Below, piece by piece: positions 1 to 63,293 of a stretch of 63,293 nt of DNA. The position numbers and the translations under genes are program-made. The stretch covers positions 1 to 63,293 of the forward strand of contig CAYHBR010000004.1 in the NCBI GenBank assembly GCA_964354985.1, read 5' to 3'. This stretch comes from an uncultured Candidatus Saccharibacteria bacterium. GTDB taxonomy: Bacteria > Patescibacteriota > Minisyncoccia > Phycocordibacterales > UBA9973. The notes beneath the pieces were generated by a model. The model had not been told where the DNA came from. It ran no database searches and worked only from the letters and a program-made list of their open reading frames with translations. Numbering within the stretch: position 1 is the first letter of the stretch; each line of letters opens with the position of its first letter.

Positions 1-421
1 TACCCGCAGCTGGATTGTCAGTTGAAAGCATAGCTGTTACTGGACCAGTCTGGCCAATAACTGGGACAACTGGAGTTCCTGTTGTTCCGCAACCATTTGC
101 GTTCATTGCTGTTCGGCCTTTTTGACCAAAGATTCCGTCGGCTGTTAGGCCAACTTTTGTCTGCCAAGCCTTTACAGCAACTTTAGTTTTTGCACCAAAG
201 TTTGTTGTTTCGTAGCCTGTAGAACCAGCGCCACTTGCGATCATTGTATCTGTACACAAGTTAAGAGCTTTTTGGAGCTCCATAACTGCAGCACCCTTTG
301 AACCCTGTTTAAGAGTAGGAGCTGTAAATGTGTAAGCCTGTGCAGTGCCTGCGAAGGCAAATGCAAATGCTACCAAACCCAAGACCACTTTCGCGGAGTT
401 AGATTTTAGAAAATTAGACAT
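1..421 (-). CDS. secreted peptidoglycan-binding-domain protein (N-terminal part only; C-terminus runs off the window start)
   Basis: Hand translation from the ATG at 421-419 gives MSNFLKSNSAKVVLGLVAFAFAFAGTAQA/YTF, a Sec signal. It continues LKQGSKGAAVMELQKALN...FGAKTKVAVKAWQTKVGLTADGIFG, a PG_binding_1-like repeat. It is open at the window edge, so it is absent from the ORF track. Confidence 0.55.
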   Translation of the reverse strand, partial: MSNFLKSNSAKVVLGLVAFAFAFAGTAQAYTFTAPTLKQGSKGAAVMELQKALNLCTDTMIASGAGSTGYETTNFGAKTKVAVKAWQTKVGLTADGIFGQKGRTAMNANGCGTTGTPVVPVIGQTGPVTAMLSTDNPAAG

Positions 422-1036
422 AATATATTTATTAATTTTTATGCACGTTATATGAATTTCGACGTGCTCTCGAAAATTATTATTCGATAAGGAGCAAGAT
501 TCACAGTGTGCATTTCTCATGAATAATTTTTATTGAGAATTATTCAAACTCGAAACCAGAGTGCTTGGATAGTTTTACGCTATCGCATTTTGTGCGATTG
601 GCATTTGAACAATTTCAAACAAACTGATATCTGCCTTGTCGACAGGGCCGATAAGGACCGATCAAGAAAACAAAAACAAAAAGACGGACAATTCCTCGGT
701 ATCAAGTTTCGCCAGCCTATGAAATTGTCAATGATCGAACCGTTATATAACGCAAGCTTTTCGTCGGAATCCTATCTCCGAAATCAGCAAACGTTAGAAG
801 GCATATTAGCACATAACGGTGATTTCCGCCAGCTAATATGCTCATCAATTATAAGGCTATAAAACACTGATAACAAAGGATAACAAAGCGTAATCTGTGG
901 ATATGAGCCCAACAACTGGCACTCGGATGAGTACAGCAAAGATGACGATGTATTAAGGGTATGGTGACAATAGAAAACAATAAAAAACAAAATATATCTT
1001 TGTCAAATACAATACCGCCGGTGACAAATTCGTTGA

Positions 1037-1804
1037 CTAAATAATCCGATACATACTCCAGCGTCGTTCGCCTATTCTTTCTATTTTTTTACTGTCTATC
1101 AAGGACTGAAGGTCGCGCTGAATGGTCTTAAAGGACACATCTGGAAAACCGTTTTTTATGTCGGCAATTGTTTTTTGTTCTTTGTTTTTAAGGGAAATAA
1201 GTATTTTAGATTTTCGGTCTTCGCTATCTGTGGATTTGTCCTTTATAAAAGATTTCGCCCCAAATGTTGGTGCTAGTGGTTTGTTGAGGACATTTATCAA
1301 AATTGGAGTTTTTATGTCTTTTATAACTTTTGTATGTCCTTTATATTTTTCCTGTGGTGTGTCCGATACGCCGAAAGCGTTTTCTCTATCTGTCTTTAAT
1401 AGGCTCTCTATATCGATTAAACCCATTCGGCGTGACTCATAGCTACCGCCGAGTGCCATAAGCTCGAGCCTGAGCACTCTAAAATTCATCTCAGAGACAA
1501 GGAAAAGTGTCACACCGACTTCAAGAAAGGCGATGATCTTTTTTATTGTTGTATTTATTTCGGCAGTCTTTCTGTCATAACTTTCGCCCCTAGCTCCTGC
1601 TATGTCGTTTGCAACAGAAAGCAAAGCAAGACTCGACTGGCGAAGCTCTTTTTGAAGTGGTTCTCCTGTGGGAAGGATATTTGAAACCATATAAATAGCA
1701 GCCACGATGTTCCCTGCTCTTTTGGCAGACTGAGCAAGGGATTTGTCCATTGTCTCTATGGCGTTTTTGTTGTCTCTTAGAAATATGTCTTTTTGGGGCT
1801 CCAT
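1037..1804 (-). CDS. hypothetical protein with C-terminal winged-helix (DeoR-like) DNA-binding domain
   Basis: 255-aa ORF with an ATG start. The C-terminus KTIADIKNGFPDVSFKTIQRDLQSLIDSKKIERIGERRWSMY looks like an HTH/wHTH. The N-terminal half is helical with no recognised family. Confidence 0.5.
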   Translation of the reverse strand: MEPQKDIFLRDNKNAIETMDKSLAQSAKRAGNIVAAIYMVSNILPTGEPLQKELRQSSLALLSVANDIAGARGESYDRKTAEINTTIKKIIAFLEVGVTLFLVSEMNFRVLRLELMALGGSYESRRMGLIDIESLLKTDRENAFGVSDTPQEKYKGHTKVIKDIKTPILINVLNKPLAPTFGAKSFIKDKSTDSEDRKSKILISLKNKEQKTIADIKNGFPDVSFKTIQRDLQSLIDSKKIERIGERRWSMYRII

Positions 1805-1850
1805 ATGTCTTTTATTATAAACATATCGGACATGTAAGCAAGTATTTTAG

Positions 1851-1968
1851 TTTACTGAGAGTAATTGTATCTCCCTCGAGACGCGAAAAAACCCTGGTGG
1901 GTTTTTCCTATGTCCGGCACCGTCGCGCCTTCCAATGTCTCTCCGTAAATACAATTACTCTCAGTAAA
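1851..1968. repeat. perfect 20-bp inverted repeat enclosing a 78-nt relatively GC-rich, internally paired core (possible small ncRNA or MITE-like element)
   Basis: tttactgagagtaattgtat (1851-1870) is the exact reverse complement of 1949-1968. The core contains gagac/gtctc pairing and the hairpin aaaaaccc-tggt-gggttttt. It lies in the divergent gap between 1804(-) and ftsK(+). Confidence 0.6.
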
Positions 1969-2016
1969 ACAATATTTATATTCCATGTTACAATGTTTAA
2001 ATATAATAAATAAAAT

Positions 2017-4218
2017 ATGAAAAAAAAGATCGAAGAGAAGGCCAAGAAGCCGAACATTAAAAAGAAAAATCAGAATTTAGACGAACCAGGATTGAAGCAA
2101 GAAACCAAACAGACTATATACGCTGTTTTGGCTTTCTTTTTTGCTTTTTTCTTTATCGTTGCCGCTTTTGGTGGCGGAGGAATAGCAGGCGTTGGTTTTT
2201 ACAAAGTTCTCTACCAACTCTTTGGTATTGGATATATTTTCTTGCCCATTAGTGCCATTCTACTTGGCCTTTCCCTTGTCGGAGAATATCGCGCAAAAGT
2301 TTCCACTCAGCACCTTGTCGCCTCTTTTCTTTTTCTTGTTTCCGGTCTATCTATAATAGACATCGCATCGACTGCTCATTCTGCCGGACTTGTAGGCAAG
2401 GCTGTCGCCTATCCTTTTGTTTTTCTTTTTGATAAGAATATTTCAATATTACTTTTCGGCACACTTATTATCATTTCACTTCTTATGCTTTTCGACAGAA
2501 AGCCCGCTCTTTTTTCTTTTGCAAAAAGACTTTGGGCTCTTATAACTGGCAAAAAAGAAATAGTTGCGGGTCCAGCCTTGTCGGCCGAAGAACAAAAGAA
2601 AATAGATGCCACAACTGCCAAAGAAGAAAAATCTATTCAAGACCAGATTACAGCGCAAAACAATGCGCAGAATAATTCAAAAGACGAATCAACAAAAAAG
2701 AAATCGGGAGACGAAGAACTCGCCGGCTTCCAGATCGCCAGTATTCGCCGAGAAAGTGCATACACTCCGCCACCTCTTTCACTTCTTGAAGGTGACCGTG
2801 GCAAGGCCAATGTTGGAGACATCAAAGGCAATGCCAATATCATCAAGCGCACTCTCGCCAACTTTGGCATTCAAGTCGAAATGGATGAAATCACTGTCGG
2901 GCCTTCTGTGACCAGATACGCGCTCAAGCCAGCCGAAGGCGTCAAGCTGGCGCGTATCGTCGGACTTCAAAACGATCTTTCACTCGCTCTCGCTGCTCAC
3001 CCGATCCGTATCGAAGCCCCAATCCCTGGCAAATCGCTCGTCGGTGTCGAAATCCCAAACAAAACCAAATCAACTGTCGGACTAGCTTCCCTGCTTGCAG
3101 ACGCCGAATACAAAAATTCCGACAAGCCACTCTTTATGGGTGTCGGTCGTGGACTTTCTGGCAAACCAAAATTCATCAACCTAGCAAAAATGCCGCACAT
3201 GCTCATCGCCGGTACAACTGGCGCTGGCAAATCTGTCACTATCCACACACTCATTACTTCACTCCTTTATCGTCTCGGACCAGAAGACTTGCGATTTATC
3301 ATGATCGATCCAAAACGCGTCGAGCTAACTTTGTATAACAAAATCCCCCACCTGCTTACTCCTGTCATTACCGACGCCAAGAAAGCCATTCTCTCACTCA
3401 AATGGGCAGCTAAAGAAATGGAACGACGCTATAACATTCTTGAAACCGAGGCCGTTCGAGATATTGATTCTTATCACAAGCTTGTTGGCAATCGAAAACC
3501 AAAAGACGGCGAGGAAATAGACCGTATGCCGTACATTGTTATAATTCTCGACGAGCTCGCCGACATCATGTCTTCTTTTCCGAGGGAGCTCGAAGCCGCA
3601 ATAGTTAGACTAGCTCAGATGTCTCGCGCAGTTGGTATTCACTTGATACTTTCTACTCAACGACCGGAAGTAAATGTCATCACTGGACTTATCAAAGCCA
3701 ATGTTCCAGCTCGTGTCGCTCTTAAAGTTTCTTCGCAAATAGATTCACGAACTATTCTCGACACTGGTGGCGCCGAAAAACTCCTCGGTGCTGGTGATAT
3801 GCTTTTCATTTCAAGTGACTCTTCGCAACCTGAGCGTATCCAATCTGCCTTTATTACTGAAGAAGAAGTCAAACGCGTCGTGTCATGGCTTGGCAAAACA
3901 TATGAAAACGAAGTCATCGGCGACATTGTTCTTACAGGAACGCCAAGTGTCGATAAATCTATTTTTGAAGCGACACTCGACTCTGACGACAACGGCGATG
4001 ATGATGAAATGTACGAAGCTGCTCGTCAGACTGTCATCGAAGCTGGTAAGGCTTCGACTTCATACCTCCAACGCAAACTCAAACTTGGTTACGCCAGAGC
4101 AGCGAGACTTATGGACATTCTTGAAGAACGCGGTGTTGTCGGGCCAGCGGATGGTGCCAAGCCTCGCGAGGTATTGGAGAAAGGTATTGCCGAAGAAAGC
4201 GCCGGTTTCGGACAATAA
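2017..4218 (+). CDS. ftsK: DNA translocase FtsK/SpoIIIE
   Basis: 733 aa with N-terminal TM helices, Walker A GTTGAGKS, IIILDELAD (Walker B) and a C-terminal gamma wHTH (STSYLQRKLKLGYARAARLMD). Confidence 0.95.
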   Translation: MKKKIEEKAKKPNIKKKNQNLDEPGLKQETKQTIYAVLAFFFAFFFIVAAFGGGGIAGVGFYKVLYQLFGIGYIFLPISAILLGLSLVGEYRAKVSTQHLVASFLFLVSGLSIIDIASTAHSAGLVGKAVAYPFVFLFDKNISILLFGTLIIISLLMLFDRKPALFSFAKRLWALITGKKEIVAGPALSAEEQKKIDATTAKEEKSIQDQITAQNNAQNNSKDESTKKKSGDEELAGFQIASIRRESAYTPPPLSLLEGDRGKANVGDIKGNANIIKRTLANFGIQVEMDEITVGPSVTRYALKPAEGVKLARIVGLQNDLSLALAAHPIRIEAPIPGKSLVGVEIPNKTKSTVGLASLLADAEYKNSDKPLFMGVGRGLSGKPKFINLAKMPHMLIAGTTGAGKSVTIHTLITSLLYRLGPEDLRFIMIDPKRVELTLYNKIPHLLTPVITDAKKAILSLKWAAKEMERRYNILETEAVRDIDSYHKLVGNRKPKDGEEIDRMPYIVIILDELADIMSSFPRELEAAIVRLAQMSRAVGIHLILSTQRPEVNVITGLIKANVPARVALKVSSQIDSRTILDTGGAEKLLGAGDMLFISSDSSQPERIQSAFITEEEVKRVVSWLGKTYENEVIGDIVLTGTPSVDKSIFEATLDSDDNGDDDEMYEAARQTVIEAGKASTSYLQRKLKLGYARAARLMDILEERGVVGPADGAKPREVLEKGIAEESAGFGQ

Positions 4219-4225
4219 CAATATA

Positions 4226-4573
4226 ATGATAGATCCCAAAGATTTCATAAAAATATCACTTCTGTCTCTCCTTTTTATTGGAATATTTGGTTATACATAT
4301 TTTCGGAGTCGAGATGCTATTTGGGGTACAACTATTACCGCTTCGGTTTCTGACGGCGCAGTCCTAAGTTCAAAATTATTAAATCTTACTGGCAATGCAC
4401 CACACACGTCGCTCTTTACGGTAAATAACAAAGAGCTCCTGCTCGATAAAAATGGTAATTTTGTCGATACATTGCTGTTACAAGACGGCTATAATATACT
4501 TACACTAGAAGCGAGCGACAAATTTGGCAGAGTGAAAAGCAAAGTTATACATCTCTTTATTAAATCTTTATAA
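4226..4573 (+). CDS. small membrane-anchored hypothetical protein
   Basis: In-frame ATG at 4226, just after the ftsK stop, inside the long ORF 3767..4573. MIDPKDFIKISLLSLLFIGIFGY is a TM anchor, followed by a beta-rich domain. Confidence 0.5.
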   Translation: MIDPKDFIKISLLSLLFIGIFGYTYFRSRDAIWGTTITASVSDGAVLSSKLLNLTGNAPHTSLFTVNNKELLLDKNGNFVDTLLLQDGYNILTLEASDKFGRVKSKVIHLFIKSL

Positions 4574-4634
4574 GAATTTCATCTCTGTGGTATAAAATAC
4601 CTGCAGAGATTTAGTAATTAATTTCCAATAATTT

Positions 4635-5693
4635 ATGGCAAAAAAAGTAAAAGAACCAAAAGCACACGGCGGAGCAGTCGAAGACGCAATCAAGTCCATC
4701 CTAACCAAATTTGGTGAAGGCTCTATTATGAAGCTCGGAGACGCACCGAAGGTCGCGATAAATGCTATCCCGACTGGCTCGATTGGTCTTGATATCGCTC
4801 TTGGTGTCGGAGGACTACCACGAGGACGCATCGTTGAAATATTTGGACCAGAGTCATCTGGAAAGACTACTCTCGCCCTGCACGTCGTCGCCGAAGCCCA
4901 AAAGCTCGGTGGTGTATGTGCCTATATAGACGCAGAACACGCAATGGATCCTGAATACGCACAAAACCTAGGCGTAAATATCGCAGAATTACTTATCTCC
5001 CAACCAGACACAGGCGAACAAGGCCTTGAAATAGTTGAGTCACTTGTCCGAACTTGTAAAATAGATGTCATCGTTATCGACTCCGTCGCCGCACTTACTC
5101 CAAAAGACGAAATCGAAGGCGATATGGGACAACAACATATGGGTAAACAAGCTCGCCTTATGTCCCAAGCTCTCCGCAAACTTACGGCTATTGTTGCCAA
5201 GTCAAACACTGTTGTTATTTTCATCAACCAGATCCGTATGCAGATCGGTGTGATGTTCGGCAACCCAGAAACCACTCCAGGAGGAAAAGCATTAAAGTTT
5301 TATACTTCTGTGCGACTCGACATACGTCGCATTGCTCAGATTAAAAAAGGTGAAGAAGTTGTTGGCTCACGCACTCGCGTCAAAGTTGTCAAAAACAAGG
5401 TTGCCGCGCCGTTTAAACAAACTGAGTTCGACATAATATACGGCGAAGGTATTTCGCTCGAAGGTGAAATAATGGCTCTTGGTGAAAAGCTCGGCATAAT
5501 CGAAAAAAGTGGTGCTTCTTACACTTACCTTCCACCAGACGAGAAAGACAAGAAAGCCGAGAAAATCCCCCTCGCTCGCGGTTATGACGCAACGCGTCAA
5601 GCACTTCGCGAAAATCCAAAACTCCGCGACCAGATTTTGAAAGTAATAAAAAAGCGAATGAAAGAAGTTGTTTCCGAGAGTAGTGGTGAATAA
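4635..5693 (+). CDS. recA: recombinase RecA
   Basis: [11 protein letters not shown], Walker [10 protein letters not shown] and IDSVAAL are textbook RecA motifs. Confidence 0.97.
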
Positions 5694-5719
5694 ATAAGTT
5701 TATAGTTTATAATATATTT

Positions 5720-6208
5720 ATGGACGGATTAATTATAAAAATTAGTTGGGAATATTTCCTTGGAATACTGGGTGTATTAGTTATGCTTGCATGGTATTCT
5801 GGTAGCCGATTTTCTAAAATTGAAACACTGATCGACTCTGTTAATGAAAAAGTTGGCACTTTGTGGAAAGACAGATTTGCACCGAATAGTTCTCCTAGGC
5901 AATTAAACTCAGTTGGCATTAATATACTTGATGACAGCGGTATAAAAAATATCATTGATTCAAATAAGGTAATACTACTAGAAGCAGTTAGACAAAAGAA
6001 ACCGAAAAATGCCTACGATGCAGAGCAAGAAATCTTAAAGACACTCATGGAACTGCCTGTGATTTGTCCTGAAACCGTAGACAAACTTAAAGACGGGGCT
6101 TTTAAAACTGGCTCCGACTTGGGTTCTTTGCTCTTTGTTGGAAGTATATATCTTAGGAATTTAATCTTTAAAGACCTTGGTTTCAATTTGGATGATATAG
6201 ACAAGTAA
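5720..6208 (+). CDS. hypothetical membrane-anchored protein
   Basis: 162-aa ORF with an N-terminal TM helix (FLGILGVLVMLAWY). No recognisable family. Confidence 0.45.
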   Translation: MDGLIIKISWEYFLGILGVLVMLAWYSGSRFSKIETLIDSVNEKVGTLWKDRFAPNSSPRQLNSVGINILDDSGIKNIIDSNKVILLEAVRQKKPKNAYDAEQEILKTLMELPVICPETVDKLKDGAFKTGSDLGSLLFVGSIYLRNLIFKDLGFNLDDIDK

Positions 6209-6281
6209 TATACAGGTTGATTTTTTACAGTAACTTGACTTATACTGGAATAAGATGGTATAATAAAGAAAAATATCAATT

Positions 6282-6827
6282 ATGTTATTTACAAAAATAA
6301 AAAGCGAAATGAGCCCATCGTTCATTAGAGTGTTTGGTAATTATTTTGAACACACAATCAAGCCAGACTACGGAACAATGCTCCGTATGCAAGACTATGA
6401 GACAATTTATACGAAAAACCGTAGTAGTCTCAGGTGGGAGCCGGGACGACACAAATTGTTCGAATTTGGTCCCTATTCTTATCCAAGATGTTCATGCATT
6501 ATTGATTCTTTCAAAAATCATACAGAAAGAAGGAAATACTGCATTAGTATTATAGAGAAAGAATCAGGAAATACCCCTATTCTTGAATACTCAAAGAATA
6601 AACTCTTTCACGAAAGAATTGAGGCGTCTATTAGATACTCAATGTTATTTTTAAGTGATGTTGAGAATATCAAACCACTACTTAATAAGGCATTATTAAG
6701 TTACGATATTGATAACAATGGTAGAATTGATTTCTACCAGAAAAGTAATCAGCAACGTATCATGGTCGCTGAGGCTATCAATCTTTTATCATTAGCTATC
6801 ATCGAACACGAACTTACACAGTTCTAA
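6282..6827 (+). CDS. hypothetical protein
   Basis: 181-aa ORF followed by a strong terminator. No recognisable family. Confidence 0.45.
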   Translation: MLFTKIKSEMSPSFIRVFGNYFEHTIKPDYGTMLRMQDYETIYTKNRSSLRWEPGRHKLFEFGPYSYPRCSCIIDSFKNHTERRKYCISIIEKESGNTPILEYSKNKLFHERIEASIRYSMLFLSDVENIKPLLNKALLSYDIDNNGRIDFYQKSNQQRIMVAEAINLLSLAIIEHELTQF

Positions 6828-6857
6828 TTTAGAATTTGTGTAAGTGAGATCTTCAAA

Positions 6858-6887
6858 GCCCCCGGTTTTTTTGGGGGCATTTTTATT
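6858..6887 (+). terminator. intrinsic terminator
   Basis: gccccc-ggttttttt-gggggc followed by atttttattt. Confidence 0.8.
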
Positions 6888-6965
6888 TGCCATAGTGCCC
6901 GACTTTCGCTATACTCTGCGGAGTTAGCCCACGGGCTATTTTTATTCGTAACAAGACCCAGATCT

Positions 6966-7544
6966 ATGGCATTACTTTCATACAACGAAATTAAGGAAAA
7001 AAAGATTATCCTCCACGATGGTGAACCTTGTGAAGTAGTCGACAGTCATGTCGCTCGCACCCAACAGCGCAAGCCTCAAAACCAAGTCAAACTTCGTAGC
7101 CTTATTTCAGGCAAAACTTTTGCTGCTACTTACCATGTTTCCGAACAGGCTCCTGAAGCTGACACAATGAAGCGTGATGTAAAGTTCCTATACCGAAACA
7201 AAGGCGAATTTTGGTTTTGTGATCCAACTACCCCATCAAACCGCTTTAAACTTGAAGAAAAGCTTCTCAGCGACAGTGTTCGATTTCTAAAAGAAAATGA
7301 ACTTGTTACTGCGCTCGTTTGGGACAATGATGACGAGGAGCAAATAATTAGTATAAAAATACCAGTTAAAATGACTTTTGAAGTCAAAGATGCACCACCT
7401 GCTATCAAAGGCGACACACGCACTGGCGGAAACAAACAAGTCACACTTGACAATGGTGCTGTCATCAACGTTCCACTTTTTGTTTCGACCGGTGACAAGA
7501 TTGTCGTAAATACGGAAACTGGCGAATATACTGAACGAGTCTAA
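6966..7544 (+). CDS. efp: elongation factor P
   Basis: 192 aa. YNEIKEKKIILHDGEPCEVVDSHV...KPQNQVKLRSLISGKTF has the EF-P OB-domain pattern, and the length is typical. Confidence 0.85.
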   Translation: MALLSYNEIKEKKIILHDGEPCEVVDSHVARTQQRKPQNQVKLRSLISGKTFAATYHVSEQAPEADTMKRDVKFLYRNKGEFWFCDPTTPSNRFKLEEKLLSDSVRFLKENELVTALVWDNDDEEQIISIKIPVKMTFEVKDAPPAIKGDTRTGGNKQVTLDNGAVINVPLFVSTGDKIVVNTETGEYTERV

Positions 7545-7561
7545 AATATATTGAGCATAAA

Positions 7562-7585
7562 AAACCCCCGAGAATGCGGGGGTTT
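7562..7585. terminator. bidirectional hairpin between efp and 7593..8237
   Basis: aaacccccg-agaat-gcgggggttt (6 G-C pairs extended by A-T pairs), lying between convergent genes. Confidence 0.6.
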
Positions 7586-7592
7586 AATTAAA

Positions 7593-8237
7593 CTATTCCG
7601 GAAATGGAATACTACGCAATTCGTGTGCTGTGTGAACAGCTGGATACGAAACTGCAATGAGTTGATACTTCCCTTTTCGCTTCTCTACTCTAAGCACATA
7701 AGACTTTTGACATAGGTAGTCGTGAACAACTTTATCAAAACCGACCAAGTCCATAAGTTTTGGTTTTTCTTCTTCATATGACTCAACCAAATCATATATC
7801 TTAAAAGTGCGTTGTCCTTTTTTGCTCGCCGACATTTCTTTCAAGGCAGTCATTTCGACCACTCTTTTTGCATCATACATATGTTTTGCGCGACCGATGG
7901 TGTCGGCAAGTTTTTTGTACGAGGGATTGTGTTTACCCAAATGAATGTTTCCGATCAGGGCTTTCGCTGATTGCGGACCCACTGGAAAAGCTACTTTGCA
8001 ATCTTTTTCTTTCGCATATAACTGATATTCTTTCAGTTCTCGAGTCGAAATAATTAGTTTTGCAAGATGTTCGTTTATTCTGAAAATATTACAAATACTT
8101 CCAGAAGCGATTTCGAGGCATTGCGTTTCCTGATCAATGTTCATTTCTTGCATTGTTTGCGAAATTGTTTTTGCTTCATCTTTGCCGTCAGCAAAGATAT
8201 ACCATTCGAGGTTTTCGGTGTTTATAAGATCTATCAT
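7593..8237 (-). CDS. hypothetical protein
   Basis: 214-aa ORF with an ATG start. No recognisable family. Confidence 0.45.
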   Translation of the reverse strand: MIDLINTENLEWYIFADGKDEAKTISQTMQEMNIDQETQCLEIASGSICNIFRINEHLAKLIISTRELKEYQLYAKEKDCKVAFPVGPQSAKALIGNIHLGKHNPSYKKLADTIGRAKHMYDAKRVVEMTALKEMSASKKGQRTFKIYDLVESYEEEKPKLMDLVGFDKVVHDYLCQKSYVLRVEKRKGKYQLIAVSYPAVHTAHELRSIPFPE

Positions 8238-8271
8238 TTTTTGGAGGTTTTAAGTACATTACCACAAGATG

Positions 8272-8310
8272 CAAAAAGCGCACGTTTTCGGCCTTGCCGA
8301 AAACGTGCGC
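8272..8310 (-). terminator. intrinsic terminator of the rpsF-ssb-rpsR operon
   Basis: Minus strand: GCGCACGUUUUCGG-CAAGG-CCGAAAACGUGCGC followed by UUUUU. Confidence 0.85.
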
Positions 8311-8375
8311 TTTTATTTTTCTTCACTGACGAAATTTTAAATTTCGCTAACTTTACTTACTACTACTTCTCAAAC

Positions 8376-8576
8376 CTATCTTACAATAAACGGAATAAGA
8401 CCCATAAATCGTGAACGTTTGACTGCAAGAGCAAGCTTGCGCTGGTTCTTTGAAGAAAGTCCTGAACGCTTGCGTGGAGTTATTTTTCCACTTGGGCTAA
8501 GGAACTTTTTAAGTATGTCGGTATCTTTATAGTCGACATGCTTTATATTGTTCGCTGAGAAATAATCATGCTTCAT
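8376..8576 (-). CDS. rpsR: 30S ribosomal protein S18
   Basis: 66 aa: IDYKDTDILKKFLSPSGKITPRKRSGLSSKNQRKLALAVKRSRFMGLIP. Confidence 0.92.
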   Translation of the reverse strand: MKHDYFSANNIKHVDYKDTDILKKFLSPSGKITPRKRSGLSSKNQRKLALAVKRSRFMGLIPFIVR

Positions 8577-8608
8577 ATAATAATTTGTAATAATAATAAA
8601 TTTTAACT

Positions 8609-9082
8609 TTAAAAAGGAATATCTTCGAGATTGTTATCGTCTGTTGGGTATTCGATAGTATCGAAACCTTCATCAGCTTTTGCTTCGGCTGGAGCAGGAC
8701 TTCCACCGGCGACTTCAGGTCTCTGGTATGAGCCAGTAGTTCCAGGCTTACCTGTTCCACTTGGACCAAACTGGAAATTTTCAACTACTATCTCTGTGCG
8801 ATAGTTCTTTTTACCTTCTTTGTCGTCCCAACTTCTTGTTTGAAGTCTACCTTCTACATAGAGCGATCCGCCTTTTTTCATATACTGAGCAATGAGTTCG
8901 GCAGGCTTGGCAAATGCTACGATATTGTGATATTCAGTCTGCTCCTTTTTCACTCCGTTTGCGTCCTTCCAGCTACGATTTGTAGCAAGTGCAGCCGACA
9001 TAACCTTTATGCCTGACGGCAAGCTTTTGAGCTCTGGGTCGCGAGTAAGATTTCCTATGATTTGAACTTTGTTGAGATACAT
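8609..9082 (-). CDS. ssb: single-stranded DNA-binding protein
   Basis: MYLNKVQIIGNLTRDPELK is an OB fold. It has a Gly/Pro-rich tail and the acidic tip DDNNLEDIPF. Confidence 0.93.
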   Translation of the reverse strand: MYLNKVQIIGNLTRDPELKSLPSGIKVMSAALATNRSWKDANGVKKEQTEYHNIVAFAKPAELIAQYMKKGGSLYVEGRLQTRSWDDKEGKKNYRTEIVVENFQFGPSGTGKPGTTGSYQRPEVAGGSPAPAEAKADEGFDTIEYPTDDNNLEDIPF

Positions 9083-9140
9083 ATAAGTTTTTCAAGTAAA
9101 TTTGTAATGTTTCTACCTGCCAAGGTGATACGTTCTTATA

Positions 9141-9620
9141 TTACTCTGTTACTGCAAGCTCTTCAAGTTTCTTTTCCATTTCAACCTCATCGATAGGAGT
9201 TTCTTCGGCATTTTCAACTTTTCGAGCAGGGCGCTTCATACCAGTACCGACAGCACGCTTGCTGGCGATAGTATTTTCACGAACTGTTTTGATAAGTAAG
9301 AAACGAAGAACATCTTCATCTCTTTTCAAAATTGCACTGACTTCTTCGTTTGTAGAAGGATCAGCTTCAAACTTCATCCAACCAAAATATGCTTCACTAA
9401 ACCAAGTTTTCTTGTTTCCTATTGGGCGAGACATCTCGTAACCAAGAGTGATAAGACGAGGAAATTCCTCACTGATGCTCAATGCTCCTTTGCTTTCTAA
9501 AAGCTCCTTTATAGCACCAACCTTTGTTGCTACATTTTCTTCTGGCATATTGCCAACGATAAGATATCCAAGCTCGTATATTCGAGACTGTGAATCTCCA
9601 CCTGTTTCTATTTCTTCCAT
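9141..9620 (-). CDS. rpsF: 30S ribosomal protein S6 (with C-terminal extension)
   Basis: YELGYLIV...FPRLITLGYEM...GWMKFEADPSTNEEVSAILKRDEDVLRFLLIKT matches the S6 pattern. It also sits in rpsF-ssb-rpsR synteny. Confidence 0.78.
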   Translation of the reverse strand: MEEIETGGDSQSRIYELGYLIVGNMPEENVATKVGAIKELLESKGALSISEEFPRLITLGYEMSRPIGNKKTWFSEAYFGWMKFEADPSTNEEVSAILKRDEDVLRFLLIKTVRENTIASKRAVGTGMKRPARKVENAEETPIDEVEMEKKLEELAVTE

Positions 9621-9837
9621 AGTCTAAAGCCTTCGCCGTGTATATAAAACACGACACTAAGGCATAAAATTCTTGTAAAATGCTTGATTCTGTTTTTTGG
9701 ACAAAATCAGCGTGCCCCGTTTCGGACCTAAGCGCTGGGGTTTTCAGTACCCCCGCGAACGTGACTTGGTTACTTTAAAGGAAAACTGGCAATTTGGCAA
9801 GAGCTTGTGTAATTAATTATTATGATAAAATATCGAG

Positions 9838-10323
9838 ATGGAATTTTCAGTAGAAAAATTCAATAAAGTAAAACATGAGGCGGAAGATTTCTATTCAAAG
9901 ATTATCTCTGTGCGTTGTCCGTATTTTGAAGAAAATGTGCATTTCAATGCTAAGGGCTTAGAACATTTAATCTTTAAAGAATGGAACAAAACCCGTCTTA
10001 TCGCTGATCAATTCATTAGATTTAAATACTTAAATCTTGCTCCGGAAGTTATTAGCCACTCAAAAACACTTCAGGGCATTTGGATGACGCAGAAATTTGA
10101 AAGGATTAAAAAGAAAAGTGGGTGGCAAAAAGTTCTTAAACTAACAACTTTCTACGAATTCATTGCGATAATGGAAATACCTAATGCAAAAATACGTATT
10201 AAAATAATCGTGAAGCAAGTAGAGGGTGGCGAAAAATATTTCCTTAGTATTATTCCTTATTGGGGAACAAATAAAATTAATGGCGAGCGAATATTATTTA
10301 GTGGTAACCCAGAGAATGACTAA
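9838..10323 (+). CDS. hypothetical protein
   Basis: 161-aa ORF with an ATG start, followed by the hairpin cccgcc-taat-ggcggg (10335-10350). Confidence 0.45.
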   Translation: MEFSVEKFNKVKHEAEDFYSKIISVRCPYFEENVHFNAKGLEHLIFKEWNKTRLIADQFIRFKYLNLAPEVISHSKTLQGIWMTQKFERIKKKSGWQKVLKLTTFYEFIAIMEIPNAKIRIKIIVKQVEGGEKYFLSIIPYWGTNKINGERILFSGNPEND

Positions 10324-10476
10324 CCATCAAAAAACCCGCCTAATGGCGGGATCTTTGATAGCACCTGGCTGCAGTTTATTTTAACCGCGAGAGAGGCGAA
10401 CCCCTCACAAGTGCCAAATACAATATAACTTACCAACAATAGAATTACAAGCACAGCGTATTGCGCTTTGAATTTG

Positions 10477-12147
10477 CTATTTATCTCCAAAACTATAAAA
10501 ATAGCCGTCGCGAGTGCCGACGAAAATCTGTCCTTTCCAGACGGCTGGAGTGGACTCTATACAAGCACCACCGGTGTGAAGCATTGTATTTGTTAATTTT
10601 GGAATTGCTGGATTTGAGAGGTCGTACTGCCTAAATCCACCAGGAGAACAGGTTACGACCAAAAGTTTTGCGCCAACCGCTTCTGTGCTCGCTGTGTCTG
10701 TGCCTGCGATCACAACAGGCGAAGACCATGCGTGCTCTCCAATATAGTCTTTGTTTGTCACACTTCCAGTTTCGCGATCGACAGTGAGTAGGTTTCCGGT
10801 GTGAGTCGCAACATATAGGTAGTTGCCAAATAATGCTGGGGTTGCCCATATTCCACCTTTTGCCATTTTTTCTTTTGGAACTTGAATGCCCCAAACATAC
10901 GGATCACCTGTTGTTTGTGTTGTTATTTGCCCGCCCGTATCTGTCGTTTGTAAAATGATAGTTTGTTTGTATGGGTCGAGCTTGATAAGTTGTCCAAGTT
11001 CAGCCGAGCGAGCATTCATTCGCTCGAGCTCCGTTGCAACATAAAGCATTCCCTTTTCGTCAACGACAATCGTCGCGTCAGTGTCATCACCTACCCAATA
11101 ATCAAAAACAATCGGTGCGATTCCTTCGGCGATTTTAGAAATATCTAAGCCGAGTATTCTCCCGCCGGAATTTGCAAAATAAACACGGTTGCCAAAAAAA
11201 GTTACTGAGTTTTCAATACTCACCATTTGATCACCGATATTTTTTAGCAGTTCATCATTCCAACCGGGCATTTTGAAAACTATTTGTGGAGCGATGGCAA
11301 CTTTTTTCTCGGCAATTTTTTCGCCGCTTACATTCATATCGACAACACTGTCCGCATCTGAAACATAACTGCGATTTATTTTCATTGTAAAAAACCAACT
11401 GTTTTCACCGCCTTCAAAAAGAAAGTCGTTTATGACAACTGGGTTTCCGTCCCAGTCATTGTTCCATTTGCCTTTTACTTCATCGGCATTCAATGCCCAG
11501 AGTTCGGTGGGAATATCGCGGTCGAGCGCGACAATGCGGAGCTTATTGTCGCGCGAGCCGAAGTAGATAAGCGGAAAACCGTCTGGATCGAGAGTTATCG
11601 AGCCTTTTATAAGATCACCGGTTTGAAATTTTGGCCTTGTTTCTTTTCCTGTCTTTGCGTCCACAAAATGCACAGCACCATCGTATGCTCCAAAAATGAC
11701 TTCAGTAATCCCATCTGGTCTTTCCCAAACTACAGGCTGTCCTGTCCAACCACTACCGCACCACTGCTTCGTCACTCCCTCTGCTTCCGAGAAGCTACAC
11801 ATAGGTTTTCCTATATTACCCAAAACATCTGTGCCTGGATAGCGCCAAAGGACTTTTGGCTCTGCTGGAAGTGGCCCAATACCATAGAAAGTGCGCGTCG
11901 GTGAACCACGAAACATAGTAAGTCCAACAACACTTCCCCACGGCTCCCCTATTTTTTTAAGACTATTTTCAATATTTGAAAAAGTCTCAGTATTTATATC
12001 CTCCACCTTTGGTGCAATTTGCTCTTTATTTTCAGTAGAATAAATAGCGTTAGAGATTTTATGATCAATAAAAAAAGCAGACAAGAAGCCTACCGACAAG
12101 AGTCCGGCGCCAAAAAATGAATACCTAAGAACTTTATTCTGAAACAT
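10477..12147 (-). CDS. membrane-anchored PQQ-like (BamB-like) beta-propeller repeat protein
   Basis: N-terminal TM, then repeated beta-propeller blades of the type G.vhfVDAKTGKE / GNLLTVDRETGSV / GYFYSFG. Confidence 0.6.
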   Translation of the reverse strand: MFQNKVLRYSFFGAGLLSVGFLSAFFIDHKISNAIYSTENKEQIAPKVEDINTETFSNIENSLKKIGEPWGSVVGLTMFRGSPTRTFYGIGPLPAEPKVLWRYPGTDVLGNIGKPMCSFSEAEGVTKQWCGSGWTGQPVVWERPDGITEVIFGAYDGAVHFVDAKTGKETRPKFQTGDLIKGSITLDPDGFPLIYFGSRDNKLRIVALDRDIPTELWALNADEVKGKWNNDWDGNPVVINDFLFEGGENSWFFTMKINRSYVSDADSVVDMNVSGEKIAEKKVAIAPQIVFKMPGWNDELLKNIGDQMVSIENSVTFFGNRVYFANSGGRILGLDISKIAEGIAPIVFDYWVGDDTDATIVVDEKGMLYVATELERMNARSAELGQLIKLDPYKQTIILQTTDTGGQITTQTTGDPYVWGIQVPKEKMAKGGIWATPALFGNYLYVATHTGNLLTVDRETGSVTNKDYIGEHAWSSPVVIAGTDTASTEAVGAKLLVVTCSPGGFRQYDLSNPAIPKLTNTMLHTGGACIESTPAVWKGQIFVGTRDGYFYSFGDK

Positions 12148-12157
12148 TATGCTGGCA

Positions 12158-13006
12158 TTATAGCAGTATTCTGAAAAATTGCTTGGCGTTTTCTATCATC
12201 GCCTTGCGAACTTCCTCCTCGTCCTCACCCCTTATAAAGGCAACAGATTTTACGATTTCGCAAACCATCCAAGGTTCGCATCTCTCATATTTTGTAGAAT
12301 CATCCAAACTTAGTGATGATGACCGAGAAAGAGTACGGTACGGCTCTGGCATTGCAAAAGGCGCATCTGTTTCAGCCATAATTGCCGAGAGAGGAAGCAT
12401 TTTTATCACTTCATCAAAGTCGTGCGAAAAAGTTATTGGCCCGTCAAATGACATCGTATGACCCGCATTGAGCGCTTGTTTTGCAATTTCAATATCACCA
12501 ACAAAGAAATGGAAGTTAGCTTTAACTTCAGGATAATTTGAGAGAATTTTTAATGTCTCTTCGTATGCATCCATTGTGTTGCGACTCGGTCTCGCATGAA
12601 TCATTAGTGGTTTATTAAACCGCTGTGCTAAAACAACTTGTTTTATAAATATTTCTTTTTGCACCTCAAAAAGTGTCTTGTCGTTTTTAGAAATACTTTC
12701 TTTGCTCATTCGAAAAAAGTCGAAACCGCACTCGCCTACTGCTACCACTTTGGGGTGTTTAACTATTTCCTCAAATGCTATTTCATCGAGGTTTTCTCCC
12801 GAATCATTTGGATGTAGCCCAACTGTTGCCCAAATATTCGGGCTCATTTCAGCTATCTCTATTGCCCTCCGAGATGATGCCAAATCAGTTCCGACACAGA
12901 TAGTTGCAGTTCCCTCTTTCTCAATTTTTTTTATCGCACTTTCCAAGTCGGCTGAAAATTCCGGCAGATTGAAGTGAGAGTGAATGTCGATGTATTTTAT
13001 TTCCAT
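12158..13006 (-). CDS. tatD: TatD-family metal-dependent hydrolase/DNase
   Basis: IDIHSHFN start, GLHPN, GECGFDF and ETDAPF are TatD signature segments. Confidence 0.85.
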   Translation of the reverse strand: MEIKYIDIHSHFNLPEFSADLESAIKKIEKEGTATICVGTDLASSRRAIEIAEMSPNIWATVGLHPNDSGENLDEIAFEEIVKHPKVVAVGECGFDFFRMSKESISKNDKTLFEVQKEIFIKQVVLAQRFNKPLMIHARPSRNTMDAYEETLKILSNYPEVKANFHFFVGDIEIAKQALNAGHTMSFDGPITFSHDFDEVIKMLPLSAIMAETDAPFAMPEPYRTLSRSSSLSLDDSTKYERCEPWMVCEIVKSVAFIRGEDEEEVRKAMIENAKQFFRILL

Positions 13007-13024
13007 ATTTACTATATTGATGTC

Positions 13025-14512
13025 TTATATTCTCTGGAACAAAGGCTTCTCTGGCTTCTTGTTTTCTTTGATTAAACTTTTTATCACGCTAGAGGTCTTT
13101 GGCATAAATGGCTCAAGGTAGAGAGCCAGCCCATACAAGTGAAATAGAACGCGATGAACATCTTCTTTTGCTGTTTCAGGATCTGTTTTAATTTTTTTAA
13201 ATGGTTCGTTCTTTTGGATATCTTCATCGAGTGATTTTAGGTTTAACCAAATATCTTCCATTCTTTTTACAATTTCGAAATTCTCAAGTTGTGTATCCAA
13301 AACATCTCCGTACATAACTATTTTCTTTTCGTCGTCAGAAAGTTCTACTCCATACGTAACAGCCATATTCATTGTTCGCGACACAAGGTTTCCAAGACCA
13401 TTTGCGAGATTGGAATTGTAGTGCTCTATCATTCCCTCCATAGTTATATCTGAATCCTCAAAAGAATTTGTATGGCGCAGTAAAATATAACGCAAAACAT
13501 CCGAAGATAAATCCTCTGCGACTGGCTGGAATACACCGACCACATCATACGGGGAGATAACATTGCCAAGAGACTTACTCATCTTTTGTCCACCAGAATT
13601 TATAAAACCATTTATTATTATATGATCAGTACAAGGCAATCCGGCAGACAAAAGCATTGCTTGCCAAGTAAGTGACTGTTGACGAGTATTATCTTTTCCG
13701 CAATATTGAACCTTTTCGCCATTCTCCCAAAATTTTTCATAATTATTTTCGCCATCATTTTTATCATCTAAATTTGGCCAGCCTAGTGTCGAAATATAAT
13801 TTGTCAGTGCATCAAACCAAACATACATAACTTGGCTCTCGTCTCCCGGAACAGCAACACCCCACGGCATTTTCTCTCGACTGCGTGAAATAGAGAAATC
13901 CTGTAAACCACGAGAAAGAAACGCCTTCATTTCATTGAAGCGAAAATCAGGAATAACAAGTCGTGGATTTTCTTCATAAAGTTTCTCGAGCAATGGTGTC
14001 ACTTTCGAAAGTGCAAAAAAATAATTTTCTTCGTCAATAAGCTCAAGCTCTCTGTTTGGGTGAAGTGGACAATGTCCATTTTCATCGAGCTCCGAGTCAG
14101 TCTTGTCGAGTTCGCAACCAACGCAGTATTTTGCGCTGTATTTTCCTTTGTAAATATAACCGCGATTATCACATACTTTCCAAAGTGCCTGTGCGGCAAA
14201 TTCATGGCCTTCGTCTGTTGTGCGGATAAAATTGATATCTTTTGAAATTCCAAGCAAATCAGTTAGTCCACGGAATTTCTCCGCGTATTCATCGACATAT
14301 TCTTTGACATCTTTGCCGGATTTTTTAGCAGACTCCCAAAGTTTCAGTCCGTGCTCGTCTGTACCTGTATTAAAAAACACTTCTCTACCTGTTAGTTTTT
14401 TGTATCGGGCAATAGTGTCGGCGCGAATTATTTCCATCGCAAAACCAATATGTGGATTTGTATTCACATACGGCAAGGTCGTTGTTATGTAAAAAGGTTT
14501 AGATTTGTCCAT
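13025..14512 (-). CDS. metG: methionine--tRNA ligase
   Basis: FYITTTLPYVNTNPHIGF (HIGH region), a CxxC...C..H zinc knuckle (CVGCELDK...HCPLH) and KMSKSLGN. ATG at 14512 is preferred over the TTG at 14518. Confidence 0.95.
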   Translation of the reverse strand: MDKSKPFYITTTLPYVNTNPHIGFAMEIIRADTIARYKKLTGREVFFNTGTDEHGLKLWESAKKSGKDVKEYVDEYAEKFRGLTDLLGISKDINFIRTTDEGHEFAAQALWKVCDNRGYIYKGKYSAKYCVGCELDKTDSELDENGHCPLHPNRELELIDEENYFFALSKVTPLLEKLYEENPRLVIPDFRFNEMKAFLSRGLQDFSISRSREKMPWGVAVPGDESQVMYVWFDALTNYISTLGWPNLDDKNDGENNYEKFWENGEKVQYCGKDNTRQQSLTWQAMLLSAGLPCTDHIIINGFINSGGQKMSKSLGNVISPYDVVGVFQPVAEDLSSDVLRYILLRHTNSFEDSDITMEGMIEHYNSNLANGLGNLVSRTMNMAVTYGVELSDDEKKIVMYGDVLDTQLENFEIVKRMEDIWLNLKSLDEDIQKNEPFKKIKTDPETAKEDVHRVLFHLYGLALYLEPFMPKTSSVIKSLIKENKKPEKPLFQRI

Positions 14513-15560
14513 CTTCAAATGCTACCTTTTTTTTCTCGACGTCGTCAACATATTCAAGTAATGCGACTGTAACTGGAATAGCCAAGATCAGTCCCCAAAA
14601 ACCAGCAAGTTCATATCCTGCCAAAACTGACAAAATAACAACAAGTGGAGATATCCCGACTACCCGCTTGATAACGAGTGGCTGAAAAACATAGCCTTCT
14701 ATTTGTTGAATTATAAAATATGAAACAGCAACAAGCACGGCAAGCTTTAGACCACCTTGCACAAAAGCAAAGCCGGCAGCCGGAATCATCGCAAGTGTGA
14801 CACCAAAAGGAATGAGTTCAAATATTCCAGTTGCGAGCGCTAAAATAAGTGCGTATGGAATACCGAGCAAAGTAAGCACAATAAAAATCATAACGGCAAC
14901 TATTAAACCTAAGATGAGTTGTCCTTTGAGCCAAAGCGCTATTTTGTGTTGCGTACGATCCCAAAGGCCGACTACATAGTTCTCGTGTTTAATGGGAGTA
15001 ACGATTCTCAAAAACTTCTGGACGCCGTTTTCTTGGATTGAAAGATAGAAAGAAACTATGAAAATAAGAATGACATTTACTATTCCACCAAAGATTGCAA
15101 ATAAAGAAGCAAAAAATCCACCAGAGACACTAGCTGCGAATTTTTGAATTGAACTCGTAAGGTCACTAAGAGATCCTGAACCTATAGAAGTCACAAAGTT
15201 TGAAGCATTATTTAGGTTGTCTGCTGTCCCCTGAAAACCAGGCGATGAAATATAGTTTGAAAGATATTCAAGCAAGCGCGAGGTTTCTGTTATTAGAAGC
15301 GGTACAAAAAGATAGAAAACGCCAGAGAAAATTAAAATCAAAATTGCATAAACCAAAATAACGGAAAGCATTCTTCCGATACCGATCTTTTTAAAACGGC
15401 GAATTGCTGCTTCGGCAAAAGAGGCAAAGACAACTGCGGTTAAAACAACGAGCACGATATTCCGCAAAACAAAAAGTGCGTATAAAAGTAACCCGAAGAG
15501 AAGTACACGGATAATTGTACCGGTTGATATTACGACTAGACGCTTATCTTCATGTTCCAT
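14499..15560 (-). CDS. AI-2E family transporter (PerM/UPF0118)
   Basis: Polytopic membrane protein with typical family length and pattern. The start was moved to the ATG (MEHEDK) at 15560, which removes the overlap with the upstream gene. Confidence 0.7.
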   Translation of the reverse strand: MEHEDKRLVVISTGTIIRVLLFGLLLYALFVLRNIVLVVLTAVVFASFAEAAIRRFKKIGIGRMLSVILVYAILILIFSGVFYLFVPLLITETSRLLEYLSNYISSPGFQGTADNLNNASNFVTSIGSGSLSDLTSSIQKFAASVSGGFFASLFAIFGGIVNVILIFIVSFYLSIQENGVQKFLRIVTPIKHENYVVGLWDRTQHKIALWLKGQLILGLIVAVMIFIVLTLLGIPYALILALATGIFELIPFGVTLAMIPAAGFAFVQGGLKLAVLVAVSYFIIQQIEGYVFQPLVIKRVVGISPLVVILSVLAGYELAGFWGLILAIPVTVALLEYVDDVEKKKVAFEDGQI

Positions 15561-15576
15561 TGCTTGTATCGTACAC

Positions 15577-16839
15577 CTAAGGCAAGAACTTCTCAAGCTC
15601 TAGGCTGTCGGCCGTAGGACCGACAGCCGACAAACGGAAATTTTCCGGTTTAAATAATTCTCCTGCTACACGCAAGATGTCTTCTTTTGTGACCGCGTCG
15701 ATCTTTCTCGATCTTTCTTCGGGAAGTTCGAGTTCATGATTGAAAAGGTGTGAGCTTCCATAAAAATTGGCAACATTTTCATTGTCTTCTAGTCCCATAA
15801 GCAAACTTGATTTACGGTATTTTTTCGCAAGAGAAAGCTCGAGATCACTAACAGGCTCTTTGGCTATTTTCTGAAATTCGGTGATCATTGCAGGTAAAAC
15901 TATTGAAATACCTTTTGGGTCTAGTCCTGTTCCGCCATAAAAAACACCGTAGCCTTCAGCGGCGGACTGATTTGCAAAAACATAATATCCGTAGCCGAGC
16001 TCTTCTCTAATGCGCTGGAAAAGGCGCGATGACATTGTTCCTCCTAAAATAGTTGCCAGCATTCCTGCAATAAAACGATCGGGGTGATCGTAACCAAAAC
16101 TTCGAACGCCGAGCAAAATATGCATTTGTTCACTGTCGTCTTTTTTTACTTTTACCCTGCCGTCAAATCCTTCGCCTATTTTTACAACAGGTGTCGGTTC
16201 GCAAACAACTGCATCATTAAAATATTTTTCAATTTCTAAAAATGCATCGTCGTGTGTCACACCACCTGCCACAACTACAACTGTACCAGCTGGGCTGTAA
16301 TGTTTTTTATGCCATTCAACAAGTCTTTCACGAGTAACACTTCGGACAGTTTCTTCAGAACCGATAATAGGCCTACCGGCAGGCAAACCTGCGAAGACTA
16401 GGCTATCAAAAATCTGATCAACCATTGCTCTTGGTTCATCCATATACATTTTAATTTCATCAACGATAACACCTTTCTCTTTTTGAAGCTCAGCTTCTGG
16501 AAAAATAGAGTTGTAGTAAATATCAGCAAGTATTTCGAGGCTTTCTGCAAAATCTGGGAGCGCTGTCTTGGCATGATAGCCGGTGTATTGATTGCCAGTA
16601 AAAGCATTTATGTGTGCACCGAGCGCGTCAAATTCACGCGAAATCTGGAGCGCGTTTGGGCGTTTTGTGGTGCCCTTGAAACACATATGTTCTAAGAAGT
16701 GCGCCATCCCTGCATCGATGTCTGTCTCGTTGTTTGAGCCAACACGGGAAAGAATCATCGTGGTTTGACTGAGCGATTCCGGCATATAAACCGAAACCAC
16801 TCGCACACCATTTTTAAGTTCGTGGGTTTTTATTTGCAT
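15577..16839 (-). CDS. M16-family zinc peptidase (insulinase/pitrilysin-like)
   Basis: Inverted zinc motif HFLEHMCFKGT (HxxEH) near the N-terminus; 420 aa. Confidence 0.88.
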   Translation of the reverse strand: MQIKTHELKNGVRVVSVYMPESLSQTTMILSRVGSNNETDIDAGMAHFLEHMCFKGTTKRPNALQISREFDALGAHINAFTGNQYTGYHAKTALPDFAESLEILADIYYNSIFPEAELQKEKGVIVDEIKMYMDEPRAMVDQIFDSLVFAGLPAGRPIIGSEETVRSVTRERLVEWHKKHYSPAGTVVVVAGGVTHDDAFLEIEKYFNDAVVCEPTPVVKIGEGFDGRVKVKKDDSEQMHILLGVRSFGYDHPDRFIAGMLATILGGTMSSRLFQRIREELGYGYYVFANQSAAEGYGVFYGGTGLDPKGISIVLPAMITEFQKIAKEPVSDLELSLAKKYRKSSLLMGLEDNENVANFYGSSHLFNHELELPEERSRKIDAVTKEDILRVAGELFKPENFRLSAVGPTADSLELEKFLP

Positions 16840-16912
16840 GTTTTTGTTTTCTTTGGGGCGAAAAAATTCTTTGAATTTTTTCGCCCCACTGGCGGGTTGC
16901 CAGCCTAATCTA

Positions 16913-18229
16913 CTAAAAAATCCTTTGCTTTATAAAAGAAGCAAGCTCTACGATAGGTACCCTTTCCTGTTCTCCATTGTCACGATACCGGATAGTTACA
17001 GTGTCTAAGTTTTCAGGATTTTCACCAAGTGTATCAAAGTCAACAACTATACAAAAAGGAGTACCGATCTCATCTTGTCTGCGATAGCGTTTTCCAATGT
17101 TGCCGTTGTCATCGTAACTTATTCGGCCGAATTCTTTTTTGAGCGCCGAGAATACTGCGCGAGCTTTTTCTACAAGTTCTGGTTTATTTCGCAAAAGAGG
17201 CGAAACAGAGGCAAGCACGGGCGCAATATGTGGCGCAAGTTTCAAATAAGCACGGGTTTCTCCTCCCATCTCATCTTCTGTATAAGCAGAAAGTAGTACC
17301 GCCAAGAAGGCGCGTTCTACTCCAAAAGATGGCTCAATAACATGAGGAACTATTTTCTCGCCAGTTTCCTCATCTTGATAATCTATTTTATGACAAGTAA
17401 GATCAAAATTGCCACGATAAGCAAGTCCGAAAAGTTCTTTCTGTCCAAACGGGTATTCGAACTCGAAATCTGAAGTTCGTTTTGAATAATGAGCCAAGTC
17501 CTCTTTTGGAATATCTATTACATGAACTTTCGACATATCAAGTCCAATACTTTCCATCCAATCAGACATTTCCTTTTTCCAATATTCAAATTGTTTTTCC
17601 CAATCATCCTCACGTATGTAATATTCTATTTCCATCTGCTCAAATTCACGAGTTCGAAAAATAAAATCACGTGGTGTTATTTCATTTCGAAAAGCTTTAC
17701 CAATCTGAGCCATACCAAAAGGAAGTTTCGGATGATACGCATCTACTGTATTTTTAAAGTTTACAAAAATACCCTGAGCTGTTTCTGGGCGAAGATATGC
17801 AGTCGAAGCACTGTCCTCTGCTGCGCCAATCTTTGTTGAGAACATCATATTAAACTGGCGAGATTCACCGAGTGCCCCTCCACAGTCAGCACATTTTTTA
17901 ACATCTTCTATCTGGTCTGTTCTAAATCTATGATTACATTTACTGCACTCAACCATTGGATCAGCAAAACCAGCAACATGCCCCGATGCTTCCCAAACTT
18001 CACTACGCATAAGTATTGCCGCTCGGATACCGTACATATCTTCTCGATCAGAAACAAATTTCTTCCACCAAGAACTTTTTATACTGTTCAACAATTCTGC
18101 TCCGAGATGTCCGTAGTCCCAAGCACCAGCGAGGCCACCGTATATTTCAGAACCCTGAAAAATAAAACCGCGTCGCTTGCAAAGCGATATTATTTTTTCC
18201 ATTGTGATGTTTTTTTCTTCTTCTTTCAT
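16913..18229 (-). CDS. glyQS: glycine--tRNA ligase (alpha2 type)
   Basis: LCKRRGFIFQGSEIYGGLAGAWDYGHLG, class II motifs, 438 aa. Confidence 0.93.
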   Translation of the reverse strand: MKEEEKNITMEKIISLCKRRGFIFQGSEIYGGLAGAWDYGHLGAELLNSIKSSWWKKFVSDREDMYGIRAAILMRSEVWEASGHVAGFADPMVECSKCNHRFRTDQIEDVKKCADCGGALGESRQFNMMFSTKIGAAEDSASTAYLRPETAQGIFVNFKNTVDAYHPKLPFGMAQIGKAFRNEITPRDFIFRTREFEQMEIEYYIREDDWEKQFEYWKKEMSDWMESIGLDMSKVHVIDIPKEDLAHYSKRTSDFEFEYPFGQKELFGLAYRGNFDLTCHKIDYQDEETGEKIVPHVIEPSFGVERAFLAVLLSAYTEDEMGGETRAYLKLAPHIAPVLASVSPLLRNKPELVEKARAVFSALKKEFGRISYDDNGNIGKRYRRQDEIGTPFCIVVDFDTLGENPENLDTVTIRYRDNGEQERVPIVELASFIKQRIF

Positions 18230-18243
18230 TTTTTTTAAAATTA

Positions 18244-20211
18244 TTATTGTATTACTTTTTGTCCATTTGGCGGAAAATTTAGTTCGCCAGCAATGAGTGT
18301 CGTGAGCTTGATAGTTAATTTTCGAATTGGATTATTGGTAAACAAATCCGTTGCGGTAAATATTGCTTCGTTGAGCAGATTTGGAGTACTGCCAACCTGC
18401 GAAGTCGAGGGCTTTATCATTACTTGAAATGCCACCGTTTTAGCTGGGACAACAAACCCTGTTCCCCTGGCAACATTGCCAACATTCCAAATAACTTCTT
18501 TCGTCGTGTCGTTATATTTTAGATCTTCATTTGAGCCTGGGTCGAGCTTCACAAAAGAAACGTTGGCAGGCAGTGTTGATCTAACTTCACTCTTAGAGGC
18601 CTTATTGCTCGTATTTGTGATTGTCCACAATAAAGTATATGTTGTTTCAGCCCCAACCTTTGGTGGAATTGGTCCCAAATTTGTTATCGGACCAGTCGAG
18701 TATAGCGTCTTACCTGAAAGTTGCAAATCGGTGTTTATTTTAAAGTCCTTTTTTTCAAAACCATTCAATTCTTTCATAACAACGCCTTCACTAGGCTGGC
18801 TGCCTTTTATACTGATTTCAATAGTAATAGTTGGATCTGGAATAACGGTATTTGAGCCTGCCAAAAGTGAAAGTGAAGCAAAGCCCAGCGTGAGTTCACC
18901 TTTTGCTCCAGGTTGCATTGTTACAAATCCTGGCACTGTATTTACATCCCAAATTACTTCGCCGGTATTTGAGTCATAAAACCCACTTGATGTTATCGAA
19001 GCCTTATTTAACGCATTGCCGTAAATCTTAGCTCTTATTTCTACATTGTTTACCGAAGCAGGTAGATTGTTTGCCCACTTAATTTTAGTCTCGATTTTGT
19101 CTGAAGCATTTACTGCAAAAGTCTCCAAATCTTTTCCACCAAGAGTCAGCGTCGCATTTATAAATGGTTGCCCGATAGTTACTTCTTGAACAGTCGTATT
19201 ATAAAGAACAGCAATCAGTGAGCCGTCTTTGGTATCGCTATCTCCTGCTGAAATTCGGAAGGCTTTTATATCGCCGTTGATTCCAATAACCTTGCCTCTG
19301 ATTGAAATAATGTTTTCAGAGCCGACGGAAGTTTTTGAAAGTGGAAAAATATTATTTCCCAATATTGGACTTGGTGTTGCATCCACAAAACGAAAACCGG
19401 GTGGATAGTCGACTTTGACAATTGCATTTTTTCCAAGATGAGTGGATGCGACAGATGCTTTTATTTTCAATTCATAATCTTGCCCTGAAACACTCTCGGC
19501 TGGAGCATCTATCGAAAGGACGAGTGGCGCCGTATTTATTTGAATCTTAAAAATTTCTTCTTTGGTAAAAGTAGAAATAGAACCTCTGACATTGTATTCG
19601 AGTCTGGCGCGAATATCTTTGGTAGTTCCTTGTTCTCCGTACAAAATTACTGAAACATGTTCACTGACTTCTTCTCCTGGAGAAATAGATTTCAATGTTA
19701 TGCGTTTTCGTTCATAGTCGCCGGCACTCGCAGTGCTTCCACCTCGTGGGTATTCTATTATCAAATCAGCACTGTCTATCGAAACAGAATTTTCATTTTT
19801 AACAATTACATCTATCGGCAACTCCTCACCACCTGCGGTGTAAGAATTTCCTAAAATTGTGATTATTACTCTCTCTGTCGAAACTGTATTTTCGCCAGTA
19901 TAGAGCATTGCAAAAGCAAAAATAACTCCAATTACTAAAAATAAAACGGCGCCGACAAAAAACTTTTTGAATAAGGATGATGGTGCTCTAAAATTTATTA
20001 TTTGTTTTTTTACAGGTTTCATTTTTTCTTCTTGCCATGTTTCTCCTACTTCAAATTCTTTGTGACTAAAAACTCCTTCTTTGTTTTTTCGAAGAAGTGC
20101 CTCGTTTTTGGAAAAAAGTTTTTTCTTGAGCGCCTCAAGACGGCTGGTTCGGTTGGGGTCTATATTTGGATTATTACTTTGATATTTATTTGGGTCTTTG
20201 ATATCGTCCAT
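18244..20211 (-). CDS. large membrane-anchored extracytoplasmic hypothetical protein (beta-rich)
   Basis: Long ORF. The ATG (MDDIKDP) at 20211 is preferred over the TTG at 20271, which overlaps recO. One TM (FVGAVLFLVIGVIFAFAMLY), then about 550 aa of beta-rich sequence. Confidence 0.6.
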   Translation of the reverse strand: MDDIKDPNKYQSNNPNIDPNRTSRLEALKKKLFSKNEALLRKNKEGVFSHKEFEVGETWQEEKMKPVKKQIINFRAPSSLFKKFFVGAVLFLVIGVIFAFAMLYTGENTVSTERVIITILGNSYTAGGEELPIDVIVKNENSVSIDSADLIIEYPRGGSTASAGDYERKRITLKSISPGEEVSEHVSVILYGEQGTTKDIRARLEYNVRGSISTFTKEEIFKIQINTAPLVLSIDAPAESVSGQDYELKIKASVASTHLGKNAIVKVDYPPGFRFVDATPSPILGNNIFPLSKTSVGSENIISIRGKVIGINGDIKAFRISAGDSDTKDGSLIAVLYNTTVQEVTIGQPFINATLTLGGKDLETFAVNASDKIETKIKWANNLPASVNNVEIRAKIYGNALNKASITSSGFYDSNTGEVIWDVNTVPGFVTMQPGAKGELTLGFASLSLLAGSNTVIPDPTITIEISIKGSQPSEGVVMKELNGFEKKDFKINTDLQLSGKTLYSTGPITNLGPIPPKVGAETTYTLLWTITNTSNKASKSEVRSTLPANVSFVKLDPGSNEDLKYNDTTKEVIWNVGNVARGTGFVVPAKTVAFQVMIKPSTSQVGSTPNLLNEAIFTATDLFTNNPIRKLTIKLTTLIAGELNFPPNGQKVIQ

Positions 20212-20227
20212 AGCATTTATTTTACCA

Positions 20228-20806
20228 CTAAAGCATCGTTTCGCGGAGACTGTTATTAACTTCGGCGACAAGTGATTCGCGGCGGAGTGTCACCTGGGCA
20301 AGGAGTTCGGTTGTAATCGGTGCTTCGAGTATACTTTTTTCGCCACTATCAGTGACATATCCGAGGTAAAAAAGGATACGGAATACTGCCAAAAGCTCGA
20401 GGGCAGAGGTGTCTATTTTTTTTTCTTGATTATTTTTTGATAGAAAATTCATGACCTCTATGAGTGCATCGTAGAGTGGCTCATTTTTTTCTTGCTCAGG
20501 AACTAGTCGGCGGAGTAGTGTCGCTATCCGATGAAGCACGGTAAGTGTCGCCATATCTGGTTTATCAAGACTCAAAACTAGGTCGGTGCTTCCCGCTCGA
20601 TATGCGGCCTTGGTTGCGATAAGGTCGGTTTGGACAACCATATATGGCTGGAGCGCAAAACGGAGTTTGGAGGTCAGTTTTCGTACACCCCGCGCATCCG
20701 CCCGAACAAGCCCCAAATCCCTCGTGTAGAGGACAATTTGCTTGTCCGCCTCGCCCCTAGCGTATCCGCCAAGGACGATGGCTTCGGTGTGGTGGATGTG
20801 GTGCAT
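20228..20806 (-). CDS. recO: DNA repair protein RecO (short form)
   Basis: TEAIVLGGYARGEADKQIVLYTRDLGLVRADARGVRKLTSKLR matches the RecO N-terminal OB-fold pattern. Confidence 0.7.
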   Translation of the reverse strand: MHHIHHTEAIVLGGYARGEADKQIVLYTRDLGLVRADARGVRKLTSKLRFALQPYMVVQTDLIATKAAYRAGSTDLVLSLDKPDMATLTVLHRIATLLRRLVPEQEKNEPLYDALIEVMNFLSKNNQEKKIDTSALELLAVFRILFYLGYVTDSGEKSILEAPITTELLAQVTLRRESLVAEVNNSLRETML

Positions 20807-20866
20807 ATTGCTATTTTACTACATTTGACAAAATCCCTCGTTAAGTCTAATTTTAAAGAAAAACTT

Positions 20867-21361
20867 ATGGAACAAATATGTCACACATACGACGGCTCTG
20901 AGTTTGCTCTTTCCCTCGGAAAATGCCCCGTCAGCGGAACTATTGGTTCAGTAGAAAAAACTGAAGCAATTGTGCGTTTAAAAGGAACAAACGAAACAGA
21001 CATCTCTAGTTATATAGTTGAAAAAATTATCAACTGTGTCATTAGTCTTATTTTGCCAGGGAAACCAAAAGGTGCAATTGGTACTGAAACAAAACTTGAA
21101 ATATCTTTTATTAATCAAGTCACGACTGATTCAAAAGATATACCAAAAGACAAGCTCAGACTTATTGATACTTGGAAAGTTTTGAACGCTCGGGAAGGCA
21201 GAGGAACATTGCACGCAAATGTAGTAAAAAGCAGTGTTGTACACGGAGATACCGGAATAATTTCTCTTGATTTTCAGTTTACATTTTTTACAAAAGGAAT
21301 TGTTATTGGTCATGGTAGATACCAAATTTCCCCAACATCTCGATACAGCTTAGAATTTTAA
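20867..21361 (+). CDS. hypothetical protein
   Basis: ATG (MEQICH) at 20867, after recO. The upstream part of ORF 20630.. is antisense to recO. A terminator (acggcc-att-ggtcgt plus T9) follows at 21362-21388. Confidence 0.45.
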   Translation: MEQICHTYDGSEFALSLGKCPVSGTIGSVEKTEAIVRLKGTNETDISSYIVEKIINCVISLILPGKPKGAIGTETKLEISFINQVTTDSKDIPKDKLRLIDTWKVLNAREGRGTLHANVVKSSVVHGDTGIISLDFQFTFFTKGIVIGHGRYQISPTSRYSLEF

Positions 21362-21664
21362 ACGGCCATTGGTCGTTTTTTTTTATTTCAACTAATAACT
21401 ATCGAGGATTGATATAATAGACATTATAGTAAAATCCTTCGCCTATTTTTTTATACATTTTATTTCAGTATCTCAATTTTAAATATATTATCTCCAACTT
21501 TCACTTTTCCTCCATCGTTTTAAACAAAATATATCTGCAAAGCTACAGCAACAGCTCCGGTGTGGTGGATTGGGTGCATGTTTGTTTATTATAACAAATG
21601 AAATATTTAGCTGTTGACTTATTGCAAAAACAATGTAGTATGAACGAAACCTAAAAAATAAAAA

Positions 21665-22087
21665 ATGGACACTATCTCTCACCTGAGCCACCCACAACTA
21701 TTTAGTATTGAGTGGCTAATTATTTGTATTGCATTAGGTTTTATGATATACCTACTGCTCTCAATGTTTTCAATTACACGCGAAAGAAAAAAGTTATCTT
21801 TGCATAAAGAACGACTCGGACTCCTTATTAGAAATATGAAAGCAATGCCGATCAAAAATTTTATAATTTTTGATATGGAAGAAGTCCTGTCTCTTGAATA
21901 TGTTAACGGGGTACCTTGCTACCAAAAAGATAGCCCGACATATAATGATGATTATATATTTTATGCAGGAAATAAACTAGTTTATGCAGGGCCGTATGAC
22001 GACTACAATTTTTTCAATGAAGGACTAGAGATTGTGATCGATAATTCTTCAATCTTCTTCCCGTGGAAAGAAGATTGGAAAATGTGA
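21665..22087 (+). CDS. hypothetical membrane protein
   Basis: 140 aa with one TM (WLIICIALGFMIYLLLSMF). A TTGACT-16-TAGTAT promoter-like sequence lies at about 21614-21641. Confidence 0.45.
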   Translation: MDTISHLSHPQLFSIEWLIICIALGFMIYLLLSMFSITRERKKLSLHKERLGLLIRNMKAMPIKNFIIFDMEEVLSLEYVNGVPCYQKDSPTYNDDYIFYAGNKLVYAGPYDDYNFFNEGLEIVIDNSSIFFPWKEDWKM

Positions 22088-22104
22088 TAAAAAAATAGAG
22101 TACA

Positions 22105-22131
22105 AAAAGACTGAAAAACTTCAGTCTTTTT
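22105..22131 (+). terminator. intrinsic terminator
   Basis: aaaaagactgaa-aaac-ttcagtcttttt followed by T-rich sequence. Confidence 0.8.
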
Positions 22132-22181
22132 TTATTGTAGAAAATCTAGTAGTAAATGATTGTGACATTATTTGTTTACAG

Positions 22182-22748
22182 TTATTTTAACAAAGTTAAT
22201 ATTTCCGGTAATTCTTTTACTCCATCTTCTTCTGTAAAGTGCCCTCTATTTTCTAGTATATCCACCTTTGCATTAAGTTCATTTATAAATATATTTTTAT
22301 TTTCATTAACGAAACCGTATGTGTCATTACTTGAAAGGAATACTTGTATGTTTGAGCAAATTTTGCCTACTTTTGCAAAATTAATTGAATGTTCTATCCA
22401 TGGCTTCGCTAGATCTTGCGTTTCCTTATCCTCAAGATTATCAAGATTAAACCACCCGGCAACAAAAACAACTTTTGCGACTTTTGCCCCAATAGGCAGT
22501 GTCTCGAAAAAACGCATAATTGTTTGGCAACCAATTGAATGACCAATAAATAATGTATGTTCATCTGGCACCATAATTAAATTCTGGAGAAAAGAAACGC
22601 GTTCTTCTATCACTGGATGATCGGTGTTAGGCATTTCAGGTACAAATACTTCGTAACCGAGAAGTTCAAGCTCGTTTTTTATCCAAGGATACCAATCACT
22701 TTGTGGGGTACCGCCCCAACGATGTATGATGTAGGCTTTTTTATTCAT
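22182..22748 (-). CDS. alpha/beta serine hydrolase, RBBP9/YdeN (Ser_hydrolase) type
   Basis: 188 aa: AYIIHRWGGTPQSDWYPW, nucleophile elbow GHSIG and a C-terminal GHF. Confidence 0.72.
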   Translation of the reverse strand: MNKKAYIIHRWGGTPQSDWYPWIKNELELLGYEVFVPEMPNTDHPVIEERVSFLQNLIMVPDEHTLFIGHSIGCQTIMRFFETLPIGAKVAKVVFVAGWFNLDNLEDKETQDLAKPWIEHSINFAKVGKICSNIQVFLSSNDTYGFVNENKNIFINELNAKVDILENRGHFTEEDGVKELPEILTLLK

Positions 22749-23511
22749 ATTTATAATTATATGTTTCTAAGTCAATGCGGGTAAAATCAATTAATTTTTT
22801 TGATTCCAAATCGTATGAGCAGTTTTGATAAGGGTTTTCTGGAACATCCAATTCCAATGGATTTTGCTGGTACACATACACTTGTCCTTTGAGTGGAACA
22901 CCTGGGTAACACCAAAGTACCCATTCTTCTCTCCCCTGAATATATTCGTTTGGAAAAAATATTTGTTTTTTAGCAACTAGATAGAATAAAAAATGTTCCT
23001 CAAGAAAAAAATTCTCTTGCTCTGGAGTAATTTCACGTCCACAAAATACGGCATCTTCTTTAACATATTTCTGAAATAGGACATCACCTAGGTACCACTT
23101 CTTAAAATCAATAAAATTCTGTTCAATATTTGCACCCTTGTAATCTAAATATAGCTGATTCCAAACTTCATAAGAAAATGCTTGCTGGATTTGAAAGCGG
23201 TCTTTTTCTTTATTAAGTAGATTTTTAAAGCCATTATTATGCCTCAAAATAAGATTCATAAATTTACCCTTTAACTCCGTTGCTGGCTTTCTTGAGTTGA
23301 GGTAAAGAGAATCACCATAAACAAGATTTAGGCCAATTTTTGGATCAGATATTTTAGCAGGAGAAAAATGTTTTAAATATTCTATCAATTGCACTGGTGA
23401 TTGGCCTGTTCTGTGTTCTACCCTAGCAAGAGATATTGGAAAAACCAAAATGCCATAACCTTTCGGGAATTTATTTATATCAAAGAAAGTGTTTTTTGGA
23501 ATATTTTTCAT
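22741..23511 (-). CDS. hypothetical protein with cyclodipeptide-synthase-like (XYP-type) sequence motifs
   Basis: 256 aa. The segments GILVFPISLARVEH, LNLVYGDSLY, FFLEEHFLFYLV and VLWCYPGVP resemble, in the same order and similar spacing, the CDPS segments recalled from AlbC: GISAGNSYF (Ser37), VVYVDTHI, YVLAEAPLF (Y178/E182) and VLCYH (Y202). The YP pair instead of YH is the XYP-subfamily hallmark. This is a weak, memory-based comparison. Confidence 0.35.
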   Translation of the reverse strand: MKNIPKNTFFDINKFPKGYGILVFPISLARVEHRTGQSPVQLIEYLKHFSPAKISDPKIGLNLVYGDSLYLNSRKPATELKGKFMNLILRHNNGFKNLLNKEKDRFQIQQAFSYEVWNQLYLDYKGANIEQNFIDFKKWYLGDVLFQKYVKEDAVFCGREITPEQENFFLEEHFLFYLVAKKQIFFPNEYIQGREEWVLWCYPGVPLKGQVYVYQQNPLELDVPENPYQNCSYDLESKKLIDFTRIDLETYNYKYE

Positions 23512-23512
23512 T

Positions 23513-24058
23513 TTATTTCATCATTTTTAGTAATGCATCTCTCGCCTCGGGCAACTCATGCCAATTTGCTTTTCCACTGAGGTGCCCACCTCCTACAACT
23601 GTCACCAATTCACTATCAAGATGCTCTGCAAGTTTTTTACCTTCATCGTATGGAATGTTTGGGTCATTGTCGCCATGAATGACAACAAAATGTTTTGCAT
23701 TACTTTTAATTTTTGAGAAATTTAATGGCTCATTGTAAAAAGAAGAAAGTACTCCAGATTTTGGTTTTCCAAAACGCCCAGAAACCAAAACGACACCCTC
23801 TATTGAATGAGTAGCTTGTTCTAGGTATCTAAGCACCGCTCTCGCACCAAGACTATGCCCAACTAAATATATTTCTATGTCAGCCTCAATTACATTGGAG
23901 AGCACAGTAATCCAACTTTCGCATGTAGGCTCTAGCCCAAGTGGCATTGGTAGCGCACACGCATACACACCCTCTTTATCAAGCTCTCGCATAAGCCAAG
24001 GACGCCAAGCTTTATTTGGCGATGAATCGAGACCGTGAATTATAAATACTTTTTTCAT
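23513..24058 (-). CDS. alpha/beta serine hydrolase, RBBP9/YdeN (Ser_hydrolase) type (paralogue of 22182..22748)
   Basis: 181 aa: VFIIHGLDSSPNKAWRPWL, GHSLG, GGGHL. Confidence 0.72.
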   Translation of the reverse strand: MKKVFIIHGLDSSPNKAWRPWLMRELDKEGVYACALPMPLGLEPTCESWITVLSNVIEADIEIYLVGHSLGARAVLRYLEQATHSIEGVVLVSGRFGKPKSGVLSSFYNEPLNFSKIKSNAKHFVVIHGDNDPNIPYDEGKKLAEHLDSELVTVVGGGHLSGKANWHELPEARDALLKMMK

Positions 24059-24666
24059 ACTGCTTTCTTAATGATAAACCAATTCCAAAAATGTCGCGCA
24101 CTTCCATTTATTTTTCCTGATCGTACAACTTTCCAGCCATGTTTTATAACCTCGTCTTTAAATTCCTTTTTGCTTAAAAAAGTAAAGTGTCTTGCGTCTT
24201 GTTGTGCATCTCCAGGCTGAAAAGGAAACGGTATGTAACCAATGGCACCAGACTTGGTTAATGCATTAAGATTTAAAAAGACAGTACTCCAGTCCTGAGG
24301 TGGAATATGCATCAGTATTGCACCCATCCAAAATGCATCATACTTTTTATGTGGTAATGTTGCTTTTGCAGTTATATCGCCATTAACAAATGTTTGATTA
24401 GAAAAACGTCGTTTCGCAATAGAGATCATTTTTTTACTAAAATCGAGACCCGTGTAATGAAGATCACTCCCCATGCCCATAAACAGAGGTACATGAATTC
24501 CCCACGCGCAACCAATATCAATCACATTATTTCCTTTTTCAAGCATAGACCTAAAAAGTGGAAATCGTTTTTCGTGAAAAAAAGAATTGGTCTTTTCCTT
24601 TGTCCAATTTTCAGCATTGTCGTCGTAGTACTTTTTATTTTGTTTCTGAATTATAATATCTACCAT
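24055..24666 (-). CDS. class I SAM-dependent methyltransferase
   Basis: Motif I is VIDIGCAWG. It has the Methyltransf_11/25-like spacing (YDAFWMGAILMHIP). Confidence 0.75.
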   Translation of the reverse strand: MVDIIIQKQNKKYYDDNAENWTKEKTNSFFHEKRFPLFRSMLEKGNNVIDIGCAWGIHVPLFMGMGSDLHYTGLDFSKKMISIAKRRFSNQTFVNGDITAKATLPHKKYDAFWMGAILMHIPPQDWSTVFLNLNALTKSGAIGYIPFPFQPGDAQQDARHFTFLSKKEFKDEVIKHGWKVVRSGKINGSARHFWNWFIIKKAV

Positions 24667-27600
24667 TTATTTTTCTATCTTAACTTTTAATATAGAATCG
24701 GCGATTTTAACCTCTTCCCCATCATTTACATCAAAACTTATTTTCGAAACCATGACAGTTTTTTTGATATCATCGACAAATTTTTCAATCAAGTTTCTGC
24801 CTGATTCATCGGTTTCTATAATTAGTGAAATCGTATCAGACGGAGTGAGACCAGAGACCCTGCGCATATCCTGCAGCGCACGAATGAGTTCACGGACATT
24901 GCCTTCGGCGCGAAGCTCTGGGGTGATCTCAGTATCAAGAACAAATATCGCTTCTTTTTGAGCATCATCAAAAAATGTAAAATCAATATTTTTTACATTT
25001 ATTTCATCTTTAATAATTTCTAGATAATCAACCCAGTTGTCAGATAGTGTTATTCTATTTTGAGAAATCACAAACCTCGAGAGTGGTTGCCTCACTGGAA
25101 TTTTATTTTCCTGACGAGCAGCCAGTGCTTTTTCAACAATGCTTCGCGCGCGAGTCATATCAGAGATAACATTTTCGTTTACTTTGCCTGCAACTGGCCA
25201 AGTCGAAAGGTGCACACTTTCGGCGTCTGCATTTTTTTCGCGTGCGAGATTTTTTTCGTCTCCAACGATTTTCAATTTCTGCCAAATATCTTCGGCGGCA
25301 AATGGCGCAAATGGCGCGAGTACCTGCGAAAGTTTTTTGAGCACTATATATAATGTCTGCTTTGCATGTTGTGTGTCGATTGTGTCGCGTGTATTTTCTG
25401 CACCTTCATTTTTTGTATAATCATGTTTCAATCGGTCGCGCGAACGGCGCAAATACCAAGTCGACATGTCACCAATAAAATCACGAATTGCACGAACTGG
25501 TTCGATCATTCGGTAGCCATCGAGTGAATTTGTTGTTTCGGCAATCAATTGATTGAGACGTGTCAAAATCCATTGGTCTAAAACATTTTTGGATTTTTCG
25601 ACAGCACTTTCTGCTGTTGCCTCAAGCACCACATCTCGATAGAGTTCGTAGAAAGCCAAGACATTGTAAGTCAGTCCAAGCGTTTTACTTGCAAGTTCAC
25701 GCACGACTGCTTCATCGTAGTTTTTTCCTTCGCCTGGCTGGTTAACTGAGAACATCCAGAGACGCAAAACATCGACGCCATATTTATCCATTTGCTCCCA
25801 CGGATTTACAATGTTGCCGATAGACTTCGACATTTTTTTGCCGTCTTTGTCGAGCAAGTGTCCGAGACAAATAACATTTTTGTACGGCGTTCCGCGACCC
25901 ATGAGTACACCGACAGCGAGCAGTGTGTAGAACCAGCCACGAGTCTGATCGATCGCTTCTGAAATAAAGTCAGCTGGGTAGCCTTTCGTTTCGATCCATT
26001 CTTTATTTTCAAATGGATAGTGATCTTGGGCAAACGGCATCGAACCCGAGTCGAACCAAACATCCATAACTTCCTTGACACGACGAAATTCCTTGCCATC
26101 TTTTTCGAGCACAATGTCGTCGATAAATGGACGGTGCGGATCTAGCTCAAAATTTTCGTTGTGTGGAAATGGCGCGAAGTCAATTTTTTTATACTCCGCA
26201 TTTTTGAAATAATGATAACCGGGAATTCCTGAAATAGCATCGAGCGACTGCTGTGGCGAAAACATTTTAGCTGAAGTATCAAGTAGCCACGCCGGACCAC
26301 CGTGTGTGACTATCAAGATCTTTTTGCCACTATACTTAGTTTCAATATCAAATATAAAATCGAGCACACGCTTTCTAACATCAGCATATGACTCACCACC
26401 AACTGGTGCAGTCGTAAAATACTCAGCTGTTTTTGGAAAAGCAGAGTGGTACTCATCCCAAGTTTTTCCATCGTAGGTCTCACCGAGTTGAAATTCGATC
26501 AAGCGAATATCCTCTATTACTGCACTCGCGTCGAGGCCAAAAATTTTGGCTATTTCTTCAGCGGTTTCTTTGGTTCGACTGAGTGGTGAATAGAAAATAT
26601 AATCGAGACTTGTTTCAGATCTTATTTTTTCTGCCGTATCCGCCACTGTTTTTTTACCATTTTCTGTGAGGCTCGATTTTTCACTGAGTTCATCGGTGAT
26701 AAGATTTAGTAAATTTGAATCTGTCTCTCCGTGGCGCACTGCGTAATAAGTATTTCCACTACGCTTTGTAAGTTTTCGAATAGTCTCAAAAGAGTCGGCA
26801 ATTATTTTTTCGCCATCCTCGGCAATCCAAATCGGCAGAGGTGTTCCCCAATATCGTTCGCGTGAAATTGCCCAGTCTTTGACTTCGCGAATCCATTCGC
26901 CAAAACGACCTTCTTTGATATGCTCCGGCTCCCAATTTATTTTTTCGTTTTCAGCAACCAACTGGTCTCGCATTTTTGACATAGCAATGTACCAAGAATC
27001 CCGCGCATAATAAATGAGCGGAGTTTTGCAACGCCAGCAGTGTGGGTAGTTATGTTCAAATTTCTTTTTATCAAAAAGAAGTGAACCGGTCGGGCGATTT
27101 GCTAGGTCTTTTATGATGTCGATTGCAACATCTTCGTCTTTTACAAAACGGCCTTCAAGAAAATCTGTACCTTTAATAAATTTACCTTCGACATCGACAG
27201 TGTGGAATTTGGGCAAACCAACTTTTGAACCAAGTTCAAAGTCGTCAGCGCCGTACATGGACGCAATATGGACAATTCCAGTACCGTCTTCGGTCGTGAC
27301 GAAATCCGCCGCGTAGACTTTGTACGCATTTGGCATTTTTTCTTTTTCGCTATTTTTTTCTTCCGCCGAGATAATATTGCTAAGGTATGGATAAAGTGGT
27401 TCGTATTCCATGCCGACCATTTGGTCTCCGGTAAATGAAGTTACAATTTCTAAATTATCACCTAAAGTTTGCTTTCTTTCATCAGCAATAATTAATATTT
27501 CATCATCTTTTTTTATAAAAACATAATTAATATTTCCACCCACAGCCAAAGCCACATTACCTGGTAATGTCCATGGTGTCGTTGTCCAAGCCAACAAATA

Positions 27601-28305
27601 ACAAACATACTCTTTTCCATCTTCGAATTTAAGTTTATTTTTTAGCTTAAATTTCGCCGTCAGAGAAAGATCTTTGACATCTGCGTAGCCTTGCGCGAGC
27701 TCATGTGTCGCAAGAGCAGTTCCGCAACGCGCGCACCATGGCACGATTCGGTAGTCTTTGTAGAGCAAACCTTGTTCGTCGACGCGTTTGACTATACTCC
27801 AAAGTGATTCGACATAATTGGTATCAAAAGTATAGTAAGCTTTTGACTTGTCTACCCAGTAGCCGATGCGATCGGTAAAACTTTCCCAATCAGCGATAAA
27901 TTCAAAAACACTTTCGCGACATTCGCGATTAAACTTTGCAACTCCATATTCTTCAATTTCTTTTTTTGACTTGAGACCCAACTTTTTTTCAATCTGAAGT
28001 TCAACAGGCAAACCGTGAGTGTCCCAACCAGCGCGACGAGGCACACGAAAGCCTTGCATCGTTTTATAGCGAGGCATGACATCTTTGAAAGCCCGAGCTT
28101 CAAGGTGATGGAGTGCAGGCTTGGCATTGGCTGTCGGTGGGCCTTCGTAAAAAACATATTCACCTTTTGGAGCAACTTTTTCAAGAGTTTTCTGGAAAAT
28201 TTTCTGCTCTGCCCAAAAATGCAGCACGGCTTCTTCCCTCAGTGCTTGCACTGACTTGGTTGGTTGGTCTTTTTCTTGATTTTTTTCTTTTTCGTTATCT
28301 TTCAT
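24667..28305 (-). CDS. ileS: isoleucine--tRNA ligase carrying an inserted histidine-phosphatase (PGAM-like) domain
   Basis: PPTANAKPALHHLEAR (HIGH region), WTTTPWTLPGN (editing domain), WAISRERYWGTPLPIW, DVWFDSGS and KMSKSIGN. At 1212 aa it is about 200 aa longer than usual, because of the insert at aa ~518-715 (RHGETDSN ... IVTHGG). Confidence 0.93.
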   Translation of the reverse strand: MKDNEKEKNQEKDQPTKSVQALREEAVLHFWAEQKIFQKTLEKVAPKGEYVFYEGPPTANAKPALHHLEARAFKDVMPRYKTMQGFRVPRRAGWDTHGLPVELQIEKKLGLKSKKEIEEYGVAKFNRECRESVFEFIADWESFTDRIGYWVDKSKAYYTFDTNYVESLWSIVKRVDEQGLLYKDYRIVPWCARCGTALATHELAQGYADVKDLSLTAKFKLKNKLKFEDGKEYVCYLLAWTTTPWTLPGNVALAVGGNINYVFIKKDDEILIIADERKQTLGDNLEIVTSFTGDQMVGMEYEPLYPYLSNIISAEEKNSEKEKMPNAYKVYAADFVTTEDGTGIVHIASMYGADDFELGSKVGLPKFHTVDVEGKFIKGTDFLEGRFVKDEDVAIDIIKDLANRPTGSLLFDKKKFEHNYPHCWRCKTPLIYYARDSWYIAMSKMRDQLVAENEKINWEPEHIKEGRFGEWIREVKDWAISRERYWGTPLPIWIAEDGEKIIADSFETIRKLTKRSGNTYYAVRHGETDSNLLNLITDELSEKSSLTENGKKTVADTAEKIRSETSLDYIFYSPLSRTKETAEEIAKIFGLDASAVIEDIRLIEFQLGETYDGKTWDEYHSAFPKTAEYFTTAPVGGESYADVRKRVLDFIFDIETKYSGKKILIVTHGGPAWLLDTSAKMFSPQQSLDAISGIPGYHYFKNAEYKKIDFAPFPHNENFELDPHRPFIDDIVLEKDGKEFRRVKEVMDVWFDSGSMPFAQDHYPFENKEWIETKGYPADFISEAIDQTRGWFYTLLAVGVLMGRGTPYKNVICLGHLLDKDGKKMSKSIGNIVNPWEQMDKYGVDVLRLWMFSVNQPGEGKNYDEAVVRELASKTLGLTYNVLAFYELYRDVVLEATAESAVEKSKNVLDQWILTRLNQLIAETTNSLDGYRMIEPVRAIRDFIGDMSTWYLRRSRDRLKHDYTKNEGAENTRDTIDTQHAKQTLYIVLKKLSQVLAPFAPFAAEDIWQKLKIVGDEKNLAREKNADAESVHLSTWPVAGKVNENVISDMTRARSIVEKALAARQENKIPVRQPLSRFVISQNRITLSDNWVDYLEIIKDEINVKNIDFTFFDDAQKEAIFVLDTEITPELRAEGNVRELIRALQDMRRVSGLTPSDTISLIIETDESGRNLIEKFVDDIKKTVMVSKISFDVNDGEEVKIADSILKVKIEK

Positions 28306-28345
28306 ATTTATTTATTTAAAATTAATATTTTCTTAATCTTGATTG

Positions 28346-28403
28346 TATAAAATAAAAACTCGCCCACGAATTACGATTGTAAAAATCATAATCCAAGGGC
28401 GAG
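28346..28403 (-). terminator. T-box-controlled intrinsic terminator
   Basis: Minus strand: CUCGCCC...(AUUAUGAUU-UUUAC-AAUCGUAAU)...GGGCGAG followed by UUUUUAUUUU. Confidence 0.8.
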
Positions 28404-28650
28404 CTTCTTTGTTCTGCGCGACAATCTGCCGGCAACGAGCACGCGGTACCACCTTGTTTTTTTGCATCAGGATTTTGCAAAAGCTCTGCAAAACAACGAC
28501 ACAACTCATTGTTGCTATTACGGGCAACCCGCCGGATTTTACTCACCTTCCTTTCGGTTCCCAACTTTTAGTTTGGGCTGTTTCGCATTAAAATGCAAAT
28601 CAGGCTTTCTTTCCAGAGCTCAGGGGTGATGACCCCTTCAGCGCTTGTGA
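28346..28650 (-). promoter_or_regulatory. T-box riboswitch leader of ileS
   Basis: The minus strand carries the exact T-box core GGUGGUACCGCG (plus-strand 28442-28453). An antiterminator can be drawn as CAAGG[UGGUACC]GCG...CGC-CCUUG, and its 3' strand (AGCUCGCCCUUG) is also the 5' arm of the terminator. UGGU fits a tRNA with discriminator A. ileS lies downstream. Confidence 0.85.
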
Positions 28651-28654
28651 CCTA

Positions 28655-28682
28655 ACTATATGAGAAAATAGGAATTTTGCAA
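28655..28682 (-). promoter_or_regulatory. sigma70-like promoter for the T-box leader
   Basis: Minus strand: TTGCAA, 16 nt, TATAGT. Confidence 0.5.
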
Positions 28683-28740
28683 GAAAAAAAAATGACAAAT
28701 AAAAAAACTCCCCTTTCGAGGAGCCTTACTATGGGGGAAA

Positions 28741-29466
28741 CTAATTTAAAATCCGAATTCCTTGTTCTTTCGAAATACGATGCTCGCGAGTCGCACCATT
28801 TGATGATTCCCAACCGGGCATCATTTTCAAAGTTTTTATATGTCCACTTTTTAAAACTGGAACATATACTTCTTCCAAAATAGGATTTTCTGTACCCGAA
28901 AATTTTTCCGGAAATCTTGCGCCAATTTCTCTGAAAATATCCTCAAAAGGCGTCTGATTGAAAACTAAATGATTTTTATTGGTTGTATCAATAACATGTT
29001 GATGAAACAACTCAATGTTTTTTTTACGATCGCCTGTTCCGCCCGTTGAAATTGGACCGGAAACTAACACCCAATTTTCTCCTCTTTTCAAAATATTCAT
29101 AAATATTTCACGAACAGCAGGGAGTGAGTCCGGCGTAAATTCAAGCGAATACAGATGAAACAAATCTGATTTGGTGATATGAGGCCGATGATTGAAAGTT
29201 ATTTCTTCTTCAACATTCTCATACGCCCATCTCTTTTCGTCAAAAAAAGGTTCACTGAATCCATCAATAAAAATAGGTAAGCAAGTTGCGTTCATGTTCG
29301 GGTCAATCGATTTACAAATCCGGAGACTTTTAATCTCATTTGTAGCCTGAGCCAAACGATACAAATCGTGCCAATTTTCATGATCACTGTATTTTTTTTG
29401 GTTTTGACTAAAAACATTTTTAATAAGCCCGTGAAGCAAATGGGAGTTTTTGGCATATCTTTTCAT
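28741..29466 (-). CDS. hypothetical protein with a C-terminal DUF4406 / nucleoside 2-deoxyribosyltransferase-like domain
   Basis: VLVSGPISTGGTGDRKKNIELF ... MPGWESSNGATREHRISKEQGIRI fits the DUF4406 pattern (GP..G....N...F ... W..S.GA..E). ATG (MKRYAK) at 29466 is preferred over the TTG at 29520. Confidence 0.4.
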   Translation of the reverse strand: MKRYAKNSHLLHGLIKNVFSQNQKKYSDHENWHDLYRLAQATNEIKSLRICKSIDPNMNATCLPIFIDGFSEPFFDEKRWAYENVEEEITFNHRPHITKSDLFHLYSLEFTPDSLPAVREIFMNILKRGENWVLVSGPISTGGTGDRKKNIELFHQHVIDTTNKNHLVFNQTPFEDIFREIGARFPEKFSGTENPILEEVYVPVLKSGHIKTLKMMPGWESSNGATREHRISKEQGIRILN

Positions 29467-29521
29467 GGTACATTTTTTAGAGTTTGAGATGCATAGTACT
29501 AGAAAACAACTTATTGTCAAA

Positions 29522-31234
29522 CTACATTTTCTCAGGAACTTTTATTCCGAGCAAATACAATCCTTTAGAGAGAACGTTTGCAACTGCACCAGACACAGCG
29601 ACACGGTAACCGCTTGTCGTATCAGTTTCAGAAATTATTTGTTCGTTTGCATAAAAATTGTTAAATGCGCCAGCTAGTTCTATGAGATATGTCGCAATGT
29701 GGTGTGGTGCACGATCTTCTATCGCACGGAGAGTGACTGCCGGAAAACGCTCGAGAATTCTTTCGATGTTTATTGTGACATCTGTGGGATTTTTAAGACT
29801 TGGTTTTATACCAGCTTCTTTTGATTTGCGACAGATGGAGCGCGCACGAGTTGCTGAGTACTGCAGGTACGGACCAGAGTCACCATCGAAAGAAATTGAT
29901 TTATCAAAATCAAAAATAATATCGCTTCCTATTCCGGAATGCAATATCGAAAATTTTATAGCAGATACTCCGACAGCCTCAGCAACTACTGCTCTTTCTT
30001 CAGCAGTGAAGTCACGTTCTTTGATAATTTCCAAGATAGATTCTTTGGCATCACGAATAAGTGACTCTCCGGTTATAACATTGCCCCTCCTTGAACTCAT
30101 TTTGCCTGCCGCGAAACGCATCATTCCGTGTGTAATGTGTTCCATTTTTTCGGCATAGTTTTCTTCTTTGAACATCTGGCGAATTGCTTCCGTCACAACT
30201 TCCATATAATCTTTTTGCTCAATGGCTGTTGTAACAATAGAAAGATCCGGATTTATTTTAGTGAATTTCTCAACAGTAAGTGCCAATTCTTTTGCGTCGT
30301 ATAAAGGCAGTCCTTGGCTTGTTAAAAATACGCGGGTATGCAACTTTTTATTAAACTTTTCTGCTCGAAAAATAACAGCACCATCTGATTCTTCAAAAAC
30401 ACCTTTTTCCAAATACTCACGAACCAAAGCCACTCCGTGAGAAGCGACTTCTGATTCGAAAAAATAATTATCAAATTTTGTACCAAGAGTTTTGTATATC
30501 TCTTCAAATGCTTCAAGTGTAACCTTGCGTCCTTCAGCGTAAAGTTCTTTGTATTCTGCATCGCCCTCATATAGTTTTTTATTTAAAATATCAATCTCAT
30601 TTTTGACGCCTTCCTCGTCTTCATACAGAGCACTGCCGAAAGCGTAACACTCGCCAATATAGTCAGCTTTTTCACTCACTGTTTTTCCGAGTATCCCTTG
30701 TCCTTTTTTCAATATACCAAACATTGTTTTTGCAACATGAAGTCCTATGTCTCCCTGATAATTTGCGCGAACAACCTCGCCTCCGTGAAAATCAATCAGG
30801 CGGGCGATCGATTCCCCTATTGCATTCGACATCAAGTGACCAATATGAAAAGGCTTGAACGGGTTTGGTTGGGTGTACTCAACGACAACTTTTTTTGTTT
30901 CAAATAAATCACTTCTTCCAAAAAGATCGCCGTCGCGAAGAATAAATTCTAGGATACCGGTAAAATATTCACGCGATAAATTGAAATTTATAAAACCTGG
31001 TCCGGCGACATTCACTGAATCAATATATGGGGGTAGGTTGTCTTTCATCTCAGTGACGATAGCCTGCGCAATAGTAACTGGTGACTTTCCATACTGCTTT
31101 GAAATACTAAGTGCCACAGAAGACATATAGTCACCGTGTCCCAGTTCTTTTGGGTACATTATTTCTGCTTTGCCGACCAAAAAGCCGACCTTGCGCATTG
31201 TGTCTTCTAAAAATGTTTGGAGTTTATCTTTCAT
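29522..31234 (-). CDS. argS: arginine--tRNA ligase
   Basis: EYTQPNPFKPFHIGHLMSNAIG (HIGH), a DALR anticodon-binding C-terminus and the typical terminal Met. Confidence 0.95.
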   Translation of the reverse strand: MKDKLQTFLEDTMRKVGFLVGKAEIMYPKELGHGDYMSSVALSISKQYGKSPVTIAQAIVTEMKDNLPPYIDSVNVAGPGFINFNLSREYFTGILEFILRDGDLFGRSDLFETKKVVVEYTQPNPFKPFHIGHLMSNAIGESIARLIDFHGGEVVRANYQGDIGLHVAKTMFGILKKGQGILGKTVSEKADYIGECYAFGSALYEDEEGVKNEIDILNKKLYEGDAEYKELYAEGRKVTLEAFEEIYKTLGTKFDNYFFESEVASHGVALVREYLEKGVFEESDGAVIFRAEKFNKKLHTRVFLTSQGLPLYDAKELALTVEKFTKINPDLSIVTTAIEQKDYMEVVTEAIRQMFKEENYAEKMEHITHGMMRFAAGKMSSRRGNVITGESLIRDAKESILEIIKERDFTAEERAVVAEAVGVSAIKFSILHSGIGSDIIFDFDKSISFDGDSGPYLQYSATRARSICRKSKEAGIKPSLKNPTDVTINIERILERFPAVTLRAIEDRAPHHIATYLIELAGAFNNFYANEQIISETDTTSGYRVAVSGAVANVLSKGLYLLGIKVPEKM

Positions 31235-31260
31235 AAATTGATTATTTATTGATGGGAAAT

Positions 31261-31683
31261 TTATCTGCCAGTACTACCAAAACCACTACCTCCTCGCTCT
31301 GTATCTGAAAGTATATCAGTTTCTTTAAAAACAGCTTGTTCTGTTTTTTGAATGAGCAATTGGGCAACTTTGTCTCCAACATGGAAGGTATGGTCTTCGC
31401 CTGAAAGATTTGCGATTGCAACAATAATTTCACCTCGGTATTCTGAATCTATCACACCAGCTATTGTCGTTAAACCTTTCTTTGTTGCTAAACCACTTTT
31501 TCCCCAAACCAAACCCGCGTAGCCATCGGGAATTTCAAGAGCAATACCTGTTCCAACAGTCCCCCTGCCGTGGGCTGGGATTGTTATTTCAGAGCAAGAA
31601 AAAAGATCCGCTCCGGCATCAGTTAGATGAGCGTAACTCGGGAAAGTCGCTTCTGGCTTAAGTTTTTTAATCTTTATTTCCAC
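31261..31683 (-). CDS. dut: dUTP diphosphatase
   Basis: AGADL, GVIDSEYRGEI, RGGSGFGSTG. GTG start. Confidence 0.92.
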   Translation of the reverse strand: MEIKIKKLKPEATFPSYAHLTDAGADLFSCSEITIPAHGRGTVGTGIALEIPDGYAGLVWGKSGLATKKGLTTIAGVIDSEYRGEIIVAIANLSGEDHTFHVGDKVAQLLIQKTEQAVFKETDILSDTERGGSGFGSTGR

Positions 31684-31798
31684 GCGGTTATAGTAACATA
31701 GCTAGTCAAAATCTACACGCCTGATTTTTTCTACAATTTGACAAAATACTCAGGTGGAGTAATTTTAAACCAAAACTAGAAACTTAAAAACAATAAAT

Positions 31799-32263
31799 AT
31801 GAAAAATGACTATAAAAAATCATTTGTTGATGTAGAAAACGCCACAGGCGAAGACTATCGAAACCTTATCAAGATAATTGCAAAAGACGAGGTCTGTCCG
31901 TTTTGCAAAGAAAATCTTGAAAAATACGGCAACAAAATAATCGACGAAACTGATTATTGGTTGCTAATTGAAAAACAAAATCTTGCCGACGGAAAAAGAA
32001 ACCAGCTTGTTGCAATACCAAAAAAACATATTGAAACGATTTGGGAAATTGAACCGGGAGTTAGTGCTGACTTATTGAAATTGTTTTCTCGAGGAGCTAT
32101 CGAAAGAGGCATCGAAGGCGGTGCGCTTGTTATCCGTTTTGGTAACACAAAACTCTCAGGTGCGACAATAAAGCACCTGCACGTAGAGTTGATTGAGCCA
32201 GAAATTGGCGAAGAAGTAGAATTCCATATTGGACACAATTCAAAGAATAAAATTCTAGAGTAA
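31799..32263 (+). CDS. HIT-like protein (degenerate histidine triad)
   Basis: A CPFC zinc-like motif and IPKKHI. The triad position reads KHLHVEL, where the third His is replaced by Glu. Confidence 0.45.
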   Translation: MKNDYKKSFVDVENATGEDYRNLIKIIAKDEVCPFCKENLEKYGNKIIDETDYWLLIEKQNLADGKRNQLVAIPKKHIETIWEIEPGVSADLLKLFSRGAIERGIEGGALVIRFGNTKLSGATIKHLHVELIEPEIGEEVEFHIGHNSKNKILE

Positions 32264-32291
32264 AAATGACAGGCAAATAATTTAAACATTA

Positions 32292-32317
32292 AACAGCGCA
32301 ATTTGCGCTGTTTTTTT
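32292..32317 (+). terminator. intrinsic terminator
   Basis: acagcgca-at-ttgcgctgt followed by T7. Confidence 0.85.
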
Positions 32318-32358
32318 ATAGAATGGCAAAAAAGTTGGCGCCATTGTATGATATTTAG

Positions 32359-32853
32359 ATGGAAAACACTAAACACGAGCGTCCATCTTGGGATGAATAT
32401 TTTGTAGGAATTACTGAGGCTGTGGCGGGTCGTGCGACTTGTGACCGCGGACGCTCCGGTTGTGTCATTGTTAAAGACAAACAAATATTGGTAACGGGTT
32501 ATGTGGGAGCTCCAAAAGGGATGCCACACTGCGATGAAGTCGGTCACCAGATGAAAACGATGCGTCACGAAGATGGCTCGGAGACGAAACACTGTGTTCG
32601 AACAGCTCACGCCGAGCAAAACGCCATAGTTCAGGCAGCAAAGCGTGGTGTCTCGATAGATGGAAGTACTATCTATTGCAAAATGACACCTTGTTCGACT
32701 TGTGCAAAAATGATTATCAATTCTGGAGTAGTGCGTGTCGTCTGCGAAAAAAGATATCACGCAGGTGGTGAGAGCGAGGAAATGTTTAAGCAGGTTGGAC
32801 TTAAACTAGATTTTATAGATGAAAATATTGAAAATTATGAAAACCAAAAATAA
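32359..32853 (+). CDS. comEB: deoxycytidylate (dCMP) deaminase
   Basis: WDEYF, HAEQNAI and PCSTCAKMI zinc-binding motifs. Confidence 0.88.
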   Translation: MENTKHERPSWDEYFVGITEAVAGRATCDRGRSGCVIVKDKQILVTGYVGAPKGMPHCDEVGHQMKTMRHEDGSETKHCVRTAHAEQNAIVQAAKRGVSIDGSTIYCKMTPCSTCAKMIINSGVVRVVCEKRYHAGGESEEMFKQVGLKLDFIDENIENYENQK

Positions 32854-33439
32854 AGTGGTGCAAAAAAACAAAGCAAAATCAATAAATAAAATCGTTGTTG
32901 GTTTTGTTGGAAAAATTTGCTCGGGCAAAGGCGTGGCGACAGAATATCTTGCCAAGAAATATTCGGCTGACACTATTCTTTTTTCGGAGTCAATGCGTGA
33001 CTGCTTGGCGCGAATCTATCAGCCGACAACCCGAGAAAATATGCAGAAAATTTCACTTATCCTTCGCCAAAACTTTGGGCAGGATATTTTTTCTCAAACT
33101 GTTTTTGAAGACGTAGTTGTTAGCAAGAAAAAAGTTATTGCGATAGACGGCATCCGCCGAATAGATGACATAAAAACTCTAACAAAGCTTCCGAAGTTTA
33201 TTCTTGTACAACTAGTCTCACCTGCTGAAATGCGATTCGCTCGACTTAAAAAAAGAAAACAAAATCCTGGTGAGGCAAAAATAAAATGGGAACAGTTTAT
33301 GATTCAAGACAATGCTGAAACAGAAGAAACAATAACGGCTGTTGCAAAAAAAGCAAAATATACGATAAGCAACAGTGGTTCACTAAAAGATTTTTATTCT
33401 GAAATTGATAAAATACTATCTAAAGAAAAGATGAAGTAG
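32819..33439 (+). CDS. P-loop nucleotide/nucleoside kinase-like protein
   Basis: Walker A is GFVGKICSGKG. The start overlaps the dCMP deaminase 3' end. Substrate unknown. Confidence 0.5.
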   Translation: MKILKIMKTKNKVVQKNKAKSINKIVVGFVGKICSGKGVATEYLAKKYSADTILFSESMRDCLARIYQPTTRENMQKISLILRQNFGQDIFSQTVFEDVVVSKKKVIAIDGIRRIDDIKTLTKLPKFILVQLVSPAEMRFARLKKRKQNPGEAKIKWEQFMIQDNAETEETITAVAKKAKYTISNSGSLKDFYSEIDKILSKEKMK

Positions 33440-33457
33440 ATAGTATTTTACATCACA

Positions 33458-33497
33458 GCAAAACAAAAACCTCCCAAAAGGGCGGTTTTTGTTTTGC
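33458..33497. terminator. long bidirectional hairpin between convergent genes
   Basis: gcaaaacaaaaacc(t)ccc-aaaa-ggg(c)ggtttttgttttgc. Confidence 0.75.
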
Positions 33498-33504
33498 TGT
33501 TAAT

Positions 33505-33930
33505 TTAGTCAACAATCGTGATACCAGCATTCTTTGCTGTTCCCTCGATGATCTTCATCGCTCCCTCGATATCATTGGCATTGAGATCACGCATTTTCTT
33601 CTCTGCTATTTCACGAACCTGAGCTCGTGTGATCTTCCCTACCTTTGAGATGTTTGGTTTACCTGAACCTTTTTCGATACCTGCTGCCTTAAAGATGAGC
33701 GCTGATGTTATTGGGGTTTTGACGACAAAATCATAGCTTCGGTCTTCATAAACATTGATCTTGACTCCGACTGTCTCACCGAGCCATTCCTGACTAGCGG
33801 CATTGAACTTCTGCACGAAGTCACCAATGTTAATACCAGCCTGACCGATTGCCGGTCCGATTGGTGGTGCTGGCGTAGCCTTTCCGGCTGGTGCCAATAG
33901 TTTTACTTTTTTGATAATTTTTTTAGCCAT
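33505..33930 (-). CDS. rplK: 50S ribosomal protein L11
   Basis: [26 protein letters not shown]... Confidence 0.96.
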
Positions 33931-34012
33931 ATATTGTTTGAAAATTTAAAAATTGAAGCGTGCGTAACGAGCATGATATTACCTGATAATAGCTCCCGCG
34001 TCAAACCGAGGA

Positions 34013-34558
34013 CTAGAGCTTCTTAACCTGCAAGAAGTCGAGCTCAACTGGAGTTTCGCGACCGAACATCGAAACGAGCACCCGGACTTTTCCTCGATCT
34101 GTATCAACTGCTGAGATTTTGCCTTCGAGTTCTTTAAACGGACCATCAGCAATCATTACTGTTTCGCCAACAACGAGGTCAATATTGTGAGTAACAGACT
34201 TATCGTCCATTCTTGAGAACAAGTTTTTAATTTCTTCCGGTGAAAGTGGGACTGGGTTTACACCAGCGCCGACGAAACCAGTGACACGTGGAGTGTTGCG
34301 GACAACATACCAAGAATCGTCGGTCACAATCATATCAACCAAAACATAACCTGGGTAGATTTTTTCTTCTTGTTCAACTCGTTTACCTCCCTTGATTTTT
34401 ATTTTTTTCTCTACAGGCACAATGACATTGAAAATTCTGTCTTGCATTCCGAGAGATTCGATACGCTGGCGGAGGTTTCGGAGCACAGCATTTTCATAAC
34501 CAGAATAGGTATGAATTGCGTACCAGTGTCGCTCACCGCTTGATTCTTGTTTTGCCAT
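34013..34558 (-). CDS. nusG: transcription termination/antitermination factor NusG
   Basis: WYAIHTYSGYENAV (NGN domain) and a KOW motif (GETVMIADGPFKELEGKI). Confidence 0.93.
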   Translation of the reverse strand: MAKQESSGERHWYAIHTYSGYENAVLRNLRQRIESLGMQDRIFNVIVPVEKKIKIKGGKRVEQEEKIYPGYVLVDMIVTDDSWYVVRNTPRVTGFVGAGVNPVPLSPEEIKNLFSRMDDKSVTHNIDLVVGETVMIADGPFKELEGKISAVDTDRGKVRVLVSMFGRETPVELDFLQVKKL

Positions 34559-34603
34559 AATGATTAGAAATTAAAAGTTATTAAATAAATTTATTAAATG
34601 AAA

Positions 34604-34786
34604 CTAAAACGACAATAGTTTTCCAAGTCCAAATGAAAACAGTGAATCAAATGCCCAAAGAAAATATGCGACACCGATTGAAATAAGAATAACTGCAAAT
34701 GTTGAAACCATAACCTCTTTGCGAGTTGGCCACTTTACCTGCTTCATCTCTTCTTTTGTAGATTTTATGTAATCAATTGCTTTCAT
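34604..34786 (-). CDS. secE: preprotein translocase subunit SecE
   Basis: 60 aa: EMKQVKWPTRKEV followed by a TM helix, in secE-nusG-rplK synteny. Confidence 0.85.
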   Translation of the reverse strand: MKAIDYIKSTKEEMKQVKWPTRKEVMVSTFAVILISIGVAYFLWAFDSLFSFGLGKLLSF

Positions 34787-34871
34787 ATATTTTTGATATT
34801 CTTCTTATAAAAAAGCCGCCCCGGAGGACGGTATTTCTATACTACTCCTAATAGTCGAATCGGTCAATTAT

Positions 34872-35660
34872 CTATCTTATTTCGTAAGAAATCGTCACAT
34901 TTGAAGAGATTTTGTTTTGACCGGCTGGGATTTCTGCAACTGGAGCAGAAGCCTCGGAAGCATCCAGGCTAGCATTTTTGCCATAGGCCATACCGTAATA
35001 TCCACCATTTGATTCTTGGAAACTAATTACCCTGACAATGTGAACACCTAAGTCTCGAGCCAGCACCACAGCTTTAGCACGAGCCTTTTTTATAGCCTCC
35101 GCGCGAGCCTGATCCTTTAATGCATCTTCGTTTTCAATAGAAAAATTTGGACCGGAGATATTGGAAATACCACTTGTACCAAGACCTGTGAGCAACTCAC
35201 CAACTGTGTCTATCGAGCGAACTTTAACATCGACAGTTTGACTGGCTTCATACCCAACAATCTTTGGACTGCGTGATGGGCAATAACCATTTGTACAAAC
35301 GGCCGTACCATAATCATACTTTGGTTGCGCGTAATAATTACTTGTTTTTATATCTTTCTCATCAATCCCCTGACTTTTTAGATAAGCGATCGCTTTGTTT
35401 ACTAGCTCGCTTTCTTTTTCTTGAGCAATTTTAGTTGTACTACCCTCTCCGCGAGCGGTAAAAGCAATAGTTGCAATGTCTAACACAGCAAAAACATCAC
35501 TGTCACCAGAAACTGAAATGGTACTTGGAGTATCTTTCGTTCCAATGTACTGACCGGTGCGGATTTCGTTGACTATCTTTGCAACAAAATAAATAGAAAT
35601 AATAGAAAGAAAGGCTACCAATCCTGTCGAAATTCTCTGTTTTTGTATATCGTTTAACAT
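34872..35660 (-). CDS. SIMPL (DUF541) domain protein
   Basis: TM anchor, ISVSGDSDVF...ARGEGSTTKIAQEKESELVNKAIAYLKSQGIDEKDIKTSNY, and the characteristic C-terminal ISSNVTISYEI. Confidence 0.72.
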   Translation of the reverse strand: MLNDIQKQRISTGLVAFLSIISIYFVAKIVNEIRTGQYIGTKDTPSTISVSGDSDVFAVLDIATIAFTARGEGSTTKIAQEKESELVNKAIAYLKSQGIDEKDIKTSNYYAQPKYDYGTAVCTNGYCPSRSPKIVGYEASQTVDVKVRSIDTVGELLTGLGTSGISNISGPNFSIENEDALKDQARAEAIKKARAKAVVLARDLGVHIVRVISFQESNGGYYGMAYGKNASLDASEASAPVAEIPAGQNKISSNVTISYEIR

Positions 35661-35695
35661 ATAATTGATGACTTATTATTTATAAGTTTATTTAT

Positions 35696-36163
35696 TTAAT
35701 TGACAGCTACAAGCTCAACATCAAAAATAAGTGTTGCATTTGCCGGAATAATTCCATTGCTTGCAGCTCCGTAACCAAGCTCTGGGGCAATAGTTAGAGT
35801 TCTTTTTTCACCTACTTTCATACCAAGCACCCCAAGCTCCCAACCCTGAATCACACGACCTTCTCCGAGTTTAAATGAAAATGGCTCAACGTGACTAAAT
35901 GCAGGATCTATATTTGAATCAAATTTTGTGCCATCAACAAGTGTACCTGTGTAATTTACAGTAACATTGTCTCCTATTCTAGAAGCACTGCCTGACCCTT
36001 CAACACTCGTGACTACCTTTAACTTGCCATCTGCTAAAATATTTTCAAAAACTTGCTGTTGGTTATCGTTCATACCTGTTTTATTCTTATTACCTTTTAA
36101 TAAATACCAACCTGCACCAATTACCGCAATAATAACTAAAATTGAAATTAATGTTTTATTCAT
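35696..36163 (-). CDS. FKBP-type peptidyl-prolyl cis-trans isomerase (membrane-anchored)
   Basis: VNYTGTLVDGTKFDSN, GWELGVLGMKVGEKRTLTIAPELGYG, LIFDVELV. Confidence 0.92.
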   Translation of the reverse strand: MNKTLISILVIIAVIGAGWYLLKGNKNKTGMNDNQQQVFENILADGKLKVVTSVEGSGSASRIGDNVTVNYTGTLVDGTKFDSNIDPAFSHVEPFSFKLGEGRVIQGWELGVLGMKVGEKRTLTIAPELGYGAASNGIIPANATLIFDVELVAVN

Positions 36164-36307
36164 ATATAAGATTATACATTATTTTTTATCTGACTATTAG
36201 AGTAACTTCTAAACACAATACTAGCTATAGAAATCAATATCCCAACATCAACCGTATTGACTGATATGTGAAAAAACAAAAAAACACTTTCGTGTATAAT
36301 TAATAAT

Positions 36308-37441
36308 ATGAAATTGGGGTTTCTGGTTTTCATAATACCGATACTATTACTCTTAGGGGTTGTATCATTTATTATATTTAAGGCTGGGATATCATTCGGA
36401 ATAATTAGGACACCAATCGCTAAAAAAATTGCTTCGATAATAATAATCCTTATGCCCATTGTTCTTATTGCAACAATGACAATAGGTGGCAAGATCTATA
36501 GCCCAGTTAATAATTTTTTCTATCTAATAACTGTAATATGGCTTCCTATCCTTGTTTATTTATCTATCGGAATCGCTATATTATTTATAATAAAATTTAT
36601 TGCAACCAAGTCTGGAATTAGTACGGGGGAAAATAAAACCTTAGCTTTAAGAATGTTTCCTGTTGCTCTTTCTATAATTATTGCCGTGTGTGGGTTGATT
36701 GTTTTTGGAATAGTTAATGCCTCAATCCCGAGAGTTGTTTATTACGAGATAAACTCGCCTTCTCTTAGCAAGAACTGGGCGGTTAAAAATATTATCCTTG
36801 TTTCAGACTTACACCTCGGAGTTGTTAGAAGCGAAAATTTTATGAACAAGGTTGTTAAAAAAATAAACAGCGAACAGCCGGACATTGTACTTATTGCTGG
36901 CGATATTATCGATAGTCCTGTTTTTAATTATAGAAAAAGTTTATTACCGCTAAATGGAATTAAATCTAAACTAGGAATATTTTACACTCCAGGAAACCAC
37001 GAGGCATACAACAACGAGCCTGAAATATTTTTTCCTATCATTAAATCTTTATCGAATACTCTTATTGATAGGAGTATTGAAATAAATGGCACAAATATAA
37101 TAGGTGTCGACTTTAGTAACGAGAGCCTTTCTGAAACAAGCACTCGTATATCGGAAATTAATATAAATAAAAATCTACCTAGTATCGCTCTTTTGCACGA
37201 TCCAAAAAACACGCAAGCCCTTTTAGACGCAGGAATCTCGCTGGTTGTTTCGGGACACACTCACTGTGGTCAATTTTTTCCAATAAATCTAATAGTCAGA
37301 GCTATTTACGGTAAATACACTTATGGTATTTCAAATCAAACAAAAGACGGTGCTTCGATCACCTCTTGTGGAGCAGGAACTGCCATGTCTCCGATCAGGA
37401 TTGGAACAAACTCTGAAATTGTCGTAATTCACATTCACTAA
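36308..37441 (+). CDS. membrane-anchored metallophosphoesterase
   Basis: 4-5 N-terminal TM helices, then VSDLHLG, AGDIID, GNHE and GHTH motifs. Confidence 0.85.
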   Translation: MKLGFLVFIIPILLLLGVVSFIIFKAGISFGIIRTPIAKKIASIIIILMPIVLIATMTIGGKIYSPVNNFFYLITVIWLPILVYLSIGIAILFIIKFIATKSGISTGENKTLALRMFPVALSIIIAVCGLIVFGIVNASIPRVVYYEINSPSLSKNWAVKNIILVSDLHLGVVRSENFMNKVVKKINSEQPDIVLIAGDIIDSPVFNYRKSLLPLNGIKSKLGIFYTPGNHEAYNNEPEIFFPIIKSLSNTLIDRSIEINGTNIIGVDFSNESLSETSTRISEININKNLPSIALLHDPKNTQALLDAGISLVVSGHTHCGQFFPINLIVRAIYGKYTYGISNQTKDGASITSCGAGTAMSPIRIGTNSEIVVIHIH

Positions 37442-37443
37442 TA

Positions 37444-38358
37444 TTAAAGAAACTTTTCTGCTCTCCACCTTGCAGTAACACCAGCAGGCAGAATAGCTCC
37501 CCTTTTTGAAGACTCCACAATAGTAAGCTCTAGGGTTTCTATTTTCCCTCCAAATTTTTCTTCTACCGCTTTTAAACAATTTCCAAAGGCAATAGCTGAA
37601 TAACCCGAGGCGTAACCCGAAATAATAAAAAACAAAGGATCATCAGACAGAAGCTGTACGCACCCATTGAAAAGTTCTGCGAAATTATCTTCGATTTTCC
37701 AAACCTCACCATCTGGTCCTCGACCAAAAGCGGGCGGGTCCATAACGATAGCATCATATTTATTCCCCCGCTTAACCTCGCGTTTAACAAAAGAGAGAGC
37801 ATCGTCAACCAACCAGCGAATTGTTTTGTCAGATAAATTATTATGCTCAGCATTTTCTTTTGCCCAATCAACAACAGGTTTTGAGGCATCAACATGAGTG
37901 ACTTCAGCGCCGGCTTTTACTGCTATCAAGGTCGCACCACCGGTGTATCCAAAAAGATTGATCACCTTAATATTTTCTTGTACAATTTCCTCCCCTTTTG
38001 ATTTTCTGTTTTGAATCGCCTCTGTTATAAATTCCCAGTTTGAAATTTGTTCTGGAAAAACACCGATATGCTTGAAAGATGTTGGTTTAATAACAAAAAC
38101 TAGACCACCGTGTTCAATGTGCCACAGCAAAGGCACATTTCCCGTAACTTTATTATCGATTTTACCTAGCCCAATTTTCTTCCGCCAAATTCCAGTTTTA
38201 GAATCCACTCGTTCAAAAGCCAGATCCGAGTCATTCCAAACTTCAGCCGGTTCACTTTTTTGCCAAAGAGCTTCGGGGTCGGGTCTGCGCAAAACAAAGT
38301 CCCCGATTGCTTCGAGTTTCTCTCCTTCTCCAGAATCTAGTAATTTATAATTTTTCAT
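37444..38358 (-). CDS. class I SAM-dependent (rRNA-type, RlmI/RlmK-like) methyltransferase
   Basis: GVFPEQ, NLFGYTGGATLIA, VTHVDASK, DPPAFG. Confidence 0.72.
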   Translation of the reverse strand: MKNYKLLDSGEGEKLEAIGDFVLRRPDPEALWQKSEPAEVWNDSDLAFERVDSKTGIWRKKIGLGKIDNKVTGNVPLLWHIEHGGLVFVIKPTSFKHIGVFPEQISNWEFITEAIQNRKSKGEEIVQENIKVINLFGYTGGATLIAVKAGAEVTHVDASKPVVDWAKENAEHNNLSDKTIRWLVDDALSFVKREVKRGNKYDAIVMDPPAFGRGPDGEVWKIEDNFAELFNGCVQLLSDDPLFFIISGYASGYSAIAFGNCLKAVEEKFGGKIETLELTIVESSKRGAILPAGVTARWRAEKFL

Positions 38359-38362
38359 AAAT

Positions 38363-38959
38363 TTATTTTTTTTTATTTTTTATTTTCTGAAAAGTTTTAA
38401 ACAAAAAAGGAATTAGGACTGATAGTCCGATGACCACGAAGATTATTGGCATAATAAATCTATCAGGGTTTGGAATATATTGACCAAAAAAATACCCGGC
38501 TCCGACAACTATTACCGGCCAAATTATCGCACCAATGGCATTGTATAGAGTAAAAGTTGAACGCTTCATCTTTCCAATGCCGGCAAGTGGTCCGACAACA
38601 GTACGAACCATCGGGATAAATCTTGCGAACAAAAGAGTCAGAACACCGAAGCGAGTAAAATATTGCTCTGCGCGCTCCATACTTTTTGTTGAAACAAGTC
38701 CGACTTCCCGCTTATTAAAAATCTGACTGCCGTATTTCTTTCCTAAATAATACGATAGTTCGTATCCTAAAAATGAGGCGACCGCGGTCACCAATATTGC
38801 GCCGAAAAAAGACATTTTTCCAACAGCTGCTAATATACCAAAAGCAAAAATCAAACTGTCTCCGGGGAAAACCATGCCTACCAAAAGGCCGGTTTCTGCA
38901 AAAATAGCGATTGCAAGACCAAGCAGTCCAAGTGTAGAAAATGTTTCAATATTAAACAT
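38363..38959 (-). CDS. DedA/SNARE-associated family membrane protein
   Basis: VFPGDSLIFAFGILA, RFIPMVRT. Confidence 0.8.
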   Translation of the reverse strand: MFNIETFSTLGLLGLAIAIFAETGLLVGMVFPGDSLIFAFGILAAVGKMSFFGAILVTAVASFLGYELSYYLGKKYGSQIFNKREVGLVSTKSMERAEQYFTRFGVLTLLFARFIPMVRTVVGPLAGIGKMKRSTFTLYNAIGAIIWPVIVVGAGYFFGQYIPNPDRFIMPIIFVVIGLSVLIPFLFKTFQKIKNKKK

Positions 38960-38978
38960 ATATATAATTTGGAGACGA

Positions 38979-39146
38979 TTAAAAGAAATTTAGGAGATAA
39001 GCCAATATAACAAGTGCGCCGATCGTACCAACAGCTGGATGAATCCGCCAAAGAATGATATCGATGATGACCAATCCAACAAACCACCATAGGCCTATTG
39101 CGGAAATAGAATTACTAATAGTTGTGAGAAATGTTTGTATACTCAT
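38979..39146 (-). CDS. possible 55-aa two-TM small membrane protein
   Basis: Hand translation gives MSIQTFLTTISNSISAIGLWWFVGLVIIDIILWRIHPAVGTIGALVILAYLLNFF*. It is below the ORF-track size cutoff. Confidence 0.3.
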   Translation of the reverse strand: MSIQTFLTTISNSISAIGLWWFVGLVIIDIILWRIHPAVGTIGALVILAYLLNFF

Positions 39147-39204
39147 GTTGGCATTTTATCACAATGGCTTGCTATCGGCGAGGAAAATATGTAGGATTGC
39201 CAAC

Positions 39205-39360
39205 ATGGACGATATTCTCAAACCAATTGGAACATTTCTGGGCTACGTTTGGCGTGGCGTACTTTTGATAGTTGTTGCCATTATTTATTTACCGGCTTTT
39301 CTTCTCACAACTTTATTAAATAAACCTTTCGAGGAAATGCTCAAGAACTTTGGATTATAG
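39205..39360 (+). CDS. possible 51-aa single-TM small protein
   Basis: The internal ATG of ORF 39055..39360 gives MDDILKPIGTFLGYVWRGVLLIVVAIIYLPAFLLTTLL... Confidence 0.3.
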   Translation: MDDILKPIGTFLGYVWRGVLLIVVAIIYLPAFLLTTLLNKPFEEMLKNFGL

Positions 39361-39410
39361 AAGCATTTTTATATATAAAAATCGTATGTGCAAAAAAAAT
39401 ACGCCGGTAG

Positions 39411-39773
39411 TTATACCGGCGCAAGATCGAGCCAACTCAAAATAAAATTTACCACACCTTCGGTTTTTATATACTGAAGAAATAAAACTTCTTTCGGTAA
39501 ATATCGAGGTATTTTTTTGTTTGAGTCAATAACTCCAATAACAGAAGATTGTGGGAACAATCTCAACATTTTTTCGACAAGCTCACTGTCTATTTCTTTT
39601 AGTGTTTCGATAAACACTAATTTTGTTGAATCTACTTTCGTAGAATCAATTTTAGAAGTAAAATTATCTCCCATTTCAAGTCTTGGCAACTGACTTTTTT
39701 TAAAATGTTTTCGGAGCTCAATGTAAAGCAAACCAGATTCTAGTCTGCCAACATCAACGAGTATTATTTTCAT
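39411..39773 (-). CDS. hypothetical protein (receiver-domain-like N-terminus, degenerate)
   Basis: 120 aa beginning MKIILVD. No clear phosphoacceptor context. Confidence 0.4.
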   Translation of the reverse strand: MKIILVDVGRLESGLLYIELRKHFKKSQLPRLEMGDNFTSKIDSTKVDSTKLVFIETLKEIDSELVEKMLRLFPQSSVIGVIDSNKKIPRYLPKEVLFLQYIKTEGVVNFILSWLDLAPV

Positions 39774-39837
39774 ATCTTTAAGAATTTTTCCAAGTATAGA
39801 CTTATCACTTCAGAATGCAATAGGTTATAATAGCCAT

Positions 39838-40464
39838 ATGAACAAATTCACCCCAAAAACATTCTCCATTCCGGAGCTCAAAGGTATTTCAGCCAAGACC
39901 GTTGGCGAACACATAAAATTGTACGAGGGCTATGTTGCGAACGCCAACACAATACTTGCCAAAGTCGAGGAATACAACAAAAACACAGCAGAGAACGGCT
40001 ACATCCTCGGCGAACTCATGCGTCGTTTCTCTTTTGAGTGGAACGGCATGAAAAACCATGAGAAATATTTTGCCTTACTCGAGGGTGGTGCCACTGCTAT
40101 TTCGTCTGGCATATCGCCTTCATCCGACAACTCGGTTGGCAGCACTGCTGGCAGCACGCTCGAAAATGCCATCAAAGAAACTTGGGGTTCTGTTGAAAAT
40201 TTTCTTGCTCGATTCAAGTTACTCGCACTTACTCGCGGTATTGGTTGGGCAATGCTCTCGCGCGATATTAACGGCAAACTTTTCCTGCATTGGGTAGACG
40301 AACAACATCTCGGGCAACTTCAAGATACGACACCTGTTGTGGCGCTCGATATGTGGGAACACTCATTTGTCGCTGACTATCAACCTTCTGGCAAGAAACA
40401 ATACATCGAAGATTTTTTCGCAAATCTAAACTGGAAAGTCGCCGAGCAGTTTTTTACGGAGTAA
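39838..40464 (+). CDS. sodA: Fe/Mn superoxide dismutase family protein
   Basis: GEHIKLYEGYV, WNGMKNHEKYF and DMWEHSFVADY (the D..H metal ligands). It carries a Ser/Gly-rich insertion (ISSGISPSSDNSVGSTAGS). Confidence 0.78.
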   Translation: MNKFTPKTFSIPELKGISAKTVGEHIKLYEGYVANANTILAKVEEYNKNTAENGYILGELMRRFSFEWNGMKNHEKYFALLEGGATAISSGISPSSDNSVGSTAGSTLENAIKETWGSVENFLARFKLLALTRGIGWAMLSRDINGKLFLHWVDEQHLGQLQDTTPVVALDMWEHSFVADYQPSGKKQYIEDFFANLNWKVAEQFFTE

Positions 40465-40531
40465 ATATTAATATAGAAAATTGAAATAAAAAAACCTCCA
40501 GTAAGAAGGTTCTTTGAACTAATTTTATTAT

Positions 40532-40855
40532 TCAATCTATTAACGATTTCCATTTTTTAATGTAATTCGAGACCCTGCTGGACTCATACCTGATTCCACT
40601 AGTACTAGACGCTTCGTAAACTAGTTTTTTTCTATCTTGCTTAAAGGAATCATCTGTGTGAGCCATTATTGTCTGCAGAAACTCAAGTTTTGTAATAATC
40701 TCAATTGGAATTCTTTGTTCTTCACGCAACCTGTTTGTCTGGGAATATAATTTCTCCCCATGCGGAGTAATTAATGATTCAATCTCGGTTACCCATTTTT
40801 TAATTAGAGATACACTCGTTCCGTTTATATGATTTTCCATATCTTTTTTAAACAA
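40532..40855 (-). CDS. hypothetical protein
   Basis: 107-aa ORF with no recognised family. Confidence 0.4.
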   Translation of the reverse strand: MFKKDMENHINGTSVSLIKKWVTEIESLITPHGEKLYSQTNRLREEQRIPIEIITKLEFLQTIMAHTDDSFKQDRKKLVYEASSTSGIRYESSRVSNYIKKWKSLID

Positions 40856-40893
40856 CTATACATTTAATTTTACCAATGTCAATTTATTGTATT

Positions 40894-42558
40894 CTAAAGC
40901 CTTTTCCACCCAAACGGATCAAACTTGTAAAACAAGAAAATATACATGAGTGCCATCGCCCAAAATGGTGTCGATAGTGGGATGGCTGCCAACGGTATTT
41001 TCGTTGAGTAGTGAATAATGCCGAGAATCGTACCAGAGATGGCCGAAGCGATGAGCGCAAAAGGCATGGCGAGCGGTAAAAAGACAATGCCGATGAGCGC
41101 GACTATTGTCGTGAAAGCCATAAGGTATGGCACAAAAGGTAAAACCGCAATGTTGGTGAGCGGGCTGACGAGCGACAGCACACCGGTTTTGAAAAGAATA
41201 AATGGCAAGACGAATATTTGCGTGCCGATCGTTCCGGTTGCTATTTCGCGCCACGGCAAACCGAATTTTTCTTTTGGTAGCCACATAAACCAATGTGCGA
41301 CACGTGGTGAAAAATAAATGACGCCGACAGTGGCAATGAAAGAAAGCTGACACGAGACATCGTAGTAAAGTGTGTAAGGGTTTATCGCGGTCATGACGAA
41401 ACCAGCCAGCAAAAGCACGAGACCGATATTCGCCTGTCTACCTTTGGCTTTGGCAAAGAGCACTATGCAACCCATAATCCCCGCTCGCACGGCACTCGAC
41501 TGGAGGCCAGTCATGACAACAAAAAGAATAATCGCAAGTCCGCCCATCGCGAGCGCGCCAGTGAGTGGCAGGAAAGAAAAAAGTTCACGAAAAAAATTGG
41601 CAACAATGCTGACATTGTAACCAGAGAGCGCGATGATGTGCGTCGTACCAGTCGTGATAAATTCCTCGCGATTTTCTTTGGTGATTTGTTTGTCGCCGAG
41701 AAGCACGCCGCTCGAGAGGCTTCCTTTCATTCCTGGCACGAGTGTTTTGATAACATCTTCGAGATTACTTTCAAACTTTTGAAGTACGCGCAAAACAGGA
41801 TTGCCTTTTTTGGTTTCAGTCACGGTTATGGTTTTGGCTTTGACGATGGCGAGTATGCCGTCTTTTTTTAGAAAATTTGGATAGTCGAACATTCCGCCAG
41901 TTGTCGTTTCAAATGGTTCTGGTTTTTCGAGTTTGCCGGTGACTCGCAAGATATCGCCATATGAATAGTCTTTGCTCTCGCTGTCGCGGATTTGGAATTT
42001 TATTTTCTGGATATTATTACTACTTATATTATTACTTACATTTTTTTTATTGTTTTCGCTGGCGAGATTTTCTTTATTATTTCTTATACTTCCCTTCATG
42101 ATGAATTGGCTACCATTAGTTCCGGCTTCAGACGAAGCCACAACCATGCCGACGAGTTCGATGTTTTGCTCAAACTGGAGCGTTGCGATTTTCTTATTAA
42201 CATTGTTTTCTGTGATAGAAAAACGAAACATCGCCAGCCCGGCGCAAATGAAAAAAATAATGTAGACGCGTTTCGAGCGATTGGATTTTATTTTGTTCTG
42301 TTTCGCGTCAGAATTTTCCGCACTTTCTATTTTTGTGTGTTCTTTTCTCCTGCTCGGCCAAAGTAAAATGCCGATTGCAATTGCAATCGGCATTATGTAT
42401 AGAAAACTATTTCGGAAGAGACTGGCTGTTAGTATTCCGGCGAGCCAACCGGCAATTCCAACTTTTACTAGACTGACTTCACCTGTTCTGATTTTAACTT
42501 GAACCAGTTTTTCTTTAACTCTCTCCTTCCTTAAATTACTATCTTCCCTTCTGTCCAC
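40894..42558 (-). CDS. comEC: ComEC/Rec2 DNA internalisation channel protein (no metallo-beta-lactamase domain)
   Basis: N-terminal OB/DUF4131-like part plus a polytopic competence domain (TGTTHIIALSGYNVSIV). GTG start; the exact start is uncertain. Confidence 0.8.
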   Translation of the reverse strand: MDRREDSNLRKERVKEKLVQVKIRTGEVSLVKVGIAGWLAGILTASLFRNSFLYIMPIAIAIGILLWPSRRKEHTKIESAENSDAKQNKIKSNRSKRVYIIFFICAGLAMFRFSITENNVNKKIATLQFEQNIELVGMVVASSEAGTNGSQFIMKGSIRNNKENLASENNKKNVSNNISSNNIQKIKFQIRDSESKDYSYGDILRVTGKLEKPEPFETTTGGMFDYPNFLKKDGILAIVKAKTITVTETKKGNPVLRVLQKFESNLEDVIKTLVPGMKGSLSSGVLLGDKQITKENREEFITTGTTHIIALSGYNVSIVANFFRELFSFLPLTGALAMGGLAIILFVVMTGLQSSAVRAGIMGCIVLFAKAKGRQANIGLVLLLAGFVMTAINPYTLYYDVSCQLSFIATVGVIYFSPRVAHWFMWLPKEKFGLPWREIATGTIGTQIFVLPFILFKTGVLSLVSPLTNIAVLPFVPYLMAFTTIVALIGIVFLPLAMPFALIASAISGTILGIIHYSTKIPLAAIPLSTPFWAMALMYIFLFYKFDPFGWKRL

Positions 42559-43355
42559 GACGCAATTATATTCGCCTCTTCAGCTTCTGACAATGCCTTT
42601 TTAAATTTCGCACCACTTTTTCCTTTGACTCGCGCTTCACAGTCAACCCAAGTGCGATGTGTTTCAATCATTCCGCCGACCATCGAGACATACGAATACG
42701 CTGGTGTCATGCTCCGAGTTTTTTGCTCTTTGCTTTTTGATTTTTTTTCTGGTGACGCGGGGCGGTCTGCGACAGTGTCTCCGAGCAATCGTTCGTAGTC
42801 TTTTTTATTTCCCAAAAATAAAAGAATACGGTCACCGTCAGCAAAAGCAGTCGCAATCATATCGGCACGTTCGTTGCCAAGCACACCAGAGTGACCAGAA
42901 ACTTTGGTAAATGTGAGTTCGATTTTTGACTTAAAATACCAGACGAGCTGGTACATCGGTTCCCAAATATCCTTGTTGGCAACCGGCGAACCATCGGCAG
43001 TTTGCCAATTGTTTTTAAACCAGCCATATACCCATTTAGTGATACCGTTTAGTACATAGGCCGAATCAGAATTGATCTCGACTGTCGTTACTGCTCCAAC
43101 CGCCGATGTGCCGTTTGTTGTCGTGCTGTTTGTTGCTGTGCCGTTTGTTGTCGTGCTGTTTGTTGCTGTGCCGATATGGTCGCGAATGTATTCGAGTGCC
43201 CGTAAGACCGCCGTAAGTTCCATGCGGTTATTGGTCGTATGCGCATCAGCACCGCCTATCTCGACGACTTTGTGGCTCGAAAACTCCATAGTCGCCGCCC
43301 AGCCACCCGGACCAGGATTGCCACGCGACGAGCCGTCGGTATAGATAGTTATCAT
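42531..43355 (-). CDS. rnhA: ribonuclease HI with a Thr/Asn-rich internal insertion and a C-terminal hybrid-binding (Cauli_VI-like) domain
   Basis: MITIYTDGSSRGNPGPGGWAA, NNRMELTAVLRALE, INSDSAYV, GHSGVLGNERAD. The C-terminal segment YSYVSMVGG..THRTWVDCEARVKGKSGAKFKKALSEAEEA has the HBD pattern. ATG at 43355 is preferred to the GTG at 43364. Confidence 0.88.
   Translation of the reverse strand: MITIYTDGSSRGNPGPGGWAATMEFSSHKVVEIGGADAHTTNNRMELTAVLRALEYIRDHIGTATNSTTTNGTATNSTTTNGTSAVGAVTTVEINSDSAYVLNGITKWVYGWFKNNWQTADGSPVANKDIWEPMYQLVWYFKSKIELTFTKVSGHSGVLGNERADMIATAFADGDRILLFLGNKKDYERLLGDTVADRPASPEKKSKSKEQKTRSMTPAYSYVSMVGGMIETHRTWVDCEARVKGKSGAKFKKALSEAEEANIIASWTEGKIVI
43111..43170. repeat. perfect 30-bp tandem duplication inside rnhA
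   Basis: ccgtttgttgtcgtgctgtttgttgctgtg occurs twice (43111-43140 and 43141-43170). It encodes TATNSTTTNG twice. Confidence 0.95.
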
Positions 43356-43382
43356 ATTCTTCACACCAGCATTCTATACAAT

Positions 43383-44378
43383 TTATGAAGATTTGGAAAT
43401 AAGGTTCAAAATAAGTTTAACGATTTTGTCTTTATCGCTCGGATTGCTTTCCGCAACAAGAACCGTGACAGCAGTGAGAGCAGACGGAGTCATTTTTTTG
43501 ATATTGAGAATTCCCTCTTGTTGAAGTAGCCAAACAAAAGCAAAAGCACCCGAGCGTTTGTTGCCGTCTGTGTAAGGATGATTTTTAACCATAAAATACA
43601 AAAGGTGCGCAGCCTTTTCTTCGACTGTCGGATAAAGTTCTTTGCCACCAAATGATTGCATGACATTGCCGACTATGCCCGAAACATTTCCGGCACTTCT
43701 TTCGTTGCCGAAAATATCAGTTGCCTCACCTTTTTCAATCAGAGTTTTGCGAAGCTCAAACAAATCTTTTGAAATTTTATCTGAAGTAAGTCCGACTTTC
43801 TTTTTCGTGAGCTTGGCTTTCGGCAAAAGCTCTTGGTCGTACGCATCGAGCGACAGCCAAGTGTCGGCAAAAAGCGAAATAAGCTCTACGGCATCTTTTG
43901 GACTAACAGCCGAACCAATTGGTAAAAGTTTTTTTACTTCATCGACAATACCAAGAAAATGAGTGTAATTTTTGGCAATTTGTTTTTTGTTCACAACAAA
44001 GCCGTCGACAATATAGCTACGGAGGGTTTTTGTGGCCCAAATACGGAAGCTTGTTCCCATTTTTGAATTTACTCGATAGCCAACTGCAATAATAGCGTCT
44101 AAGTTGTAAAATTTAATATTTCTTTCAACTTGCCTGTTTCCTTCAATTTGAACTTGTAATGATTCCTTACAAGTTGCTTTTATCTCCAACTCTTTGTCTT
44201 TAAAAATATTATTCAAGTGAAGTGTCACGTTTTGAGGAGTAACCTCAAATAACTGGGCAATCTGCGCCTGTGTTGCCCAAAAAGTCTCGCGCGTAAAGTC
44301 ACCACGCAGTTCAATAGCTCCGTTTTTGGCTTGGTAAATAATTACGTTTTTATTTTGATTCAACTGCTTCTTTTTCAT
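43383..44378 (-). CDS. Fic/Doc-family protein with an N-terminal RhuM-like DNA-binding domain
   Basis: The N-terminus (WATQAQIAQLFEVTPQNVTLHLNNIFKDKEL...FYNLDAIIAVGYRVNSKMGTSFRIWATKTL) is paralogous to 45173..46207. The C-terminus carries the Doc-type motif HPYTDGNKRSG. ATG at 44378. Confidence 0.75.
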   Translation of the reverse strand: MKKKQLNQNKNVIIYQAKNGAIELRGDFTRETFWATQAQIAQLFEVTPQNVTLHLNNIFKDKELEIKATCKESLQVQIEGNRQVERNIKFYNLDAIIAVGYRVNSKMGTSFRIWATKTLRSYIVDGFVVNKKQIAKNYTHFLGIVDEVKKLLPIGSAVSPKDAVELISLFADTWLSLDAYDQELLPKAKLTKKKVGLTSDKISKDLFELRKTLIEKGEATDIFGNERSAGNVSGIVGNVMQSFGGKELYPTVEEKAAHLLYFMVKNHPYTDGNKRSGAFAFVWLLQQEGILNIKKMTPSALTAVTVLVAESNPSDKDKIVKLILNLISKSS

Positions 44379-44422
44379 GTTGAGATATTGTACTCTTTTT
44401 ATTTTTGAAGACAAATATCTAA

Positions 44423-44455
44423 GCAAAACAAAACCCGCATGAAGCGGGTTTTTGC
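44423..44455 (-). terminator. intrinsic terminator
   Basis: gcaaaacaaaacccgc-atgaa-gcgggtttttgc. It is nearly identical to the hairpin at 46256-46289. Confidence 0.8.
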
Positions 44456-44473
44456 AATATTAATACTTATTCA

Positions 44474-44980
44474 TTAAGAGTTTCTAGACCACCAATCAAA
44501 AATCAAAAAGCGGTGGTGACAAATTATGTGAGTACCAGTGCCTAGACTTCCTCCCTCAGAATAAACAGACGTACATCTCATCCTTGCTGACGGATTATTA
44601 GTTACAACCACTCCACCCGATGCCAATATATCAGTAGCATAAGCAATCATTTTTTTAGAAAGCTCTACTGAACCTTTTGGAATGCTTGAAAAAAGTAAGC
44701 ACGAGCCATCTTCTGCCAAAACACCCCATTCAAAAATTCCTTGCTTATTTAATACTTTACATTTTTCTGACTCAGACATAGGAGGGAATTTTACTTTTAG
44801 ATCTGGGATAATACCATCAAAATAAATAGTAGGGTTACTATTTAAAGCTACCTTACTACTCAAAGCCACCGCCCCAGCATTTTCTGTTTTGGCTGGAGTC
44901 TTAAATTTGTAACCGATAACACCTCCGACGACAATACCCAAGATAACAAGCACTACTAATGTTGTCTTTTTATTATTCAT
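44474..44980 (-). CDS. membrane-anchored hypothetical protein
   Basis: 168 aa with an N-terminal TM (TTLVVLVILGIVVGGVIGY). Confidence 0.5.
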   Translation of the reverse strand: MNNKKTTLVVLVILGIVVGGVIGYKFKTPAKTENAGAVALSSKVALNSNPTIYFDGIIPDLKVKFPPMSESEKCKVLNKQGIFEWGVLAEDGSCLLFSSIPKGSVELSKKMIAYATDILASGGVVVTNNPSARMRCTSVYSEGGSLGTGTHIICHHRFLIFDWWSRNS

Positions 44981-44995
44981 AATGCCTAAAGTGTA

Positions 44996-45005
44996 CCCCC
45001 CCCCC
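44996..45005. repeat. C10/G10 homopolymer tract
   Basis: Ten consecutive C (plus strand), 16 nt upstream of the ATG of 44474..44980 (minus strand). It lies in the divergent gap facing the RhuM gene. Confidence 0.95.
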
Positions 45006-45172
45006 GATATGTATCGTCAAGAGAAGTTATGCACAGGGCGATTATTACTAAATATAAGTATTGGAGAAACGAGTTAATAAATTTTATAATTATTAATACT
45101 GAATAGAGCAAAATTTTCGCATTGTCTTTTATTAAAAAACCAAGTAACATTGCCAATATAGACAGAAGAAAT

Positions 45173-46207
45173 ATGGATAAAAATAACTTGGGACAAAAAA
45201 ATACTACTGCCCAATTCCTCATATTCACTACCGAAACAGGAGAGCCGAAAATCGAGGTTCGTATTGAGGGCGAAATGGTATGGCTGAGCCAGAAGCTCAT
45301 GGCAGAGCTTTTTGATGTGGACATTCGCACTATTAGCGAACATCTACAAAATATCTTTAAAAGCCGGGAATTGATCGAAGATTCAGCTGTCCGGAATTTC
45401 CGGATAGTTCAAAATGAGGGGAAAAGAGAGGTTTCAAGGGAAATTGAGCACTACAACCTTGACGCAGTTATTGCTGTGGGTTATAGGGTAAACTCCAAGA
45501 GAGCCACACATTTCCGTATTTGGGCAACCCATGTCCTACGTGATTTTATAATAAAAGGGTTTGCACTTGATGATGAACGCCTCAAGCAAGGTAAAAAATT
45601 ATTTAATGTTGATTACTTCCGAGAGTTGCTCGAACGAGTTCGATCAATCCGCTCGAGCGAACGCCGTATCTATCAGCAGATTACCGACATCTTTGCCGAA
45701 TGCAGTATTGACTACGACCCTGATTCTCGTATCACGCATGACTTTTACGCGATGGTTCAAAATAAATTTCACTTCGCTATCACAGGCAAAACTGCGCCTG
45801 AAATAATCCATAGCAAGGCAGATGCAACATTGCCGAATATAGGTCTCTCGACATGGAAGAAATCCCCTACTGGCAGAATACTCCAATCCGACGTCACTAT
45901 CGCCAAGAACTATTTGGAAGAAAAAGACATCAAACAACTCGAAAGGACGGTTACGGGATTTTTCGACTATATTGAAGGCCTTATAGAACGAAGCAATACA
46001 TTTACTATGAAAGAATTTGCCGCGAGCGTTGATAAATTCCTGACTTTTAATGAATACGAGGTTCTTAATGGGAAAGGCCTGATATCGAAAGCTGACGCTG
46101 ATGAAAAGGCGATTTCAGAATACAGAGAATTCAATAAGCACCAGAAGATCGAATCGGACTTCGACAAAGAAGTTAAGAAACTTATTGACGAGAATAAGCC
46201 TGAATAA
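45173..46207 (+). CDS. RhuM-family protein
   Basis: VWLSQKLMAELFDVDIRTISEHLQNIFKSREL...HYNLDAVIAVGYRVNSKRATHFRIWATHVLRDFIIKGF...YFRELLERVRSIRSSERRIYQQITDIF. ATG at 45173 is preferred to the TTG at 45122. Confidence 0.8.
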   Translation: MDKNNLGQKNTTAQFLIFTTETGEPKIEVRIEGEMVWLSQKLMAELFDVDIRTISEHLQNIFKSRELIEDSAVRNFRIVQNEGKREVSREIEHYNLDAVIAVGYRVNSKRATHFRIWATHVLRDFIIKGFALDDERLKQGKKLFNVDYFRELLERVRSIRSSERRIYQQITDIFAECSIDYDPDSRITHDFYAMVQNKFHFAITGKTAPEIIHSKADATLPNIGLSTWKKSPTGRILQSDVTIAKNYLEEKDIKQLERTVTGFFDYIEGLIERSNTFTMKEFAASVDKFLTFNEYEVLNGKGLISKADADEKAISEYREFNKHQKIESDFDKEVKKLIDENKPE

Positions 46208-46255
46208 TTTATCTCAATTATTTTGCCTCAGTAGATTAATGTGGCGAGATTGTGC

Positions 46256-46289
46256 AAAACAAAACCCGCTTGAAGCGGGTTTTTTGTTT
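46256..46289. terminator. bidirectional terminator
   Basis: aaaacaaaacccgc-ttgaa-gcgggttttttgttt, between convergent genes. Confidence 0.8.
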
Positions 46290-46312
46290 AATAAAATTTT
46301 CTTATGTTCTAA

Positions 46313-47296
46313 CTACATTAAACTATCAATAAGTGCATCGAGACCTGCGTTGAAATTATCTTGATTTGCATGACACTGAATAACTACTGGTTCAGTTGGA
46401 CCACCGTACACACCGCAACTTTGATACAAAAGAGAAAAGGTTGTTGTCTTTGTACCACTTCCATTTGCTGTGGTATATGTATAAGTAAAACCATAGCCAC
46501 CTGCGTAGCCATCACCGCCCTTACTAACACAATAAGTTCTTGTACCAATCACTCTTTGAGATGCAACCGTTGGCGTATCACCTCCCGTGCTTCCTGTTGC
46601 GCAAGAAAATGCCGTCAATGAATTCTGGATTATTGGAGGCCATGAATTAAATGCTGTACCAATGTATTGCGGTAGTGTGGTTGAAATTGGTGGATGAGGA
46701 ACAACGTTTATAGTAAATAATCCGTTTGAGTAGTCATACGGACCGTATCCCGAACCAACATGAGTTGCGTCACCTGTGCCCATAATAGTAAGGAAGTAAT
46801 GCTGACCAGGTGTTAGGTTTGTATTGGAACTTGGGGGCAAAGTAATGACCTCGCTTCCATCATCCGCCAAACCAACATAAGGGTTTATCCCACCAAGAGT
46901 AAATCCAGAATAATCACCTTCTATTTGACTCTGTGTGTATGGGGTATTGCCTGTGCGCTTTACAAGGGCAACACCGATTGTATTAGGGTCGATGTTGCAA
47001 CCCTTCCATTTAACCGTAATTTGTTGTCCTGCTTGGTATACTTCGCCACCATTTGGGGAAATCAACCGAATGGTTGTTGGGGAGTTAGCATTACAAGCAG
47101 TTTGCTGTGGCTGATTTTGATTAGAATTATTTTGTGTGGTATTTGTATTCGTAGCTTGTGTATTTTGATCCTGATTAATCAAGGAATTACTTTTGTTATT
47201 CTTCCCAACAAAATACGCACCTGCTCCAACCACCAAAACCGCAACGATTATTAAAATCACGGCAATAGGAGAAAAGCCCTTATTATATTTATTCAT
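46313..47296 (-). CDS. membrane-anchored secreted protein with a Q/N/T-rich linker and an SPNGGE-type domain (paralogue of 58845..59987)
   Basis: MNKYNKGFSPIAVILIIVAVLVVGAGAYF anchor, a low-complexity QNTQATNTNTTQNNSNQNQPQQ linker, then IRLISPNGGEVYQAGQQITVKWKGCN. Confidence 0.6.
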   Translation of the reverse strand: MNKYNKGFSPIAVILIIVAVLVVGAGAYFVGKNNKSNSLINQDQNTQATNTNTTQNNSNQNQPQQTACNANSPTTIRLISPNGGEVYQAGQQITVKWKGCNIDPNTIGVALVKRTGNTPYTQSQIEGDYSGFTLGGINPYVGLADDGSEVITLPPSSNTNLTPGQHYFLTIMGTGDATHVGSGYGPYDYSNGLFTINVVPHPPISTTLPQYIGTAFNSWPPIIQNSLTAFSCATGSTGGDTPTVASQRVIGTRTYCVSKGGDGYAGGYGFTYTYTTANGSGTKTTTFSLLYQSCGVYGGPTEPVVIQCHANQDNFNAGLDALIDSLM

Positions 47297-47384
47297 ATGT
47301 ATAATACTACCCCCACCGAAACATTTTGCAATGGAAAAAATTTATTATAACAACTAAGCGCGTGGTAGTGATAAATTTTTTTGA

Positions 47385-49262
47385 TTAAAGAATATCCAAT
47401 ATCCTCACTCTTGCTTCCCTGCCCCGAAAGTATGACATTTCAAGAGTACCGACAACTGTGACATTTTGTCCTGCGACAAGGCTACCGTTATCATCTGCAC
47501 TCCCAAAATCTGCGGCAGTTTTAAAAAACGCAATCGCCTTGCACGAACCGTATTCGTCGCTCATTGTGATTTCCAAATGTTCTTTGGTTTTACCAAATTG
47601 CTTTACGGCTTCAAGTGTAATATTTTGAAATAGAAAAATTGGTTTTGGATTGTGTAAACCAAATGGCGCGAATCGGTCTATCTCGGCAATAAAAGCTGGC
47701 TTTACTTTGTCGAGCGAAAGCGTTGCGAGCGCGATGTTTGGGTTCATTTCAATTTCCGAAATTTTTGCAGCTTCCGCATTTGCACGCAGTGAAATATATG
47801 TCTTGCAAAGTGCTTCTTCGAGAAAATGAATTTTCTCGCGAGTCGCAACAAAACCACCAGCCACTGTGTGCCCGCCAAATTGCACAAAGTATTCGGTGTT
47901 GGCAGTCATCAGATCTACAACATTGACACTGCCGTCCGAGCGACACGAACCTTTGATGTGTTCGTCTTCCTCTTCCATTCCCCAAACAAAAACTGGCTTG
48001 CGAAGCTCGTCGGTGAGTTTACCAGCGACAAGCCCAAGAATCCCCGCCGCCCAACCAGTATTACCGATAACCACAACCGGAGTTTCGGCTGAAGTTTCGT
48101 CACTATCTTTTCCCGCCGAACGCTTGGCAAGAGTGGCTTTGGCCTCTTTCATAATCCGAGCCACCAAAAGTTTGCGCTCATCGTTTATGTTCGACAAATG
48201 TTCAGCCATTGGCACGGCCTTGGCGTAGGTGTCAGCCGACAAAAGATCAAAGGCTCGCATCGGTGTGTCCATTCGCGAAGCCGCATTTATCCGCGGTGCA
48301 ACCATAAATGTCAGGTCGTCTTCGGTCAGGTGTTCGGTATCCATTTTCATTTTCGAAAAAAGTGCACGCAAGCCTGGGCGTTTATTTTTGCGCAAAACTT
48401 TCATGCCGTAGTACGAAATAATTCTGTTTTCACCGCGAATAGGCACCATGTCGGAAAGCGTGCCAAGGGCCGCCATATCAAGAAACCATTTTTCGAAGCC
48501 TTCGGAAATTTTAAAATACTCACCATATTTTTTGACAAAGGCTTGTGCGAGCTTGAAAGACACGCCCGCACCAGAAAGAACTTGTTCAGGATACGAAGCC
48601 ACAAAAGCAACTTCGGGCAAAGAAACCTGTTCATTATTTTTTTCAGAAACTTTTTCTTCGCCAATTTTTTCCACATCGGTTTCTTTCCCTTTTATTTCTG
48701 TCCCGACAAATTGCGCAACATCATCGACATGCGGATTGATGAGCGCGTACGCTCGTGGTATTTCGCCATGTGGCAAGTGGTGGTCGGTAATGATGACATC
48801 GATACCGTTTGCAGTCGCATAAGCGGTTTCTTCTATTGCCGTAATACCGAGGTCAAAAGTGATAAGCAACTTTACGCCGTCTTTTACAAATTCCTTGATC
48901 GCATCCATGTGCAGTCCATAACCTTCGTCGTGACGATGAGGAATATAAAAACGAACTTTGTCATAACCAATTTTTAAAAATAAATCCGACATTATTGTCG
49001 CCGCCGGAATGCCGTCGCAGTCATAGTCGCTGTAAATGACAATTTGCTCGTGCCCTTCCATTGCTTCAAAAATACGCACAACGGCTTTTTCCATATCACG
49101 AAATAAAAATGGATCGAGCAAGTCTTCGTATTTGGGTAGCAAAAACTTCTCGGCGTTTTGTTCGTCGATCAAACCACGCACAAAAAGCATCTTGCGGACG
49201 ATTTCAGTATAGGTCTGTAATAAATGCCCCGGCACATCCGGGGCGATTTCCCACTTTTTCAC
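47385..49262 (-). CDS. recJ: single-stranded-DNA-specific exonuclease RecJ
   Basis: DHH motifs IYSDYDCDGIPAA, DLGI and ITDHH, plus a DHHA1 region. GTG start. Confidence 0.88.
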   Translation of the reverse strand: MKKWEIAPDVPGHLLQTYTEIVRKMLFVRGLIDEQNAEKFLLPKYEDLLDPFLFRDMEKAVVRIFEAMEGHEQIVIYSDYDCDGIPAATIMSDLFLKIGYDKVRFYIPHRHDEGYGLHMDAIKEFVKDGVKLLITFDLGITAIEETAYATANGIDVIITDHHLPHGEIPRAYALINPHVDDVAQFVGTEIKGKETDVEKIGEEKVSEKNNEQVSLPEVAFVASYPEQVLSGAGVSFKLAQAFVKKYGEYFKISEGFEKWFLDMAALGTLSDMVPIRGENRIISYYGMKVLRKNKRPGLRALFSKMKMDTEHLTEDDLTFMVAPRINAASRMDTPMRAFDLLSADTYAKAVPMAEHLSNINDERKLLVARIMKEAKATLAKRSAGKDSDETSAETPVVVIGNTGWAAGILGLVAGKLTDELRKPVFVWGMEEEDEHIKGSCRSDGSVNVVDLMTANTEYFVQFGGHTVAGGFVATREKIHFLEEALCKTYISLRANAEAAKISEIEMNPNIALATLSLDKVKPAFIAEIDRFAPFGLHNPKPIFLFQNITLEAVKQFGKTKEHLEITMSDEYGSCKAIAFFKTAADFGSADDNGSLVAGQNVTVVGTLEMSYFRGREARVRILDIL

Positions 49263-49291
49263 AATACGATTTTACCATATACTAGAGACAT

Positions 49292-49753
49292 ATGAATGAC
49301 CAGCAAAAAGAGCCAGCGGATACAACAAACGAGAAAATAATCGGCGGGCAAAAAGATTCCGCGGGCGACACTATTTTTGGAAAAATAATCCGCCGTGAGA
49401 TACCAGCAACTATCGTGTACGAAGACGATGAATCACTGGCCTTTATGGATATCGCACCAGTTGCCAATGGGCATTTACTATTTATACCGAAAGTTCAATA
49501 TGTCTGGATGCAAAATGTACCAGATGAGCTTTTGAGTCAGATGTTTATCAAAACCAAGAAACTCATGATTGCAATGAAGTCCGGTCTTGCTTGTGATTAT
49601 GTCCAGGTCTCCGTCGTTGGCAAAGATGTGCCACATTTTCACATTCACCTAATTCCCCGTTTCTACAACGACGAACTTCATGGTTGGCGGACAGGCCAAT
49701 ACACAGGTAATGAAATAAATGACTATGCCGAAAAAATAAAAAAAGGGTTATAA
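49292..49753 (+). CDS. HIT-family (HinT-like) nucleotide hydrolase
   Basis: IFGKIIRREIPATIVYEDDESLAFMDIAPVANGHLLFIPK and the triad HFHIHLIP. Confidence 0.88.
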   Translation: MNDQQKEPADTTNEKIIGGQKDSAGDTIFGKIIRREIPATIVYEDDESLAFMDIAPVANGHLLFIPKVQYVWMQNVPDELLSQMFIKTKKLMIAMKSGLACDYVQVSVVGKDVPHFHIHLIPRFYNDELHGWRTGQYTGNEINDYAEKIKKGL

Positions 49754-49760
49754 TATTTAT

Positions 49761-50243
49761 ATGATAAACAAAGACCTATTAGACTATGTCCGCTCAGAAA
49801 AAGAACGTGGCATCCCAAAAGATACTATAAAGAAAATGCTTCTTGAAAGTGGTTGGCAGGAAAAAGATATTGTTGATGCAGAACAAATAGTTTATGCAAT
49901 AAATATTGCGCCTGCTCCAGTGAGGCCTATCGAAAAAATACAACCTGTTAATATCCAACCAACAAATATTCTTGGTGCAATAAAAACCTACGGACAAACA
50001 ACAAGCCAACCGAGCTTAAACCAATCTGGCTTAAATCAAACAAAATTAGATTTGCCCGACATAACCGAGCCTACGAACATCGTTCCCCAAAAAATCACCG
50101 GAGTGCAACCCATTCCAATACTGCAGGTACAACCACACAAGTCTTATGCAAAAATCGGACTAACTATTATCGTAGTTATGCTTGTTTTATTACTCGGAGT
50201 AGCTGCTTATGCATATTATAGTGGGTACTTTGCGCCTTTTTAA
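49761..50243 (+). CDS. hypothetical protein: short N-terminal helical module, linker, C-terminal TM
   Basis: LLDYVRSEKERGIPKDTIKKMLLESGWQEKDIVDA resembles the N-terminus of 56353..57897. C-terminal TM is IGLTIIVVMLVLLLGVAAYAYY. Confidence 0.5.
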   Translation: MINKDLLDYVRSEKERGIPKDTIKKMLLESGWQEKDIVDAEQIVYAINIAPAPVRPIEKIQPVNIQPTNILGAIKTYGQTTSQPSLNQSGLNQTKLDLPDITEPTNIVPQKITGVQPIPILQVQPHKSYAKIGLTIIVVMLVLLLGVAAYAYYSGYFAPF

Positions 50244-50336
50244 TTTTCTTCCCTCTTAAAATAATTCTTAATTTTTTCTAAATTCTTTTCCCCAGCTAAA
50301 ATTTGGTTTATTTTTTGCCGGCGTATAATTCAAAAC

Positions 50337-51005
50337 ATGAGAATATTAATAATAGAAGATGACAAAGAGATAAGAACAGCACTTGCTTCACATCTCGAAT
50401 CTGTGTGTTTTGCAGTTGATACCACCGGAGACGGAGCAGATGGATCTTTTTTAGCAAGGACAAATGACTACGACGTGGTAGTCCTTGACTACATACTTCC
50501 AAATAAAGATGGCCTGCGTATTTGTCACGAAATTCGTGAAAGTGGTAAGAATATGCCAATTATTTTAACTTCTGTAAGAAATGAAATATGCGACAAAGTT
50601 GAGTTATTAAACTCTGGCGCTGACGACTACGTCACAAAACCTTATTCCCTAGACGAAATACTGGCTCGTATTAATGCAATGATTCGGAGACCTAAAAAAG
50701 TCGATTCACCGCTTATGTATATTTCAAATATTACGATAGACGCAAATAAACAAAAAGTAACAAAAGGTAATAGAGAAATTTATCTTACCAGAAAAGAATA
50801 TTCACTACTTGAATATCTGGCTCGTAACGAAGGGCGAGTAGTCACGAGAGGAACTATTATGGAACATGTTTGGAATATGGAAAGTGACCCTTTTTCAAAC
50901 ACAATAGAGGCTCATGTTTTCAACTTGAGAAAAAAGATTAGGGGTGGTAAAAATGAACTTATTCGAACAATACCTGGTCGTGGATATATGCTAGAGACAA
51001 AATAG
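50337..51005 (+). CDS. OmpR/PhoB-family response regulator
   Basis: MRILIIEDD, VVVLDYILP (phosphoacceptor Asp), a conserved Lys in DDYVTKP, and a winged-helix output domain (TRKEYSLLEYLARNEGRVVTR...IRTIPGRGY). Confidence 0.93.
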   Translation: MRILIIEDDKEIRTALASHLESVCFAVDTTGDGADGSFLARTNDYDVVVLDYILPNKDGLRICHEIRESGKNMPIILTSVRNEICDKVELLNSGADDYVTKPYSLDEILARINAMIRRPKKVDSPLMYISNITIDANKQKVTKGNREIYLTRKEYSLLEYLARNEGRVVTRGTIMEHVWNMESDPFSNTIEAHVFNLRKKIRGGKNELIRTIPGRGYMLETK

Positions 51006-51063
51006 TTTGTAATATTTATAATAAAATAATTTTTATTTTATAAAAAATTTATGAGGACTTAAT

Positions 51064-51135
51064 ATGGCTTTGAGATACTTTTCTTGGAGCAGCCACCATG
51101 TTGGTCGAGGTAGTGCTTCGTTAAAAATAATTTAA
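51064..51135 (+). CDS. candidate small ORF 1 (23 aa)
   Basis: ATG preceded by GAGGA with a 6-nt spacer. Sequence MALRYFSWSSHHVGRGSASLKII*. It shares the 14-nt start context ttaatATGgcttt with sORF2. Confidence 0.35.
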   Translation: MALRYFSWSSHHVGRGSASLKII

Positions 51136-51142
51136 GATTAAT

Positions 51143-51250
51143 ATGGCTTTAATCATAGAGAAAATGCTCAACAGCAAGGAATCAAGATCCGAAAAAGAAG
51201 TTCGGAATCTTTCGGTAAATGCCGGAGAGTTTGAGCCCTGGTGGAGTTAG
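51143..51250 (+). CDS. candidate small ORF 2 (35 aa), possible signalling-peptide/RiPP precursor
   Basis: MALIIEKMLNSKESRSEKEVRNLSVNAGEFEPWWS*. It has a charged leader-like N-terminus and a Trp-Trp near the C-terminus. It ends 30 nt before the kinase ATG. Confidence 0.4.
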   Translation: MALIIEKMLNSKESRSEKEVRNLSVNAGEFEPWWS

Positions 51251-51279
51251 TCAGAAAAAAAAATATACGAAAAGAAATA

Positions 51280-52842
51280 ATGAGCACTAGAAAACTGAGC
51301 ACAAAATTACTCGTCACAACCTGCCAAGGGTGGTACAGAAATTGTGCTCATTATTTCTATGTTGCACTTCTTAAACCAATATCAGAGAGCGAAGACAATA
51401 ACAGAGGAGAACGGATACTTACGCTCATTTTGCTTTTTATCTTTACCCTGACTGCAATACTAGGAACTGGACTCATTATTCAAAAGATTAGTCTAGGGAA
51501 CAACTACCATGGTGTACCAATTTTATTATTTACTATAATTCTCACATTCTACGCTATTCTAATTTTAATTTCGCGTAAAGGTTACTATCGCACTGCAGGA
51601 TACATATTTATATTAGTATTTTTTACGATAACCTTTTACGGCAGTATTCAGTGGGGAGCAAGTATGCCTATGGGTCTTCTCGCTTATGGATTAGTCGTTA
51701 CTATGGCAAGTATAATAATCAGCAGTCAATTTGGCTTTATTGTCGCAATTTTTTCTTGCTTTGCAATTTTAGGTGTCGGACTAAACGAATCTAGCGCAGG
51801 AGCGCTTCCTACATGGAAACTTGAGGCAATAGAGAAGAAAGATGTCTTTGGCTATATCGTAATGATTTTTCTCACTGCGCTTCTCTCCCGAATATCTAAC
51901 AAAGAAATGGAGAAGTCGCTTGTAAGAGCACGCATATCCGAGCAAGCGCTTAAAGAAGAGCGAGACAACCTCGAAATAATTGTCGAAGTGAGGACCAAGG
52001 CTTTGCGCGAATCCGAAAGAGAACGCCTGCGAGAACTTTATAGATTTGCAGAATTTGGCAAACTCTCTGGTGGTATTTTCCATGACCTACTCAGCCCACT
52101 TACAGCTGTATCACTTTCTGTTGCTAATCTGGACAGACAAAACAGACTACGCAAAGAAAATAAACTTAATATTGAAAATAAGTTAAATAGTGGAATGGAA
52201 CAAGACGACGGGAGTAGATTTAATAATGAAAATGAAATAACAACTGATGGGTCAGAAGTTACTGAGTCTATCAAAACTGCCGTCGCAGCAACCAAACGAA
52301 TGGAGCAATTTATGCTTACTATTCGAAAACAAATAAAATCAGATAATCAAAAATACCTATTCTCTTTCAACGAAGAAATAGAAGACGCTATCGAGCTCGT
52401 TCGTTTTCGTGCCCAAAAAGCAAATGTCTCTGTCCATTTTGAAGCAACAGAAAATATCCAGATTTTCGGGAATCCACTCAAGTGCAACCAAGTGATAACC
52501 AACCTCATCAATAATGCTATCGACGCTTATGGAACTAATGGAAATGGGGCAATTTTTATCGAACTCAAAAAACTTACGGAGAAAATAACTTGTAGCTTTT
52601 CAGACAATGCTCTCGGTATACCACCTGAAATTATGGCAAAGATATTCACTCCTTTTTTCACAACCAAGGAAAGCGGTATCGGCCTTGGTCTCTCAACAAG
52701 TAAGGACATCATTGAAGAAAATTTCGGCGGGATTATTTTATATGAAAGCATTCTTGGCAAAGGAACGACTTTTACAATTAGCTTACCTCTGCAAATACAT
52801 GAACCTAAAACTGAAAAACAGCATAACCAAATGTCTACTTGA
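51280..52842 (+). CDS. sensor histidine kinase with ~6 N-terminal transmembrane helices
   Basis: H-box FGKLSGGIFHDLLSPLTAV, N-box NLINNAIDAY and G-box GIGLGLS. The membrane-embedded sensor has no large external domain. ATG at 51280 is preferred over the GTG at 51241, which overlaps sORF2. Confidence 0.9.
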   Translation: MSTRKLSTKLLVTTCQGWYRNCAHYFYVALLKPISESEDNNRGERILTLILLFIFTLTAILGTGLIIQKISLGNNYHGVPILLFTIILTFYAILILISRKGYYRTAGYIFILVFFTITFYGSIQWGASMPMGLLAYGLVVTMASIIISSQFGFIVAIFSCFAILGVGLNESSAGALPTWKLEAIEKKDVFGYIVMIFLTALLSRISNKEMEKSLVRARISEQALKEERDNLEIIVEVRTKALRESERERLRELYRFAEFGKLSGGIFHDLLSPLTAVSLSVANLDRQNRLRKENKLNIENKLNSGMEQDDGSRFNNENEITTDGSEVTESIKTAVAATKRMEQFMLTIRKQIKSDNQKYLFSFNEEIEDAIELVRFRAQKANVSVHFEATENIQIFGNPLKCNQVITNLINNAIDAYGTNGNGAIFIELKKLTEKITCSFSDNALGIPPEIMAKIFTPFFTTKESGIGLGLSTSKDIIEENFGGIILYESILGKGTTFTISLPLQIHEPKTEKQHNQMST

Positions 52843-54865
52843 TGGATGGAAGTTTATTCAATCAAAACAACAACCCAACGGTAAATGGTGCGGAATATCT
52901 TTCACTAGCGATGGAAAATGGGTTGCTTCAAAAACAGCATTCACTACTTCTCTCATTCTCACCTCACTACGGCCACTTTTTGAATATCCAGTAATAGATC
53001 GAAAATCTTTAAAGCAAGTTGTGGAAAATGCTGTCGAGTACCTCATTACTGAAAGTGAGGAAAAGTATACGACTTGGAACTACTGGGAAAGAACAGAGCC
53101 AAGACGCGATAAGATTCCGGCTGACATGGATGACACATCTCTTGCATTAGCAGCTATTAAAATATGGAGTCCAAAAAAAATTGGTGGAAAGGAACTTGCT
53201 AATGTTGTGCATTCATTATTTTCCACAGAAACAACAGAAGGTGGTCCGTACAATACCTGGATTACTGATTTTAAAAATGACATGCGTTTTAATGATTGCG
53301 ATATTGCAGTTAATGCCAATATTGCTTTTATGCTTTCACTCATCGGGATAAATGTACCGAACTTAACAAAGTTATTTGAACAACAAGTAAACGATGGGTC
53401 ATTTAAATTGAAAAATATTTCCAAATACTATAAGTCACCTATTGTTACCCTTTATTTTATCGCTCGAGCATATCAAGGAGATAAGCACCAAATTTTTATA
53501 GATGAAATTTTAAAACTACGAATTACTACTGGTGACTGGGGAACGCCAATGCATACAGCTCTAGCTCTTTCGGCTCTGCACTATTTAGGCCAAGACATTA
53601 CAATCGAAACAAAAGCACTGGGTTATATAGTCGTTTCTGCACAAGGAGGTTATTTTAAAAAAGAGGCCTTCTATTTTGAAGGCGGTGACAAAATAAATAT
53701 GTGGTACCACGGCAGTGATACACTCACGACAAGTTTTTGTATTGAAGCACTGTGCTGCGCTACTGTATCCAAAACAATAAAAACAAAAGATGGTTCTGAA
53801 AAAATTTCTGATAAAATAATTAGCAACCAGGAAGTGTGCAAATTTGAGAACGAGAGCAAAACTGTTGCTCGAAATTTTCTCGGCCGATCGAAATCACTAT
53901 CTAAATATTTCGAAAAAAGTGCTAAAGTATATCTAGCAAAGGTTTATTCTCATCATTGGGTCAAAGAGAGTATTCTTATGCCATTTTTCTTTGCAGACGC
54001 TTTTACCGAAATCGGGAACCGACGTAACAAAAAACAATTTGGCTTAAACGAAGCGAGTTTACACAAACTTTCATATGCCAATTTGTGTGGATGGATAGGA
54101 TATTCAGTGCTTGATGAAATAATAGACGGCGAATCACCTGTTTCTCTTATCCCATTCGCCAATTTCTGCTTAAGAGAAATGAATACATTGTATGGGGAAA
54201 TCTTTTCTGAACAAAGCCATAAAATAATTGTGAGTATACTAGAAGAAACAGACATCGCGTACGCGGGTGAAAACACCCGCCGAATGACAAAGAAGGGTGA
54301 CTCTTTTTTACTTGAGACTTTTTTAAAAGAAGCAGTTTTGCGGAAGTCGGTTTTAGGAAAGTCGGTTGAATATACTTACGACATAAACAGTTCTAGTAAA
54401 TCGATAGGTCAATGCATAGCTGGACTTGGTGTTCTTGAGTTACTCAGTGATACTGATTTTAAAATACCCCAAATACAGCAAGCGTTCATTTTGTTTTACA
54501 GAAATTACCTTGAGGCTAAACAGGACAGCGACGACGCCGAGGACCTACTCGAAGACCTTGGGCGTGGACATATTAGTAAAGTCGGAGCTCTTACTCTTAC
54601 TGCTTTTGTAAAAAAATATCCAAGTAAAAAATTACTAAGCATAGAACAAGACAAAGATACCTTACTTGATATTTTTTGGAATGATGTTTTTCCAAATTTA
54701 TATGAAGAAATATCAATATCACTTAGGTGCTCCGAGCAAGATATTTTGAAAATTCCCCTTAATAATACCGATTATTTTCTTTCTCTTATTCGAATCGCCC
54801 AAAGTAATATCGACAAAACAAAGAGCGAGAGGAAACTGGTTCAAGATTTTCTTAAAGCTTACTGA
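52799..54865 (+). CDS. fusion protein: N-terminal terpene-cyclase/prenyltransferase-type alpha/alpha toroid (DxDDT motif) plus C-terminal polyprenyl-synthase/ComQ-like alpha-helical domain
   Basis: N-terminal half: QW-like repeats QQPNGKW, QVNDGSF and TTGDWG, and IPADMDDTSLALAAI (the class II cyclase DxDDTA-type motif). C-terminal half: YSVLDEIIDGE, then about 140 aa later YLEAKQDSDDAEDLLED, which fits the FQxxDDxxD spacing of trans-prenyl synthases. The start at ATG 52799 overlaps the kinase by 44 nt. Confidence 0.55.
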   Translation: MNLKLKNSITKCLLDGWKFIQSKQQPNGKWCGISFTSDGKWVASKTAFTTSLILTSLRPLFEYPVIDRKSLKQVVENAVEYLITESEEKYTTWNYWERTEPRRDKIPADMDDTSLALAAIKIWSPKKIGGKELANVVHSLFSTETTEGGPYNTWITDFKNDMRFNDCDIAVNANIAFMLSLIGINVPNLTKLFEQQVNDGSFKLKNISKYYKSPIVTLYFIARAYQGDKHQIFIDEILKLRITTGDWGTPMHTALALSALHYLGQDITIETKALGYIVVSAQGGYFKKEAFYFEGGDKINMWYHGSDTLTTSFCIEALCCATVSKTIKTKDGSEKISDKIISNQEVCKFENESKTVARNFLGRSKSLSKYFEKSAKVYLAKVYSHHWVKESILMPFFFADAFTEIGNRRNKKQFGLNEASLHKLSYANLCGWIGYSVLDEIIDGESPVSLIPFANFCLREMNTLYGEIFSEQSHKIIVSILEETDIAYAGENTRRMTKKGDSFLLETFLKEAVLRKSVLGKSVEYTYDINSSSKSIGQCIAGLGVLELLSDTDFKIPQIQQAFILFYRNYLEAKQDSDDAEDLLEDLGRGHISKVGALTLTAFVKKYPSKKLLSIEQDKDTLLDIFWNDVFPNLYEEISISLRCSEQDILKIPLNNTDYFLSLIRIAQSNIDKTKSERKLVQDFLKAY

Positions 54866-55934
54866 GATTTAATTTAAAATGTGCAACTAATTTTAGCCAA
54901 ATTTCTTTGTGTTTACTGGACATCTCTATTTTTTCAAGAATCACTTCTGCTTTTTTAAGATGCTCAGCAATTGCCATACGCTCACTTAGTAGTGAACCTG
55001 ACAAAGTGAATAATTCTCTCACTCGGCATATATCGTTAGTATCGAGTGGTTGACCTCGGTAAACCGAGTATACTGCCTTTTGTCCTGCTGTAGAATGATT
55101 ATCAAAATGCAAAGACAAATGCGTTGGTAAATCGGCTGTGATATCTGACCCAAGCGACTTTCCCAACACAGCTTCGCTCGCCATTAGGTCAGACAAATCA
55201 TCTAGTCTTTGAAAAGCATGGCCGAGATGGTGTCCGAGTTTTTGATAATACTCAGTCTTTGTTTCAAAAGAAACTAGCTCTGGCTGATTTTTAACTCGAG
55301 AAACAGACTTATCTTTGGATTGATATACTGGGTGCCCTTCAACAGCCAAAGCAAGTCCAAGTAACGCCGGGTATACAAAAGTGTAACGCGCAGTTTTGAG
55401 CTCAATAGATGTGCTGAGAATACTTTCAGTAATATCTCTCCGTTTAACGAGTGAGGTGTCTATCATTTGTCCAATATTGGTCTCTTCGGCTAGTTTCAAA
55501 AAGATTGTCCGGGGAACTTTGTTGGAAATGTAATCAGGAGAATCAGTGCCGTTAATACTTTGTATTGCCCAAATTAGACATTGATTGCCAGCAAGCAAAG
55601 CCTGGTTGAGACCAAAGCGCGCACTTAGTGTTTCTACGCCATGTCGTTTATTTGAATTATCTAAAATGTCATCGTGAATAAGAGCAAATAATTGGAAAAG
55701 TTCAAGAGCAAAAAGTACTGGTAATATTGACTGCTTATCTGTACTTACTTCGCTTTTATAAGCCAAATTGCATATATAAGGACGTAAGCGCTTGCCGTCT
55801 CGAGCAAGCATAATAAGTTGTTCTCCGACAATTGAAAAATCCGGATAATGCACAACAACACTATCTACGCATTTTTTTAAATAAACCAAAAACAGTGGGT
55901 CAAAATACTTTTTAAATATAATTAATTGTTCCAT
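54852..55934 (-). CDS. polyprenyl diphosphate synthase (trans-IPPS family)
   Basis: FARM is LIHDDILDNSNKRHG and SARM is GHAFQRLDDLSDL. There is a 14-nt tail-to-tail overlap with the fusion gene. ATG (MEQLI) at 55934. Confidence 0.85.
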   Translation of the reverse strand: MEQLIIFKKYFDPLFLVYLKKCVDSVVVHYPDFSIVGEQLIMLARDGKRLRPYICNLAYKSEVSTDKQSILPVLFALELFQLFALIHDDILDNSNKRHGVETLSARFGLNQALLAGNQCLIWAIQSINGTDSPDYISNKVPRTIFLKLAEETNIGQMIDTSLVKRRDITESILSTSIELKTARYTFVYPALLGLALAVEGHPVYQSKDKSVSRVKNQPELVSFETKTEYYQKLGHHLGHAFQRLDDLSDLMASEAVLGKSLGSDITADLPTHLSLHFDNHSTAGQKAVYSVYRGQPLDTNDICRVRELFTLSGSLLSERMAIAEHLKKAEVILEKIEMSSKHKEIWLKLVAHFKLNLSKL

Positions 55935-56061
55935 TCCAACACTGTACAAGGCTGAGATGAAGTAAAAATCAATTATTTATCAAGTAAAAACGAGAGGAAT
56001 TACTACTCAATATTAAACTTTATTTTGCCAATTCTTGTAGAGCCGACTTTTTATTTAAGAA

Positions 56062-56104
56062 AATAGCAGTGTCGGTCAGGCTACGCCTTTCCGACACTGC
56101 TATT
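56062..56104 (-). terminator. 14-bp perfect hairpin (second terminator after tRNA-His, or leader of the prenyl synthase gene)
   Basis: aatagcagtgtcgg, 15 nt, ccgacactgctatt. On the minus strand it is followed by UUCUUAAAU. Confidence 0.5.
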
Positions 56105-56111
56105 TGTACAA

Positions 56112-56146
56112 ACAAAAAAACCGACTCACGCCGGGTTTTTTGTTTA
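56112..56146 (-). terminator. intrinsic terminator downstream of tRNA-His
   Basis: Minus strand: AAAAAAC-CCGGC-GUGA-GUCGG-UUUUUUU. Confidence 0.7.
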
Positions 56147-56154
56147 ACAAATAG

Positions 56155-56227
56155 GGAGCCTATCGGGAATTGAACCCGAATCGAAGGTTCCACAAACCTC
56201 AGTGTTAACCGTTACACCATAGGCTCC
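56155..56227 (-). tRNA. trnH: tRNA-His (anticodon GUG) with encoded G-1, no encoded CCA
   Basis: Hand-folded cloverleaf. Acceptor GAGCCUA/UAGGCUC with G-1:C73. D stem GUGU/ACAC. Anticodon stem GAGGU/ACCUU with loop UUGUGGA. T arm UCGGG-UUCAAUU-CCCGA. Confidence 0.92.
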
Positions 56228-56352
56228 GTGTGGATATGGTTCTAATCTTGCATAAGACTAGAACCATATACGGACTTGCATCCGCCTGTAGTTTATAGCA
56301 AAAAATCTCCTTTTTTGCTAGTCTGATAAGTTTTTTCTAAAAAATAAAGTAA

Positions 56353-57897
56353 TTAATTGCATTTATCACCAAGTGGCTGCTTGTTTGCTTTACCTGAAAA
56401 ACCACGGCTATCAGTACAATAATACCCAGTCGTATTGTGGGTATACAAGCTCCATGCGGTCGCCGTATCAAAACAAATAGGATTATCGAAACCTGAAGCT
56501 AATATTTTAGCTGAAATAAACGGAATAGTAAGCTCTGTCCCCGTCTCTCCTTCTACTCCAGATTTCTGACAAACCCCTTTAAATGAATTATTATTTGTTC
56601 CTTTAAAAACTCCAGCTACAGTCCTAATATCCGAGAAAAAACTTTTTAAAACTTCTGGTAAATCTGTTGCTGCATTTTTATTTTCAAGCTCAGAGTATGA
56701 GACAACAAGTGGTGGAATATTTATAGTTGGAGACAAGTCAAAATGATCATAAGAAATAGTGAACCTTACTCTTACTGGCAAAGAATATTCTTTTGTCTTA
56801 TAAGCAAAACTAATAACTGCTTTTTTTATTAAATCGTTTTGGTCGAAAGTAATTTCCCCTGTTGGTAATTCGGTAATGGCTGTAAATGTAAATTTTGAAC
56901 CGATATTTGCCGACATCTCCAATCTATCACTCATTAAAAAAATATTACTGAAATAAGTCGCAATCGAGTCGGCATACCTAACTGTAACGATAGTTTCTCC
57001 CGTTGGAAGATTTGTTGAGTTTCCAGGTATTGCATCACTAAGAAACGAAGCCAATTCACGGGCAAAGCCTTTGTCATACAAACTTGTTTTTCCAAAAAAA
57101 CCATATGCAAAGGTTGGTATGTTCATCTCGCCATCATAACGGATCCAATTTGCACCTTGGTTTGAAATAGTATTATCGAAAACAGTTGAACTCTCTGAAA
57201 GCTTTGCGTAAAAAGCATTACTGATAAGTCGACTTGTCGCACTAAAATCCATACTTTTATTACCTTGAACACTTATTTTATTCGTAAATTTAACCTCATT
57301 TTTTTTTGCCCGTGAATCAAACCAGTCGTCCACTCCTAAAAATGTGCCTTTTATTGTGGCTGGAACTTGTCTTGAGTCTATCCCGCCAAAAGTACTTACT
57401 AAAACTTTATCAGTTAAAACCATACCGGCCGGGGCAGTTATTTCATAGTCACCTGAATATTGAATTGATTTTAAATTTTCTACTACACCTACAATTCTAG
57501 AAATTTTTTTATTCGGACTATTTAAAAGTGGGCCAAGTAAGAAATATCCCCCTACTCCAAAGACAACAAGCCCAAAGACTATTAAAATAGGAATCAGTCG
57601 GTGATGCTCTGGTTTAATTTCTTTACTAAAAACTTCGGGAGTTTTTACTTCTACCACAGTCGGTTCAATTTTGAGATCAATATTTGTTGCTTCTTTTGGC
57701 AGACCGACAGCTATCGGCATTTCTATCATCGGGCTACCGGCTTTGTCTGGACTTGCTCTCTCGGCAATCATACGGAATGCTTCGGCTATTTCCATTCTCT
57801 GCCAACCAGCAGTAACGAGCGCTTCCATTATCACTCCGTGGGCTGTTCCCTTGTTGACTTCGTTTTCTATATAAGTAAGTAGTTCGTTTGTAATCAT
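56353..57897 (-). CDS. membrane-anchored extracytoplasmic hypothetical protein
   Basis: 514 aa. The N-terminal module LLTYIENEVNKGTAHGVIMEALVTAGWQRMEIAEA resembles that of 49761..50243. One TM helix (LIPILIVFGLVVFGVGGYFLL), then a large domain ending in a Cys-containing C-terminus. Confidence 0.55.
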   Translation of the reverse strand: MITNELLTYIENEVNKGTAHGVIMEALVTAGWQRMEIAEAFRMIAERASPDKAGSPMIEMPIAVGLPKEATNIDLKIEPTVVEVKTPEVFSKEIKPEHHRLIPILIVFGLVVFGVGGYFLLGPLLNSPNKKISRIVGVVENLKSIQYSGDYEITAPAGMVLTDKVLVSTFGGIDSRQVPATIKGTFLGVDDWFDSRAKKNEVKFTNKISVQGNKSMDFSATSRLISNAFYAKLSESSTVFDNTISNQGANWIRYDGEMNIPTFAYGFFGKTSLYDKGFARELASFLSDAIPGNSTNLPTGETIVTVRYADSIATYFSNIFLMSDRLEMSANIGSKFTFTAITELPTGEITFDQNDLIKKAVISFAYKTKEYSLPVRVRFTISYDHFDLSPTINIPPLVVSYSELENKNAATDLPEVLKSFFSDIRTVAGVFKGTNNNSFKGVCQKSGVEGETGTELTIPFISAKILASGFDNPICFDTATAWSLYTHNTTGYYCTDSRGFSGKANKQPLGDKCN

Positions 57898-57912
57898 TTT
57901 ATTATAAAATAT

Positions 57913-58392
57913 TTATTGCTGAATTTTTGTTGTATCGTCTTTACTTGCTTCACTAAATTTTCGCATATCAGAAAAAACTTTCAAGACTGACTCGTTTTTA
58001 CTTTCCGTGTGAAGCCAAATATTACTTATACAAGAACTATTAAACTCAGAATAAACAGTCGCATCAATTTTTGGGCAGGCACCTCCGACTTCTATAGTAT
58101 CAGAAATACTATTTACTTCTCCGGTGTTATTCGGCGGTGTGATTTTAAAACCAAATATCTTTTTTGAATCGGCCGGATTTTTTATCTCCTCAAAGATCCA
58201 ATCTGATGGGTAAATAAAAGCTGTGTCGTTTAAAGTATAGGCATTCCAAATAATTTTTTCGGAAACTTCGGGCACTATTGTGTCTTTTTGCTCTACCCTC
58301 TCGTATGGCGCCGGATTATTTTTTGTAGAAAAAAAAGCCACGCCTCCAAGCACTATTAAAATGACGAGTATCGAAAGAACTTTTTTTTGCAT
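57913..58392 (-). CDS. membrane-anchored hypothetical protein
   Basis: ATG (MQKKVLSILVILIVLGGVAFF) at 58392. Confidence 0.5.
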   Translation of the reverse strand: MQKKVLSILVILIVLGGVAFFSTKNNPAPYERVEQKDTIVPEVSEKIIWNAYTLNDTAFIYPSDWIFEEIKNPADSKKIFGFKITPPNNTGEVNSISDTIEVGGACPKIDATVYSEFNSSCISNIWLHTESKNESVLKVFSDMRKFSEASKDDTTKIQQ

Positions 58393-58461
58393 GAGTCTAT
58401 TATAACCGCAATATGTAAATGATAAAAATAAAAACACGGGATTAATCGTGTTTTTATTTTG

Positions 58462-58747
58462 CTTTGTGCAGTAATTCTATCATTTGCGCGAACTTATTTC
58501 AAAGTAGATAAGTAGCGTTCCCCGCGCGCTACGCGCCTCTGTGCTTCGCACAGAGCTTCTGCTGAAGCAGAAGTGCGGGGAAACGCTCTGCACACCACCA
58601 CAATGTTTTAAAAAGGATGTGGTGTGCAGAAATGCAAATGCGGAACGCGAGCGAAATTTTGCGAAATGCTGGGGGTGTGGGGGAAAGTATTTCGCAAAAT
58701 TCGCTTCGCGTGCTTCGGCATTTCTTTTTTTGGCGGGGCGGACAACT
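58462..58747 (+). repeat. inverted repeat R, left copy (hairpin-rich, relatively GC-rich)
   Basis: It is the reverse complement of 60749-61040. The copies are near-identical over 58462-58716 versus 61040-60786, then an indel-rich patch, then tggcggggcgg[a/g]caact. Confidence 0.95.
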
Positions 58748-58785
58748 AGAAAAAATACTCCAAAAAAAACAAAAATGTTTTTGAA

Positions 58786-58818
58786 AACATAAAAGCACCT
58801 TTAAGGTGCTTTTATGTT
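58786..58818 (-). terminator. terminator hairpin after 58845..59987
   Basis: aacataaaagcacc-tttaa-ggtgcttttatgtt. Confidence 0.7.
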
Positions 58819-58844
58819 GAACATATATTCTAGAAATCTGACAA

Positions 58845-59987
58845 TTAGTTAAATTTGAAAGTTTTTAGTAATTGCTCAAACTTAGCGATTTCTGCGACAT
58901 CACCATTGCCGAGGGGTGTGCTAAATTTAAAATAAAGTGAATGTGTCTGATCCTTATGCATGAAGAAAACATACATATCATGAGAAGGAATAACTGTGTG
59001 TCCCGCATGTTCGCCTCCACTGACAGTGGCAGTATTTCTCATTTCTCCCACAATCGCTGTCTGTCCTCCAACCGTTATTGTTTTTTTAGTCTGCGCAAAA
59101 ATATCTGAGGAATTATTATACCTTGAGAGTTCATCGCTGTAGACAGCACTTCCCATCGTGTAACATTCAATATGCATACTATCTTTTGGCGCATAAATCT
59201 GGTTATTGCTTCCATCGTGCGTCTCGATTCCTTGTGAAGCAGTGTCGATAAAATCAATCATTCTGCTCATGATAGTGCCTTGTAGGTTAATGGCATTTGA
59301 CTCATTGCCAGCTGACCAAGAATCTGGATATTGGAAAGTATATCCACATCCTGTATTGGTATATGTTTTCCAATTGGCAGTAGAAATTTGGGGAGCATTG
59401 ATCGTAAATTTATTATCAGAAATATCGCTTGGAATATTTGGACCCCCAACGGCAGGCCAAATAGCAACATAAAAATTATTTCCGTAATACACAGGATTAC
59501 CACTATCCCATTCACTTGCATCGTCCGTTGGAAGTGTTACAACAGCCGAACCATTATTTAATGCCGTTTTTGTTAGGACATGTTCCTCTCCGCCCATTCC
59601 GCCAGGACTTTTATATCGGACATCAATTTGTAAAAGTGTATTTGCAGACAAATTACAACTCTTCCATTTAACTGTAATTTTTTGACTAGCTGTATAAACT
59701 TCTCCACCATTCGGTGAAAGAACCGTTATTGAAGGATTACATGTTGGTGTAGGAGGAGGCGTTTGCTGTTGTGGCGGATTATTAGCAGGCGGAGGAGTTT
59801 GGGCAGGAGGATTATTATTTGTCGTCGGCGGAGTATAATTCTGTTCAGTTGTCGGAAAATAATTATCACTCACCGTATTTTTCGGAGTAGAACTTTTTCC
59901 CGCAAAGTAAGCAACTCCGCCGACCGCTAAAACTCCAAGAACTATTAGTAAAACTACGACTGGTGCAAAACCTTTATTGTATTTCAT
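58845..59987 (-). CDS. membrane-anchored secreted protein with a Pro-rich linker and an SPNGGE-type domain (paralogue of 46313..47296)
   Basis: MKYNKGFAPVVVLLIVLGVLAVGGVAYF anchor, PPTTNNNPPAQTPPPANNPPQQQTPPPTP linker, then ITVLSPNGGEVYTASQKITVKWKSCN. Confidence 0.65.
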   Translation of the reverse strand: MKYNKGFAPVVVLLIVLGVLAVGGVAYFAGKSSTPKNTVSDNYFPTTEQNYTPPTTNNNPPAQTPPPANNPPQQQTPPPTPTCNPSITVLSPNGGEVYTASQKITVKWKSCNLSANTLLQIDVRYKSPGGMGGEEHVLTKTALNNGSAVVTLPTDDASEWDSGNPVYYGNNFYVAIWPAVGGPNIPSDISDNKFTINAPQISTANWKTYTNTGCGYTFQYPDSWSAGNESNAINLQGTIMSRMIDFIDTASQGIETHDGSNNQIYAPKDSMHIECYTMGSAVYSDELSRYNNSSDIFAQTKKTITVGGQTAIVGEMRNTATVSGGEHAGHTVIPSHDMYVFFMHKDQTHSLYFKFSTPLGNGDVAEIAKFEQLLKTFKFN

Positions 59988-60020
59988 AATGATTTAATCT
60001 TATCATAATTACTAGCTAGC

Positions 60021-60127
60021 AAAAAGCTCCTAGCCAGTATGATAACCTTGCGGTTACCCATACCCCTTTCGGGATATGACACGGTCTGTGCAAACTCTGA
60101 CTAGGAGTTTTTTATCACAGACCGTGT
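60021..60127 (-). ncRNA. structured 5' leader / unclassified RNA element upstream of 58845..59987
   Basis: The minus-strand RNA has a 12-bp helix ACACGGUCUGUG/CACAGACCGUGU and two adjacent GNRA-capped hairpins (CAUAUCCC-GAAA-GGGGUAUG and GGUAACC-GCAA-GGUUAUC). It also has a long-range helix CUCCUAG/CUAGGAG followed by CUUUUU. Both small hairpins have a G-U wobble on the minus strand where the plus strand would have an A-C or C-A mismatch. Confidence 0.5.
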
Positions 60128-60237
60128 TTGCGACCATGCCTTTATTTTTAAAGGTTTAGGTCTTCTATTAAGTTATGTTGCTATTATGCCAAATTTAAGG
60201 TTAAAAAGCTAATTTTTAGAAACATCTAAATTTTCGC

Positions 60238-60265
60238 TTGACTTAAATTACCTAACTGCTATACT
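60238..60265 (+). promoter_or_regulatory. near-consensus sigma70-like promoter with no downstream plus-strand ORF
   Basis: TTGACT (60238-60243), 16-nt spacer, TATACT (60260-60265). Confidence 0.5.
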
Positions 60266-60271
60266 CAATGT

Positions 60272-60325
60272 ACAAAGTGCCGTAAGGCTCCGAGAAACCC
60301 CGCCAAAAGCGGGGTTTCGAGTTTC
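60272..60325 (+). ncRNA. candidate ~50-nt small RNA convergent with the MazF-like gene
   Basis: It lies between the promoter above and the hairpin GAAACCCCGC-CAAAA-GCGGGGUUUC (60294-60318), which is followed by GAGUUUCU. It abuts the toxin stop codon (60325-60327). Confidence 0.3.
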
Positions 60326-60714
60326 TAGAGGAAAGATTTGAGTTTTTGTTTCATTTCATCAAAAAGTTCATTCGGAATATCGTAGAGCTTTCTTTTCAAT
60401 CGTTTAACACTAAGTAATTTCATTTGTGCCAAAATAGCGGAAACTTTTTGTTCGTTCGGGTCAGTGTAATTGAAATAAAAGTCAAATTCCTTTTGTTTTG
60501 TTGAAAGTGGAATAACCCAAAACATGTGATTGTTGAACTTTTTAACAATCAAGATAGGACGAGAAAAATTATCACCTGATCCGTTTTGTTCATAACCAAT
60601 ATTTTTTCCTAAACTGGACATCCACACTTCACCCTCTTTTGGAAAACGGTCAGGTTTATTTTTTTCGTCTTCAATTTTCTTTTTCAGTTCATTCCAAGAA
60701 TCAAAATCTTTCAT
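60325..60714 (-). CDS. PemK/MazF-family toxin (endoribonuclease fold), with no recognisable protein antitoxin gene
   Basis: KEGEVWMSSLGKNIGYEQNGSGDNFSRPILIVKK...VIPLSTKQK...SAILAQMKLLSVKRLKRKLYDIPNELFDEMKQKL aligns by eye with EndoA/MazF ([27 protein letters not shown]...SVILLEQIRTIDKQRL...DDEMMDKVDEAL). Confidence 0.78.
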   Translation of the reverse strand: MKDFDSWNELKKKIEDEKNKPDRFPKEGEVWMSSLGKNIGYEQNGSGDNFSRPILIVKKFNNHMFWVIPLSTKQKEFDFYFNYTDPNEQKVSAILAQMKLLSVKRLKRKLYDIPNELFDEMKQKLKSFL

Positions 60715-60748
60715 AGAAAGATTTTACCATTTTGAGTTTCTTTCTTCC

Positions 60749-61040
60749 AGTTGCCCGCCCCGCCAAAATCCCGCCAAAAAATCAGGAAGCACGCGAAGCG
60801 AATTTTGCGAAATACTTTCCCCCACACCCCCAGCATTTCGCAAAATTTCGCTCGCGTTCCGCATTTGTATTTCTGCACACCACATCCTTTTTTAAACATT
60901 GTGTGGTGTGCAGAGCGTTTCCCCGCACTTCTGCTTCAGCAGAAGCTCTGTGCTTCGCACAGAGGCGCTTCAGCGCGCGGGGAACGCTACTTATCTACTT
61001 TGAAATAAGTTCGCGCAAATGATAGAATTACTGCACAAAG
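60749..61040 (-). repeat. inverted repeat R, right copy
   Basis: Reverse complement of 58462-58747, including the 8-mer as gcacaaag at 61033-61040. Confidence 0.95.
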
Positions 61041-61163
61041 AGAGACGTTCGCGAAATTAGAAATGTGGAGCGGATTTTTGGGAAAAAAATCCGCACTGTG
61101 TGTCCCGACGCTAGCCTTGCTAGCGCGGACGAAATCCCAAAGTTCCCCCCAGCGTATGGAAAC
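61033..61163 (-). repeat. inverted repeat P, left copy (131 bp including the 8-mer; contains the recombinase 5' UTR and start codon)
   Basis: Checked base by base: it is the exact reverse complement of 62569-62699. Confidence 0.97.
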
Positions 61164-62715
61164 AATTCAAACCAAAACTAAATGTGTTCTCTATGCGAGA
61201 AAATCTACTGAAGAGGACGATAAGCAGGTGATGAGCATTGAAGCTCAATTGTTTGAGTTGCAAGAATATGCGCATAGAGAACGCATTGAAATTGTGAAAG
61301 TATTCACAGAAGCGAAAAGCGCAAAGAAGCCCGGGCGAGACGGTTTTGCGAAAATGATAAATTTTATTGAAACCTCAAAAGAACAGATTGGCATACTTTC
61401 TTGGCACCCCGACCGTCTCGCTCGGAATTCTGTTGATGGTGGAAAAATAATTTACTTGGTAGACATCAACAGAATTGCTTCTTTACGCTTTCCGCAGTTT
61501 TGGTTTGAGCCAACTCCGCAAGGCAAATTTATGTTGCAAGTGGCGTTCGGACAAAGTAAATATTTTTCTGACAACCTCGTGGAAAATGTGAAGCGTGGAA
61601 TCCGCCAAAAAATCCGCCGTGGGGAGTGGTTAACGCTCGCACCAATGGGATATGTGAATAACTACAAAACGAAGAATATCGAACCTCATGCTGTGTATTC
61701 CAAAGTTATCAAGCGAGCGTTCACTGCATATGCCACAGGAAAATATACCCTCATCGGACTGGCGGATTTTTTGGCGGATCACGGATTATGTCAGAAAAAA
61801 GGTACGCCACTTGCCAAATGTTCCGTCGTGAAAATGTTGACCAACAGAGCATATCTCGGATTTATCAAACATCGTGGTGAATGGCACGACGGAACATTTG
61901 AGCCGATTCTTTCCCCGACACTGTTTGAAGCAGTACAAAAAATTCTTTCGGCGAGGAGAAGACCATATCATTCTAAACTTCGTCATCCATTTCCATTTAC
62001 CCAGTTTATGACCTGTGGTGAGTGTGGCTGTGCGATTACCGCTCAATATGCCACCAACCGCTATGGTGTCATCTACACTTACTATCGTTGCACCAAAAAG
62101 AACGGAGTGTGCGCACAGCCATACATACAACAAAATCTTCTCGCCGAAAAACTCGAAACACTGCTTCAATCAGTGTCGCTTCCCCGTGAAGAAATTGAAA
62201 ATATGGAAAGGCAAATTTCTGCGTGGGAAAGTGAATCAATTTCTTCACGGGGAAGTGTTGCCCAAAATCTTAAAACTAAACTTTCCGAGACGAAGGAGAA
62301 GCTAGACAAACTGATATCACTGTATCTCGATGGCGACATTGAACGCGAAATATATTTGGAACGAAAAGACCTTCTCCTTCGTCAGAAAGCAAAGGCAGAG
62401 GAAAGTTTTAGAGATTTTGGACAACAGGGAAAGAATCGGCTCGAACCCTTGCGGAGTTTCGTTTTGTCCTTAAGAGAAGCCATGGAATTAGAAAAAACTT
62501 CCAATCATCTCGAATGGAAGAAGTTTTTCCAAAGTATCGGCTCTAACCCCTCTCTCAAGGACAAAACGGTTTCCATACGCTGGGGGGAACTTTGGGATTT
62601 CGTCCGCGCTAGCAAGGCTAGCGTCGGGACACACAGTGCGGATTTTTTTCCCAAAAATCCGCTCCACATTTCTAATTTCGCGAACGTCTCTCTTTGTGCC
62701 CAGGAGAGGACTTGA
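61156..62715 (+). CDS. large serine recombinase
   Basis: METIQTKTKCVLYARKSTEEDDKQVMSIEAQ contains the catalytic Ser in YARKST. Also present: a resolvase domain (GILSWHPDRLARN), a recombinase domain, a zinc ribbon CGECGCAITAQ...YYRCTKKNGVC and a coiled-coil tail. ATG at 61156 is preferred to the upstream start at 61063. The last ~44 codons lie in repeat P, and the stop (62713-62715) lies antisense inside tRNA-Leu. Confidence 0.9.
   Translation: METIQTKTKCVLYARKSTEEDDKQVMSIEAQLFELQEYAHRERIEIVKVFTEAKSAKKPGRDGFAKMINFIETSKEQIGILSWHPDRLARNSVDGGKIIYLVDINRIASLRFPQFWFEPTPQGKFMLQVAFGQSKYFSDNLVENVKRGIRQKIRRGEWLTLAPMGYVNNYKTKNIEPHAVYSKVIKRAFTAYATGKYTLIGLADFLADHGLCQKKGTPLAKCSVVKMLTNRAYLGFIKHRGEWHDGTFEPILSPTLFEAVQKILSARRRPYHSKLRHPFPFTQFMTCGECGCAITAQYATNRYGVIYTYYRCTKKNGVCAQPYIQQNLLAEKLETLLQSVSLPREEIENMERQISAWESESISSRGSVAQNLKTKLSETKEKLDKLISLYLDGDIEREIYLERKDLLLRQKAKAEESFRDFGQQGKNRLEPLRSFVLSLREAMELEKTSNHLEWKKFFQSIGSNPSLKDKTVSIRWGELWDFVRASKASVGTHSADFFPKNPLHISNFANVSLCAQERT
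62569..62699 (+). repeat. inverted repeat P, right copy
   Basis: Exact reverse complement of 61033-61163. It ends with ctttgtgc, whose last 3 nt are the 3' end of tRNA-Leu. Confidence 0.97.
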
Positions 62716-62778
62716 ACCTCCACGGATTGCTCCACACGAACCTCAATCGTGCGTGGTTACCAGTTACACCACCTGGGC
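62697..62778 (-). tRNA. trnL: tRNA-Leu (anticodon GAG), type II with long variable arm, no encoded CCA
   Basis: Hand-folded. Acceptor GCCCAGG/CCUGGGC plus A73. 3-bp D stem GUG/CAC. Anticodon stem CACGA/UCGUG with loop UUGAGGU. Long variable arm. T arm GGAGG-UUCAAGU-CCUCU. Confidence 0.9.
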
Positions 62779-62864
62779 ATTTTGCTTTTGTAGTATACAG
62801 ATTATTCAACCTAAATCAAGAAATCCCAGACTGTCTGGGATTTCATTTATACTAAATATTATTT

Positions 62865-63272
62865 TTATTCTGCGTCTTTGTTTTCCTTGGCCTCGGCAAC
62901 TTCTTCTTCGTGTTTGCCTTTGAGAGTATACATTTTCATTTTGCGGGCAACTTCACGAGCGGCTTTTTCACGGACATAGTAGAGCTTGGAACGGCGAACA
63001 CGAGAACGCTTGACCACTTCTATTTTGTCGATGTTTGGAGAATAGAGTGGGAAGACGCGTTCGACACCGACACCACTAGCTACTTTGCGAACGGTGAAAG
63101 TCGCACCAGCCTGGACGCCATGCTTACGTGCCAAAACTAAGCCTTCGAACGCCTGGAGACGAACCTTGCCCTTATCTTCGATTTTTGACCAGACGCGAAG
63201 TGTGTCACCTGAAGAAAATTCAAGCTTTGCGCGTTCGTCGCTGTTTACTGGGGTCATTACTTTAGCTGTCAT
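62865..63272 (-). CDS. rplS: 50S ribosomal protein L19 (with Lys/Glu-rich C-terminal extension)
   Basis: [81 protein letters not shown]. Confidence 0.93.
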
Positions 63273-63293
63273 AGATGTTCGTTACTTTAGCAT

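Follow-up and report, generated by a model that had tools for sequence, protein, structure and literature searches.

The perfect 131-bp inverted repeat that brackets a serine recombinase gene in the window (the whole 63,293-nt stretch of DNA analyzed) is likely to be the recombinase-side arm of the attachment site of an integrative element of about 4.2 kb (58470-62691). This proposal is drawn from sequence comparison, and our confidence applies to the full reading: an integrated element, a spare inverted attP, a recombinase open reading frame (ORF) with no stop codon of its own, arms that are kept homogeneous, and no routine flipping. A preliminary description of the locus had implied a free-standing inversion switch; the repeat seems to belong instead to the att site of an integrated element, in which an attL, an inverted attP and an attR can be recognized.

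Proposed attachment sites and structure of the element

Recomputation confirmed that the segments 61033-61163 and 62569-62699, which the preliminary description had reported as exact reverse complements, are 100% reverse-complementary over 131 nt, with 1405 nt between them. This repeat, named P, is present in exactly two copies in the whole genome, and lies about 600 nt away from the contig end. The features of the region are the following:

58425-58460, minus strand: X arm, a bidirectional terminator hairpin originally 3' of tRNA-Leu, chromosomal left flank of the insert (hairpin; same-genus comparison)
58462-58469, plus strand: core copy A (CTTTGTGC) in the attL-type junction X/R (same 8-mer at 61033-61040, inverted, and at 62692-62699)
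58462-58766, plus strand: R, left copy, hairpin-rich cargo-side arm region (inverted-repeat pairs with 60730-61040, about 93% identical overall)
58502-58474, minus strand: outward-facing promoter-like site in R (promoter scan)
58845-59987, minus strand: cargo ORF (380 aa) without a Pfam match, with a hydrophobic segment at its N-terminus
60041-60162, minus strand: cargo LOOT RNA motif, Rfam RF03000, matched over the full model length (88 bits, E = 1.9e-16)
60325-60714, minus strand: cargo PemK/MazF-like toxin, 129 aa (PF02452, E = 1.3e-9)
60730-61040, minus strand: R', right copy, whose outer 30 nt (GTTCGCGCAAATGATAGAATTACT) are the conserved core-adjoining arm (repeat pairs; kept before P' in nearly all related loci)
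61000-61028, plus strand: predicted promoter-like site TTGAAA-17-TAGAAT with an upstream TG, pointing over the core towards P' and the recombinase gene (promoter scan)
61033-61040, minus strand: core copy B (GCACAAAG on the plus strand), centre of a complete inverted attP-type site R'/P' (R and P repeats overlap by 8 nt)
61033-61163, plus strand: P', left repeat copy, the recombinase 5' leader with two hairpins and the start codon (repeat pairing, cross-locus alignment, fold)
61156-62715, plus strand: large serine recombinase (LSR), 519 aa, whose ORF spans the crossover point and stops in tRNA-Leu antisense (PF00239, PF07508, PF13408)
62569-62699, plus strand: P, right repeat copy, element-side arm of attR, coding for LSR residues 472-515 (repeat pairing; open frame in 38/38 loci)
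62692-62699, plus strand: core copy C in the attR-type junction P/tRNA (shared 8-mer; tRNA call)
62696-62778, minus strand: tRNA-Leu(gag), the target gene, with its final 4 nt contributed by the element (ARAGORN, Rfam)

The 8-bp core GCACAAAG is common to three junctions, attL (58462), the inverted complete attP (61033) and attR (62692), which combine the arms X/R, P/R (inverted) and P/tRNA, respectively. A dyad, TTCGCG...TCGCGAA, is centred on core copy B. When X is joined to the tRNA gene, a tRNA-plus-terminator site is restored; the order gene, terminator, tRNA-Leu(gag), rplS is indeed found uninterrupted in the same-genus genomes G001, G003, G005 and G006, and in same-genus relatives devoid of the insert 0-35 nt separate the X hairpin from the 3' end of tRNA-Leu(gag). 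As judged from sequence, the arrangement corresponds to the pattern that an LSR-type attP x attB reaction would leave (attL plus attR), with a short core and an empty attB in relatives.

The element would thus have been inserted at the 3' end of tRNA-Leu(gag) by its own LSR. The right copy of P, fused to the tRNA gene, would be part of attR, and the left copy would serve as the 5' leader of the recombinase gene. P would be present twice because the element, like the rest of its widespread family in Patescibacteria (ultra-small CPR bacteria), keeps a second complete inverted attP (R'/core/P') before the recombinase gene. The cores at the ends of each module are inverted, and hence conservative recombination can invert a module but never excise it. 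Two other arrangements were considered and rejected. One is an insertion sequence or transposon with terminal inverted repeats: the end cores are inverted, and the P'-LSR-P module is flanked by the R' arm and the tRNA gene, with no target-site duplication. The other is a pair of separate P'-LSR-P and R-cargo-R' circles, which the inverted end cores preclude; the arrays found in related loci fit tandem whole units.

A domain search of the cargo recognized neither a replication gene nor, among the cargo ORFs, a candidate recombination directionality factor (RDF); to our knowledge, such factors have no common sequence family. The LOOT RNA was discarded as a family-wide feature, as it is missing from 10 other loci.

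The recombinase gene, its tail and its predicted promoter

The 519-aa protein shows an N-terminal Resolvase match (PF00239) at residues 11-158 (E = 1.2e-22), followed by Recombinase (PF07508) and zinc-ribbon (PF13408) domains at residues 182-267 and 280-331, and the residues R15, K16, S17 and T18 are invariant among 26 homologues. AlphaFold predicts, with modest confidence, long helices at residues 326-446; residues 462-519 have pLDDT values of 30-38 in an overall poor model (mean 62). Solved LSRs resemble the protein weakly (E about 1e-6): YokA of SPbeta, with an alignment that spans residues 10-432, and the A118 integrase are both distant matches. More than 6000 homologues exist. A small invertase of the Hin/Gin type was discarded on the grounds of the protein length and its LSR domains.

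Several particulars of the preliminary description were borne out. The innermost 8 nt of the left copy of P are ATGGAAAC and begin the 519-aa ORF 61156-62715, while on the opposite strand the right copy opens a 23-codon ORF, METVLSLREGLEPILWKNFFHSR. Both hairpins reported inside P were found; the RNA fold has a free energy of -39 kcal/mol (z = -2.2), and in a test of the hairpin strand the G-U and A-C counts were equal at the two conserved hairpins. Selection for a panhandle between the 5' and 3' ends of the mRNA was not supported, as arm mismatches show no G-U bias (34 vs 49, plus 58 transversions). As also proposed, the recombinase frame crosses the right copy (VSIRWGELWDF...VSLCAQERT), its last 44 sense codons being read antisense from the repeat, and ends 16 nt beyond the repeat, within tRNA-Leu(gag), at the stop codon 62713-62715.

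The preliminary description had suggested comparing the C-termini of homologues, and had allowed that these might lack the repeat and end before the tail. What we observed is the opposite: homologues retain the repeat, and no stop interrupts the LSR frame within the right arm in any of the loci compared (38/38), whereas each of the remaining frames is open there in 17/38 and 5/38, respectively. The stop codon thus lies always past the crossover point. An ORF with no stop of its own would run antisense through P and past the crossover point, and its last residues would be set by the sequence beyond: the tRNA gene for the last element of a series, the R arm of the neighbouring element within a tandem array, and likewise an R arm if the copy is flipped or the element is a free circle. 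Homologue tails do end as antisense-tRNA peptides, with R-arm peptides in about 15/120. The latter were traced to tandem arrays (L132, L134, L136, L139, L142); every traced R-reading tail came from an array with a different R arm, and a free circular form was not found among them. An endless ORF in a circle made of the LSR module only was not supported either: the leader of the window has no in-frame stop, but this holds for only 21/38 loci.

Upstream of the gene, the motif TGnTAnAAT is conserved across loci, 4-5 nt from the core. Transcription would most likely start at the core, from the predicted promoter in the R' arm. This putative promoter overlaps the binding motif of the recombinase itself, which makes autoregulation plausible. 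Its location also modifies an earlier proposal, namely that inversion of the intervening segment would attach the gene to an identical copy of promoter and ATG. The ATG, the geometry and the altered C-terminus of that proposal stand, and the P/R junction would read ...VSLCAVILSFARTYFKVDK; however, the promoter-like site is in the R' arm, outside P, so that the right copy of P brings no identical promoter. After a flip, site geometry would place the gene behind the tRNA gene.

Directionality of LSRs is governed by the coiled-coil. A speculation that we regard as doubtful is that the exchangeable C-terminus is a sensor of state: the tail, together with LSR binding at the spare attP that overlaps the promoter, might set both direction and expression without an RDF. 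On this reading the tail follows directly after the coiled-coil, and the tRNA-encoded end of an integrated, last-in-line element would differ from the R-encoded end of a circle or of an internal member of an array. The spare attP would also permit docking to two tRNA genes or isomerisation akin to that of the 2-micron plasmid.

Related loci, arm identity and alternative explanations

The LSR is carried by 64/201 genomes of the order, and a repeat of 100-140 bp brackets the recombinase gene in 60 of 67 homologous loci. The right arm adjoins the 3' end of a tRNA gene (Leu, Glu, Ala, Phe, Arg) in about 43/45 loci, and in related loci the left arm is preceded by a conserved R' arm. The full layout, X/R-cargo-R'/P'-LSR-P/tRNA, was detected in at least 15 loci; it is found at 7/8 sites of the single-contig genomes G117, G133 and G071, plus G176. 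In addition to the element of the window, a second element of the same layout is located at tRNA-Val in the same genome (contigs C22, C23, C19). In two loci (L025, L064) the LSR module has a tRNA gene on either side, the two being inverted relative to each other. Hence, the spare attP appears to be recombination-competent on an evolutionary time scale, and in some genomes it is joined to a second tRNA gene. No published description of this layout was found in the literature searched; the family is a variant of LSR integrative elements for which we found no previous report.

Within a locus, the identity of the P arms has a median of 99.1% and is perfect in 24/62 loci; between loci, the median is 61.8%. 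The perfect identity of the repeat had previously been taken as a sign of ongoing inversion or gene conversion. Concerted evolution is upheld by the difference between within-locus and between-locus values, while frequent flipping is made unlikely by an orientation ratio of about 50:2. The P copies seem to be kept near-identical by homogenisation at the DNA level, most likely through gene conversion between arms. One observation does not fit simple conversion tracts: R repeats elsewhere end abruptly, with no decay with distance from the core. A conversion-tract gradient starting at the core is present in the R pair of the window, but is not a general trait. Divergence of the P pair and that of the R pair are uncorrelated across loci.

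The orientation of the recombinase gene is strongly biased. The LSR reads towards the tRNA gene in about 43/45 fetched loci and at 7/8 sites of complete or near-complete genomes, and a flipped LSR was found only in L052 and L133, whose arms are 92% and 81% identical. Standard orientation in more than 50 loci, compared with two flipped loci with decayed arms, makes routine self-inversion unlikely. The latter idea, in which the recombinase or RecA would regularly flip the 1405-bp segment and thereby toggle the gene between the R' promoter and the tRNA side while changing its C-terminus, has nonetheless several points in its favor: geometry permits the reaction, with a difference in the last residues only; the flipped arrangement tRNA(+)/P'-LSR-P/R occurs naturally in the two loci just mentioned; and the leader features and the ATG are kept in both arms, as expected if each served alternately. 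Furthermore, two samples (L136 vs L137) show one cargo module in opposite orientations beside an identical LSR, and tandem arrays hint at relaxed site selectivity. Such arrays need either recombination of attP with an attR-type site, a reaction that canonical LSRs do not perform, or some other route, and an enzyme permissive enough to form them could also flip its own gene. The bias towards one state includes closed genomes, however, and the flipped loci have the most decayed arms, as if they had been stranded. In addition, a conservative crossover at the core would leave the arms unhomogenised, the L136/L137 difference may reflect assembler ambiguity over a 234-bp repeat, and self-inversion would require attP x attR recombination, which characterized LSRs such as phiC31, Bxb1 and A118 avoid. 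We thus view regular self-inversion as improbable. A slightly better but still low likelihood is assigned to the view that the selected function resides in a free 4.2-kb circle with two inverted P+R repeats of about 430 bp, similar to the 2-micron plasmid. Such a circle could isomerise, integrate via either attP or dock to two tRNA genes simultaneously, and the chromosomal repeat would be one circle copy split upon integration. Excision by attL x attR would yield exactly this circle, both arms of the complete attP at the internal site are conserved throughout the family, the inner attP is fused to a second tRNA gene in L025 and L064, and the flipped loci are the outcome expected from integration via the other attP. 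Against this, neither a circular contig nor a junction of P with its own R was found in any fetched locus; equal use of the two attP sites predicts about 50% flipped integrants and some 4% are observed; LSRs do not normally recombine attP x attP; and the cargo harbors no replication gene.

Two further explanations deserve less credit. One is that the repeats aid uptake of single-stranded DNA during natural transformation, with P/P' and R/R' pairing to rebuild a double-stranded attP without second-strand synthesis. The repeat pairs adjoin and share the core, so that their stems would stack as a continuous R'/P' duplex, and stem formation needs the perfect arm identity that is seen. The recombinase gene would nevertheless stay single-stranded and unexpressed, arm mismatches show no bias that preserves pairing, and serine recombinases act on duplex DNA with both strands intact; we consider this fold-back role very unlikely. 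The other explanation is that the inverted repeat arose during assembly, through a chimeric or fold-back join close to where the contig ends. Proximity to the contig end and the fact that many related contigs break at the repeat could be invoked in its support. However, the contig runs on through tRNA-Leu to rplS, in synteny with relatives, and the same structure is found in about 60 independent assemblies as well as in closed genomes, with leader and tail peptides that co-vary among homologues. Moreover, in Logan contigs assembled from three public sequencing runs the 131-nt repeat stands as a contig of its own, at roughly double the depth of the flanking sequence (84 vs 40, 65 vs 32, and 7 vs 4-5). 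Among such contigs, which cannot resolve a 131-bp repeat, neither a circular junction nor an empty site nor the other orientation of this element was seen in this population. Depth, recurrence, closed genomes and synteny leave practically no room for an artefact. On balance, an integrated element with a spare inverted attP and homogenised arms is the reading that we favor.

Comparison with known systems

If the proposal is correct, about one third of the genomes of the order (64/201 sampled) bear small cargo shuttles driven by an LSR, which land on the 3' end and T-arm common to all tRNA genes. Such shuttles would bring toxin, restriction-modification and other accessory cassettes, and would provide a major and apparently undescribed route of gene flow in Patescibacteria, which have tiny genomes and few known mobile elements. 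An inverted complete attP that doubles as promoter region, together with identical arms and an ORF that ends past the crossover, could also reveal a new type of serine integrase control. Finally, serine integrases are tools for genome engineering, and a family with many tRNA targets would supply new pairs of att sites and enzymes.

The closest parallel is with the LSRs of phages and islands. The enzymes of phiC31, Bxb1, A118/LI and SPbeta (SprA/YokA) have the same architecture of Resolvase, recombinase, and zinc-ribbon/coiled-coil domains, and share a common site grammar with the element described here: attP (P/R), attB (X/tRNA), attL and attR, with a short core and dyads about 22 bp from the centre. 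The differences are nonetheless substantial. Here, almost any tRNA gene can serve as target, at its 3' end, the element keeps within itself a further attP that is complete and inverted, and the ORF has no stop ahead of the crossover point; in addition, the arms (131 and about 300 bp) are maintained near-identical, no directionality factor is recognized, and sequence similarity is weak.

The invertases Hin, Gin, Cin and Pin also present a serine recombinase gene between inverted copies of a site presumed to be bound by the enzyme, and the hin gene of Salmonella is located within its own invertible segment. Those enzymes, however, have about 190 aa and a C-terminal helix-turn-helix, act on 26-bp sites with a Fis enhancer, and produce orientations that coexist. 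Here, the enzyme is an LSR of 519 aa, the repeats are arms of att sites, and one orientation prevails at about 50:2.

Tycheposons and other cargo islands that target tRNA genes are small cargo elements, arranged there in tandem arrays as in the present family. An LSR is used by 27/937 Prochlorococcus tycheposons, according to a preprint (10.1101/2020.12.28.424599); nested inverted repeats, a spare attP and an ORF over the att site go unmentioned in its passages on tycheposons (10.1101/2020.12.28.424599). Tycheposon integrases are mostly of the tyrosine type, and the host phylum is different.

A likeness of another kind is found in the yeast 2-micron plasmid, in which FLP acts on FRT sites within 599-bp inverted repeats. 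The circle predicted here would likewise have two long identical inverted repeats with a crossover site in the middle, separating a recombinase segment from a cargo segment. FLP is, however, a tyrosine recombinase and the enzyme described here is a serine recombinase; furthermore, our element lacks replication and partition genes and is seen integrated.

An attP in a coding region is known from phages with integration-dependent immunity, of the mycobacteriophage BPs type, where integration alters the C-terminus of a protein. In that case the integrase is of the tyrosine type and the truncated gene is that of the repressor, whereas here the recombinase would exchange its own tail. Lastly, the Ccr recombinases of SCCmec, TnpX of Tn4451 and TndX of Tn5397 are LSRs that move small cargo, form tandem composites at one site and show relaxed directionality. 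Those elements have neither long terminal inverted repeats nor an inverted internal att site, and their targets are orfX or GA dinucleotides. Movement of small cargo by an LSR and tandem composites are traits that they share with the elements described here, for which relaxed directionality would be a further likeness.

The recombinase gene and an insertion beside tRNA-Leu

Recomputation with a repeat finder and a script confirmed that the two 131-nt arms of the inverted repeat, P' on the left and P on the right, are 100% complementary and lie 1405 nt apart. They are the only two copies in the host genome (706 kb in 23 contigs, one of which, 63,293 bp long, is the entire window). In assembled Logan contigs from three public runs, the repeat forms a contig of its own whose depth is about double that of the flanks; therefore, two copies are present in the sequenced DNA. 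The gene anatomy given in the preliminary description also held: the start codon falls in the innermost 8 nt of the left copy, the right arm codes residues 472-515, and the stop falls 16 nt past that arm, within tRNA-Leu(gag). The 23-codon ORF on the opposite strand, the alternative C-terminal tail ...VSLCAVILSFARTYFKVDK and both internal hairpins of P were likewise recovered. As the 519-aa product carries Resolvase, Recombinase and Zn-ribbon-recombinase domains, the gene encodes a large serine recombinase (LSR).

A second inverted pair, R and R', adjoins P. The P and R pairs overlap by 8 nt, and this 8-mer (the core) is present three times, each time with different arms. The relevant features are as follows:

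Features of the element and its flanks
58425-58460: terminator hairpin of the left flank (X)
58462: X/R junction, ...tattttg CTTTGTGC agtaattc
58462-58766 and 60730-61040: R pair, inverted
60041-60162, minus strand: LOOT RNA motif (Rfam), full-length, 88 bits, E = 2e-16, between the PemK/MazF-like toxin gene and the 380-aa ORF
61033: P/R junction, inverted on the plus strand, gaacgtctct CTTTGTGC agtaattc
61033-61163 and 62569-62699: P' and P
61156-62715, plus strand: LSR ORF, 519 aa from the ATG first proposed
62692: P/tRNA junction, gaacgtctct CTTTGTGC ccaggagagg
62696-62778, minus strand: tRNA-Leu(gag), the target gene, containing the LSR stop

In the grammar of serine integrases, the X/R junction reads as attL, P/R as an attP that is complete but inverted, and P/tRNA as attR; X joined to the tRNA would constitute attB. 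Same-genus genomes lack the insert and have the neighbour gene, the same terminator hairpin, tRNA-Leu(gag) and rplS in that order; in genome G001, CTTGTGC and then the tRNA come immediately after the hairpin. Hence, the insertion spans 58470-62691, about 4.2 kb.

The cargo between the R copies comprises a PemK/MazF-like toxin, the LOOT motif and a 380-aa protein that has a hydrophobic segment near its N-terminus. The toxin gene is an orphan; because no antitoxin ORF is evident, an RNA partner is conceivable. Ten other family members lack LOOT in their cargo. A multi-hairpin sequence with about 6x metagenome depth makes up the inner part of R (58530-58730 and 60770-60970); cassettes on contigs C19 and C22 of the same genome share it at 83-95% identity, and the 50 nt beside the core differ between cassettes.

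A family of elements at tRNA genes

Homologues of the LSR number more than 6000 at E < 1e-20. The best 120 of them are 58-87% identical, and those with a named source come from Parcubacteria/Paceibacteria-type genomes. Eighty loci were fetched from species-representative genomes and 67 were tabulated for repeats. An inverted repeat of 100-140 bp brackets the LSR gene in 60 of the 67, and in most loci without it the contig ends less than 200 nt away on one side. Within a locus, the median arm identity is 99.1% (24 loci are perfect); between loci, the median identity of P is 61.8%. Across the family, the arms evolve in concert.

The right arm borders on a tRNA 3' end, from a gene on the opposite strand (Leu, Glu, Ala, Phe or Arg), in about 43 of 45 loci, and the outer end of P resembles a tRNA end (NCACCA...). 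A conserved arm, AAAAAGTTCGnGCAAAnnnTAnAATnAnn, precedes the left arm. Every arm type contains a TTCG(n)GAA/TCGAAC-like motif whose tRNA counterpart is the T-arm, and this shared motif may account for the range of different tRNAs that can serve as targets. The complete layout X/R-cargo-R'/P'-LSR-P/tRNA was found in at least 15 loci, with R pairs of 150-370 bp that are 96-100% identical and a terminator-like hairpin as X. It occupies 7 of 8 sites in the single-contig genomes G117, G133 and G071, plus G176. Among 201 sampled genomes of the order, 64 carry the LSR, in one to six copies each.

In the window's genome, three contigs together carry a second element with this layout, at tRNA-Val, and there is a further R-flanked cassette with a 599-aa ORF beside tRNA-Arg (C19). 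The assembly breaks at the repeats of both.

Second element of the window's genome
C22 (locus L023), C23 and C19 (locus L024): R, 169-aa ORF, 291-aa ORF, R', LSR 45% identical
C22, about 2066: P-side junction with R'
C23, 1443-1517: P-side junction with the tRNA-Val 3' end

Cargo of related elements (loci L132, L134, L139 and L141) often includes defence-type genes, for example ResIII helicase, N6/N4 methylase and AAA_15; methylase and SwaI-like nuclease; MutH, methylase and AAA_15; or type IIG-like methylases. Each set is accompanied by a small HTH gene adjoining the R arm. In L054, about 1.2 kb past the target tRNA-Ala of a related element, the stretch 9758-10040 (minus strand) matches a group I intron in Rfam at 55 bits.

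Inversion, arm homogenisation and the spare attP

From the perfect identity of the arms, the preliminary description proposed ongoing inversion or gene conversion, the former meaning that the LSR segment flips between the P copies. Two loci, L052 and L133, do show the predicted inverted state, tRNA(+)/P'-LSR-P/R; their arms, however, have decayed to 92% and 81% identity, and the standard orientation is seen in about 43 of the 45 loci fetched, while complete or near-complete genomes show it at 7 of 8 sites. L136 and L137, from two JGI samples, share an identical LSR (P0052), but relative to it the entire cargo module points in opposite directions in the two contigs; this may be a genuine inversion polymorphism, or it may reflect how the assembler dealt with an ambiguous 234-bp repeat. 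This 5.5-kb module (HTH, SocA_Panacea, a 780-aa ORF and others) is flanked by the 234-bp inverted repeats, and the contigs are otherwise 99.9% identical.

Crossover at the core would, moreover, leave the arms unhomogenised. Arm mismatches resemble neutral DNA changes without wobble bias, and divergence of the P pair is uncorrelated with that of the R pair across loci. We conclude from these comparisons that flips are probably rare events, and that the arms are homogenised by a distinct process acting on DNA, gene conversion being the likeliest. Simple conversion tracts would not predict how abruptly the R repeats end.

Two further loci bear on the second, complete attP in front of the LSR gene (the spare attP), as their LSR module lies between two inverted tRNA genes:

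L025, 6798-8622: LSR module between tRNA Leu-caa and Leu-gag
L064, 183-2000: LSR module between two tRNA-Ala-tgc copies

Recombination of the inner attP with a second attB, in the second tRNA gene, would be expected to give this layout, which argues that the spare attP functions on an evolutionary timescale. Such a product would imply a chromosomal inversion.

Leader, tail and relation to known systems

A promoter had been anticipated inside P. A consensus scan found TTGAAA-17-TAGAAT with an upstream TG at 61000-61028, in the R' arm, pointing across the core into P'; the left R has a mirror copy facing outward. Nearly every locus has TGnTAnAAT at a distance of 4-5 nt from the core, with an LSR-type motif, GTTCGnGCAAA, in the spacer. 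The predicted promoter is therefore placed outside P, with its start near the core. P' would then be a leader of about 120 nt, and putative autorepression by the LSR is plausible. Both P hairpins retain their base pairing despite many double changes, and compensatory changes occur at 6 of 7 pairs of the first hairpin. As G-U and A-C are equally frequent, their counts distinguish neither the functional strand nor DNA from RNA.

Conserved protein and read-through had been offered as alternatives for the P-encoded tail; it is both. The right arm is open in the LSR frame in 38 of 38 loci, compared with 17 and 5 for the other two frames. Only the 30 nt beside the ATG, which encode the motif WGELWDF, show strong codon-position periodicity (column entropies 0.52, 0.42 and 0.98); it is weak in the rest of P. 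Thus, about 11 residues form a conserved protein motif, whose DNA doubles as the stretch immediately preceding the start codon, and the other 33 or so are variable but kept stop-free, the stop always lying past the crossover point. In homologues with upstream gene-call starts, leader peptide and tail co-vary as reverse complements (KSQSSPQR/SIRWGELWDF, ...QC/SIHW..., KSHKSP/WGDLWDF). AlphaFold gives residues 462-519 a pLDDT of 30-38, in a model of modest quality. Among 120 homologues, the tail runs out either in an antisense-tRNA peptide (..CAQERT, ..GDPTGNRT..ALYQLS) or, about 15 times, in an R-arm peptide (..IIHFARTFFE.., ..VSIVPNSHLFPKQ..). The R-reading tails that were traced (L132, L134, L136, L139 and L142-146) are tandem arrays, in which the LSR module is followed by the R arm, different in sequence, of the next element.

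No published description of the nested-repeat layout with a spare attP was found in the literature searched, and the layout appears undescribed. The element shares its enzyme type and site grammar with the serine integrases of phages and islands. Unlike them, it has a universal tRNA target, an inverted attP that is conserved and gives rise to long nested repeats, and an ORF that crosses its own crossover point. It resembles Hin, whose gene lies inside its own invertible segment, and the 2-micron plasmid, whose crossover site lies inside long inverted repeats; it differs from both in defining features, having a 519-aa LSR in place of the small helix-turn-helix invertase of the one and the tyrosine recombinase of the other. 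Tycheposons are its nearest ecological analogue.
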